From: Parcubacteria group bacterium CG08_land_8_20_14_0_20_48_21
GTDB taxonomy: Bacteria > Patescibacteriota > Patescibacteriia > UBA1544
Direction of reading: 5' to 3'
Length of the DNA stretch: 42,283 nucleotides
Assembly (NCBI GenBank): GCA_002774425.1
Contig: PEYJ01000029.1
Coordinates: 1-42,283 of the forward strand
In this document: one piece after another, positions 1 through 42,283 of the stretch
Layout of the letters: the number at the start of each line of letters is the position of its first letter
Position numbering within the stretch: position 1 is the stretch's first letter
The notes under the pieces: generated by a model
Databases searched by the model: none
Told to the model about the DNA's origin: nothing
The model's input: the letters and a program-made list of their open reading frames with translations, nothing else
Made by a program: the position numbers and the translations under genes

Positions 1-221
1 TGGGAACTGTGCCAGGTGTATTCCAACAGCACAATGCCGAAGCCATCCAATGCCAACTTTGCACCAATGAGTTCCGCAATACCCCATTGGGCAACATAAG
101 GCATGAGGAACCGATTACTCTCCCGTACGCAGTCGACGGAGATGCCGGCGCAGGTGAGCAGTAAACCGCCCAAGCACAACGTGGCAAGGTACGTCGCATA
201 GGGTGACGGTGAGCGGGTCAT
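1..221 (-). CDS. Partial hypothetical membrane protein (DUF5658-like), runs off the window start
   Basis: AAGGAGG SD 5 nt before ATG at 221; open frame to the edge: MTRSPSPYATYLATLCLGGLLLTCAGISVDCVRESNRFLMPYVAQWGIAELIGAKLALDG...; hydrophobic, with an E-x-N...K pattern recalling DUF5658. Confidence 0.55.
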   Translation of the reverse strand, partial: MTRSPSPYATYLATLCLGGLLLTCAGISVDCVRESNRFLMPYVAQWGIAELIGAKLALDGFGIVLLEYTWHSS

Positions 222-426
222 GCAAACCTCCTTTGCGCGGAACCTGGTGTGCAAGAGTGCGTAAGTCTATCGTAGAATGTATGGGCGCAGATGTCAATCG
301 GAGGGTGTTTTTCGCAGGGTATCCAACACCACACACATTCGTGGTATACTGCATGGGTCCGGTTGCATGCGCCGCTACCCCGTGCTTTTTATAGAGCGGA
401 GTGTCAACATCGCACTGTACAAAAGT

Positions 427-1188
427 ATGAGTAAGTACTATCAACCGCAACGATCAAAAAACATATTTAATCCTGATAGTTCGGAACCCTTTAAGTTAAG
501 TCGGTCAAAAATCGATCTTTTTTTGGAATGCCCGCGGTGTTTTTATCTTGATCGGCGCTTGGGTATTGGGCGGCCTCCAGGCTATCCCTTCACTTTGAAT
601 TCTGCCGTGGATAAACTCCTGAAGAAAGAATTTGATTTGCATCGCGCGGGAAAGACAGCGCATCCGCTCATGCAGGTCTATGGTATTGACGCGGTGCCGT
701 TTCAAGACCTGCGCATGGAGCAATGGCGTGAAAATTTTGTAGGCGTACAGCATCTGCATGCACCGACCAACTTTCTCGTATTTGGCGCCATTGACGATCT
801 CTGGGTTAATGCGCAAGGAGAGCTGCACGTGGTGGATTATAAAGCAACCAGCAAAGAAGGAGAAGTTACGCTGGATGCAGAATGGCAAATCGGCTATAAG
901 CGGCAGATGGAGGTATACCAGTGGCTCTTGCGCCATCAGCAGGATAATTTTACGGTTTCTGATACAGGATATTTTGTGTATTGCAACGGTAAATCAGACG
1001 CGGAAGCATTTGATGGAAAATTGGAATTTGAGGTAGTGGTTATTCCCTATACAGGCAATGATGGCTGGATTGAAGAGACGCTCGTGCAAGCACACGTATG
1101 CTTGCACGCGCATACCCTTCCGGATGCTCACGTAGATTGTGACTACTGCCGCTACCGAGAAGCCGTGCGCGAAAGGAGTATTGTATAG
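427..1188 (+). CDS. PD-(D/E)XK nuclease family protein (RecB/Cas4-like, PDDEXK_1)
   Basis: LSRSKIDLFLECPRCFY, GAIDDL, VVDYKAT, QMEVYQWLL and C-terminal CDYC; start taken at ATG 427 (MSKYY). Confidence 0.85.
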   Translation: MSKYYQPQRSKNIFNPDSSEPFKLSRSKIDLFLECPRCFYLDRRLGIGRPPGYPFTLNSAVDKLLKKEFDLHRAGKTAHPLMQVYGIDAVPFQDLRMEQWRENFVGVQHLHAPTNFLVFGAIDDLWVNAQGELHVVDYKATSKEGEVTLDAEWQIGYKRQMEVYQWLLRHQQDNFTVSDTGYFVYCNGKSDAEAFDGKLEFEVVVIPYTGNDGWIEETLVQAHVCLHAHTLPDAHVDCDYCRYREAVRERSIV

Positions 1189-1218
1189 GAAAATATAAGG
1201 TGTATACTGCAACTATCT

Positions 1219-1590
1219 ATGGTTACGAAAAAAGTTAAAAGCCCGAATGGCAATGAGTTGATGTGCGACGGGAACATACTTTACTATACCATCAGCAAAC
1301 CGGTTGATGCCGAAGACGCGATGTGCTTGCACAATGTGGGCACGGACTACATCAACAAAGAGCATGTTTCGCTGGCACTCATTGACATTCAGCGGTCAAC
1401 GCAATTCTCTTCGGCTGCGCGGAAAATTTGGGCGGATTTTTTAAAAAATCCGCGCATTAAAAAAGCGGCAATATTCGGCGGTAATATTTTTGTACGTACT
1501 CTAGCCTCGTTTGTTATTGCGGCAGTAGGTAAAAAGAACATCAAGTTTTTTTCAACAGAGAGGGAAGCGTTTGATTGGTTGCACGCATAA
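1219..1590 (+). CDS. STAS/SEC14 (SpoIIAA-like) domain protein
   Basis: 123 aa; LIDI...SSAARK...KKAAIFG...KFFSTEREAFDWL pattern typical of small SpoIIAA-like proteins. Confidence 0.7.
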   Translation: MVTKKVKSPNGNELMCDGNILYYTISKPVDAEDAMCLHNVGTDYINKEHVSLALIDIQRSTQFSSAARKIWADFLKNPRIKKAAIFGGNIFVRTLASFVIAAVGKKNIKFFSTEREAFDWLHA

Positions 1591-1627
1591 TGCAATACCA
1601 ATCTTTGTATTCATTTTTTATGTACCT

Positions 1628-1807
1628 ATGAAACAACTCACCTGCAAAGATGTCGGTGTTGACTGCGATGTTATTTTTACCGCAGAAACCGATGAAGAGG
1701 TTATGCAACGGGCGGCGGAGCATGCGGCCATGGAACACAATCTTCCGCAAATACCTCCGGTGTTGCAACAAAAATGTCTTGCCGCAATCAAAGATATTGA
1801 TGGCTAG
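1628..1807 (+). CDS. DUF1059 small metal-binding protein
   Basis: MKQLTCKDVGVDCDVIFTAETDEEVMQRAAEHAAMEH matches the C-x6-C...H-x4-H DUF1059 pattern. Confidence 0.8.
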   Translation: MKQLTCKDVGVDCDVIFTAETDEEVMQRAAEHAAMEHNLPQIPPVLQQKCLAAIKDIDG

Positions 1808-1822
1808 TTTAATTTTTCCACA

Positions 1823-3652
1823 ATGCAGCGCGCTTCCAGCAACGATCTTGACTCACTCTTTTCCTTCATCGCCGAAGGGCTTATTGTCTTTGATGCGAGT
1901 GGGAGAATTACCGCGGTGAATCCGCATGCTACCTTGCTTTTGGATTACACGAGTAAAGAACTTATGGGAAAAGAATTGGATCGCGCGTTTCGTGTATATG
2001 AAGGGAAAAAATTGCTGCCGCTAACACGTCGTATCGGTGCAACTGTTTTACAAAAAAAGCGTATTTTTACAACGCCAAAATGGAAAACCATATATTTTGC
2101 TTCGCAGAGCAAAAGAATATTTCCGGTCTTTGTTTCCGCAAAGCCTATGCGCATGGGCGGGCATGACGGCGGAGTGGTAGTCTTTCGGGATATAACCACG
2201 GAAAAAGAGCTTACCAATTACCGGCTTACCACGGCAAGAAAGCTTGCGAAGCTTACCCCACTCTTGCAGAAAACCGCAATGGGAGATTTTTCAAAACGTG
2301 TCAGCATATCGCGGAATGAGGATGAATTTACGGAATTGTTTGTAGGGCTCAATCTGATGATTGATGACCTTGAAGAGCTGGAAAAGACGCGCAAAGAGGA
2401 AGAGCAGAAACGTCTTAGTGCCGTTAAAAAAGTCGCGCAAGAAAAGAGGCGTTTAACCGAGCGTTATTCGCATGATTTGGAGAAGAAGGTTCGGCAGCAA
2501 ACCGAGGAAATTCGCCGTTCCAAAGCGCACACGGAAACCATCATTGAAAATTTGACGGTTGGGCTTATTGAGTACGATGCGCAGCATCGGGTTGTACGCA
2601 TGAATCGCGCAGCGGAAAATATTCTGGGCATCGGACGCAAAAGTGTTATCGGTAAAGCAGTGCATCCGCAAGATGCCCAAAAAAAATACTGGCAGTCTTT
2701 GGTTGCGGTTACGCATCCCTTAAGCGCTGACAAAGCTCGTGTGATAGATAAAAAATTGTTGGGTCTTGCAAAATCCGGCGTACGGGCCATGGAGGTGGTG
2801 ATTCAATATCCGATAGACCGTGAATTACAAGTCATTACCGTACCGCTAACTGCCGAAGGCACGGGCAAACGTATACGAGGCAGTGTAAAGGTGCTGCGCG
2901 ATGTAACACGGGAAAGAGTGATTGCGCGGAGCAAGAGCGAGTTTATTTCCATTGCGGCACACCAGTTGCGTACACCGCTATCCGCGGTCAAGTGGGCCAT
3001 GAGCATGATAGCGGAAGGTGATATGGGCGCGCTCAACGATGATCAACGAAAATTGTTGCAGCGTGGTTATGATACGAATGAAAAAATGATTGCACTGGTG
3101 AACGATCTGTTGAATGTCGCGCGCATTGAGGACGGGCGCTTCGGCTACGCATTTTCAAAAAATGATTTCGGGAAAACCATTGAAGCGGTGGCGGCAACAT
3201 CCCAACTTGCGGCAAAAGAAAAAAACGTTTTGCTGCGGTTGGTTAAACCAAGGGAGGCCATGCCTCCTTTTGTCTATGATCCGGATAAAATAGCGCTCGC
3301 GCTCCAAAATCTTGTAGACAATGCGATTAAATATACATCCTCGGGCAAAACTATTACCATCACCATAAAGAAAAATGGAGTTTCTGCGGAGGTAGCGGTG
3401 CAAGATGAAGGTGTGGGCATTCCCCAGAATCAAATTGAGCGGTTGTTTACCAAATTCTTTCGCGCAAGCAATGTCATACATATGCAAACGTCCGGGTCGG
3501 GACTCGGATTATTCATTGTCAAAAATATAGCCAAACGGCATGGCGGATCCGTTCACGTTGTCTCAAAAGAAAACGAAGGTTCAATCTTTACGCTCATCCT
3601 GCCTTTACAGGCGGGTCGCATACCAAAAGAAGATACGCTCTCTGACTATTGA
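1823..3652 (+). CDS. Cytoplasmic sensor histidine kinase (PAS-HAMP-like-coiled coil-PAS-HisKA-HATPase)
   Basis: H-box AAHQLRTPL, N-box NLVDNAIKY, G1 DEGVGI, G2 GSGLGL; two PAS-like segments; HAMP-like GDFSKRV...EDEFTELFVGLNLM; no TM helix. Confidence 0.93.
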   Translation: MQRASSNDLDSLFSFIAEGLIVFDASGRITAVNPHATLLLDYTSKELMGKELDRAFRVYEGKKLLPLTRRIGATVLQKKRIFTTPKWKTIYFASQSKRIFPVFVSAKPMRMGGHDGGVVVFRDITTEKELTNYRLTTARKLAKLTPLLQKTAMGDFSKRVSISRNEDEFTELFVGLNLMIDDLEELEKTRKEEEQKRLSAVKKVAQEKRRLTERYSHDLEKKVRQQTEEIRRSKAHTETIIENLTVGLIEYDAQHRVVRMNRAAENILGIGRKSVIGKAVHPQDAQKKYWQSLVAVTHPLSADKARVIDKKLLGLAKSGVRAMEVVIQYPIDRELQVITVPLTAEGTGKRIRGSVKVLRDVTRERVIARSKSEFISIAAHQLRTPLSAVKWAMSMIAEGDMGALNDDQRKLLQRGYDTNEKMIALVNDLLNVARIEDGRFGYAFSKNDFGKTIEAVAATSQLAAKEKNVLLRLVKPREAMPPFVYDPDKIALALQNLVDNAIKYTSSGKTITITIKKNGVSAEVAVQDEGVGIPQNQIERLFTKFFRASNVIHMQTSGSGLGLFIVKNIAKRHGGSVHVVSKENEGSIFTLILPLQAGRIPKEDTLSDY

Positions 3653-3658
3653 AGCACT

Positions 3659-4450
3659 ATGCAAAAATCCATGATTCTTGTCATTGAAGATGACGTCGCT
3701 TTGCGGGAAATGCTTGTGGAGAAGCTGCGCAAAGCCGGTTATGCCGCGCAAAGTGCGGAAGATGGCGTTGTGGGTTTGGAAAAAATGAGAAATACACTGC
3801 CCGATCTCGTGCTCTTGGATATTCTCATGCCGAGAAAAGACGGCATGCAGGTACTGGAGGAAAAAGCAAAAGATACCGCGATTAAAAATTTGCCGGTAAT
3901 AATCATTTCAAATTCCGGTCAACCGGTGGAGATTGAACGTGCAAAGAAACTTGGCGCGAAAGATTTTCTCATTAAAGCCATATTTAATCCCAGCGAGGTA
4001 CTTGAAAAAGTTGCGCATGTGCTTGAAGTTCTTCCCAACAAAACCGATGCCGCGCAAGGAACGGCGCGGGTAAAAGCACAACTGGTCAGTATTTTGATCG
4101 TAGAAGATGATCAGTTTCTTCGTGAGCTCATTGCGCAAAAATTACTGGGGGAAGGGTATAATGTAGAAAGCGTGATTGATGCACATGCGGCATACGCCGC
4201 ACTGGAGCAACACGTACCCGACGCCATACTTTTGGATATCATCCTGCCGGGGGAAAGCGGATTTGTCATCCTTGAAAAATTAAAAGGCGACACGCGTTTT
4301 GCCTCTATTCCGGTTTTGGTGTTGAGTAATCTTGGACAACGGGAAGATATGGAAAAAGCAATGCGGCTTGGTGCAAAAGATTTTCTCATAAAAGCGAATT
4401 TTACGCCGGAAGAAATCGTGCGGCATATTCAACAAGCCGTTAAAGACTAA
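3659..4450 (+). CDS. Response regulator with two tandem receiver domains and no output domain
   Basis: Two repeats: VIEDD..LLDILMP..SNSG..FLIKA and IVEDD..LLDIILP..SNLG..FLIKA. Confidence 0.92.
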   Translation: MQKSMILVIEDDVALREMLVEKLRKAGYAAQSAEDGVVGLEKMRNTLPDLVLLDILMPRKDGMQVLEEKAKDTAIKNLPVIIISNSGQPVEIERAKKLGAKDFLIKAIFNPSEVLEKVAHVLEVLPNKTDAAQGTARVKAQLVSILIVEDDQFLRELIAQKLLGEGYNVESVIDAHAAYAALEQHVPDAILLDIILPGESGFVILEKLKGDTRFASIPVLVLSNLGQREDMEKAMRLGAKDFLIKANFTPEEIVRHIQQAVKD

Positions 4451-4474
4451 GTGCATACAATCGTTCCAAAGACC

Positions 4475-4497
4475 ACAACCGCCTTTACGGCGGTTGT
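4475..4497 (+). terminator. Stem-loop after the response regulator
   Basis: ACAACCGCC-tttac-GGCGGTTGT perfect 9-bp stem; weak U tail. Confidence 0.55.
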
Positions 4498-4528
4498 GTC
4501 GGTTTATGTTCTGCGCTAGAATGAGTGA

Positions 4529-4556
4529 TTGACATTTTTCGCCGTTGTGGTATACT
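4529..4556 (+). promoter_or_regulatory. Sigma70-type promoter for the 3D-domain gene
   Basis: TTGACA-16 nt-TATACT with extended TGn. Confidence 0.65.
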
Positions 4557-4659
4557 ATTTCTCTCACCATGCTCAACTTGCATGGTTTTTCTTTTGCCCC
4601 GGCAAATAGGCAAATCGCCGTATTTACCTGAAAATACGAGAGAAAAACCGTATGAACCA

Positions 4660-5169
4660 ATGTACCAACATTCATATGTCTATCCCATGCCCCAATCCTA
4701 TTTCATAATACTTGTCTTAGCCATGGTTGTGTCTCCCTTGCTGTTTCCACAGTATGTGGTACACGCTGCCGTGGTGCTACCCGTCCATTCTGGGGAGATG
4801 CGTGAGGTGAAGCTCACGCAGGCGCAGGGACCGTATGGCGTTGTCTTTACGGCACCGCATGAAGTTGAAACGCCAAAACCGAAATGGACCATTCACATGC
4901 CGATAACCGCCTATTCATCAACGCTGGATCAGACGGATGATACACCGTTCATTACGGCATCCGGTACGCACGTCCGCGATGGCATCATCGCGGCAAACTT
5001 CCTGCCGATAGGTACGGTGGTAAAGATTCCCAAACTCTACGGCGACAAAGAATTTGTGGTGGAAGACCGCATGAATAAGCGCTACTTCTACCATGCGGAT
5101 ATCTGGATGGAAACGCGCCGTGAGGCGGTGGTCTTCGGTCTCAAGTTCGCGGACGTAGAAGTGTACTAA
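4660..5169 (+). CDS. 3D-domain (MltA-like peptidoglycan-associated) membrane-anchored or secreted protein
   Basis: TAYSS..QTDDTPFITASG..IAANFLPIGT..VEDRM..DIWM; N-terminal hydrophobic segment; start could be 4660 or 4687. Confidence 0.85.
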   Translation: MYQHSYVYPMPQSYFIILVLAMVVSPLLFPQYVVHAAVVLPVHSGEMREVKLTQAQGPYGVVFTAPHEVETPKPKWTIHMPITAYSSTLDQTDDTPFITASGTHVRDGIIAANFLPIGTVVKIPKLYGDKEFVVEDRMNKRYFYHADIWMETRREAVVFGLKFADVEVY

Positions 5170-5190
5170 CCTATTTCCCACGCATTACCT

Positions 5191-5224
5191 AAAAATATAC
5201 GACGCGCGATGTCGTATATTTTTT
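5191..5224. terminator. Bidirectional intrinsic terminator
   Basis: AAAAATATACGAC-gcgcgat-GTCGTATATTTTTT. Confidence 0.75.
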
Positions 5225-5324
5225 GTAGGTAAAAAAAAGAGCATGAGAGTTCAAGGGTTCACACCCATACATTGCCAGCAGGTCTTTTTTTTGCTACTGT
5301 TGAGGAGCTTTTTGCTGCCGGTGT

Positions 5325-5397
5325 GGTGACGTACCCAAGTGGCTAAGGGAGGGGTCTGCAAAACCTCTATTCGCGGGTTCGATTCCCGCCGTCACCT
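5325..5397 (+). tRNA. tRNA-Cys(GCA), CCA not encoded
   Basis: Acceptor GGTGACG/CGTCACC, anticodon arm GGGGT-CTGCAAA-ACCTC, T-arm GGTTCGATTCC, discriminator T. Confidence 0.95.
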
Positions 5398-5478
5398 CAC
5401 CGGCAGGAAAACAATAACCGTTCGCTGATGTAGCGCGCGGTTTTGTTGTTCAGCAGAAAAATGGTACAATAAAGGCGT

Positions 5479-6696
5479 ATGCAAAAAGAAATTTCACAAT
5501 CTGAAAATCAAAAACTGCAAGAGGCGAAAAATAATGGCGTGCAGACTCAACCAATGTTAGACGGGCGGGCGTGGCGGGAGACGAGTTTTCTCTTAGCGGC
5601 GCTACTTTTTCTTACAAGTAGCGTTTTGAGTTTTTTCTTTTTTGAAACAAAACTGCAGAATTTAACTGGATTCCCTTTCTCTTTTTATGGAAAGGGTATT
5701 TTCCCGTGGTTGGGTAACTTTGAAACTAGAGCGGTATTTTTTTTGGATAAACTTTTGTATGATGTTCTGTTCTGGATTTTGTTTGCTCTTGGTGCAATAT
5801 GGATCGCGCAACACTTTTTCCCATCTTTATTACTGAAACGTAAAAATAGAATCATTTTTATAACGAGTATTGTTGGTGGTATCGCGCTCGGCCTCACCGC
5901 GTTGTTTCTTATCATCTCACACCTGGACGTTGACAGTGTGCAAAGTAGCCAAGAAGACTCTGTAACATTTTATGGCACGGTAATTTTTCCGAAAATAGCC
6001 GATGATAAAGGATATGCAATAATTACGGTCAAAAAAGACGATGGAGACGATGTGAATGTTTTAATACCGCGCGAACGCGGGAAGTGTCCGGCAAATACAC
6101 CACAATCCTTGATGGAAGCATCAAAGGCGACGGCGTTTCCCGGTATGCGCGTTCAAGTTCGTGGAACGTTATGGTCTGACCACATGACGGTGATCGTCTG
6201 TAATGCACCGGATGACATGGTCATATGGCTTACCGAAAGCTCACTTCCTGAAATTGATCAACCGGACACCGCTACCAGCGCCGCCGCTTGGCAGATCTAT
6301 AGAAATGAGGAGTTAGGGTTTGCGATGCAGTATCCTCCCTACACAGTTGTTGACGCATCTTTTAACGATGCATACAACCAAGTGATAGCGTTTAAGAAAT
6401 CAGGAGATGAAACCGCTTTTGAAATACGGATAAGAAAGAGCATACAACCTTTTGACCAGTATTTTTATTTGGACAAACCACTTGCCGCAACCACAACCAT
6501 AGCAGGAAAAGAAGCGCGCGTTTTTGAAGCGCCGAACGGCTACTGCGACGGTCCCGGGTGTAGTGCTCCTTACAGAGCTTATGCGATGCAAGGGAAAGAG
6601 GGGGCACCCGATGTCTACAACATCGTCTTTTTTGGTGATGGAAAACTTTCAGTGGACGAACAAAAAATTCTTAATTCCTTTTCGTTAACGCACTAA
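5479..6696 (+). CDS. Hypothetical membrane protein with an extracellular PsbP-like C-terminal domain
   Basis: About 3 N-terminal hydrophobic helices; WQIYRNEELGFAMQYP...QKILNSF signature common in CPR surface proteins. Confidence 0.65.
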   Translation: MQKEISQSENQKLQEAKNNGVQTQPMLDGRAWRETSFLLAALLFLTSSVLSFFFFETKLQNLTGFPFSFYGKGIFPWLGNFETRAVFFLDKLLYDVLFWILFALGAIWIAQHFFPSLLLKRKNRIIFITSIVGGIALGLTALFLIISHLDVDSVQSSQEDSVTFYGTVIFPKIADDKGYAIITVKKDDGDDVNVLIPRERGKCPANTPQSLMEASKATAFPGMRVQVRGTLWSDHMTVIVCNAPDDMVIWLTESSLPEIDQPDTATSAAAWQIYRNEELGFAMQYPPYTVVDASFNDAYNQVIAFKKSGDETAFEIRIRKSIQPFDQYFYLDKPLAATTTIAGKEARVFEAPNGYCDGPGCSAPYRAYAMQGKEGAPDVYNIVFFGDGKLSVDEQKILNSFSLTH

Positions 6697-6698
6697 GT

Positions 6699-7532
6699 AT
6701 GTATCTCCTTTTTGATGTCGGGGGGACAAAAATGCGCATGGCGGCATCCCAGGATTTGGAATCGTTTACGAATCCGATTATCATGCCTACGCCAAAGAAC
6801 TATAAAATGGGTATCGCAGCTATAAGAGATGCCGCCCAACAATACTGCGGTACGCAAAAGATCATTGCGGTTGCAGGAAGCGCAGCGGCATCTCCCAATC
6901 GAGAGCGCACGAAATTAGTGGGCGGTGGAACGCATATCAATGATTGGATAAGCAAACCTATAAAAAAAGATTTGGAAAAGCTACTCAAAGCGCCGGTACA
7001 TATTGAAAACGACACCACTATGAGTGGTTTGGCGCAGGTCGTATATGGTCCGGCAAAAGGGTATAATATTGCCGCCTATGTGACGGTCAGTACGGGTGTG
7101 GGTGGTTGCCGTTTTGTGGAGGGCAAGATAGATCAAAGCGCCTTTGGATTCGAGCCAGGACATCAATTTGTATCCATTCCTCACTTAGCTGTCGGACAGC
7201 TAAGTCGCGACCTTGAATATTTTATCGGTGGCGCGTCTATTTACAAGCAGAAGGGTCAAGATCCTTCAGCAATTAAAGATAGAAAATTTTGGGATGAAAA
7301 GGCAAAAATACTAGCCAGAGGTTTGCACAATATTTCAGTGATGTGGTCCCCTGATATTATGGTTGTTGGCGGATCGGTCATGCAGAGTTTGTCACTTGAT
7401 CGTACAAAGCGCTATCTTGTACAAACATTATCTAAGATATTTCCTAAAATGCCTCGCATCGTTAAAGCAAAATTCGGTGGTGAAATGGGACTCTATGGTG
7501 CAATGGCGTACTTGAGGCGAGAAGGCAGATAG
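6699..7532 (+). CDS. ROK family sugar kinase
   Basis: FDVGGTK, IENDT, TVSTGVGG, EPGH, VVGGSV, GLYGA. Confidence 0.9.
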   Translation: MYLLFDVGGTKMRMAASQDLESFTNPIIMPTPKNYKMGIAAIRDAAQQYCGTQKIIAVAGSAAASPNRERTKLVGGGTHINDWISKPIKKDLEKLLKAPVHIENDTTMSGLAQVVYGPAKGYNIAAYVTVSTGVGGCRFVEGKIDQSAFGFEPGHQFVSIPHLAVGQLSRDLEYFIGGASIYKQKGQDPSAIKDRKFWDEKAKILARGLHNISVMWSPDIMVVGGSVMQSLSLDRTKRYLVQTLSKIFPKMPRIVKAKFGGEMGLYGAMAYLRREGR

Positions 7533-7588
7533 AAGAAAACTGCAAGATACATCTACAAGCTAATTTCATCAAGCTACTTATTTCCCCC

Positions 7589-8872
7589 ATGTTTCACGAA
7601 ACAAATAAAAAACACGTGGTGATTCTTGGCGCAGGATTTGGCGGTGTGCGCGTCGCGCTGAAGCTTGCCAAACAAAAAACAGTTGCTTTGGATATTGCAC
7701 TCGTTGATAAAAACGACTACCACGAGTTTCACGCAGATTTATATGAAGTGGCATCCGCAATTTTTTCCGATGGCAAAGAAGCTCCTAATGAAAAAACCGC
7801 GTTCCACAATTTACGTTCTACAGCCGTTATTCCGCTGCAAGAAATTTTTCGTGATATGGGCGTTCGGTTGGTCAAAGGCGAAGTAACGGATGTCGCGGTA
7901 AAGAATCATGCCGTAAGCGTGCGTAATGCCGCCACACGTTCCGAAGAAACACTTGCTTATGACATTCTGGTTATTGCTTTGGGAAGTTGTACGAACTACT
8001 ATGGCATACCGCATCTCAAGGAGTTCGCGCTGCCGTTTAAAAATACGGATGACGCGCTGAATATTCGTAATCGCATAGAAGAATCCTACATCTACAAACG
8101 TTGGAACGAACGGTTGCGCATCGTGGTTGCGGGGGGCGGACTCACCGGCTGCGAATTAGTGGGAGAACTTGTGGGCTATGTGCGTAAACTTGAGCAAACT
8201 TACGGGCGTCTGCCGGAATATACCGAACTGATTATCATAGAGAAAGAGAACGAACTACTTGGTCAAGTGCCCGTGTGGATGCGGAAAGTCGCATACGAAC
8301 GTTTACGAAACTTGGGAGTATTGGTGCAATGCGCAATGGAAATTAGCGAGGTTACCGCACAACAACTCGTGCTGCGTAACGGCAAAACAGTTTCCTATGA
8401 TGTGCTGGTATGGACGGCGGGTATTGTGGCACAGCCCGTTATCCAATCACTGCGCGGGCTTGCGCATAACCACCACCAATGTCTGACGGTTACCAAAACC
8501 TTGCGCGTGGCAAACTACACGGATATTTTTGCTTTGGGAGATGCCAGCTACTGCTATGATGCAACCACTAATTATGCAATGCCAGCAACCGCGCAAACCG
8601 CAGTAAGCCAGGCAGACGTTGTTGCGGAGAACGTTCTGTGTACGTTGCGGAAAAAAAATCTCCTCCCGTACCGCCCCATCAAAACAATGTGGCTCATTTC
8701 GTTAGGGGGTAAGTTTGCACTTGCGTCGCTGTATGGCTTTCGCGTTTGGGGTATGGCGGGGTGGCTGCTCAAAAGAAGATTTTCCTACAGTTATTTCAAC
8801 AGCATAGTACCAAAAGCGCGAGCCTGGAGGATGTGGTTCCGTTCATTGCAGATATACGGGCGCAATGACTAA
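7589..8872 (+). CDS. ndh: Type II NADH dehydrogenase-like FAD-dependent oxidoreductase
   Basis: GAGFGG, YDILVIALGS, GGGLTGCE, WTAG, FALGD and quinone-site-like AQTAVSQ. Confidence 0.8.
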   Translation: MFHETNKKHVVILGAGFGGVRVALKLAKQKTVALDIALVDKNDYHEFHADLYEVASAIFSDGKEAPNEKTAFHNLRSTAVIPLQEIFRDMGVRLVKGEVTDVAVKNHAVSVRNAATRSEETLAYDILVIALGSCTNYYGIPHLKEFALPFKNTDDALNIRNRIEESYIYKRWNERLRIVVAGGGLTGCELVGELVGYVRKLEQTYGRLPEYTELIIIEKENELLGQVPVWMRKVAYERLRNLGVLVQCAMEISEVTAQQLVLRNGKTVSYDVLVWTAGIVAQPVIQSLRGLAHNHHQCLTVTKTLRVANYTDIFALGDASYCYDATTNYAMPATAQTAVSQADVVAENVLCTLRKKNLLPYRPIKTMWLISLGGKFALASLYGFRVWGMAGWLLKRRFSYSYFNSIVPKARAWRMWFRSLQIYGRND

Positions 8873-8914
8873 AACCCATCTCAAAAATGCTCATACCCTT
8901 CCCTATTCTCGGGA

Positions 8915-8943
8915 TTGACACAACCTCTATTTTCTCATAGTAT
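8915..8943 (+). promoter_or_regulatory. Sigma70 promoter of a small stand-alone transcription unit
   Basis: TTGACA-17 nt-TAGTAT. Confidence 0.65.
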
Positions 8944-8979
8944 ACGGTAGCCGGCATGGAGCCGAGATAAGGAGAAGGC

Positions 8980-9072
8980 ATGCGCGTGCAAAAAGCTATC
9001 AGAAAATTTGTGGTGCTCTGTCGCAGGAAAAAGGAGGGAGATGACCCTCTCATAGAGTACAACGGTATCTAG
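8980..9072 (+). CDS. Candidate 30-aa small ORF (or 5' part of a disrupted gene)
   Basis: SD AAGGAG before ATG; MRVQKAIRKFVVLCRRKKEGDDPLIEYNGI*; stop falls at the junction of a 17-nt tandem duplication. Confidence 0.4.
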   Translation: MRVQKAIRKFVVLCRRKKEGDDPLIEYNGI

Positions 9073-9177
9073 AGTACAGCGGTATTGGTGACGGTATCGG
9101 TGTGTGCGTTGCGCTCAAAAACCTAGTTTCTTTACGCGCTTCTTGGGGCGCGCATGATCTTTTTTCTACCGACTTAC

Positions 9178-9209
9178 GGTACGAGGTTCTGCCTCGTACC
9201 TTTTTATTT
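9178..9209 (+). terminator. Intrinsic terminator upstream of the polA promoter
   Basis: GGTACGAGG-ttctg-CCTCGTACC-TTTTTATTT. Confidence 0.75.
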
Positions 9210-9261
9210 GCCCGTACTGCCAGGGAGTGCTACTATAAGCATGCTTGTTCCGCGTACTGCT

Positions 9262-11985
9262 ATGGCATCCAAAAGAAAAACTTTTATTATCATTGACGGT
9301 CATGCATTGCTGCACCGCGCTTGGCATGCGCTGCCGCCTCTCACCACAAAAAAAGGCGTGGTGGTCAATGCGGTGTACGGTTTTACCACGGTGCTGCTCA
9401 AAATTTTCAAAGACCTGCACCCCGACTATTCGGCTGTTGCTTTTGACGTTGCCGCGCCGACCTTTCGCCATAAACGCTTTGCCGCGTACAAAGCGCATCG
9501 GGAGAAACAGCCTCAAGAACTTTATGACCAGCTGCCGATTCTCAAGGATGTTTTGAGAGCTTTTCGGGTGGCGATATTTGAGAAAAAAGGATATGAAGCA
9601 GATGATGTGATCGGGACGCTCACCGCATTGGCCGGTTCAACTGACAATATTATTGTGACGGGCGATCAGGATACACTGCAGCTCATTGACGCGCATACGT
9701 GGGTGTACGCCATGCAAAAAGGCATAAGTGAATTCGCTATTTATGATGCGCAGGCGGTACAAGACCGGTATGCTTTGGACGTGGCGCAGCTTATTGATTA
9801 CAAAGCGCTGCGCGGCGATCCTTCCGACAATATTCCGGGTGTGCAGGGAGTGGGCGAAAAAACCGCAACTGATCTTTTGCAGCAATTCGGCAGCCTTGAA
9901 GAGCTCTATCGTCATCTGGAAACGGCAACTTCCAAGGCGCGGAAATTGAAGCCTGCGGTACGGGAGAAACTGCTCACCCATCAACATGATGCGTTCCAGA
10001 GCAAAGAACTTGCGACCATTGTGCGCGACGTGGCAATTCCCTTTAACCTTGATGACTGCGCAGTGCAGCCCCCCGATAGGGAGCGTGCGGTAGCGTTGTT
10101 TCAAGAGTTGTCATTTGCATCGCTTATGAAAAATATTCCGCATAGCGGCGACGCAACATCGCATGTGCGGAAAAACGCCAAACTTCCCCGCGGGTATCGG
10201 CTCATTACCAAGCGCGCCGATTTTGAGGAGTTGCTCAAACTGCTTGCGGCGGCTCCTGCATTTGCCTTGGATACGGAAACAACCTCGCTCAACACGCTTG
10301 ACGCAAAAGTTTTAGGTATCAGCGTATCTACAAAAGTTGGTGAAGCGGCATACTGCGCATTGCCTGATGCAGCCGGGGAGAGACAAAAGTGGCTTGCCGC
10401 CGCAAAACTGGTTTTAGAAAATCGGCACATTGTAAAAATAGGACACAACCTGAAATATGACATGGAAGTTTTGGCAAACGACGGAATTCGGGTTGCAGAA
10501 CCTCTCTTTGACACCATGGTCGCTTCGTATCTACTGAACACGCAATCACGCGGCAACGATCTGGATACGCTGACGCTTCTTGAATACGGACATACGATGA
10601 TACCCCTTGAACGGCTTTTGGGTCCGAAAGGGAAGGATCAAAAAACCATGGATGAGATTCCTCCGACGGAAGTGGCGGAATATGCGTGCGAAGACGCGGA
10701 TTACGCGTGGCGGCTCTATGAGAAGTTTTTACCTCGTCTCAAAAAAGAGCGCATGGAGACGCTATTTACTGATATGGAGATGCAGCTTATTCCCGTGCTG
10801 GTTGCCATGGAGCGAGAAGGTATAGCTGTTGATATGAGCTTTCTTCGGGAGATGAGCATGCATCTCAAAAAACGTATTACATCGCTTGAGCGGAATATCT
10901 ATGCGCTTGCAGGTTCCGAATTTAATATCGCCTCGCCCCTCCAATTAAAAAAAATACTTTTTACAGATCTAGGGATTGACCCGAAAGGTCTTGCGAAAAT
11001 CAAGACTGGCATTTCCACTGCTGCGAGTGAATTGGAGAAGTTGAAAGGGATCCATGCCATAATTCCGCTCATCAGTGATTTTCGCGAAGTGACGAAATTG
11101 TTGTCAACCTATGTGGATGCCTTGCCGAAACTCGTGCGCAAGGACACCGGTCGCGTGCATACGAGTTACAATCAAACGGTTGCCGCAACAGGTCGCCTAT
11201 CATCATCAGATCCGAATTTACAGAATATACCCATACGTACAGAGATCGGCAAGAAGATCAGAAAGAGCTTTATTGCAAAAAAAGGATCGGAGCTTTTAGC
11301 TGCGGACTACTCGCAAATTGAGTTGCGCATCGTTGCCTCGCTCGCTCATGACCGCAAAATGCTTGCCGCATTCCACAAGGATCAAGACATTCATGCAACG
11401 ACTGCTGCGGAGATCGCCGGATGTTCCTTAGAAGAGGTTACACCGGAAATGCGCCGCAAAGCAAAAACCGTGAATTTCGGCGTGCTCTATGGCATGGGTG
11501 CGCACGGACTTGCGGCTTCCGCCGATATCACCTATGCTGAAGCACGGGAATTCATCGGCGCCTACTTTACGCTCTATAAGGGCGTTGCGAAGTACATGGA
11601 AGATACCAAAGCGTTCGCGCGCACACACGGATATGTCAAAACGCTTTTCGGACGTGTACGATATTTTCCGGACATTCTCTCGGGTCTGCCACAGGTGCGC
11701 GCCCAAGCGGAGCGCATGGCCATCAATATGCCAGTGCAGGGGACCGCAGCCGATATCATGAAATACGCCATGATCAAACTCCATCGTCTGCTTGATCCGG
11801 ATGAAGCGAAAATTCTGCTCCAAGTGCATGATGAATTGGTGCTTGAAGTGCGGAAAGGATTTGCAGAGAAAACGGCAAAGACGGTTCGGGTGTGCATGGA
11901 AGGTGTGCACCAACTGGCCGCGCCACTCAAGGTCAATATCACAGTAGGGAGGAATTGGGGGGAAATGAAGGAGTTCACATCATAA
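9262..11985 (+). CDS. polA: DNA polymerase I
   Basis: 5'-3' exo IIDGHALLHRAWHA, EADDVIGT, GDPSDNIPGV; 3'-5' exo DTETT; polymerase ADYSQIELR, KTVNFGVLYGM, QVHDELV. Confidence 0.98.
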   Translation: MASKRKTFIIIDGHALLHRAWHALPPLTTKKGVVVNAVYGFTTVLLKIFKDLHPDYSAVAFDVAAPTFRHKRFAAYKAHREKQPQELYDQLPILKDVLRAFRVAIFEKKGYEADDVIGTLTALAGSTDNIIVTGDQDTLQLIDAHTWVYAMQKGISEFAIYDAQAVQDRYALDVAQLIDYKALRGDPSDNIPGVQGVGEKTATDLLQQFGSLEELYRHLETATSKARKLKPAVREKLLTHQHDAFQSKELATIVRDVAIPFNLDDCAVQPPDRERAVALFQELSFASLMKNIPHSGDATSHVRKNAKLPRGYRLITKRADFEELLKLLAAAPAFALDTETTSLNTLDAKVLGISVSTKVGEAAYCALPDAAGERQKWLAAAKLVLENRHIVKIGHNLKYDMEVLANDGIRVAEPLFDTMVASYLLNTQSRGNDLDTLTLLEYGHTMIPLERLLGPKGKDQKTMDEIPPTEVAEYACEDADYAWRLYEKFLPRLKKERMETLFTDMEMQLIPVLVAMEREGIAVDMSFLREMSMHLKKRITSLERNIYALAGSEFNIASPLQLKKILFTDLGIDPKGLAKIKTGISTAASELEKLKGIHAIIPLISDFREVTKLLSTYVDALPKLVRKDTGRVHTSYNQTVAATGRLSSSDPNLQNIPIRTEIGKKIRKSFIAKKGSELLAADYSQIELRIVASLAHDRKMLAAFHKDQDIHATTAAEIAGCSLEEVTPEMRRKAKTVNFGVLYGMGAHGLAASADITYAEAREFIGAYFTLYKGVAKYMEDTKAFARTHGYVKTLFGRVRYFPDILSGLPQVRAQAERMAINMPVQGTAADIMKYAMIKLHRLLDPDEAKILLQVHDELVLEVRKGFAEKTAKTVRVCMEGVHQLAAPLKVNITVGRNWGEMKEFTS

Positions 11986-12080
11986 GACATGCAAGGTACA
12001 ACATACAATAAAAAACGTAAAACAAGCAACGTAGTTTACCCCGTGTTTCATGCCCCAAGTTGTATATTTTAAGATATAGT

Positions 12081-13112
12081 ATGCTTTTTTTCTTACACGG
12101 TGAAGACACCTATCGTTCGCGAAAAAAAATGGAAGAGGTACGGGAAAAATTTTCCCGAGAGCGTGATGCGACAGGACTCAATAGCGAAGTGCTGCAGGGA
12201 GGGGAACTCACCGCCGATGTGTTTGCGCGGGCATGTACCACCGCACCGTTCATGGCGGTACGGCGTATGGTCATTGTGGAGAATGTGCTCACCGAGGGAT
12301 CTGATGCCGCATTACATCAAGCGGTATTCCATACCCTATCGGCGCACAATATGGAAGTAGCGCAGTCAACAGCGGATACGCCCATACTTGTTTTCTGGGA
12401 AGGCACGCGCATTACGCCACCACGGGTAACAGGCAAAACGCGTACAAAGCCGCGCTCGCTCAAGGAGCTGCTTTTTATCTGCGACTACGTACAGGAGTTT
12501 GTACAACTGGAGGGGCAAGCACTCGCCTCGTGGCTGTCACAGGAAGCGGCCAACAACGGATTGGCCGTTACCGCACAAGCGCGGACGCTCCTGTGCACCT
12601 GGTACGGCGCGTCCACCTGGAAGCTGGCAAATGAACTTGAGAAAATAAGCGCGTATGTCTTGGGTTCGGGAGCGACCACGATTGACGAGATGGCTGTACG
12701 CTCCGTAAGTGAATTTATGGAAGAAGCGCGTGCGTTTGCATTTGGCAATGCCATCGCAGAGCGCAATCATGAAGCTGCCCTCGCATTATTTTGGGAACAT
12801 GTGCGGGACGGCGATAGTCCGTTTAAGCTCTTTGGCATGATTGCGCTGCAGTTTCGGCTACTTATCGCGCTTGCACAACAAACCGGAGGGGCATCTCTTG
12901 CAGAGCTTGCCAAAACGCTCGGCGTGCATCCTTTCGCGCTCCAAAAAACAGCCCTTGGCACGCAGCGCTATACGCGCGGCGAGCTACAACAAAACTACCG
13001 CCGGTTGGTGGCGGTAGAAAGAGAATTACGTTCAGGCAATCGGGATCAGGCACTTACGCTTGCGAGGTTTTTGCATCAGACGCTTTCGCGGCGGCATGCA
13101 AGCGTTGCATGA
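12081..13112 (+). CDS. holA: DNA polymerase III subunit delta
   Basis: LFFLHGEDTYR, TAPFMAVRRMVIVEN, LANELEKI, LGVHPF; adjacent to rpsT as is usual. Confidence 0.9.
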   Translation: MLFFLHGEDTYRSRKKMEEVREKFSRERDATGLNSEVLQGGELTADVFARACTTAPFMAVRRMVIVENVLTEGSDAALHQAVFHTLSAHNMEVAQSTADTPILVFWEGTRITPPRVTGKTRTKPRSLKELLFICDYVQEFVQLEGQALASWLSQEAANNGLAVTAQARTLLCTWYGASTWKLANELEKISAYVLGSGATTIDEMAVRSVSEFMEEARAFAFGNAIAERNHEAALALFWEHVRDGDSPFKLFGMIALQFRLLIALAQQTGGASLAELAKTLGVHPFALQKTALGTQRYTRGELQQNYRRLVAVERELRSGNRDQALTLARFLHQTLSRRHASVA

Positions 13113-13344
13113 GGCGCGATTTTTTTCGTGCCGCGGTGTTTTTCTTGATAATACCTTTTTTTACAGCCTTGTCCAGCAGCTTAATAGTGTCGGCAACCTT
13201 GGTTTTTACGCCGTCTTTTTTTGCATCAATAAACTGACGACTCTTTTTGAGTGTCATTTTTAATTCGGTCTGAATTTTTTGATTGCGCGTCGCATGTTTT
13301 AGGCTCTGGCGCAGGGCTTTTTTTGCCGCGTTCTTTTGAGGCAT
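13054..13344 (-). CDS. rpsT: 30S ribosomal protein S20
   Basis: MPQKNAAKKALRQS...LDKAVKKGIIKKNTAARKKSRL. Confidence 0.97.
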   Translation of the reverse strand: MPQKNAAKKALRQSLKHATRNQKIQTELKMTLKKSRQFIDAKKDGVKTKVADTIKLLDKAVKKGIIKKNTAARKKSRLMQRLHAAAKASDAKTSQA

Positions 13345-13394
13345 AATCCAACCAATGACGTGTTAAGAATAAAGTAGCATGCATGGTGAAATGG

Positions 13395-13423
13395 AGTGTA
13401 GCATGCAAATATACGGGCGTCAA
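13395..13423 (-). promoter_or_regulatory. Sigma70 promoter of rpsT
   Basis: TTGACG-17 nt-TACACT on the minus strand with TGn. Confidence 0.65.
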
Positions 13424-13503
13424 CCCTATACAATATCTTATCAATATGGCTGCGCTGTACGCTTATCGCTATCGCAGCAATGGCAAAAAATATCTCACGA
13501 GCA

Positions 13504-14802
13504 TTATCCTGATAGGTATGTTGTAATATTTTCGGCAATGGCGCTGACGGTTTTTTTGAACACGGCTTCATCCGGTTCTAAAAGCGTCATGCGAAATCCT
13601 TGCAGATCGGAATTGAAGCCGGAGAGCGGTACAACGCAGATACCGGTAGCTGCCATGAGGTAATAGACGAAACGCTTGTCCGGGGGTAGGGCGGGGAGCA
13701 ATGGCTCAAGCAACGCGCGCGCTTGTGTATTGGCGATCGGCAACGCATGCGTGTTGTTGAGTGCCCCGTCTTTAAAAACCACCGAATAGTAGAATGCGCC
13801 TTTTGGTTCCGGAGCGGTAATACCCGGTATGTCGCGCAACAACGCATGGGCAAGTGCGGCTTTTTTTGCATAACCCAGCGCCCTTTCGCGAACGTGAGTG
13901 GCGTACCGTACGTCTCCCAAGATAGCGGGCAGAACCTGCTGCGGCAGTGTGGTTGAGCAAACTTCCAACATCTTGGCATCTACCAAGGTTTTCGCATAGC
14001 GCGCGAATTGTGCGTCGTTGCGTTTGTTGTAAAACTCTATCCACCCGCATCGGGATCCCGGCCACGGGACCTCTTTTGACAGACCGCGCATGACGAGCGC
14101 GGGGACATCGTCCAGCAGTGTATACAGTGGAATCATTGCGGATTTGTCATATGCAAGATGCGCATAAATTTCATCAGATATGAGAAACAGGTCGTGGGTA
14201 CGGGCGATTGCGACAATTTCTTCCAGTGTCTCCCGCGGATACACGAGACCGGTAGGATTGTCAGGATTGATGATGAGTATGCCAGTGATTGTCGGATTAT
14301 TTTGCACTTTATTGCGTAGATCGGCAAGATCGGGAAGCCAGCCCTTTGAGGGATCCAGACGATAGGTCAGATTTTTTCCACCCGCGTGTGCACCTTCCGC
14401 TGATGAATGGGTTGGGTAGGCGGGATTCGGACCGATAACGCGCGCACACCGGTTGAGATAGGTGTACACATTGGCTATGGCATCTCCCAGTCCGTTAAAA
14501 AATAGTATATCCTCCGGATCAAGAGGGATGCCACATTCTTTCCTGCGCTCATTCGTGATAAAATCGCGCGCAGTCTGCAGCCCTTTGGTCGGTGAATAGC
14601 CGAAACTGGCATCTTGCCGAACTTCGCCTGCAACAATGTCTTTGATCCACCCGGGGACGCACTCGCCCTTGGCAACCGGATCACCGATATTTTCCCACGT
14701 GATCACAACGCCGCATTGCTCAAGTTTTTTTGCGACTGCTACAATTTCGCGAATTTCGTAGGTGAGCTCATCAGCTCCTGGGTAAACGATAGGCGATCTC
14801 AT
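13504..14802 (-). CDS. PLP-dependent aminotransferase class I/II (AlaA-like)
   Basis: ENIGDP, INPDNPTG, SDEIY, GLSKEVPWPGSRCGW (PLP lysine). Confidence 0.9.
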   Translation of the reverse strand: MRSPIVYPGADELTYEIREIVAVAKKLEQCGVVITWENIGDPVAKGECVPGWIKDIVAGEVRQDASFGYSPTKGLQTARDFITNERRKECGIPLDPEDILFFNGLGDAIANVYTYLNRCARVIGPNPAYPTHSSAEGAHAGGKNLTYRLDPSKGWLPDLADLRNKVQNNPTITGILIINPDNPTGLVYPRETLEEIVAIARTHDLFLISDEIYAHLAYDKSAMIPLYTLLDDVPALVMRGLSKEVPWPGSRCGWIEFYNKRNDAQFARYAKTLVDAKMLEVCSTTLPQQVLPAILGDVRYATHVRERALGYAKKAALAHALLRDIPGITAPEPKGAFYYSVVFKDGALNNTHALPIANTQARALLEPLLPALPPDKRFVYYLMAATGICVVPLSGFNSDLQGFRMTLLEPDEAVFKKTVSAIAENITTYLSG

Positions 14803-14871
14803 AGAAAGAGAGTACGAAATGAGGCATGCACCATACGGGGGAGGTTAAAAAATGATTTTTTTTCATCCGCA

Positions 14872-15603
14872 TTACAGGTGTTGCTGCGTAACCCGATGCT
14901 GTATTTCTTCATACGTCTTAAGATATGCCATCCAGTTTTTCGGCGTGAGTTTATCAAGCGTCACGCTTTCTGTAACGTTAAATGAGCCGATTGTCGTGCG
15001 CCGCAACGTTTGCGCATACGCGCCGCAGCCAAGCCGATGTCCAATATCGTGGATGAGCGTGCGGATATAGGTTCCGGTTGACACGTGACAGGAAAAGGAA
15101 AGATGGGGATAGTCGTAAGTGGCGGGTGAAATTGCAAAAATGGTTATGCGGTTCGGTGTTCGTTCTATTATACACCCCTTGCGTGCCAGTTCATACATTT
15201 TCTTACCATGGACTTTTTTTGCGGAGTAGGCTGGCGGAAGCTGCTCCTGTTCTCCAACGAAACCACGGAGCATGCATTCAATCGTTTTCTTTTCGGGCGC
15301 AATGACCTGTGAGGTTACGGTTATTTTGCCTTCACGGTCGTAGGTATCTGCGATTGCGCCTAAATATGCCTCTGCCACATATTCTTTGGACATCCCGATA
15401 AAGCGTGAAAGGTGTTTCGTAGCTTTTCTGCCAACAGCGCACAGCAAGAGACCGGTGGCAAACGGGTCTAGCGTACCTGCGTGTCCGATGGTACGTATGC
15501 CGGTTGTGCGCCGCAGCGCGTCAATGACGTCATGCGATGTCAGCCCATCCGGCTTGTCAATCAATAAGAACCCTGCTAGCTCCAACGTGTTTACATTTGA
15601 CAT
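14872..15603 (-). CDS. truB: tRNA pseudouridine(55) synthase
   Basis: IDKPDGLTSHDV, GHAGTLDPFATG, PPAYSAKK, STGTYIRTL. Confidence 0.97.
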   Translation of the reverse strand: MSNVNTLELAGFLLIDKPDGLTSHDVIDALRRTTGIRTIGHAGTLDPFATGLLLCAVGRKATKHLSRFIGMSKEYVAEAYLGAIADTYDREGKITVTSQVIAPEKKTIECMLRGFVGEQEQLPPAYSAKKVHGKKMYELARKGCIIERTPNRITIFAISPATYDYPHLSFSCHVSTGTYIRTLIHDIGHRLGCGAYAQTLRRTTIGSFNVTESVTLDKLTPKNWMAYLKTYEEIQHRVTQQHL

Positions 15604-15633
15604 GATGATTTGGTCATTTGAAAATTTGACTCT

Positions 15634-15678
15634 GTTATACCACGTTTGATTGACAAGTGTCAAAAAACACGCTAAGGT
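15634..15678. promoter_or_regulatory. Overlapping divergent promoters for truB and infB
   Basis: Plus: TTGACA(15650)-17-TAAGGT; minus: TTGACA(15663-15658)-18-TATAAC; the two -35 boxes form TTGACAagTGTCAA. Confidence 0.6.
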
Positions 15679-15686
15679 GGGTTAAT

Positions 15687-17696
15687 ATGAATGTTTCAGA
15701 ACTTGCGCGACAACTACATATCTCTATACAAGAACTGCGGGATGTATTCTCGCTTATCGGTTTGCATATAGGCTACCGTGCCATCAAGGTTGATGCGAAA
15801 GTTGCAAAAAAAGTCATTGCCAACTGGCCGGAATATCAAAAGATTTGGGAGGCGCATAAGCGCAAACTCGTTGAAGAAGAAGAGCAAAAGAAAAAGGAGC
15901 AGAAAGCCGTACAGCACGATCCCGTGGCGTTGCCACCGGTGATTACGGTTAAAATATTCGCCGAACGTATCGGTGTGCCGCTCACGCGCGTAATAGGAGA
16001 ACTCATGAAAAACGGCGTTCTCGCATCGCTCAACGAACGCATTGATTTTGATACCGCCGCTATTGTTGCGGCGGAGTTTGGTATTGAAACATTTTCCGAT
16101 AAGAGTGAGACGGATCGCGCGCATGAAGTAACAACGCAGGAAAAACTCTCCGCACTCTTGCAAGAACATGACGCGCAAGCGTTGGCACACCGACCTCCGG
16201 TGGTTGTGGTTATGGGGCATGTGGATCATGGGAAAACGAAGCTGCTGGACGCCATTCGGAAAACGGACGTTGTTGCAGGTGAGTCGGGCGGTATTACACA
16301 GCATATTGGCGCGTATCAAATAGAGCGCGCAGGAAGGCGAATTACCTTTATTGATACGCCCGGGCATGAAGCGTTTACCTCCATGCGCTCGCGCGGCGCA
16401 CGCATAGCCGACCTTGCCATTTTGGTCGTGGCGGCCGATGATGGGGTGATGCCGCAGACCGAAGAAGCCATACGTATTATCAATCAGGCGCACATTCCTT
16501 TGGTCGTAGCGGTGAATAAGATGGATAAGCCGGAAGCAAATTTGGAAAAAACTAAAACCATGCTCGCGCAATTCGATCTTCTACCCGAGGATTGGGGAGG
16601 CAAAATTCCCGTTGTGCCCATATCCGCACTCAAAGGGGATGGGTTGGATAAACTTTTGGAAATGGTATTCCTCGTTGCTGATGTGGAGGGCGATCGTCTG
16701 CGCGCAAATCCGCATAAACCCGCGGTTGCAACGGTTGTGGAGGCTCACGTGGATAAGGGCGAGGGTCCAGTCGCAACGCTATTGGTGCAGGCGGGTACGT
16801 TGCATCAGGGTGATTATCTTAATGTGGACGGTGTGACTCTCGGACGCGCGCGGATGCTACGGAACGATCAAGGAACGGTGGTTGTGGCAGCTGACCCGTC
16901 AACGCCGGTGCAGGTTTTGGGATTTAAGCAAGCGGCAACGATAGGCGATATTGTGGAGGCATCCGCAAAAGCACTGACAAAAATCAGCAAAGCGCGTGTG
17001 CGCGCAGCCGAGAGCGCACAAGCATTTACCGCAACTACCTCAAACGCTCAAGAAGAGCAGAGCAGAAAAAAACACATTATTCCGGTGGTGCTGAAGGCCG
17101 ATGTGCTGGGATCGCTGGAAGCCATTATTGCGCAGATAGAAAAAATGGAACATCCGGAAGTCGGCATTAAAATTATCGCGAAAGGGCTTGGTAATGTTAC
17201 GGAAAGCGATCTGCAGCAGGCGCAGGCGGCGAACGCGCGTATTATCGGTTTTCATGTACACGCACTTCCGGAAATCGCTTTGCGTGCAAAAGATGGCGGC
17301 ATCGCTATTACATACTACGACGTTATCTACGAATTGACGAAGCAGTTGAAAAAGGATTTGGCTGATCTATTGCCCCTGATCGTTGAGCGCAAGTTGCTGG
17401 GTACCGCACAAATTATCGCGCTTTTTCGTGAAGCGGAAAAACTGCAGGTTGCGGGTTGCCGTGTTACCGGAGGTACGCTTACGGCTGATGCTCATGTGAC
17501 GATTTTGCGAAACGGCGAGGTGTTGGGTGTTGTGCGTATCGTTCGGCTGCAAATCGGCAAACAGGCAGTCGTGGAGGTCCCACAAGGGTCCGAATGTGGC
17601 ATAGCACTTGAGGGCAAGCTGCGCGTGCAAGAGCAGGATGTTTTGGAGGTGTTTGCCGAACAAACTAAGAAGAGAACGCTTGAATTTACCTTATAA
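15687..17696 (+). CDS. infB: Translation initiation factor IF-2
   Basis: [48 protein letters not shown]. Confidence 0.98.
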
Positions 17697-17740
17697 AGCG
17701 TGTTACATGCTTTGGCGAACGCGCGTGAGTATCAGCATTT

Positions 17741-18082
17741 ATGAGTAGGAGTCGCATGCAGCAGGCGGATAGTATATTGCGGGAGGCAGTTTCCCGCGTA
17801 CTCTCTCGAATGCTGAACATGCCCGAGGGAACACTCATAACCGTTTCCCATATCCGCACGGCGCCCGACCTGCATTCCGCGCGTGTTTTTTTTACCGTAT
17901 TTCCTGGTGAACGCACGGCAGAGGTGCATGCCGCCCTTCGGCGCGCGCAGCCCGATATCCAAAAATCTCTCGCGGAACAGGTGCAGCTCAAATACCTGCC
18001 GCGGCTGCATTTCGTTGCAGATGTGAATGCGCAGAAGACGAGGGAAATAGAAAATCTTCTTGATGAGCTTTCGCGCACGTAG
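17741..18082 (+). CDS. rbfA: Ribosome-binding factor A
   Basis: ITVSHIRTAPDLHSARVF...LKYLPRLHFVAD; directly after infB. Confidence 0.9.
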   Translation: MSRSRMQQADSILREAVSRVLSRMLNMPEGTLITVSHIRTAPDLHSARVFFTVFPGERTAEVHAALRRAQPDIQKSLAEQVQLKYLPRLHFVADVNAQKTREIENLLDELSRT

Positions 18083-19078
18083 ATGCCTTCTCCTATGGAC
18101 GCAGTACATCCTCCCTTGCATAAAGATATCTATAGCCATATCGCAGACGTGCTTACCCGTGCGCAACACGTGCTGGTGCTTACGCATAAAAAACCCGATG
18201 GCGATACCCTGGGAGCCGCAGCCGCATTTGCAAAATATCTCAAAAATCAAGGAACGCGCTTGACGCTCTTTTGTCTGGACGGTCCGGGAAGTGATTTGGA
18301 TTTTCTGCCGCTTCGCGATCAGATACTGACTGATCCCCGTAAACTTTCCATTGAGCTTTTTGACGTGATAGCCGGTTTTGATTTTAGTACACTGTCGCAT
18401 ACGGGGATTGAGGCTCTGCTCGCGCACCGCGCGCAGGGCAGTACGCTCATAAACTTTGACCACCATTTTTCCAATATGCGTTTTGGTGATATCAACCTGG
18501 TTGATGAAACGGCACCCTCAACAACCGCGGTGTTGCATGCGTATTTCAAATTCGTTGGCGCAAAAATTGATGCCGATATGGCAACCGCGCTACTCACCGG
18601 TCTCGTGACGGATACGGGAAGTTTTACCAACGCCGCTACGAATATAGAGGCTTTTACCATTGCATCCGAACTCTTGAACAGTGGAGCGAAAATTCAGCGT
18701 ATTCTCCAGTCCACATTTCACAACAAATCTCTCGGCGCACTCAAAGTTTGGGGTATTGCGTTTTCGCGGCTTGTGAGGGATAGCAGGAGCGGTCTTGCCG
18801 TAACGATACTCACCAGGGAAGACCTTGCGCTGTGTGGGGTAGATACCGCAGCGGCTGACGGCATAGCTAATTTCTTAAACATCTTGGGCGATGTTGATGC
18901 CGTTCTGGTGCTGCGAGATGATGACTCTGGTTTTATTAGAGGAAGTTTACGTACCACCAAAGAACTTGATGTATCGGTTTTGGCGCGCTATTTCGGCGGC
19001 GGCGGCCATAAAAAAGCCGCGGGATTCACCTTGCAGGGGATCCTCAAGCGAACAAATGATACGTGGCGTGTAGTGTAA
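18083..19078 (+). CDS. nrnA: DHH/DHHA1 bifunctional oligoribonuclease/PAP phosphatase
   Basis: THKKPDGDTLG, FDHH, TDTGSF, GGGGHKKAAG. Confidence 0.9.
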   Translation: MPSPMDAVHPPLHKDIYSHIADVLTRAQHVLVLTHKKPDGDTLGAAAAFAKYLKNQGTRLTLFCLDGPGSDLDFLPLRDQILTDPRKLSIELFDVIAGFDFSTLSHTGIEALLAHRAQGSTLINFDHHFSNMRFGDINLVDETAPSTTAVLHAYFKFVGAKIDADMATALLTGLVTDTGSFTNAATNIEAFTIASELLNSGAKIQRILQSTFHNKSLGALKVWGIAFSRLVRDSRSGLAVTILTREDLALCGVDTAAADGIANFLNILGDVDAVLVLRDDDSGFIRGSLRTTKELDVSVLARYFGGGGHKKAAGFTLQGILKRTNDTWRVV

Positions 19079-19202
19079 TTTTTTCATTTTGCATCGGCGG
19101 TATAAAACCTGTACTGCAAGGAGCATGCGACTCCCATGACCGGCTCACGGACCCCCTGACTATTGGGGGTTGCATGCAAAAAACATTTGTGGTATGGTAG
19201 TA

Positions 19203-19291
19203 GCATAACTACTTTATCAATTTCAACGGTCAAGCATATCGTTACGTTACCACCTATCTGCTTGCAGCGACCGCTATAGATGAAGTTATGC
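19203..19291 (+). ncRNA. Candidate small structured RNA (6S-like?) upstream of rny
   Basis: Promoter TTGCAT-17-TATGGT (19170-19198) immediately before an irregular rod: GCATAAC/GTTATGC, CTTTATC/GATGAAG, CGGTC/GACCG, AAGCA/TGCTT. Confidence 0.35.
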
Positions 19292-19513
19292 CGTGTAGCA
19301 ACGGAATACGCATATATGCAAGACGTACGTGAGTTTCTTCTGCCTACAACTATTCTCCAGTGCTTACGCGGAAAAGCAATTTCCACGTCTTTTTGTGGAC
19401 CCGTTTCGCTCTCGCTACGCCAAAACTGCCTGCGGGAACTCGTGGTATAATTTTCTCATCATAAGTTTGTCGGATGATCCGATAACGTACCGAGTGCTGG
19501 CAGTTCTACCTAT

Positions 19514-21034
19514 ATGCCGGCTACGTTTGTTTTTTTGATTGGGGGGATCACCATTGGTCTTCTTTTCGGATTTTTGCTGCGCAAGATGATTGTGCAGAAC
19601 AAGATTGAAACTGCGGCCAACAAAGCGGAGCAGATTCTTATTGATGCAAAAAACAGGGAAAAGGACCTGCTCTTAAAAGCTAAAGAAAGAGCGCTTGCAT
19701 TTATTGATGAAGCAAAACAAGAAGAAGCTGCGCGCAGAAAGGAACTTCGCGTCTTGCAGCAGCGTCTTGAGCAGCGGGAAGGCGCGTTCAGCAAAAAACT
19801 GCTGGAGCTGCAGGACAAACAGCAAAAACTGTATGATAAGGTGCAGCAAGTGGAGCAAATCAAAGGGGATATTGAAGATGTTAAAAATCAGACAGTGAAA
19901 AAATTGGAAGAAGTTGCGCATTTGACTCGTGAAGAAGCCGAGCAACGTCTGCTCGTCCAAGTTGAGGAAAGCGCGCAAGAGAACCTCTTGACGCGCATGC
20001 GCAAGCTGGAAGCGCAGAGTCAGGAAGAGCTCCAGCACAAGGGGCTTGAGATACTCGTCAATGTCATTGAGCGGTGCGCGACTAATCACGTGTCCGAATT
20101 TACCACGACGGTCGTGGATTTGCCGAACGATGAAATGAAGGGGCGCATTATCGGGCGCGAAGGGCGTAATATTCGCGCTATTGAGCACTTGACGGGCGTG
20201 GAGCTGATTGTTGACGATACCCCGGGGGTCATTACTGTTTCCGGATTTTCTCCCATACGCCGACAAATCGCTAAGCGCGCATTGGATTCTTTGATTAAGG
20301 ACGGTCGCATTCATCCGGGGCGTATTGAAGAGGCGATAGAGACTGCAAAAAAAGAAATTGCGCTTGATGTCAAGAAAGCGGGTGAGGACGCGCTCTACAA
20401 ACTGGGCATTCCGCCGCAAGATCCGAAACTCACGCAGATTCTCGGGCGGCTCAAGTACCGCACCAGCTACGGACAGAACCAGCTGAAGCATTCCATGGAA
20501 GTGGCAATGCTTGCCGAGATGCTCGCAAAAGAAGTTGGCGCCAATGTGCAGGTGTGCAAAAAAGGAGGTCTCTTCCATGATATCGGCAAAGCGATTGACC
20601 ACGAAGTGCAAGGAGGACACCCCGAAATCGGCTACGACCTGATGAAAAAATTCGGCATGCCGGAAGAGATCGCCTATCAATCCATCGCGCACCACGAGGA
20701 TCATCCAAAAACACTTGAGGGTATTGTGGTGAAAATTGCCGATGCAATTTCCGGATCGCGTCCGGGCGCGCGCCGCGATTCGCAAGAGCAGTACATTCAG
20801 CGTCTGGAAGAGCTGGAGGGTATTGCCCAAGGATTTACTGGTGTAGAAAAAGTGTATGCGATCCAGGCGGGTCGTGAGGTAAGGGTCTTTGTAACGCCGC
20901 AGCAGGTGACCGATATGCAGGCGCAGCAGCTTGCTAAAAATATTGCAACACAAATAGAAAAAGACATGCAGTATCCCGGGGAAATTAAGGTGAATGTGAT
21001 ACGCGAAACGCGGGTTATTGAATATGCGCGATAA
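19514..21034 (+). CDS. rny: Ribonuclease Y
   Basis: N-terminal TM, coiled coil, KH MKGRIIGREGRNIR, HD domain FHDIGKA, YAIQAGRE. Confidence 0.98.
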   Translation: MPATFVFLIGGITIGLLFGFLLRKMIVQNKIETAANKAEQILIDAKNREKDLLLKAKERALAFIDEAKQEEAARRKELRVLQQRLEQREGAFSKKLLELQDKQQKLYDKVQQVEQIKGDIEDVKNQTVKKLEEVAHLTREEAEQRLLVQVEESAQENLLTRMRKLEAQSQEELQHKGLEILVNVIERCATNHVSEFTTTVVDLPNDEMKGRIIGREGRNIRAIEHLTGVELIVDDTPGVITVSGFSPIRRQIAKRALDSLIKDGRIHPGRIEEAIETAKKEIALDVKKAGEDALYKLGIPPQDPKLTQILGRLKYRTSYGQNQLKHSMEVAMLAEMLAKEVGANVQVCKKGGLFHDIGKAIDHEVQGGHPEIGYDLMKKFGMPEEIAYQSIAHHEDHPKTLEGIVVKIADAISGSRPGARRDSQEQYIQRLEELEGIAQGFTGVEKVYAIQAGREVRVFVTPQQVTDMQAQQLAKNIATQIEKDMQYPGEIKVNVIRETRVIEYAR

Positions 21035-21113
21035 TAATCAACCGATAAACCCATAAACTGTAATACCACATACAATTTGCACAGTATGGGCGGTATGTGG
21101 TAACTTACGCAGT

Positions 21114-21908
21114 ATGACCATCTTATTCTTAGGAGATGTAGTAGCCAGAATCGGACGCCGTGCGGTCGCGCGAGGTTTGCCCAAGTGGAAGAAAACCTAC
21201 AAACCGGATCTCATTATTGCGAATGTGGAGAACTTGGCACACGGCAAGGGGGTAACGGAAAAAACGCTCAAAGAAATGAGCGACTTGGGTATAGGTGTCT
21301 TCACCTCCGGAAACCACATTTGGTCTAATAAAGAGGTTTTTGCGTTGTACGCAAAAAAAACACATGCTATGCTCTTGCGACCCGAAAACTATCCTCCGGA
21401 ATTGCCGGGAAGCGGCTTATGGCAAGGCGTAGTCGGTAAAAAATACGTCGCGGTAGTCAATCTCATCGGACGCGGTTTTATGCCGGGAAGCTACGATTGT
21501 CCGTTTCGCGCATTTGACCGCTTATGGCAACAGGTGAAAAAAGATGCCATCGTGTTTGTTGATTTTCACGCCGAAACAACTTCCGAAAAGGCGGCATTTG
21601 CGTGGTACGTTGACGGCCGTGCGACCGCAGTCGTCGGGACGCATACCCATGTGCCGACCGCAGACGCCAGAAAACTCGCCAAAGGAACCTTTTTTATCAC
21701 CGATGTAGGCATGTGCGGCTATCACGACGGCGTTATTGGCGTGCAAAAAGAAGGGATTATGGAGAGTATGATGTTGCAGTACCGGCAGCATAAAATTTGG
21801 CCCGAAAAAGGCAATGCCGCAGTGAATGGCATTGTATTAACCTTTCCGGAACGCAAGGGAAGCAAGCCAACCTTTACGCACATCCATGATGAAGTGCGCA
21901 TTGAGTAA
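21114..21908 (+). CDS. ymdB: YmdB family metallophosphoesterase (TIGR00282)
   Basis: FLGDVV, NVENLAHG, TSGNH, DFHAETTSEK, GTHTHVPTAD, TDVGMCG; follows rny. Confidence 0.93.
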   Translation: MTILFLGDVVARIGRRAVARGLPKWKKTYKPDLIIANVENLAHGKGVTEKTLKEMSDLGIGVFTSGNHIWSNKEVFALYAKKTHAMLLRPENYPPELPGSGLWQGVVGKKYVAVVNLIGRGFMPGSYDCPFRAFDRLWQQVKKDAIVFVDFHAETTSEKAAFAWYVDGRATAVVGTHTHVPTADARKLAKGTFFITDVGMCGYHDGVIGVQKEGIMESMMLQYRQHKIWPEKGNAAVNGIVLTFPERKGSKPTFTHIHDEVRIE

Positions 21909-22034
21909 CCGAGTACGTATATCGGTAGCGAGCAGTTTTGCAGAGTGGAGCAATGCGAAAATTGAGCAGAAACGCGTAGCCGCAGTATTCCTTTGTTATG
22001 TACTTTACCTACCTATACGAAAGGAGGTGATCGT

Positions 22035-22331
22035 ATGAATAAAGCGGAACTTATTACCGCTGTTGCCGAAAAAACTTCACTACCGCGCAAGCAGGTTGAA
22101 GAAGTGGTGGAATCAATGCTGGAGATGATTGTACGCACGCTCAAAAAAGGAGGTAGCGTGCACTTAACGAGCTTTGGTACGTTTTTGGCGCGCAGGCGCG
22201 AAGCGCGCATGGGAGTGCATCCACGAAATCCGCAACAGCGCATCCACATGCCTGCGGTAACCGTGGCAAAATTTCAAACAGGCAAGGGACTGAAAGATGC
22301 GCTGAAACACCATGACGCTACTTCCCTATAA
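22035..22331 (+). CDS. hup: HU family DNA-binding protein
   Basis: SD AAGGAGGT; MNKAELI...FGTF..RREARMGVHP...F..GKGLKDAL. Confidence 0.93.
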   Translation: MNKAELITAVAEKTSLPRKQVEEVVESMLEMIVRTLKKGGSVHLTSFGTFLARRREARMGVHPRNPQQRIHMPAVTVAKFQTGKGLKDALKHHDATSL

Positions 22332-22343
22332 ATAACAATCATC

Positions 22344-22372
22344 TTGCATGTGAGCGAGAAAGCGCCTATACT
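22344..22372 (+). promoter_or_regulatory. Promoter of the tRNA-Arg/tRNA-Lys pair
   Basis: TTGCAT-17 nt-TATACT. Confidence 0.65.
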
Positions 22373-22436
22373 GTTTTGCGTTGTGTTCGGTAACGTGCAG
22401 GGTGTCGGCTATGAGCTTGTCCGTAGCAGCATGAGA

Positions 22437-22513
22437 GCTCTCGTAGCTCAACTGGATAGAGCGCTTGGCTTCGGACCAAGAGGTTGCAGGTTCAAATCCT
22501 GCCGAGAGCACCA
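22437..22513 (+). tRNA. tRNA-Arg(TCG)
   Basis: GCTCTCG/CGAGAGC acceptor, CTTGG-CTTCGGA-CCAAG anticodon arm, encoded CCA. Confidence 0.96.
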
Positions 22514-22516
22514 TCC

Positions 22517-22591
22517 GGGCGCATAGCTCAATGGTAGAGCAGTTGCCTCTTAAGCAATTGGTTGGGGGTTCGAGTCCCTCTGCGCCCACCA
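22517..22591 (+). tRNA. tRNA-Lys(CTT)
   Basis: GGGCGCA/TGCGCCC acceptor, GTTGC-CTCTTAA-GCAAT anticodon arm, encoded CCA. Confidence 0.96.
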
Positions 22592-22626
22592 ATAAAAAAC
22601 AACTTTCATAGAAGTTGTTTTTTATT
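22591..22626. terminator. Terminator after the tRNA pair
   Basis: AATAAAAAACAACTT-tcatag-AAGTTGTTTTTTATT. Confidence 0.75.
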
Positions 22627-22640
22627 GAAAATATGTGAAG

Positions 22641-23332
22641 ATGCAAAGAGGATCGTTATCTTACCCTCAATCTTATATATCTACCAAATTGACCACTTTG
22701 ATCTTGTTGTTGCTGGTTGGCGCGGCGTTTTGTGCCGGGTTTGTCGTTTATCCGCAACTGCCCGAGCGCATCGCGTCTCATTGGAATGTGGAAGGTCAGG
22801 CTGATGCTACGCTGTCCAAAACATGGGGCATATTTCTCTTTCCGCTCATCATGGCTTTGTTGTTCGCCTTGTATGCCGCAATTCCCTACCTTGATCCGCT
22901 CAAAAAAAATATTCAATCATTCCGCCGGCAGTACAATCTATTTTGGTTGATCTTCAGCATTTTTATGGCGTATGTGTATGCGCTTTCTCTTTTGTGGAAT
23001 ATCGGCAGCCGGTTTGATATTAGTCGTATGCTCATGCCCGCGATAGCGGTGTTATGGTACGTACTTGGCAGCGTGCTGCAACAATCCAAGCGCAACTGGT
23101 TTATGGGCATTCGCACGCCGTGGACACTCTCAAACGATGTTGTGTGGCACAAGACGCATCAGCTTGGAGGAAAACTATTTAAACTGTCCGCGCTCATTGT
23201 GCTCGTAAGTATTTTCGTGCCATCAACCGCGTGGCATTTTTTGCCATCATCATTCCCGCGTTTGGCACAGCGCTTATAATGGTCGTGCACTCGTTTTTTG
23301 CATACCAAAAGGAAACATCTCGCCAAAAATAA
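22641..23332 (+). pseudogene. SdpI/DUF1648 immunity-type membrane protein with a frameshift near the C-terminus
   Basis: LPERIASHWN..G, NWFMGIRTPWTLSNDVVWHKTH; the expected last TM (AFFAIIIPAFGTALIMVVHSFFAYQKE*) is in another frame from about 23230 to stop 23332. Confidence 0.75.
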
Positions 23333-23384
23333 AAAATTCCCGAAAACTGCTTCAGGAGTATCAGGAAAAAACGGGTTGCCGCTT

Positions 23385-23992
23385 TCAGTAGAGCGGTTTA
23401 ATTTCGGTAGCGAGTCCGACGTTGCTTTCTCGAACGCTGTCTTTGATCGGCCAGACGGTATAGGTTTTACCTGCGAGAAGGCCTAAAGTCGCCCGCACAT
23501 TACAGAAAAGCATGTCAGTGCAGCGCAGCTTAATATTTTCGGGTACAAGATGCGTTCGGGTTGAGCCATGATATAGCAGAGAGGTGATCGCGTACACGCG
23601 CAGTAGTGCGCACCGATCTCTCCAGAACAAATTCGTGAATTTTTCGGTGCAGTCTATGCACGTGAGGTGCCATCCTACGAGATCTTTTTTCTTGAACGCC
23701 TAATGATCTCTGTAGAAATCTCCTTCCGGAAACACGTCCTCCCCAAGCATTTTGCACAAAGAGAGTAGCGACACGGGCGGTATGGCAACTACATGCAGTG
23801 CTGTCGGTATGTTTTCAGCTGCGCGCATGTAAAAGGCACGGTCGTAAATTTTTGCACATGCGGCTGTATCTGCTGCGGCGGAGTGCGTAAATAGCTTGCA
23901 CACTGGGTAAGGGAAAGTACGCGGTCTTTTCCCATGATATCCCAAGCGTCCTGTGCTGGCATTGGTCTGAGAGACGATGTTTTCGTTTGCAT
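23385..23992 (-). pseudogene. Decayed hypothetical gene (frameshift plus in-frame TAG)
   Basis: GGAG SD before ATG 23992 and upstream TTGACA-16-TATAAC; frame shifts near 23800; TAG at 23700-23702 splits two collinear in-frame ORFs. Confidence 0.6.
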
Positions 23993-24277
23993 GCCGCTAC
24001 TCCCAAAGAAAAGAATTTGATGCCCGAACCTATTTCGGACAATGAGATACCGCGTGCTACGCAGAATTATCTTACCAGATCAACAGATCATATCTTGTTA
24101 TAGCATATTGCGCGCGCGTGTCAATCAAGGACTTTTGCATAAGCTCATCAATGACCACTATCCCGCCTAATCTGCGTTCCTTATACTTACCCCCTTCAGA
24201 GCACGTTTGCCGAGAACGGCTTTTTATTTTTCCGGATACTTGCCTCCCCGCAAAAAAAGCGGTAAGGTACACCCACT

Positions 24278-26065
24278 ATGGCAGATGTTGATGACATAAA
24301 ACAGCGCATAGATATTGTAGAATTGGTGCGTGAGTACGTTCCGGGTTTGGCGCGTGCGGGGACGAACAACTGGAAGGCGCGCTGCCCCTTTCATACTGAA
24401 AAATCACCCTCATTCATGGTGAGCGCGGACAAGCAAATTTTTCACTGTTTCGGCTGCGGCGAAGGAGGAGATATTTTTACCTTTGTCATGAAGCAGGAGA
24501 ACGTGGAATTTCCCGAAGCACTGCGCACACTCGCGCAGCGCGCTGGGGTGGAGCTGACTCCCGAAAATCCCCAACGCAGAAGTGAAAAAACACGCTTGTT
24601 GGATCTACTCGCACACGCCGCAAAATTTTTTGAAGCGGTGTTGGCGCATCGGCAAACGGGTGTCAAAGCGCGATCCTATCTTGACCAGCGCGATGTGCCG
24701 GAAGAGTTGCGCATGACTTACCGGCTTGGCTACGCTCCGGATCAATGGAACGGACTTTCGCTGGCACTCAAGAAAAAAGGTTATACCGAGAGCGAACTGC
24801 AGCGTGCCGGACTCTCCATGATCTCGCCAAAAGGCGGGGTGTATGACCGCTTTCGCGATCGGCTGATATTTCCCATAAAAAATACCAATGGCGATATAGT
24901 TGGTTTTGGCGGACGCGCACTGGGTACGGATGATGAGCCTTCCCACACGGATGCACAAGGTCCCAAGTATCTCAATTCTCCGCAAACGCCCGTGTATGAC
25001 AAAGGGCGAACGATCTACGGTTTGTATGAGGCCAAGCAGGCGATACGGGATACCAAAGCGGCGGTGCTCGTGGAAGGATATATGGACGTGCTTGCGTCTG
25101 TCAAAGCCGGAGTCGCCCATGCGGTTGCCGTATCGGGGACGGCATTGACTCCGGATGCCGTCCGCCAGCTCAAGCGCTTTGCGCCTATGCTCATTTTTTC
25201 CCTTGACACTGATGCTGCGGGTGCGGCAGCAACCGATCGCGGTGTACGCATAGCGCTTGCGCATGGTGCGGAAGTGCGTGTGGCTCCGGTGCCGTTCGGC
25301 AAGGATCCTGACGAGTGCGTACGGCATGATCCTGAACTGTGGCGGAAAACAATCACCGATGCGCGGCCTTTTATGGCGTATGCGTTTGATCGCGCGACGC
25401 ACGATAGAGATGTATCGCAGGTGGCGCATAAGCAACAGATTACCAATGAACTCTTGCCCTACATGGCCGTTCTTACAGATGATGTTGAACGTGAACACTG
25501 GTTGCAGAAACTCTCCGTTTTGGTTGGTGTTGCGCACGAGGCACTGCGCGATCGCTTGCGCAAGGAAAAATCTGCAGGAACGTACCCGGAAAAAGGAGGT
25601 GAAATTGCCGTTGTACAGCAACAACTCTCTCGCGCACACGTATTGCTGGGACTCGCGCTTGCCTATCCGTTCGTTTTAGATTTTGTCGCCGATCACCTGG
25701 ATCCGGAAACGATTGTGGAAAACTCGGTACGAGATATTTACAAGAAATTGCTTTTCACCTATACTACATCTATTGGTTCCAATCCCTCGAAATTTTTGCA
25801 GGAGGATTTTTTTCGTTCGCTTGATACTCAAGTGGATGACTTGAAACAACTTACCCTCCGTATAGAAAAGGATTTTGCCACTTTCACTCCCGATGCTATC
25901 CACCAAACGGCCGTGCAGCTTGCCGCAGACCTTGCGAAAGAGTGGATCGTGGAGCGCAAAGCCGAACTTATCCGCAAGCTGGCAAGCACGCCTCCTGCTC
26001 AACAGGAGGAAGAAATTTATAAAGAACTCAATCGTCTCAACCGTGAGCTGGCACATCTACCGTAA
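24278..26065 (+). CDS. dnaG: DNA primase
   Basis: CPFHTEKSPSF..CFGC zinc finger, RFRDRLIFPI, KYLNSPQT, VEGYMDV, GKDPDE. Confidence 0.98.
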   Translation: MADVDDIKQRIDIVELVREYVPGLARAGTNNWKARCPFHTEKSPSFMVSADKQIFHCFGCGEGGDIFTFVMKQENVEFPEALRTLAQRAGVELTPENPQRRSEKTRLLDLLAHAAKFFEAVLAHRQTGVKARSYLDQRDVPEELRMTYRLGYAPDQWNGLSLALKKKGYTESELQRAGLSMISPKGGVYDRFRDRLIFPIKNTNGDIVGFGGRALGTDDEPSHTDAQGPKYLNSPQTPVYDKGRTIYGLYEAKQAIRDTKAAVLVEGYMDVLASVKAGVAHAVAVSGTALTPDAVRQLKRFAPMLIFSLDTDAAGAAATDRGVRIALAHGAEVRVAPVPFGKDPDECVRHDPELWRKTITDARPFMAYAFDRATHDRDVSQVAHKQQITNELLPYMAVLTDDVEREHWLQKLSVLVGVAHEALRDRLRKEKSAGTYPEKGGEIAVVQQQLSRAHVLLGLALAYPFVLDFVADHLDPETIVENSVRDIYKKLLFTYTTSIGSNPSKFLQEDFFRSLDTQVDDLKQLTLRIEKDFATFTPDAIHQTAVQLAADLAKEWIVERKAELIRKLASTPPAQQEEEIYKELNRLNRELAHLP

Positions 26066-26149
26066 GCACACGCATGATGCGCTCCACTGCCTTTCTGGAT
26101 GGATCCAACAGAGAGGTGGGGTGGTGCTGTGCCATTTTGCATACTTCCT

Positions 26150-27445
26150 ATGACATCTCGTACCAAAAAAATCGCAACTGACGCGAGAAATAAAACCCAC
26201 GCGGCAACCCGGAAGAAAAAACAGGGGGTGCAGAAAAACCCGATGCGCGGAGCGCGTCCGAAGAAACGGTCAAGCAGGCATGCTGCAGGCAGAGGCGGTG
26301 TAAAAAAGACCGCGCCTAAAACCGCGCGCGCCGCGGCAACTCCTCCGGCTAGCTCACCGGTAGCCGTTGCCGCGCTCCTCCAAAAAGGGCGTTCACGCGG
26401 ATTTATAACCGAGACAGAAATTCTTTACGTCTTTCCCAACCTTGAGTACTACACGGATACATTTGAAGATTTCCTCCTTGACATTGAAGAGCAGGGTATT
26501 CGGTTGGTAGAACAGGCTGCGGGATTTTTGGGCACCACATCTGAAACGCCGTCCACCGGGCCAGCGTCGCACAAAGAGGAGAAGATCTCACCTCTTTTAC
26601 ATACAGATCTTTCCGACATTTCAACCGATTCTATTCAAATGTATCTGCGGGAGATTGGAAAGGTACCGCTCTTGACCGCAGAAGAAGAAGTGGCGCTCTC
26701 CAAGCGTAAGGATCAGAATGATGAGGAGGCGAAGCAGCGGTTAATTGAAGCGAACCTGCGCCTTGTTGTTTCCATAGCAAAAAAATTCACGGGTAAATCA
26801 CTCTCGTTATTAGATCTCATTCAAGAGGGGAATATCGGACTCTTCCGCGCGGTGGAAAAATTTGAGTACAAAAAAGGATATAAATTTTCCACGTACGCGA
26901 CCTGGTGGATTCGCCAGGCTATTACGCGCGCGCTCGCCGACCAATCTCGCACCATACGTATTCCTGTACACATGGTGGAAACGATCAATAAATTTCAGCA
27001 AATTGAGCGGCAGCTGATTCAGGATTTGGGTCGCGAGCCTTTGCCTGAAGAAATTGCGGCGGAAATGGGGGAAGACGTGGAAAAAGTGCGGCATATTATT
27101 AAAATATCACAGGATACGGTATCGCTGGAAACCACGGTCGGCGAAGACGAAGAAGATTCCACGCTTGAGGACTTTATTGAAGACATTAAAAATGTTACGC
27201 CGGATCGTGCGGCCGCATTGCAGCTGTTGCGCGGTTATGTGCGCGAAACGATTGAGGAATTAAGTCCTCGTGAAAAAAAGATTCTGGAAATGCGCTTCGG
27301 ACTGTTGGATGGCGTTGCGCATACACTGGAGGAAGTGGGGCAGGAATTTGAGGTAACGCGCGAACGCATCCGTCAGATTGAAGCGAAGGCGCTGGAGAAA
27401 ATTCAGAAGCACACGGGGGTGCGCAAGCTCAAGGATTATTACTAA
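26150..27445 (+). CDS. rpoD: RNA polymerase primary sigma factor
   Basis: [48 protein letters not shown]; basic N-terminal tail. Confidence 0.97.
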
Positions 27446-27503
27446 CTTTTCTTTCCGCCTACATGCAGCACATTCATGTTATTTATATTTTCATCTCTTT
27501 TCT

Positions 27504-28610
27504 ATGGACACAGCAAAATTAGCGGCGTACGTTGGTGAGCAGCTGCGCAACCGCGTAGCGCCAAAAGATATCAAAGAGCAGCTTGCGGCGGTTGGCTGGT
27601 TGGAAGACGAAGCCGATGCGGCCTTAGCACGCGGACTTGCGGAAGCGGGTGTGCCGGTTCCCGAAGGCAAGGAAGTCGGCGGGAAAAAAGCATCGGTTGC
27701 TGAAATTGCGGTCAATTTTTTCTCGTTCGTGCTCTTGGGCGCGGTGGCGTTTGCGCTGGGCGCGCTATACTTCGGCATCATCAATCGGTATTTCCCCGAC
27801 CCGCTGGTTGACCGCACGCTGTATTATCAAACCAACACTTTGGCGAAAGTCATCCACTACGCGATTGCGACACTCATTATCGCGTATCCCTTGTACTATG
27901 CCGCAGTGCGTATTTGGTTTCGCCGCTTTCATGCGGAGGTGAAAAAGACTGAATCCCGCCTGACCAAATGGCTTACCTACATCGTGCTGATTGCTGCTGC
28001 CGGAACGGTGGTGGGCGATCTCATCACCGCGCTGTTTACTTTTTTCCAGGGGGAGATCACGGTACGCTTTTTTCTGAAAGCGGTAACAGTGCTCATCATT
28101 GGTGCCATGATTTTCATCTTCTACTTCCTTGAGCGCAGAAAAATCCAGTACGGACAGGCTATTGAGCGCACGGTCTTTGCCTCACTGGGGAGCGCGGTGA
28201 GCGCGCTGATCGTAGTAGGTATTATACTTGGCTTTGTTGCCACAGGATCTCCGACGACCGCGCGCATGGTAGGATTTGATATGCAGCGTTCACAGGATCT
28301 ACAGAGTATATCGTATGCCGTCCAGTCATTTACGCGCCGCTTTGAACGCTTACCCGAATCGCTGGATGAGCTGATGCAGGCGAATGGCTCTTACGGACCT
28401 ATAACCGCGCTTGATCCCGAAACCGGCACGCCCTACGAATACCGCGTAGTGGCGCAGCCGCTTGGTACCAGCGCCATTCGTGAAGGTACTTACGAACTGT
28501 GCGCGATTTTTTCGCTTGTAGCGGAAAGGGGAGTGACGGCATATGGTACGAAATATGACGCACACGATGCGGGGCGAAGCTGCTTTACTGAAATTACATC
28601 CGCAAAATAG
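27504..28610 (+). CDS. DUF5671 domain membrane protein
   Basis: IINRYFPDP, KWLTYIVL, GDLIT...GEITVRFFLK, D..RSQDL, DPETGTPYEY, YELCA.F. Confidence 0.8.
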   Translation: MDTAKLAAYVGEQLRNRVAPKDIKEQLAAVGWLEDEADAALARGLAEAGVPVPEGKEVGGKKASVAEIAVNFFSFVLLGAVAFALGALYFGIINRYFPDPLVDRTLYYQTNTLAKVIHYAIATLIIAYPLYYAAVRIWFRRFHAEVKKTESRLTKWLTYIVLIAAAGTVVGDLITALFTFFQGEITVRFFLKAVTVLIIGAMIFIFYFLERRKIQYGQAIERTVFASLGSAVSALIVVGIILGFVATGSPTTARMVGFDMQRSQDLQSISYAVQSFTRRFERLPESLDELMQANGSYGPITALDPETGTPYEYRVVAQPLGTSAIREGTYELCAIFSLVAERGVTAYGTKYDAHDAGRSCFTEITSAK

Positions 28611-28623
28611 GTAAAAATTTCAC

Positions 28624-28663
28624 GCAAAACCGCTCCACCCTCTCACGGGGGTGGAGTTTTGCA
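28624..28663. terminator. Hairpin terminator after the DUF5671 gene
   Basis: GCAAAAC..CTCCACCC-tctcacgg-GGGTGGAG-TTTTGC. Confidence 0.65.
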
Positions 28664-28670
28664 TAAAAAA
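28642..28670 (+). repeat. 29-bp direct repeat, copy 1
   Basis: CTCACGGGGGTGGAGTTTTGCATAAAAAA, identical to 30957-30985. Confidence 0.95.
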
Positions 28671-28691
28671 CATCATTAAGATGTAACATAC

Positions 28692-28827
28692 TAGGACTTA
28701 TGCGCTTGCCCGTCTCCACGGTCATTCTCGTGTAAACGGGAATCTATATAAAATCCTTGGATTCCACAGCCCGCATATCCGGTAGGCAGGCCTCTCGCGG
28801 GAATGACAATCAAATGCGTAAGTCCTA
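28692..28827. repeat. Nested palindromic repeat / MITE-like element
   Basis: Terminal IR TAGGACTTATGCG...TGCGTAAGTCCTA (11/13) enclosing GTCATTCTC-N8-GGGAATC...GATTCC...GGGAATGAC. Confidence 0.75.
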
Positions 28828-28837
28828 TATAAACTAA

Positions 28838-30298
28838 CTAACTCAATTCCCGCCAAAAATCATATAAAGCGATACGCAGCCAAGCAGGTCCAATTTCATA
28901 TACCATTCGCCCCCTTTCCTTCATACCTGTCCAAAATCCGTATTTTTTCTCTTTGATCGTTTGACGATAGGGGAAAACTTCATAACCAAACTTTCCCCCT
29001 CTTTTTTTGACGAAGAAGTTAAGTCCGGTTTCAACACGAAAACCTTTTTTATAAAAAGCTGGAAGCGTTTCCCAATCTTCTCGTAGGACGCAGCGTTCCC
29101 CAGTATTGATGGCAAAAAGCGGTACTACTTGCTGCTCGGCATTGCTCCGTATGCCAAGATACGTTCGATAGTGCCCTGATGTTACGGGATGAATGATCCC
29201 GTGCGCGTGCTCGGGCAAGAATCCGGATAGATCGGCATCACAGAAAAAAAGATACCTGTCCTTGGTCGCACGCACGCCCGTTTCCATAGCAGCTCCCTTG
29301 CCTTGATTTTGCTTATGGAGGATGAGGTGAACGCTGGGGAATGTTTTGCGTATCCAAAGAGGAGGATCTTTTGAGCCATCGTCAACGACGATTATTTCTG
29401 ATACATCACGACAGGCGGTAAGCGCCCGTAGCACCGGTTCAATGCGCTGCCCTTCGTTATATGCTGGCACAATAGCCGTGACCAATTTAGTATCTTTCGA
29501 GTACTGCTTTGAGTTTTTGGTTTCATAAGAGATAAAAGCACGAGAGAAAAATTTAGTTACTTCTTCAGTAACGCGATCACGTGTTTTATAGGAAAGAAAG
29601 ATATTATGCCACCCGCCGTGAAGAATAAGAGGTATTTGCTCAACGCTTTTTGTGCAGGCCATGCTTTGCGCAGCACTTTTCTCATAGGCAAACGTATCAT
29701 GCGGATCATGTATGGAAAGCAAAGGGCAGAAAATATTATTTCCCGTTCGTTGCAGAAGTTTTTTTGCCTCGATTATGATACGCAGACCTTTACCGGGCAT
29801 GGAGGGGTAAAAAAATATTTTTGATCTTTCAACGTATTCTTGCCTAGTAAAATATTTTGGCCATAACTTTTTACGCCGGGTAAGTAAGCGGGCGCACGGC
29901 AGGCTATAAGGATAACGCAACGTAAAGGGGATCAGTGTAGTAAATAGGGCAACAGGAACATGTGTTCGAGCGGACAGCATGGCAATATACGCGCCAAAGC
30001 TATGCCCTCCAACAGCAATAGGATAACCGAGTTGAGCAGCAAGAAGTACCTCATCCTCCGCCCATTGGATGTAATCGTTGAGTTCCAGCGACAGCATATT
30101 CTCAACGCGCGTTCCGTGTCCTGGCAGAATAGGAACTAAAACGCGGGCGTTGAGAGAATGGGCTAGGCACTTTGGAAGTTCACCAAAATCTGCCGTTCCT
30201 CCCGTATAGCCATGGAAGAGGATAATCGTTCTCCGAGCGTTCTTGTTGCCGTAATAAAGTGTTAGCCTTCCTTTTCTATTATCTTCCGATTGAGCCAT
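28838..30298 (-). CDS. Alpha/beta-hydrolase (carboxylesterase) fused to a GT2 glycosyltransferase
   Basis: N-terminal half: HGYTG, GHSFG, HDPHD, GWH; C-terminal half: IVPAYNE, VDDGS, NQGKG, CDAD. Confidence 0.85.
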   Translation of the reverse strand: MAQSEDNRKGRLTLYYGNKNARRTIILFHGYTGGTADFGELPKCLAHSLNARVLVPILPGHGTRVENMLSLELNDYIQWAEDEVLLAAQLGYPIAVGGHSFGAYIAMLSARTHVPVALFTTLIPFTLRYPYSLPCARLLTRRKKLWPKYFTRQEYVERSKIFFYPSMPGKGLRIIIEAKKLLQRTGNNIFCPLLSIHDPHDTFAYEKSAAQSMACTKSVEQIPLILHGGWHNIFLSYKTRDRVTEEVTKFFSRAFISYETKNSKQYSKDTKLVTAIVPAYNEGQRIEPVLRALTACRDVSEIIVVDDGSKDPPLWIRKTFPSVHLILHKQNQGKGAAMETGVRATKDRYLFFCDADLSGFLPEHAHGIIHPVTSGHYRTYLGIRSNAEQQVVPLFAINTGERCVLREDWETLPAFYKKGFRVETGLNFFVKKRGGKFGYEVFPYRQTIKEKKYGFWTGMKERGRMVYEIGPAWLRIALYDFWRELS

Positions 30299-30861
30299 AT
30301 GCGCAGTGCATAAAGGGCAACGGCAGTGAGAGCAATTATGCCGATGCCATAAGTAATATTATCAAATATTTTTGCAAGGTTTGTAATACCGCGCCCTGTT
30401 AGCCACCCTACAATGCAAATGGCCGTTGCCCAAAGCAGTGTTACGACCATGTTGTACAAGGTAAAGATCAGAAAAGGTATGGGTTTGCGCGCAAGATAAA
30501 ATATGGTCACAATACGTGTGCCGTAGAGAAACTTTGTCGTGAGCAATATAAGGAAGATGTTATTCTTAGCTATGCGCGTTGCAAATCCGGTAATTTGAGA
30601 AAATCCTTTGCGTATTTTTTCCCGCTTGTCGATCCACTTGGAAAAACGGCCGCCTACCCAGTACCAAAGTGAATCCGAAAGCAAGGTTCCAATGTAAGAA
30701 AAAATAAGAACTGTGGAAAATGGTATAAAATCTGTTGCTGAAAGTATGGCAATGAGGATAATGGTTTCTTCACCACCAAAAAAAGAGCCGATCAGCGGCA
30801 ACAAAAACAGGTAGGGAAATTGTGCGCTTGCTGCGACGAGAAACGCCTCAAAACTGCTCAT
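30262..30861 (-). CDS. DedA/VTT family membrane protein
   Basis: GGEE, GTLLSDSLWYWVG, KFLYGTR, FTLYN..TLLW. Confidence 0.85.
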   Translation of the reverse strand: MSSFEAFLVAASAQFPYLFLLPLIGSFFGGEETIILIAILSATDFIPFSTVLIFSYIGTLLSDSLWYWVGGRFSKWIDKREKIRKGFSQITGFATRIAKNNIFLILLTTKFLYGTRIVTIFYLARKPIPFLIFTLYNMVVTLLWATAICIVGWLTGRGITNLAKIFDNITYGIGIIALTAVALYALRIWLNRKIIEKEG

Positions 30862-30956
30862 AGATGAGATGCCATCGGATGGCAAAGATGTGTTTGCGAA
30901 TATATATCAAACCACCTCATCAGTATAGCAAATAAACAGGCTAACAAAAACATTCC

Positions 30957-30985
30957 CTCACGGGGGTGGAGTTTTGCATAAAAAA
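30957..30985 (+). repeat. 29-bp direct repeat, copy 2
   Basis: Identical to 28642-28670 but lacks the left hairpin arm. Confidence 0.95.
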
Positions 30986-31028
30986 ACCGCCATGGAACAA
31001 TTGGCGGCTTTGTGCGGAGAGTATTTTG

Positions 31029-31352
31029 TCATGATGATGCCTCTTGCAAGGAGTTTTGATATGCGGGCTTGATCCACAAGAGTTCAGAGTCTGCTGTAAT
31101 GTAACAAATTTGCAGCGGAAGAAAGGTAAAAAACTCCTCGCGCGATCCTGCGAAGAAAGCGAATCCGCCCAATGGACTGTACGTGATCCTACCTTCTATA
31201 ACGGTAATAATGTTGTCAATCACGTTCACCCTTTTTGGCACATCATGAGTAGCCACACCATCCATAAGTTCAATCAAGTAAGGTCCGCGATGCATCCAAA
31301 AACCGCACCGGTTGGTAAATGTACTCCATGTACTGCGGCTGTTTTCCGGCAT
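31029..31352 (-). CDS. Hypothetical protein
   Basis: AAAGGA SD before ATG; 107 aa; followed by a hairpin near 30985-31010 and a T-run on the minus strand. Confidence 0.45.
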   Translation of the reverse strand: MPENSRSTWSTFTNRCGFWMHRGPYLIELMDGVATHDVPKRVNVIDNIITVIEGRITYSPLGGFAFFAGSREEFFTFLPLQICYITADSELLWIKPAYQNSLQEASS

Positions 31353-31484
31353 GGCACGTTCCTTTTAGCGTGGGGGGTGGTAAGAGCGTATGTACGAAAT
31401 ATACTAGCACCATTTTATGCAGTTGTACAGAGCCACATAAGCATCCATGGTACTATAGATCAACGGTTTCTTACTCCATACGTA

Positions 31485-31515
31485 AAACACCCTCGGTTAC
31501 TGCCGAGGGTGTTTA
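31485..31515 (-). terminator. Terminator of the RRM gene
   Basis: AAACACCCTCGG-ttactg-CCGAGGGTGTTT. Confidence 0.8.
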
Positions 31516-31530
31516 GAGAAGTTGATGTGA

Positions 31531-31833
31531 TTACCACTTGGAACCGCCGCCGCGATTGAATCCGCCGCCAGATCTGGGGCGCTCTTCTTGCGGGCGCGCT
31601 TCATTAACCGTAATGGTTCTACCGTCAAGCTCTTTTCCGTTGAACATGTCAATCGCTTTAGTGGCATCACCTTCCGTGGCAAATTCCACGAAGCCGAATC
31701 CCTTGGAGCGATTGGTCATCCTATCCATAATGATGGTAGCGGATGCCACTTCCCCCGCCTGGGAGAAATAGTCGCGCAGACCGTCTTCTGAAGTGTTGTA
31801 GGATAAACCGCCAACGTATAACTTTTTTGACAT
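31531..31833 (-). CDS. RRM (RNP-1) RNA-binding protein with Gly-rich tail
   Basis: RNP2 LYVGGL, RNP1 KGFGFVEF, VNEARP. Confidence 0.95.
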   Translation of the reverse strand: MSKKLYVGGLSYNTSEDGLRDYFSQAGEVASATIIMDRMTNRSKGFGFVEFATEGDATKAIDMFNGKELDGRTITVNEARPQEERPRSGGGFNRGGGSKW

Positions 31834-32087
31834 ACTTTCCTTACAAAATCTTTGACTGAATAAAACGTAAGCCGACCTGCCTTAGGCACTCTCTTTGAAC
31901 CTGACACAAAAATAATGTAAGGAGAGAAAGCGTAAGTTACTTACAGAACATAGCATACAGCATTTACGAATTATTGTCAACACCTTATTGACGTAAAATA
32001 ATGGTTATGCTACATCTATGCATTCATCTTCCCCATGCGCCGTACATGAGAAAATAATTGCGGCTATGGAAAACAACAACACCTATC

Positions 32088-33716
32088 ATGTCAAAAAAGA
32101 GAGTGTTTTTGAGGCGCGGTGGGATACGTATATTACCTATGTTCGTTGGTGCGGGGTTCGTGTGGGTTGGCATTTTCGGGCTATGGTGGTTTCAGTCTCG
32201 GCATGTGCCATCAAATTATAGCGGCATGTGGCACGGCATAGATGTCTTGCTATTTGGTTTGCTGACGCTGGTTGTATGGTATCAGATGGTGAGTGAAATG
32301 CTGACCTGGGAAGTCGCGCTGTTTATGAAAAAACCAAAGCATACCGCACCTCCTGGTGGGCTGAAAGTCGCGTTATGCACCACATTTGTTCCCGGAAAAG
32401 AACCCTATGACCTGCTTGAAACAACGCTCAAAAAAATGGCTGCGGTCGCGTATCCGCATGACACGTGGCTTTTGGATGAGGGTGATGACCCGTGCGCAAA
32501 AAAATTATGCAAGCGGTACGGGGTGCTGCACTATACGCGATGGGGCAAGTCGGAATATAATACCGAAGATGGCGCCTACAAAAAGAAAACCAAAGCAGGA
32601 AACTACAATGCATGGTTTACCGTACATGGTGCCGCATACGATATTGTGGCACAGCACGACGTTGATTTCATGCCGAGACAAATGTACCTTCACCGGATAC
32701 TCGGCTATTTTAAGGACCCCGATATCGCGTTTGTCGGAACTCCGCAACTCTACGGGAATGAAGAAGATTCCTGGATTGCCAAAGGTGCCGCAGAACAGGC
32801 ATACGGATTTTACGGTCCTACGCAGAAAGGTCTCTTCGGGCATGACATGCAATTATTTATTGGCGCAAACCATGCGATACGCGTTGCGGCGCACAATGAT
32901 ATTACGGGCTACTCGGGACACATTGTGGAAGACCATTTGACCGGCATGAGAATCTACGCCAATCGCTGGAAGAGTGTCTATGTGCCGGAGGCGCTTTTGA
33001 TAGGTGAAGGTCCCGCAACGTGGGATGCGTACTTCAGCCAGCAGATGCGCTGGGCATTTGGGCTCATGGACATACTCTTTCGGCACAGTCCGAAACTCAT
33101 TCCCCGAATGCGCGCACACCACGGACTGCATTACTTTTTGTTGCAGCACTACTATTTCTATGGCATGGTGCAAGCGATCGGGTTGTTGCTACTTTCCCTT
33201 TATTTCTTTTTTGGCATGCAATCTACCTCCATGGAAGGGTACACGTGGCTTCTCTTCTATTCGGTATTTCTCATACTACAAATTGTTATTTTTCTTTGGC
33301 TGCAGCGTTATTACATCAGGCCGCAGCACGAGTCCGGATTTCACCTTCGCGGGAAATTGCTGAATGTGGCAGTTTGGCCGGTGTATATGGTGGCGTTTTT
33401 CGGGGCGTTGGTCGGCAAGAAATTGCCCTATCGCGTAACACCCAAAGGATCGGCGCAAGCCATGGATACTCCTCCCGCCCTTTCACTTTTTATTCCGCAC
33501 CTGCTTCTCGGCCCTATAAGTTTTGTAGGCAGCATGGTTGGATACGTCAAGGGTAATGCCGCGCCGCAACTCATGTTTTGGGCAATGCTCAATACGGTAT
33601 GCATGTACGGTTTTGTTTTGCTTGCTGCGTATACTACCGTCAAACATACCATACAAAAACGCAACAAGAAGCATCTTACGGAAACCGTTTTGCACTACAA
33701 AGAAGAAGCTCCGTAG
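32088..33716 (+). CDS. Processive GT2 glycosyltransferase (cellulose synthase-like)
   Basis: LLDEG, TKAGNYN, HDVDF, GTPQ, VEDH, QQMRW (D,D,D,QxxRW); multiple TM helices; no PilZ domain evident. Confidence 0.88.
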   Translation: MSKKRVFLRRGGIRILPMFVGAGFVWVGIFGLWWFQSRHVPSNYSGMWHGIDVLLFGLLTLVVWYQMVSEMLTWEVALFMKKPKHTAPPGGLKVALCTTFVPGKEPYDLLETTLKKMAAVAYPHDTWLLDEGDDPCAKKLCKRYGVLHYTRWGKSEYNTEDGAYKKKTKAGNYNAWFTVHGAAYDIVAQHDVDFMPRQMYLHRILGYFKDPDIAFVGTPQLYGNEEDSWIAKGAAEQAYGFYGPTQKGLFGHDMQLFIGANHAIRVAAHNDITGYSGHIVEDHLTGMRIYANRWKSVYVPEALLIGEGPATWDAYFSQQMRWAFGLMDILFRHSPKLIPRMRAHHGLHYFLLQHYYFYGMVQAIGLLLLSLYFFFGMQSTSMEGYTWLLFYSVFLILQIVIFLWLQRYYIRPQHESGFHLRGKLLNVAVWPVYMVAFFGALVGKKLPYRVTPKGSAQAMDTPPALSLFIPHLLLGPISFVGSMVGYVKGNAAPQLMFWAMLNTVCMYGFVLLAAYTTVKHTIQKRNKKHLTETVLHYKEEAP

Positions 33717-33730
33717 GAGGAGCTTCTTCT
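33701..33730. terminator. Bidirectional hairpin between convergent genes
   Basis: AGAAGAAGCTCC-gtagga-GGAGCTTCTTCT. Confidence 0.7.
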
Positions 33731-33761
33731 CATGTTCACGGTATTGCTTGTGGGTGTGTGG

Positions 33762-34640
33762 TTACTCAACATTAATGGCAGCATCTACGGTTGTTTCAGT
33801 ATTTACCGCAAGGGACGTGACGAGCGTTTTGAGCACCAAACCGAATCTTGCCGCCGTGGAGAGTTCAGCGGATGTTTCTGCGGACGTAACCGCATCTGCA
33901 ACCGCTGCATGTAATGCTGTCTCATTGAGTTCGGCATCAACTTTATACAAAAATCGGTACCAAGGGAAGCGCACCTTCACCTGCTGCGGCATGCGCCCGC
34001 GTATCCCGTCGCCAAACGTAACTTCAGTTTCACTCTTGATGGTTGTGGCGAACATACCTAAGAACTTCGCGGGTACTTTATAGGAAATATGTTCGCTGTC
34101 CGTATCGGCTTCAACTGATGCGACTTTCGGATCGCGCAGCAGAATCCCGGTGGCAAAATTTTCCAAATCCTGCTCCGATTGGAGTTGCGCATGCGCTTTT
34201 ACCGTTTGCATAAACGCCGCTTTCTTTTCCGCGTCCCATCCGCGTACGAGTACCGCGCTTACCGCAACATTGTTGCCGGATGACAGAAAACCGTTAGGGG
34301 TAGTGGTAGCGGTTTCAGTATCCTTGCCCGCGCGATCCTGCGCGTTAGCGCGCATTTCTCTACCCGCGCCACCACGGTCATTATCGGTATCTTCCTCATC
34401 ATATTCCGTCGCACCATCATCGGATGCGGAAGCACCTATTTCCAGAGCCTCGGTTGCATAAATGGCAGGTTTGTCATATTTTTCGTACAGATCAGCCGTG
34501 GCCGTGGCATTGATTGCAGCTTCCATGACCTCCGTTTGTACGCCAACAGTAAGCTGCGCGTTGCCTTGCCGCGCAGCCTGCGCGCTTGCAACAAAGGGGA
34601 AAATAACCATGAGGAGAAAAGACACAAGAGTAGCCTGCAT
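33762..34640 (-). CDS. Hypothetical secreted protein
   Basis: Signal peptide ending VASAQA; acidic linker; C-terminal YKVPAKFLGMF...VKVRFPWYRFL. Confidence 0.75.
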   Translation of the reverse strand: MQATLVSFLLMVIFPFVASAQAARQGNAQLTVGVQTEVMEAAINATATADLYEKYDKPAIYATEALEIGASASDDGATEYDEEDTDNDRGGAGREMRANAQDRAGKDTETATTTPNGFLSSGNNVAVSAVLVRGWDAEKKAAFMQTVKAHAQLQSEQDLENFATGILLRDPKVASVEADTDSEHISYKVPAKFLGMFATTIKSETEVTFGDGIRGRMPQQVKVRFPWYRFLYKVDAELNETALHAAVADAVTSAETSAELSTAARFGLVLKTLVTSLAVNTETTVDAAINVE

Positions 34641-34923
34641 AGAAAAGTTCGTATGTAAGATAAATATAATGTAGGTAGTGCGATAGGTACATGGCTATTA
34701 TGCGGAAAAAAGTTACAACCTGATCCATCCTACAGATGTGCATTGGACATCGGCAGGATGGTTTTTTGAGGGTAGAAAACCTTGTAAAAACCTGTCTGTT
34801 CCAGTATAAAACTGGAAACGATAACTCACCATACCGTACTATTGTCAAATATATGGCGTTCGTTTGGTATTGTGGTTGTGGGTGCGGCGTGGTTTTACCG
34901 ATATACTAGGTCAAGAAAACCGG

Positions 34924-34952
34924 TTGACATACCTATCGTGCTACGCTACACT
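34924..34952 (+). promoter_or_regulatory. Promoter of tRNA-Asn
   Basis: TTGACA-17 nt-TACACT. Confidence 0.75.
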
Positions 34953-34979
34953 ATTTTTGTTCTTTTCATAAAGAAATAT

Positions 34980-35054
34980 TCCGGGGTAGCTCAGCGGTAG
35001 AGCAGTTGACTGTTAATCAATTGGTCGTGGGTTCGAATCCCACCCCCGGAGCCA
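34980..35054 (+). tRNA. tRNA-Asn(GTT), likely integration site
   Basis: TCCGGGG/CCCCGGA acceptor, GTTGA-CTGTTAA-TCAAT anticodon arm, GCCA end. Confidence 0.97.
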
Positions 35055-36656
35055 TATGGGATGAGCAGAGCCAAAAGCTCTGCTTTTCTCTTTATTTACG
35101 GGCTTATTCAGATGTTCGAATATTTTATTTTGGTCTATTTTCTCTCCCATAAGCTCGCCGACTCGGTCAAAGATGATTTTAAACGCTTTGTGAAGGGAAA
35201 CCTCGACTTTTTTGCCGTTTAGCGTAGTGTTCGAAAAAATCAGGGACAAAAGTAGTTTTTTATCGTCCACCATCTCCACTTTGTTCCGGTTGATGTAAAT
35301 TTTCCATGCTTGCTTGGCCACTTGGAGGACCGTCACGCCCATTTCGAAGTATTTCAGGTTGGCATCCTTGTGCTTGTTGAGGTTGTCCAGTATCTGCTCC
35401 TGCTCAATTTTGTATTGCTCAAATTTCTTTTTATAAAAATCCTCGCTGATTTTCTCGTCGATCTTGTTATCGTATATCTTGTCCAGCCGTTGCGTGGCCA
35501 CTTCATACCGGCGGTTGAGCTCGGCCGTTGATTTGTTGCGGAATTCTATTTCCTCGCTATGGCTTTCCTTGAGAGCTTCCTGGACCCAGGAGAGCATACT
35601 TTCCACGGCCTGTTCGCCTTTGGGGTTCAGCGAGTTCATGGTTTCTATCAGTTGTGTGTCCAAGACTTCCTGCCGGACAAACTCCCTTTGTTGGCAGTTT
35701 TTATAATGGTTGCAGTGGCCGTACCAGTGGCCTCGTTGTATTTCCCATGTTATCCGGCCTTTGCATTCGTTACAGCGGAAGACGTTTTTAAAGAGCGGAT
35801 TATGCTTGAAATATCTCGGCGTGCCGTTGGTATGCATGATTTCCTGGCACCGGTCATATAGCTCTTTGGTGATGAGCGGTTCGTGTTCACCTTTGGTCAG
35901 CCGGCCGTCCCAGCGGTTCGTGCCGAAGTAGAACGGATCGCCGAGAAGTTGATGGACTCTTGAATGGCTTACTTTATTTCCTCCACGGGACCGCAAGCCT
36001 TCAGCATAGATGACTTCGGACAGTTTTTTGGTTGAGTAGCGGTTAGTGGCGTATAAGTCAAACATTTTTTTAATGAGCGGCGACTTGTCCGGATCAATCA
36101 CATGGATTTTATGTCCTTTTTCGCCAATGGTTTTATATCCAAGCGGCGGTTTGGCCGGAAGCCAGCCTTGGGACAGTTTTTCTTTTTGTCCTTTCCTGAC
36201 GTTTTCAGAAAGCAGTCGGATATAATACTCGGCTGTGGCGACTTTAACTCGCCACATAAACCATTCGTGCGACTTGGAGTCTTTGTGAAGAGTACAGCCT
36301 TCTTTCACCAGATGAATGGTATGTTTTTCATCGGCCAGTATCCATTCGTCGATCACCGGCACATCCGCGAAGTTACGGGTCAGACGATCGGTTGTTTCCA
36401 CGAAGACCGTGTTGATCTTGGTTTTGGTTACATATTCCAGCATCTCATGGAATATTTTTCGCTGGATTTTTCCGGCGGCCGATTCCTGAATAGCAAAAAC
36501 CTTCGTGAGCTCAAAGCCGTTCCGGTCGGCATAGTCATGAAGGAGTTTTTCTTGAGCCGGCAAAGAGTAGCCGGAGTCCTCTTGATCCTTTGAGGAGACA
36601 CGGGCGTATCCCACGGCTCGCATTGATTCATTTTCGTTTTGCATTGTCATAGTCAT
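35013..36656 (-). CDS. Large serine recombinase (resolvase-recombinase-Zn ribbon)
   Basis: YARVSSKDQ catalytic Ser, DRLTRN, PPLGY, HEPLIT, CNEC..C..C, coiled coil; start at 36656, 36650 or 36644. Confidence 0.93.
   Translation of the reverse strand: MTMTMQNENESMRAVGYARVSSKDQEDSGYSLPAQEKLLHDYADRNGFELTKVFAIQESAAGKIQRKIFHEMLEYVTKTKINTVFVETTDRLTRNFADVPVIDEWILADEKHTIHLVKEGCTLHKDSKSHEWFMWRVKVATAEYYIRLLSENVRKGQKEKLSQGWLPAKPPLGYKTIGEKGHKIHVIDPDKSPLIKKMFDLYATNRYSTKKLSEVIYAEGLRSRGGNKVSHSRVHQLLGDPFYFGTNRWDGRLTKGEHEPLITKELYDRCQEIMHTNGTPRYFKHNPLFKNVFRCNECKGRITWEIQRGHWYGHCNHYKNCQQREFVRQEVLDTQLIETMNSLNPKGEQAVESMLSWVQEALKESHSEEIEFRNKSTAELNRRYEVATQRLDKIYDNKIDEKISEDFYKKKFEQYKIEQEQILDNLNKHKDANLKYFEMGVTVLQVAKQAWKIYINRNKVEMVDDKKLLLSLIFSNTTLNGKKVEVSLHKAFKIIFDRVGELMGEKIDQNKIFEHLNKPVNKEKSRAFGSAHPIWLRGWDSNPRPID
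35064..35093 (+). terminator. tRNA-Asn terminator lying within the recombinase ORF (antisense)
   Basis: AGCAGAGC-caaaa-GCTCTGCT-TTTCTCTTT. Confidence 0.7.
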
Positions 36657-36790
36657 TTTTTTGTTAATAATTATTTGTTCGAATGCGACCTTTGGTACCA
36701 AGACACACCATACGCTAATTTTTAGAACAAGCTAAGCTCGAGTTGCCCACATGCTTGGATTTTTCTCAAAATGTTGTAATTTCCTGTAAT

Positions 36791-36934
36791 TTGTTGCATT
36801 TAAGTGTATTTATCCTTGTGTAAATTTTTACCAGATTTGTTGGCTTATGTTGGGTTTTGCCGGGTTTTAGTGTATTTATTTTTGTTCGATTCATTGCCGT
36901 TTACTGCTGATTGTTGCCGTTAAGTGTATTTATC
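36791..36934. repeat. Three direct repeats of AGTGTATTTAT
   Basis: Copies at 36803, 36869 and 36923; the outer two extend to 22/24 nt (TTGTTGCnnTTAAGTGTATTTATC), 120 bp apart. Confidence 0.8.
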
Positions 36935-37146
36935 ATTTCCTGTTTTTCCTGAAGTTTCCGGATCAGAATTTGATCCTCGGCATATCGGCTATAAGCTTCT
37001 CTTAAGAATCCTTTCGCTCTGAACCACGACTTGACTGTATCGAGAGTCACTCCCACTTCACTGGCGATTTTCTCATAAGGGACACTAAGCCACCGCATCT
37101 CGATTGCTCGTTTGTGCCACGGTCTTAAGTAAGTGAGCTTGGGCAT
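36901..37146 (-). CDS. Small helix-turn-helix protein
   Basis: PYEKIASEVGVTLDTVKSWF HTH. Confidence 0.75.
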   Translation of the reverse strand: MPKLTYLRPWHKRAIEMRWLSVPYEKIASEVGVTLDTVKSWFRAKGFLREAYSRYAEDQILIRKLQEKQEMINTLNGNNQQ

Positions 37147-37147
37147 A

Positions 37148-37708
37148 TTACTTGATGGACATCTTGCGAAGTAATTCCGCTCTGGCTTCGGCGATGCTTT
37201 TTAATTTCTCGGACCGGCCGTTAACTTCTTTATAATTTTCTTTAATTTCTTTTAAATCCTTAACTTCTATATCATCGCCGTCCCATGCGGTCTGCTTGTC
37301 ATGCCGTCCGGTTTTACATGCTGATTGGTTTCCACCCTGCGTCAGATGTAGGACGGAGAGCAAGGTAATACTCCGGGGCTTGAACTTGGCATCTTCGCCC
37401 CGGGTTTTTGTGATTGCGATAAAACTCCACTCCTCGAGCTTGGCCAAACACTTCTTAATCGTTCGCCAGTCTTTTAAGCCGGAATAAATTAGAAGCGTTT
37501 TATTTGATGCTTCTACGGTCTGGCTTGCTTTGTTGGAGGCGATCTCGGTCAAGGCACAGTACACATTGCATAAGTTGCGAAACGCATCCACGCCGATGTG
37601 CTTATCAAGCCATTGCTGTCGCATGTATCGCAAAGCCGGCTTATCCTGATAAGCAAATGGAGCTTCGCGGTAATCCCTGACTTTATGATTTTTATTTTGC
37701 TGGTTCAT
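37148..37708 (-). CDS. Putative winged-HTH replication initiator-like protein
   Basis: VYCAL..IAS..EASNKTL...SGLKDWRTIKKCLAKLEEWSFI resembles the phage replisome-organiser HTH; K/E-rich tail. Confidence 0.5.
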   Translation of the reverse strand: MNQQNKNHKVRDYREAPFAYQDKPALRYMRQQWLDKHIGVDAFRNLCNVYCALTEIASNKASQTVEASNKTLLIYSGLKDWRTIKKCLAKLEEWSFIAITKTRGEDAKFKPRSITLLSVLHLTQGGNQSACKTGRHDKQTAWDGDDIEVKDLKEIKENYKEVNGRSEKLKSIAEARAELLRKMSIK

Positions 37709-37892
37709 TGTCGTATGGCACTAAGAGCTCACGGCCGCTTGTGATATCCTCGCAATAAAAACGCATCAGAGCGTCGTAATAGCCCACGAGGTTGAAAGCG
37801 ATATCATGCAAGTCCTGGTCATTCACTTCTTGGCCAAAGTCTTTTTTAAGAATCGCGCGGAGCTTTTCCAGCGTTTCCGGTTTTAATTTCAC
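37692..37892 (-). CDS. Hypothetical small protein
   Basis: GTG start 5 nt after the upstream stop; MKLKPETLEKLRAILKKDFGQEVNDQDLHDIAFNLVGYYDALM. Confidence 0.65.
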   Translation of the reverse strand: MKLKPETLEKLRAILKKDFGQEVNDQDLHDIAFNLVGYYDALMRFYCEDITSGRELLVPYDNEPAK

Positions 37893-37897
37893 AGGTC

Positions 37898-38140
37898 TTA
37901 GTCCTCGGCATAAATCCGCACTTTGACCTGTTTGAGCTCGTTGAAGAACGCCTGCGGCTCGACTTGAAGCTCGCGGCTCCAATATCGCTTCACCAGAGAA
38001 TCCAAGTCCGGGCTCTTGCCGAAGCAAAAGAGCACCTTGCGCGGATTTCCCCGATCCACGACCTCAAGAGAATCAGGAATAAATAATAAAAGCGCCGCGA
38101 CCAATGCCAGATCGGCGGTTTTGTAATAATTGTTTTCCAT
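37898..38140 (-). CDS. DUF5659 family protein
   Basis: YKTADLALVAALL...KVLFCF...YW...VEPQAFFNELKQVKVRIY. Confidence 0.75.
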   Translation of the reverse strand: MENNYYKTADLALVAALLLFIPDSLEVVDRGNPRKVLFCFGKSPDLDSLVKRYWSRELQVEPQAFFNELKQVKVRIYAED

Positions 38141-38306
38141 ATTGTGGCATTTTCATCGTCATTAATTTTTTCCTCTCACACGTATTAATTATTGCAATCG
38201 GGCCGCTATGCCTTAAATAGTCCGCAAAGAAATTTTTGCAAACAAAAAACGCCTGTTCTGCAGGCGCATCACCAAGGTTATTAACACTACTTGAGGAATA
38301 CGAGCG

Positions 38307-38987
38307 TCACCGCAAGAAAATTCTGTACTTCGGATTGATCCGGTAACCGTCGGTTCGACGGCCTTCGATGAGTCTTGTGATTTTCAAATCATTCTTTGCC
38401 TTGGCATTAATTTTCATAATGGCCGAACGGACAGAGTAATCACTCCCGGCGTTCGTAGCCATACAGATATCCGGTGTCGGCTGATAAGTTTTGCCGATCA
38501 GATATTTTACGATCCGATGACGCAGATCCTCTTTGCCCATTGGATAACAGTATTTGTTTTTGGGATCGCGGTATAAATCAGCCTCGGCCGATAAATGAAG
38601 AATGGTCTGTTTTAACTCCGGCTTGGTTTTTCCTTGGGCAAAATATTCGGCAAAAGCGACAGCCGCCTCCCGGGTGAATGTTTTTATAAACTGCTGGTCA
38701 TATTCGGTCAGCCCCTCAAACTTGCTTGTCCGGCGTTCCAAGAGGGATCGGATGCTTTTCACTTCGAGTTTAGTTTCGATGAGCTCCTTGGTCAGCGTAC
38801 CGATTGCCGGCCGGTTTGTCCTTATAATTTTTTCACTATCGGCAATACCGGCAGTTTTCATTGAAGACCGAAGTATCTTTTCAGTCGTGGCAATCGAAAG
38901 CCGGTACGTCGTGATCTTTGCGACATTTTTCCGGATATTGAATTTGTATCTGGTGGCCAGCGTGGCCTTTTTCATTTTCATAATCAT
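38307..38987 (-). CDS. Hypothetical protein with a C-terminal winged-helix domain
   Basis: SVRSAIMKINAK...LIEGRRTDGYRIN resembles an OmpR-type wHTH; start uncertain. Confidence 0.6.
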   Translation of the reverse strand: MIMKMKKATLATRYKFNIRKNVAKITTYRLSIATTEKILRSSMKTAGIADSEKIIRTNRPAIGTLTKELIETKLEVKSIRSLLERRTSKFEGLTEYDQQFIKTFTREAAVAFAEYFAQGKTKPELKQTILHLSAEADLYRDPKNKYCYPMGKEDLRHRIVKYLIGKTYQPTPDICMATNAGSDYSVRSAIMKINAKAKNDLKITRLIEGRRTDGYRINPKYRIFLR

Positions 38988-39115
38988 TTTTAAACTGGTC
39001 AGAATATCCCGATTTTGTCCACTATAGTGATTCAACTGGACAAAATTAGTGAATCAGATCCATTTTATGCCTCCCATTCACTAAAGTTAAGCACATTTAC
39101 TTATCCCTCCAGCAC

Positions 39116-39178
39116 TTGCGCTTATTTGCATTATAGCATAAAATAGATACTGTAAGTAAGGTTTAAACTAACATACAG
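39116..39178 (+). promoter_or_regulatory. abiE promoter with a palindromic operator
   Basis: TTGCGC-17-TAAAAT followed by an imperfect 29-nt IR CTGTAAGTAAGGTTTAAACTAACATACAG. Confidence 0.6.
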
Positions 39179-39186
39179 ACTATATT

Positions 39187-39777
39187 ATGGAAAAAGGCGA
39201 TTATATCTCAACAATTTTGCGATCAAAACAAACGGTTTTATCGGCCAAAGACATAATGTTGCTTTGGAGCGAAGCCAGTTCTGATGCGGCCAGAGTAAGG
39301 ATCAACTACTACGCCAAAAGCGGAGCTCTTTATCGTATTCGCAGAGGTTTTTATGCCAAGGATAAAGATTACAACAAATTCGAGTTGGCGACCAAAATAT
39401 TTACGCCCTCCTATATCAGCTTTGAGACCGTCCTCGGTCAGGCCGGCATAACCTTTCAGCACTACAATCAAATATTTATCGCATCTTATACCAAGCGAGA
39501 AATCACTGCCGATGGTCAGACATATTCCTATAAGCGAATCAAAGATGCCATTCTCACTAATCCGGCCGGTATTGAGAGCAAGGATAATTATTCTATCGCA
39601 ACTCCCGAGCGCGCGTTTTTAGATGTGGTTTATTTAAACAAGGATTATCACTTTGACAATCTCGGTCCTTTGAATTGGGACAAAGTATTCGAGATACTTT
39701 CTATTTATGGCGGCAACAAACGCATGGAAAAAATGGTCAAGAAATATCGCGAAGCATTAAATACAGAGACAAAATAA
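39187..39777 (+). CDS. abiEi: Type IV TA antitoxin AbiEi-like
   Basis: LYRIRRGFY, PSYISFETVL, IATPERAFLD. Confidence 0.85.
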   Translation: MEKGDYISTILRSKQTVLSAKDIMLLWSEASSDAARVRINYYAKSGALYRIRRGFYAKDKDYNKFELATKIFTPSYISFETVLGQAGITFQHYNQIFIASYTKREITADGQTYSYKRIKDAILTNPAGIESKDNYSIATPERAFLDVVYLNKDYHFDNLGPLNWDKVFEILSIYGGNKRMEKMVKKYREALNTETK

Positions 39778-39782
39778 ATTTT

Positions 39783-40487
39783 ATGACGCTCAACACCACA
39801 ACACACAAAAATATCCTCATCAAAATCCTTAAGGATATCTATACCGATTCAACAATCGGGCCGCTTTTGGGATTTAAGGGCGGTACGGCCGTCTATCTTT
39901 TTTATAATTTGAACCGCTTTTCAGTGGACTTGGATTTTGATTTACTCGATGCCGAAAAAGAGGACTATGTTTTCGAGCAAATAAAAAAGATTTTAGAGAA
40001 TTACGGCACAATAAAAGAAGCGGAAAAGAAACGTTTTAATCTGTTTTATGTTTTGGCTTATGACGACAAGGTTCCGGGTGCCCAGAATATCAAGGTGGAA
40101 ATTAATCGCCGGGAATTCGGCTCGAAGTATGAAGTAAAGTCATATCTCGGCATTTCCATGAAAGTTATGGTGCAGGAGGATATGTTCGCTCACAAGCTTT
40201 GTGCTATGTATGAGCGGATTGGTAAAACCAACCGCGACATTTTTGATGTCTGGTATTTTTTGCAGAATGAATGGCCGGTTAATAAGAAAATTGTCGAGGA
40301 ACGCACCAGTATGATTTTCAAGGAATTCTTACAGAAGTGTGTCGATTCACTGGAAAAAATGACCGACCAAAATATTCTTTCCGGCATGGGCGAACTATTG
40401 GACGCCAAGCAGAAAGATTGGGTAAAAGCCAAACTCCGCACCGAGACGATATTCTTGCTGAAGCTTAAATTACAAAACGAAAAATAA
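39783..40487 (+). CDS. abiEii: Type IV TA nucleotidyltransferase toxin AbiEii
   Basis: FKGGTA..L.RFSVDLDF, KVEI, AHKL, RDIFD. Confidence 0.9.
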   Translation: MTLNTTTHKNILIKILKDIYTDSTIGPLLGFKGGTAVYLFYNLNRFSVDLDFDLLDAEKEDYVFEQIKKILENYGTIKEAEKKRFNLFYVLAYDDKVPGAQNIKVEINRREFGSKYEVKSYLGISMKVMVQEDMFAHKLCAMYERIGKTNRDIFDVWYFLQNEWPVNKKIVEERTSMIFKEFLQKCVDSLEKMTDQNILSGMGELLDAKQKDWVKAKLRTETIFLLKLKLQNEK

Positions 40488-40488
40488 T

Positions 40489-41403
40489 ATGGCCCTATTC
40501 AAAATCAACGGCTCGGCCGTCAAGAAAATAACCGCCAAAGAGCTTGATCTGGAGAAAAACCTACAGACACTTTTTGAGAGCAATCTTGAAGAATTGTTAA
40601 ACATTATTTTTCTGGCTCATGAATATCCGACCAGTTTCGGCGGCCGGATTGATACCCTTGGTATTGATAAAGACGGCGCGCCTTGCATCATTGAATACAA
40701 GAAAAACCAAAACGATAATGTGATCAATCAAGGGCTTTCATATCTATACTGGCTTTTGGATCACAAGGCTGATTTTGAAAAAGTCTGTCAAAACAAAAAG
40801 ATTGAAATAGAGATTGACTGGGATTCTCCCCGGGTCATTTGCGTTGCTGAAAGCTACAATAAATTTGATCTGGATACGGTGAATGTTTTGCCGATTAATG
40901 TTGAGCTCTGGCGGTACCGCATCTATGACGAAAACATTCTCTTTTTGGAGCCGGAAAATTTTCAGAAAGTACGGGTATCAACGGCAAGTATTGTGCGGAA
41001 AACAAAACACGACAAAGAAAAACAAGAAATAATACAGAAGAATTATTCGGTGGACGAACATCTTGAGAAAGCTGGAGAGGATATCAAATCGTTATTTTTA
41101 AAGTTACGCGAAAAAATCATCTCGCTTGATACGGAAATTAAAGAAGATCCGCAAAAACACTATGTGGCTTATAAGCTATCGACCAACTTTGCCGATGTAG
41201 AGGTATATCGCAATCAGCTTAAAATTTTCTTGAACGTAAAAAGCGGACAACTTAACGATCCTGATTCCATTGCTCGGGATATGGAAAAACCAAAGCACAT
41301 CGGCCACCACGGCAATGGCGATTACGAGGTTAAGCTCGAAAGCGAAGCCGACATAGACAAGGTATTTTCGCTTATAAAGCAAAGCTACGATCTGAATAAA
41401 TAA
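40489..41403 (+). CDS. NucS-like PD-(D/E)XK endonuclease with a C-terminal DUF5655 domain
   Basis: EKNLQTLFE, RIDTLGID..IIEYKK..QGLSY; C-terminal KHYVAYK..NFAD..GHHGNGDYEV. Confidence 0.8.
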   Translation: MALFKINGSAVKKITAKELDLEKNLQTLFESNLEELLNIIFLAHEYPTSFGGRIDTLGIDKDGAPCIIEYKKNQNDNVINQGLSYLYWLLDHKADFEKVCQNKKIEIEIDWDSPRVICVAESYNKFDLDTVNVLPINVELWRYRIYDENILFLEPENFQKVRVSTASIVRKTKHDKEKQEIIQKNYSVDEHLEKAGEDIKSLFLKLREKIISLDTEIKEDPQKHYVAYKLSTNFADVEVYRNQLKIFLNVKSGQLNDPDSIARDMEKPKHIGHHGNGDYEVKLESEADIDKVFSLIKQSYDLNK

Positions 41404-41405
41404 GT

Positions 41406-42068
41406 ATGAAAATAAAAGATTTGCCAAAAGTTGATAGACCGCGAGAAAAACTGGAGAAATACGGCCCCGAGCGACTTTCTGATTCGGAACTTTTGGCTAT
41501 TCTTTTACGAACCGGAAGCGAAGGCATAAATGTAGTGGAATTATCCAGTAAGATTTTAAGGAAATTCAGTGGCGCTGGATTGGCCAAAGCGTCGGCCAAA
41601 GAATTGAAAAATACATTTGGTCTTGGAAGCGCGAAAGCGTGCGAAATCGTCGCCTGCTATGAACTTGGTCGTCGGCATTTACACGATAAGCAATCGGTTC
41701 TGCTTTTATCGCCAAAAGATGTTTGGGACGAACTCAAGGATATTCGGGATCATAAAAAAGAACACTTCGTGATTTTCTTTTTGGATTCCAGAAATCAGGA
41801 AATCAAGCGTGAAATCGTTTCAGTCGGTTCACTTAATGCAAATCTCGTTCATCCGCGCGAAGTATTTGAGCCGGCTGTCCGGCATTTGGCCGCGCAGGTT
41901 ATTATTGCTCACAATCACCCAGCCGGCGATCCAACACCATCGCAAGAAGATTCAGATATAACTAAGCAATTAGTTGATGCGGGCAAGCTTCTCGGTATCG
42001 ATATAAGCGACCACGTGATCGTCAGTAAAACAAATTTTTTCAGCTTCAAAGAGCATAAATTGATTTAA
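41406..42068 (+). CDS. radC: RadC / JAB-domain protein
   Basis: RPREKL, LSDSELLAILLRTG, VHPREVF, AHNHPAGDPTPSQED, DHVIV. Confidence 0.95.
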   Translation: MKIKDLPKVDRPREKLEKYGPERLSDSELLAILLRTGSEGINVVELSSKILRKFSGAGLAKASAKELKNTFGLGSAKACEIVACYELGRRHLHDKQSVLLLSPKDVWDELKDIRDHKKEHFVIFFLDSRNQEIKREIVSVGSLNANLVHPREVFEPAVRHLAAQVIIAHNHPAGDPTPSQEDSDITKQLVDAGKLLGIDISDHVIVSKTNFFSFKEHKLI

Positions 42069-42073
42069 ATATT

Positions 42074-42283
42074 ATGGCTACTCAAGATACAACCGGAAAA
42101 AAGTTCATGCGCGAAACAGACGCGCGTATTCTCATTGACCGCAGACTCCGCGAAGCCGATTGGGATATCGAAAACAAGAATCAGGTCTCAACCGAAGAGA
42201 CTTCACAGAACGGCCGCGCTGATTATATTCTTAAAGACTCAAGGGGTCGCGCCATAGCCGTTATTGAGGCAAAGCGTTTTGCT
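42074..42283 (+). CDS. hsdR: Type I restriction enzyme R subunit, N-terminal part (truncated by the window)
   Basis: ETDARILIDRRLREADW...GRADYILKD...AVIEAKR. Confidence 0.72.
   Translation, partial: MATQDTTGKKFMRETDARILIDRRLREADWDIENKNQVSTEETSQNGRADYILKDSRGRAIAVIEAKRFA

Follow-up and report, generated by a model that had tools for sequence, protein, structure and literature searches.

A large serine recombinase gene that probably spans its own crossover site at the 3' tip of tRNA-Asn in a Patescibacteria island

The stretch of DNA analysed here, referred to as the window, is the whole of contig PEYJ01000029.1 (42,283 nt) from Parcubacteria group bacterium CG08_land_8_20_14_0_20_48_21, an ultra-small bacterium of groundwater. 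In it, an intact tRNA-Asn(GTT) and the gene for a large serine recombinase (LSR) converge from opposite strands and overlap (Table 1). The LSR open reading frame, for which an in-frame TTG is also present upstream of the ATG (36701), runs on the minus strand to 35013 and has the C-terminus ...HPIWLRGWDSNPRPID*, so that, after passing a terminator hairpin, it reads the last 42 nt of the tRNA in antisense. Within this overlap, the antisense reading turns C74-C75-A76 (35052-35054) into the codon TGG (W), G71-A72-G73 (35049-35051) into CTC (L), the T-loop into the residues DSN, and T35-T36-A37, inside the anticodon loop, into the stop codon TAA (35013-35015). The position of this stop is forced by the frame, since reading CCA as W puts U35-U36-A37 in frame. 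The initial annotation had described this antisense passage through the terminator and the 3' 42 nt of the tRNA, with its TAA at 35013-35015, and both the ARAGORN call and the translation of the frame confirm it. It has to be noted that, as a single case, such an overlap is not very rare, given that 4 of the 43 tRNAs in this genome are entered, over 30 nt or more, by an open frame on the opposite strand with 100 or more codons.

Table 1. Features of the tRNA-Asn locus and of the adjoining island, in window coordinates.
Feature	Position	Strand	Remarks
Promoter-like site TTGACA-17-TACACT, upstream of tRNA-Asn	34924..34952	+	10/12 consensus matches; weak call
tRNA-Asn(GTT), intact, encoded CCA; probable host target (B arm) to about A72	34980..35054	+	ARAGORN
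LSR gene, probable integrated, tail-swapped form, 547 aa	35013..36656	-	ATG 36656
LSR end probably written by the host: 11 codons RGWDSNPRPID + TAA	35013..35048	-	antisense to tRNA positions 35-70
Putative B half-site (attB-type); GGA 10-12 and TCGAAC 14-19 from centre, in T-stem and T-loop	35022..35049		consensus of 84 tRNA-Asn arms
Putative P' half-site from the element: G73-CCA and replacement terminator, inside LSR coding sequence	35050..35095		alignment, hairpin tests
Three ~38-nt direct repeats (family D1), LSR start to next gene; possibly regulatory	36780..36937
81-aa helix-turn-helix protein (HTH81), conserved element core	36901..37146	-	Sigma70_r4_2 E 5e-4, below cut-off
p186, 186-aa protein, no family assigned, conserved core	37148..37708	-	shared with complete elements L020, L128
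Further core: 111-aa ORF, 80-aa DUF5659 (37898-38140), 242-aa ORF (38307-39035)	37692..39035	-
Cargo: AbiEi-like gene	39187-39777	+
Cargo: AbiEii	39675-40487	+
Cargo: DUF5655	40489-41403	+
Cargo: RadC	41406-42068	+
Cargo: type I restriction R subunit start, cut by contig end	to 42283	+

The protein has the architecture of a large serine recombinase, in which a resolvase catalytic domain with the serine nucleophile (PF00239, E 2.2e-21, residues 14-164) is followed by a recombinase domain (PF07508, E 9e-16), and then by a zinc ribbon and a coiled coil. The zinc ribbon (PF13408) scores E 0.007 in the window LSR, below the cut-off, and is precomputed in many homologues. Four cysteines are invariant or nearly so in the family alignment (A1), all the invariant columns of which, including R19 V20 S21 S22, are present in the window LSR. 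Weak PDB matches correspond to the catalytic domains of TnpX and TP901-1, and the model of the homologue P0050 contains strands at 282-317 and then long helices at 337-454.

A match to this tRNA-Asn was found in all of the 41 genomes searched (39/39 of those passing the quality filter). The number of promoter-like sites such as the one upstream of it is not above that of shuffles in the region. Between the tRNA and the body of the LSR frame there is a hairpin (35063-35085) and a T run, terminator-like on the tRNA strand, with a fold of -19.8 kcal/mol (z = -4.9) that is equalled by none of 200 shuffles; its opposite strand encodes the residues KEKSRAFGSAH of the LSR. A hairpin plus T run is also present in 70 of 81 distinct arms of this type (P' arms), against 66 of 1620 shuffles. 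These tests were made per sequence, since hairpin registers differ between subfamilies. A single fixed register on the P' alignment was rejected, since it paired 57% of cells, compared with 45% for shuffles, but was outscored after a +1 slide (64.7%, 0.434); the fixed-register covariation score was 0.373 against 0.199 in shuffled alignments, a value reached by none of 500 shuffles.

The stretch is probably the attL of a small integrative island located at the 3' tip of tRNA-Asn, and the window contains 7.2 kb or more of this island; since the window is the whole contig, the attR of the island falls outside it. By tblastx, the core genes match those of the complete elements L020 and L128, weakly in the case of the 242-aa ORF. 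In 33 loci HTH81, a possible candidate for a directionality factor, lies no more than 1.5 kb upstream of the LSR and on its strand, as p186 does in 55.

It is the recurrence of the overlap, and not the single case, that excludes chance. From 160 related loci, after removing 16 duplicates and 18 without the 3' end of the gene, 126 non-redundant loci were obtained, and at 93 of them the LSR reads into tRNA-Asn: 70 have an ARAGORN tRNA-Asn, and 23 the 3' part of tRNA-Asn followed by intron-like sequence. At E<=0.001, homologues of this LSR amount to 1446 database clusters. Of the 120 best ones, 49 bear T-arm-antisense 'xSN' tails, 30 end two residues past W/L-L, and 22 are of the P-arm type. Of the 25 loci of relatives that have an ARAGORN tRNA-Asn, 5 show this layout with distant LSRs (25-31% identity). 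The viral contigs searched contained only relatives of at most 42% identity, none of them informative. Where the tRNA is intact, the integrated tail has 2, 7, 9, 11 or 27 codons, and where it bears an intron, as many as 97; LSRs 98-99% identical to that of the window bear other tails after W-L (L085, P0001). Taking into account that these tails vary freely, what the tRNA 'writes' would be filler and not a functional tail, and the meaningful change would be the loss of the native one. A tmRNA origin of the '...PIGYT...' tails was discarded, since a search with ARAGORN gave one unrelated tmRNA; these tails correspond to group I introns in tRNA-Asn, scored in 3 of the 7 loci scanned.

The centre of the crossover probably lies at tRNA G71/A72 (35049/35050), that is, at T|C of TGGCTC in the LSR orientation, within about 2 nt. 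This position is based on the symmetry of a GGA that P', P and B arms alike bear at 10-12, which would also set the central dinucleotide, and on the core GCTC shared by attL and attR. The alignment of the window to L085 ends at 35048, and identity to L084, a copy of this element from a different host, falls off at 35050 and not at 35013. In 25-nt steps, the element side of 35050 is 84-100% identical, the tRNA 64-88%, and the region upstream about 40-60%. A 95.3%-identical element (4017 nt) is present in a host that shares only 67.8% identity in the flank, and islands of this kind appear to move between distant hosts.

A TCGAAC-like motif occupies positions 14-19 in 84/84 tRNA-Asn B arms. All these arms have GAAC at 16-19, and 78% of the 23 P arms compared have it at 21-24; the T-loop motif TTCGAAC is thus placed 5 bp further out in attP-type arms, in agreement with the half-site rule for serine integrases, which, as formulated in PMC3783163, locates the zinc-ribbon-domain (ZD) motif at 11-19 in attB and at 16-24 in attP. 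We read TTCGAAC as the putative ZD motif, and the GGA at 10-12 as the putative recombinase-domain (RD) motif.

A duplicated tRNA 3' fragment had been expected at the far end of the island. BLAST of the tRNA plus its trailer and a 13-mer scan gave no duplicate of the tRNA 3' end in the assembly, the matches being only T-arm and D-arm words of other tRNAs. This absence is not a valid refutation of the proposal, since in six relatives the sequence common to attL and attR is limited to about 4 nt (~GCTC), as expected for a serine recombinase. Neither attR nor the P arm was detected in the 41-contig assembly by tblastn with five non-tRNA tails and 18 P-arm tails; the best match (C36:61140) is the start of an ordinary gene, without GCTC or P arm. 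The end of contig C2, with a ResIII match, was discarded as a continuation of the island because it neither overlaps nor continues the hsdR frame of the window. Two Logan contigs extend past 42283, by about 1.2 kb and 6 kb. Synteny with the same-family genome G001 did not locate the far end, the flanks being rearranged. Given that attR and the P arm of this copy lie outside the assembly, its tail swap is deduced from relatives.

At six complete relatives, attR candidates located 6.9-10.7 kb upstream of the LSR consist of a reversed host terminator, xxGCTC, and a P arm, in this order. An orphan frame continues there from the other half of the site, running for 34-38 codons in five of the six. 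The P-arm tail in relatives is conserved, with about 32 residues, W at 13, P at 20, and LL at 30-31. W13 and P20 are present in 5/6 attR tails (6/7 counting the unclear site of L042), lying beyond the matrix used for the attR scan, which ended at codon 11. P20 is encoded by four different codons and L31 by five, and the frame measures 33-38 codons in 15 of 18 tails. However, P20 appears in only 12 of the 18 tails printed, the 12-sequence table of tail conservation was picked by eye from these 18, and, with a saturated pS (0.78) and a pN/pS of only 0.56, purifying selection on the tail is shown qualitatively only. The attR tail of L128, a close relative with an LSR 78% identical, has neither W13 nor P20, and other junction tails form a family (b) (...VNRVRTIF...) or are among six unclassified ones. 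Array junctions and attR sites diverge directly after TGGCTC, without a tRNA fragment in either; attP-type junctions with enough flank are all chromosomal, and most of them are tandem arrays. In the AlphaFold2 model of P0050, a tail-bearing homologue, the linker 488-515 has pLDDT <50 and the helix 524-537 has pLDDT 53-68, and no docking site for the tail emerges from it.

Regarding mobility, the contig depth of the island is 0.27-0.36 of that of the host flank in 4/4 runs, a weak measure, and the stretch is present in 24 groundwater or aquifer runs, 0/24 of them being RNA. None of 37 whole-contig loci has the terminal repeats of a circular contig, and empty syntenic sites for the attR flanks were found neither among the related loci nor in 30 relatives of G041; excision has thus not been observed. 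An internal inverted copy of attP is absent from 34900-42283, where the pattern gives 6 matches against 10 expected by chance. A joint 35044->39173, seen in one run, was rejected and taken as the context of another organism, its shorter side having 22 nt and 39173 showing no att-like sequence.

These data lead us to consider it probable that the stretch is the attL of an island inserted at the tip of tRNA-Asn whose crossover lies inside the LSR frame, with a tail-swapped integrated form and a tail-bearing excised form. In a large Patescibacteria (CPR) family, the LSR would insert at the 3' tip of tRNA-Asn, using as host half-site the acceptor/T-arm, with strand exchange at G71/A72. The arm contributed by the element would give the tRNA back its G73-CCA, together with a new terminator, both being written in antisense in the final ~30 LSR codons. 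As the crossover is inside the frame, two forms of the gene would exist: in the integrated copy the end would be written by the host tRNA, here as 11 codons and a TAA opposite U35-U36-A37, and in the excised circle the gene would be joined to the P arm, with a conserved ~32-residue tail as in relatives, which the P arm of this copy would presumably also carry. The orphan tail frames at the attR of relatives indicate that excision should restore the tail removed by integration. The proposal of the initial annotation that recombination alters the LSR tail is therefore upheld at the level of the family, in which an element-encoded conserved tail is replaced by tRNA-antisense codons, and so is the joint use of about 80 bp as tRNA end and terminator, protein tail, and att site.

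As for the role of the swap, the reading that we prefer, tentatively and with less than even confidence, is that the tail belongs to the integrating form, and that the tail-less enzyme is altered in activity or directionality, or is simply less active, which would stabilise the island. The initial annotation had proposed a built-in directionality switch, in which transcription of the tRNA might also supply a regulatory antisense RNA. A more elaborate proposal, which we regard as unlikely, is that the swap is a directionality device, in which the full-length enzyme, made only by the circle, would integrate, and the tRNA-tailed one, made only by the integrated copy, would excise without a separate factor, while convergent tRNA transcription would keep the latter low; each DNA state would then encode its reverser. 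A further possibility, to be taken seriously although it falls short of probable, is that attP merely overlaps the gene end in a tiny element as a by-product of compaction, the tail having no regulatory role and both forms being equivalent. The arbitrary length and sequence of the integrated tails (2-97 codons) would fit such a dispensable C-terminus, as would the low-confidence or disordered tail and linker in the P0050 model, the degenerate attR tail of L128 and the differing junction tails; yet W13, P20, and LL30-31 are kept with varied codons in P arms from elements with only 47-60% identity in the LSR body. Since these residues fall outside the ~25-bp half-site, a constraint on the DNA site does not explain them, and the length of the frame is also maintained in most tails. 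Moreover, the orphan attR frame is never translated and should decay unless the excised form matters.

The exact coincidence of the stop codon with the anticodon loop could also suggest a geometry like that of tyrosine integrases, in which the crossover would occur in the anticodon loop, the element would carry the 42-nt 3' half of the tRNA, and the protein would remain unchanged, and a distant LSR locus (L178, 26%) does have a 42-nt tRNA-Asn 3' copy, of another allele, between the full tRNA-Asn and the LSR. Against this, the stop is forced by the frame, no part of the tRNA 3' half occurs twice in the genome, array junctions and attR sites diverge right past TGGCTC without a tRNA fragment, and identity to L084 falls at 35050; for the tRNA-Asn LSR family this geometry can be considered largely refuted, and we give it hardly any credence. 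Nor does it seem at all likely that the island is a dead relic, fixed and with an inactive LSR, whose read-through lacks present meaning. The failure to see excision products and the end of the contig inside the island would be compatible with it, but the frame is intact and retains every invariant residue of the family alignment, a nearly identical element occurs in a host with a divergent flank, the stretch recurs in groundwater and aquifer runs, and its depth of about 0.3 of the flank in four runs, although weak as a measure, also speaks against it.

The reading of an island with the crossover inside its integrase gene can be compared with several known systems. SSV-type integrases share with the window LSR a tRNA gene as target; however, they are tyrosine enzymes of archaeal viruses, and their integration splits the gene and leaves a duplicated tRNA segment, whereas the LSR would swap a short tail. 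The gene of the SSV-type fusellovirus integrase extends across attP, as it is described in PMC4383910. In Mx8, attP is inside int, and upon integration the gene is recombined so that its 3' end is new and the protein altered, according to the account of this phage in PMC6070905, an arrangement for which PMC4383910 cites Tojo 1996. Mx8 IntP/IntX and the window LSR would thus have in common an att core inside the int frame and a C-terminus changed by integration. Nevertheless, Mx8 is a single phage with a tyrosine integrase, whereas here a serine LSR from a family with hundreds of members is involved; the new tail of Mx8, unlike that of the LSR, does not come from the antisense strand of a tRNA, and the effect on activity was tested in Mx8. 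Having serine domains only, the LSR is an analogue of the Mx8/SSV group and not a member of it.

With the large serine integrases of phages (Listeria A118/LI, phiC31, Bxb1) the LSR shares the order of domains and, probably, short att sites without long identity, and its arms obey the rule, as given in PMC3783163, by which attB has its ZD motif 5 bp closer to the centre than attP. The phage enzymes, however, target protein-coding genes or intergenic sites and not tRNA-Asn, their attP is outside the int frame whereas in the LSR family it is inside, and their excision needs a separate directionality factor. In 2014, PMC4383910 stated that tRNA genes were not among the known targets of serine integrases. 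As in Islander-type tyrosine islands, there is an intact tRNA at one end, the integrase is tRNA-proximal, and the element restores the tRNA end; here, in contrast, what the element puts back is limited to about 5 nt of the tRNA (G73-CCA and the core) and the terminator, the recombinase belongs to another family, and the displaced tDNA fragment typical of the other end of such islands was found neither in the assembly nor in the attR of relatives.

No published description of such an LSR/tRNA-Asn tail swap was found. The 1446 clusters would constitute a large serine integrase family with a tRNA gene as target, contrary to the 2014 statement in PMC4383910, and the way in which the target is read would be transparent, the T-arm doubling as RD and ZD motif. 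Since the integrase gene would span its own crossover, the state of the DNA would decide which protein is made, a design described, in the relevant part of PMC4383910, for the Mx8 and SSV integrases of the tyrosine family, and built-in directionality control would become directly testable. Furthermore, one stretch of about 45 nt would act as coding sequence, half att site, and replacement tRNA terminator. For genome engineering, a family with a universal conserved target, the tRNA 3' end, and possibly with an intrinsic control of direction, would be of practical interest. With respect to CPR biology, the islands and tandem stacks at tRNA-Asn bear defence genes, such as AbiE and restriction systems.

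The open frame of the large serine recombinase (LSR) runs antisense through the tRNA-Asn gene as the initial annotation had described it, and this read-through is base-exact when the tRNA call, the frame and the sequence are checked. In the tail of the protein, W is the antisense of the tRNA-encoded CCA, L that of G71-A72-G73, RG corresponds to the acceptor stem and WDSNP to the T-arm, both in antisense, and the TAA stop (35013-35015) is the antisense of U35-U36-A37. This stop is forced once CCA is read as W: every tRNA that has an NUU anticodon with A37 next to it, and a variable loop of 5 nt, will produce it. The protein contains Resolvase and Recombinase domains, together with a sub-threshold match to a zinc ribbon.

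Positions of the features discussed (Lnnn, loci of LSR relatives; other positions refer to the window)
Feature	Position	Strand	Remarks
tRNA-Asn(GTT)	34980-35054	+	ARAGORN
LSR open frame	start 36701 (TTG) or 36656 (ATG), end 35013	minus	tail ...KEKSRAFGSAHPIWLRGWDSNPRPID*
Hairpin, with a T run after it	35063-35085	tRNA strand	terminator-like; -19.8 kcal/mol, z = -4.9
Group I intron	L134:1663-1904		Rfam RF00028
Group I intron	L113:1530-1839		Rfam RF00028
Group I intron	L114:3209-3497		Rfam RF00028
tRNA-Arg in array	L085:2865-2938
tRNA-Arg in array	L110:12675-12748
tRNA-Arg in array	L040:1170-1243

Antisense frames of at least 100 codons entering a tRNA by at least 30 nt occur at 4 of the 43 tRNAs of the organism's own genome, so that a single instance is, on its own, weak proof. 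It is recurrence across the LSR family that shows the overlap to be beyond chance. The database contains 1446 relatives at E ≤ 0.001, and among the best 120 of these, 49 have 'xSN' tails (the T-loop read backwards), 30 end two residues past W/L-L, as a T-stem stop codon would cause and as is directly visible in some loci, 22 carry a non-tRNA tail of a different kind, and 19 fall outside the pattern classes used. At the DNA level, 160 loci, drawn equally from species-representative genomes and metagenomes (80 each), were compared, leaving 126 after subtracting 16 duplicates and 18 without the 3' end of the gene. The LSR frame enters an opposite-strand ARAGORN tRNA-Asn in 70 of them, another tRNA in 3, and no ARAGORN tRNA in 53. 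Within this last group, 23 keep the acceptor, T-arm and anticodon stem of a tRNA-Asn and diverge from the anticodon onward; seven of the 23 were scanned with Rfam, which recognised a group I intron at the divergence in 3. Thus, 93 of the 126 loci lie at tRNA-Asn. The same layout, with LSRs of 25-31% identity, was found among 40 host relatives in 5 of the 25 loci with an ARAGORN tRNA-Asn.

Group I introns (75-93 bits) interrupt the anticodon loop of many Patescibacteria tRNA-Asn genes, and split tRNA-Asn matches are also present in five further genomes (G018, G020, G033, G034 and G012). At intron-bearing genes, the LSR frame skips the TAA and continues antisense into the intron for up to 97 codons. 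Record titles place family members in contigs binned as archaea (Methanodesulfokora, Bathyarchaeia, Micrarchaeota, Woesearchaeota, Methanoperedens), and also as Simkania, Alphaproteobacteria or Caldisericia (loci L077, L083, L064, L067 and L070), which could reflect mis-binning or a broader host range. One locus (L178, G035:C1:155415-158487) has a geometry unlike that of the tRNA-Asn LSR family: a full tRNA-Asn is followed, after 45 nt, by a 42-nt 3' tRNA-Asn copy of a different allele, and a 26%-identical LSR beyond this partial copy reads into it. In the window's own genome, an open frame truncated at the contig edge (L245, G000:C31:10071-10556) runs antisense into a tRNA-Pro (10081-10157) with the tail ...LNWSGWRDLNPRP; it matches the LSR C-terminus weakly but collinearly (E 0.036) and may represent the tail of another, distant recombinase element.

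Three observations agree on where the element joins its host. The alignment of the window to L085, whose LSR is 98% identical, ends at 35048, from where the frame goes on into unrelated sequence. L084 has this element too (95.3% identical over 4017 nt), next to a different tRNA-Asn allele and with a host flank only 67.8% identical; in 25-nt steps, identity amounts to 84-100% on the element's side of 35050, to 64-88% in the tRNA and to about 40-60% upstream. Finally, counted from the T|C of TGGCTC, GGA is at 10-12 alike in the host tRNA half-site (B arm), the element half-site beside the LSR (P' arm) and the non-tRNA half-site (P arm), whereas the T-loop GAAC sits at 16-19 in all 84 B arms and, in 78% of the 23 P arms, at 21-24. 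This is the signature that a passage of PMC3783163 gives for serine-integrase sites, with a zinc-ribbon domain motif at 11-19 in attB and 16-24 in attP and a constant recombinase domain position. From this symmetry, rather than from a mapped cut, we infer a crossover centre at G71/A72 (35049/35050), within 2 nt.

The terminator-like hairpin also codes, on its opposite strand, for part of the LSR protein, between the tRNA and the gene body. In relatives with empty tRNA-Asn sites, each tRNA has its own hairpin directly after it; integration parts the tRNA from this native trailer, and the P' arm supplies a substitute terminator. In 70 of 81 distinct P' arms, versus 66 of 1620 shuffles, a stem with 5 or more pairs precedes a 6-nt stretch that contains 4 or more T; the mean folding energy is -16.7 versus -6.3 kcal/mol. 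The stems vary among subfamilies, with both sides changed. A single fixed hairpin register describes the arms less well, since a +1 slide scored higher.

To locate the far end (attR), all loci were scanned with a position matrix covering the opening 34 nt of 15 junction arms, among which that of L085 was one base out of register. Six sites appeared, all oriented like the LSR and located 6.9-10.7 kb upstream of it (L020, L080, L148, L128, L076 and L155), plus a seventh, ambiguous candidate in L042. The LSR enters an ARAGORN tRNA-Asn in L020, L080, L128 and L148, and the att junction is cut by the contig end in L076 and L155. All six show a reversed terminator-like stretch, then xxGCTC and the P arm, and are attR sites of the type expected from a serine recombinase. 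The second copy of the tRNA 3' end sought by the initial annotation is missing from the organism's own assembly, and no tRNA fragment is present at the six sites. Since attR in these relatives lacks such a fragment and shares only about GCTC with their attL, the junction at the tRNA, the criterion of the initial annotation that a missing duplicate would refute its reading does not apply.

Where the flank suffices, LSRs with non-tRNA tails lie upstream of a second element having its own LSR at tRNA-Asn (10 loci: L022, L032, L040, L042, L046, L085, L105, L107, L110 and L118, with L085 dissected in detail). The junction between stacked elements is P'-core-P, a structure identical to attP, that of the excised circle. 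These tails do not belong to free phage genomes, and none of 37 whole-contig loci looked circular. Within tRNA-Asn stacks there are also P'-type scars with no adjoining recombinase gene (L054:17740; L023:5751-11200), which suggests cassettes that have lost their LSR. In three tandem arrays, the downstream element has a tRNA-Arg gene (anticodon TCT in L085) immediately within its P-arm end; this gene looks like tRNA cargo of the islands. No internal inverted copy of attP was found in the window between 34900 and 42283.

The P arm is open for 33-38 codons from the hexamer in 15 of 18 arms. Upstream of it at attR the frame is open for just 3-43 codons, so no gene is located there. Beyond the scanned region, W13 and P20 are encoded together in five of the six attR sites (six of seven with L042), L128 being the exception; across all 18 arms, W13 is found in 16 and P20 in 12. 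In a 12-arm subset, chosen by eye as one family out of the 18, P20 is written with four different codons and L31 with five, Q26 and E21 are kept in 9 of 12, and pS is saturated at 0.78 with a pN of 0.44. Among 16 aligned full-length proteins that carry the tail, with bodies as little as 47% identical, W517 and P524 never vary. As these residues fall outside the ~25-bp half-site, they are not accounted for by constraint acting on the DNA sequence there. The most economical interpretation is that the gene in its excised state would yield a longer protein, the last ~32 residues of which are selected, and that integration would remove them. Integrated copies have tails that are filler dictated by the host: intact tRNAs give 2 (25 loci), 7, 9, 11 (31 loci) or 27 codons, and the number is 2-97 where an intron follows. 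An AlphaFold2 model of a tail-bearing homologue (mean pLDDT 82) has a low-confidence linker at residues 488-515, the part encoding the P' arm, and a short terminal helix at 524-537 (pLDDT 53-68), which fits a tethered peptide; no docking site for the tail emerges from the model.

The core of the window's island is also found in the complete elements L020 and L128; it consists of the LSR, a helix-turn-helix (HTH) protein of 81 aa, a protein of 186 aa, DUF5659 and an ORF of 242 aa. Upstream of the LSR, the HTH protein was found in 33 loci and the 186-aa protein in 55. The remainder of the island is cargo, namely AbiEi/AbiEii, DUF5655, RadC and a type I restriction subunit of which only the start precedes the end of the contig; no phage structural genes were seen in the island. 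Three ~38-nt direct repeats (36780-36937) with a common TTAAGTGTATTTAT core lie in the gap separating the LSR start from the HTH gene and may be operator or iteron-like sites. The stretch is present in 24 groundwater or aquifer runs, and the depth of host-flank contigs is 2.8-3.7 times that of island contigs in the four runs compared. This would fit an island carried by a minority of cells, although such depths are a weak measure and the contigs break within the tRNA. In one run (X6), contigs of the AbiEi/AbiEii stretch (39067-40531) reach ~10 times the depth of those of the LSR stretch and contain numerous variant letters, so this module is also present in other genomic contexts of that community.

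According to PMC4383910, from 2014, targeting of tRNA genes was not known among serine integrases, and the integrases of Mx8 and SSV extend across attP; the Mx8 case is described in PMC6070905. In the main text of openly available articles, no serine integrase targeting a tRNA gene or spanning its own attP was found to be described, although absence from print is not certain. The words 'recombinase', 'integrase' and 'tRNA' occur nowhere in PMC12455944, on Patescibacteria islands.

Taken as a description, the anatomy is probably correct. As to its function, loss of the tail may alter recombinase activity or directionality, a reading somewhat short of even odds; that the loss is a neutral by-product is about as likely, and a complete switch working without a directionality factor seems unlikely. 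The tRNA transcript would overlap the final ~100 nt of the LSR gene, up to the hairpin, giving it a putative antisense-RNA role.
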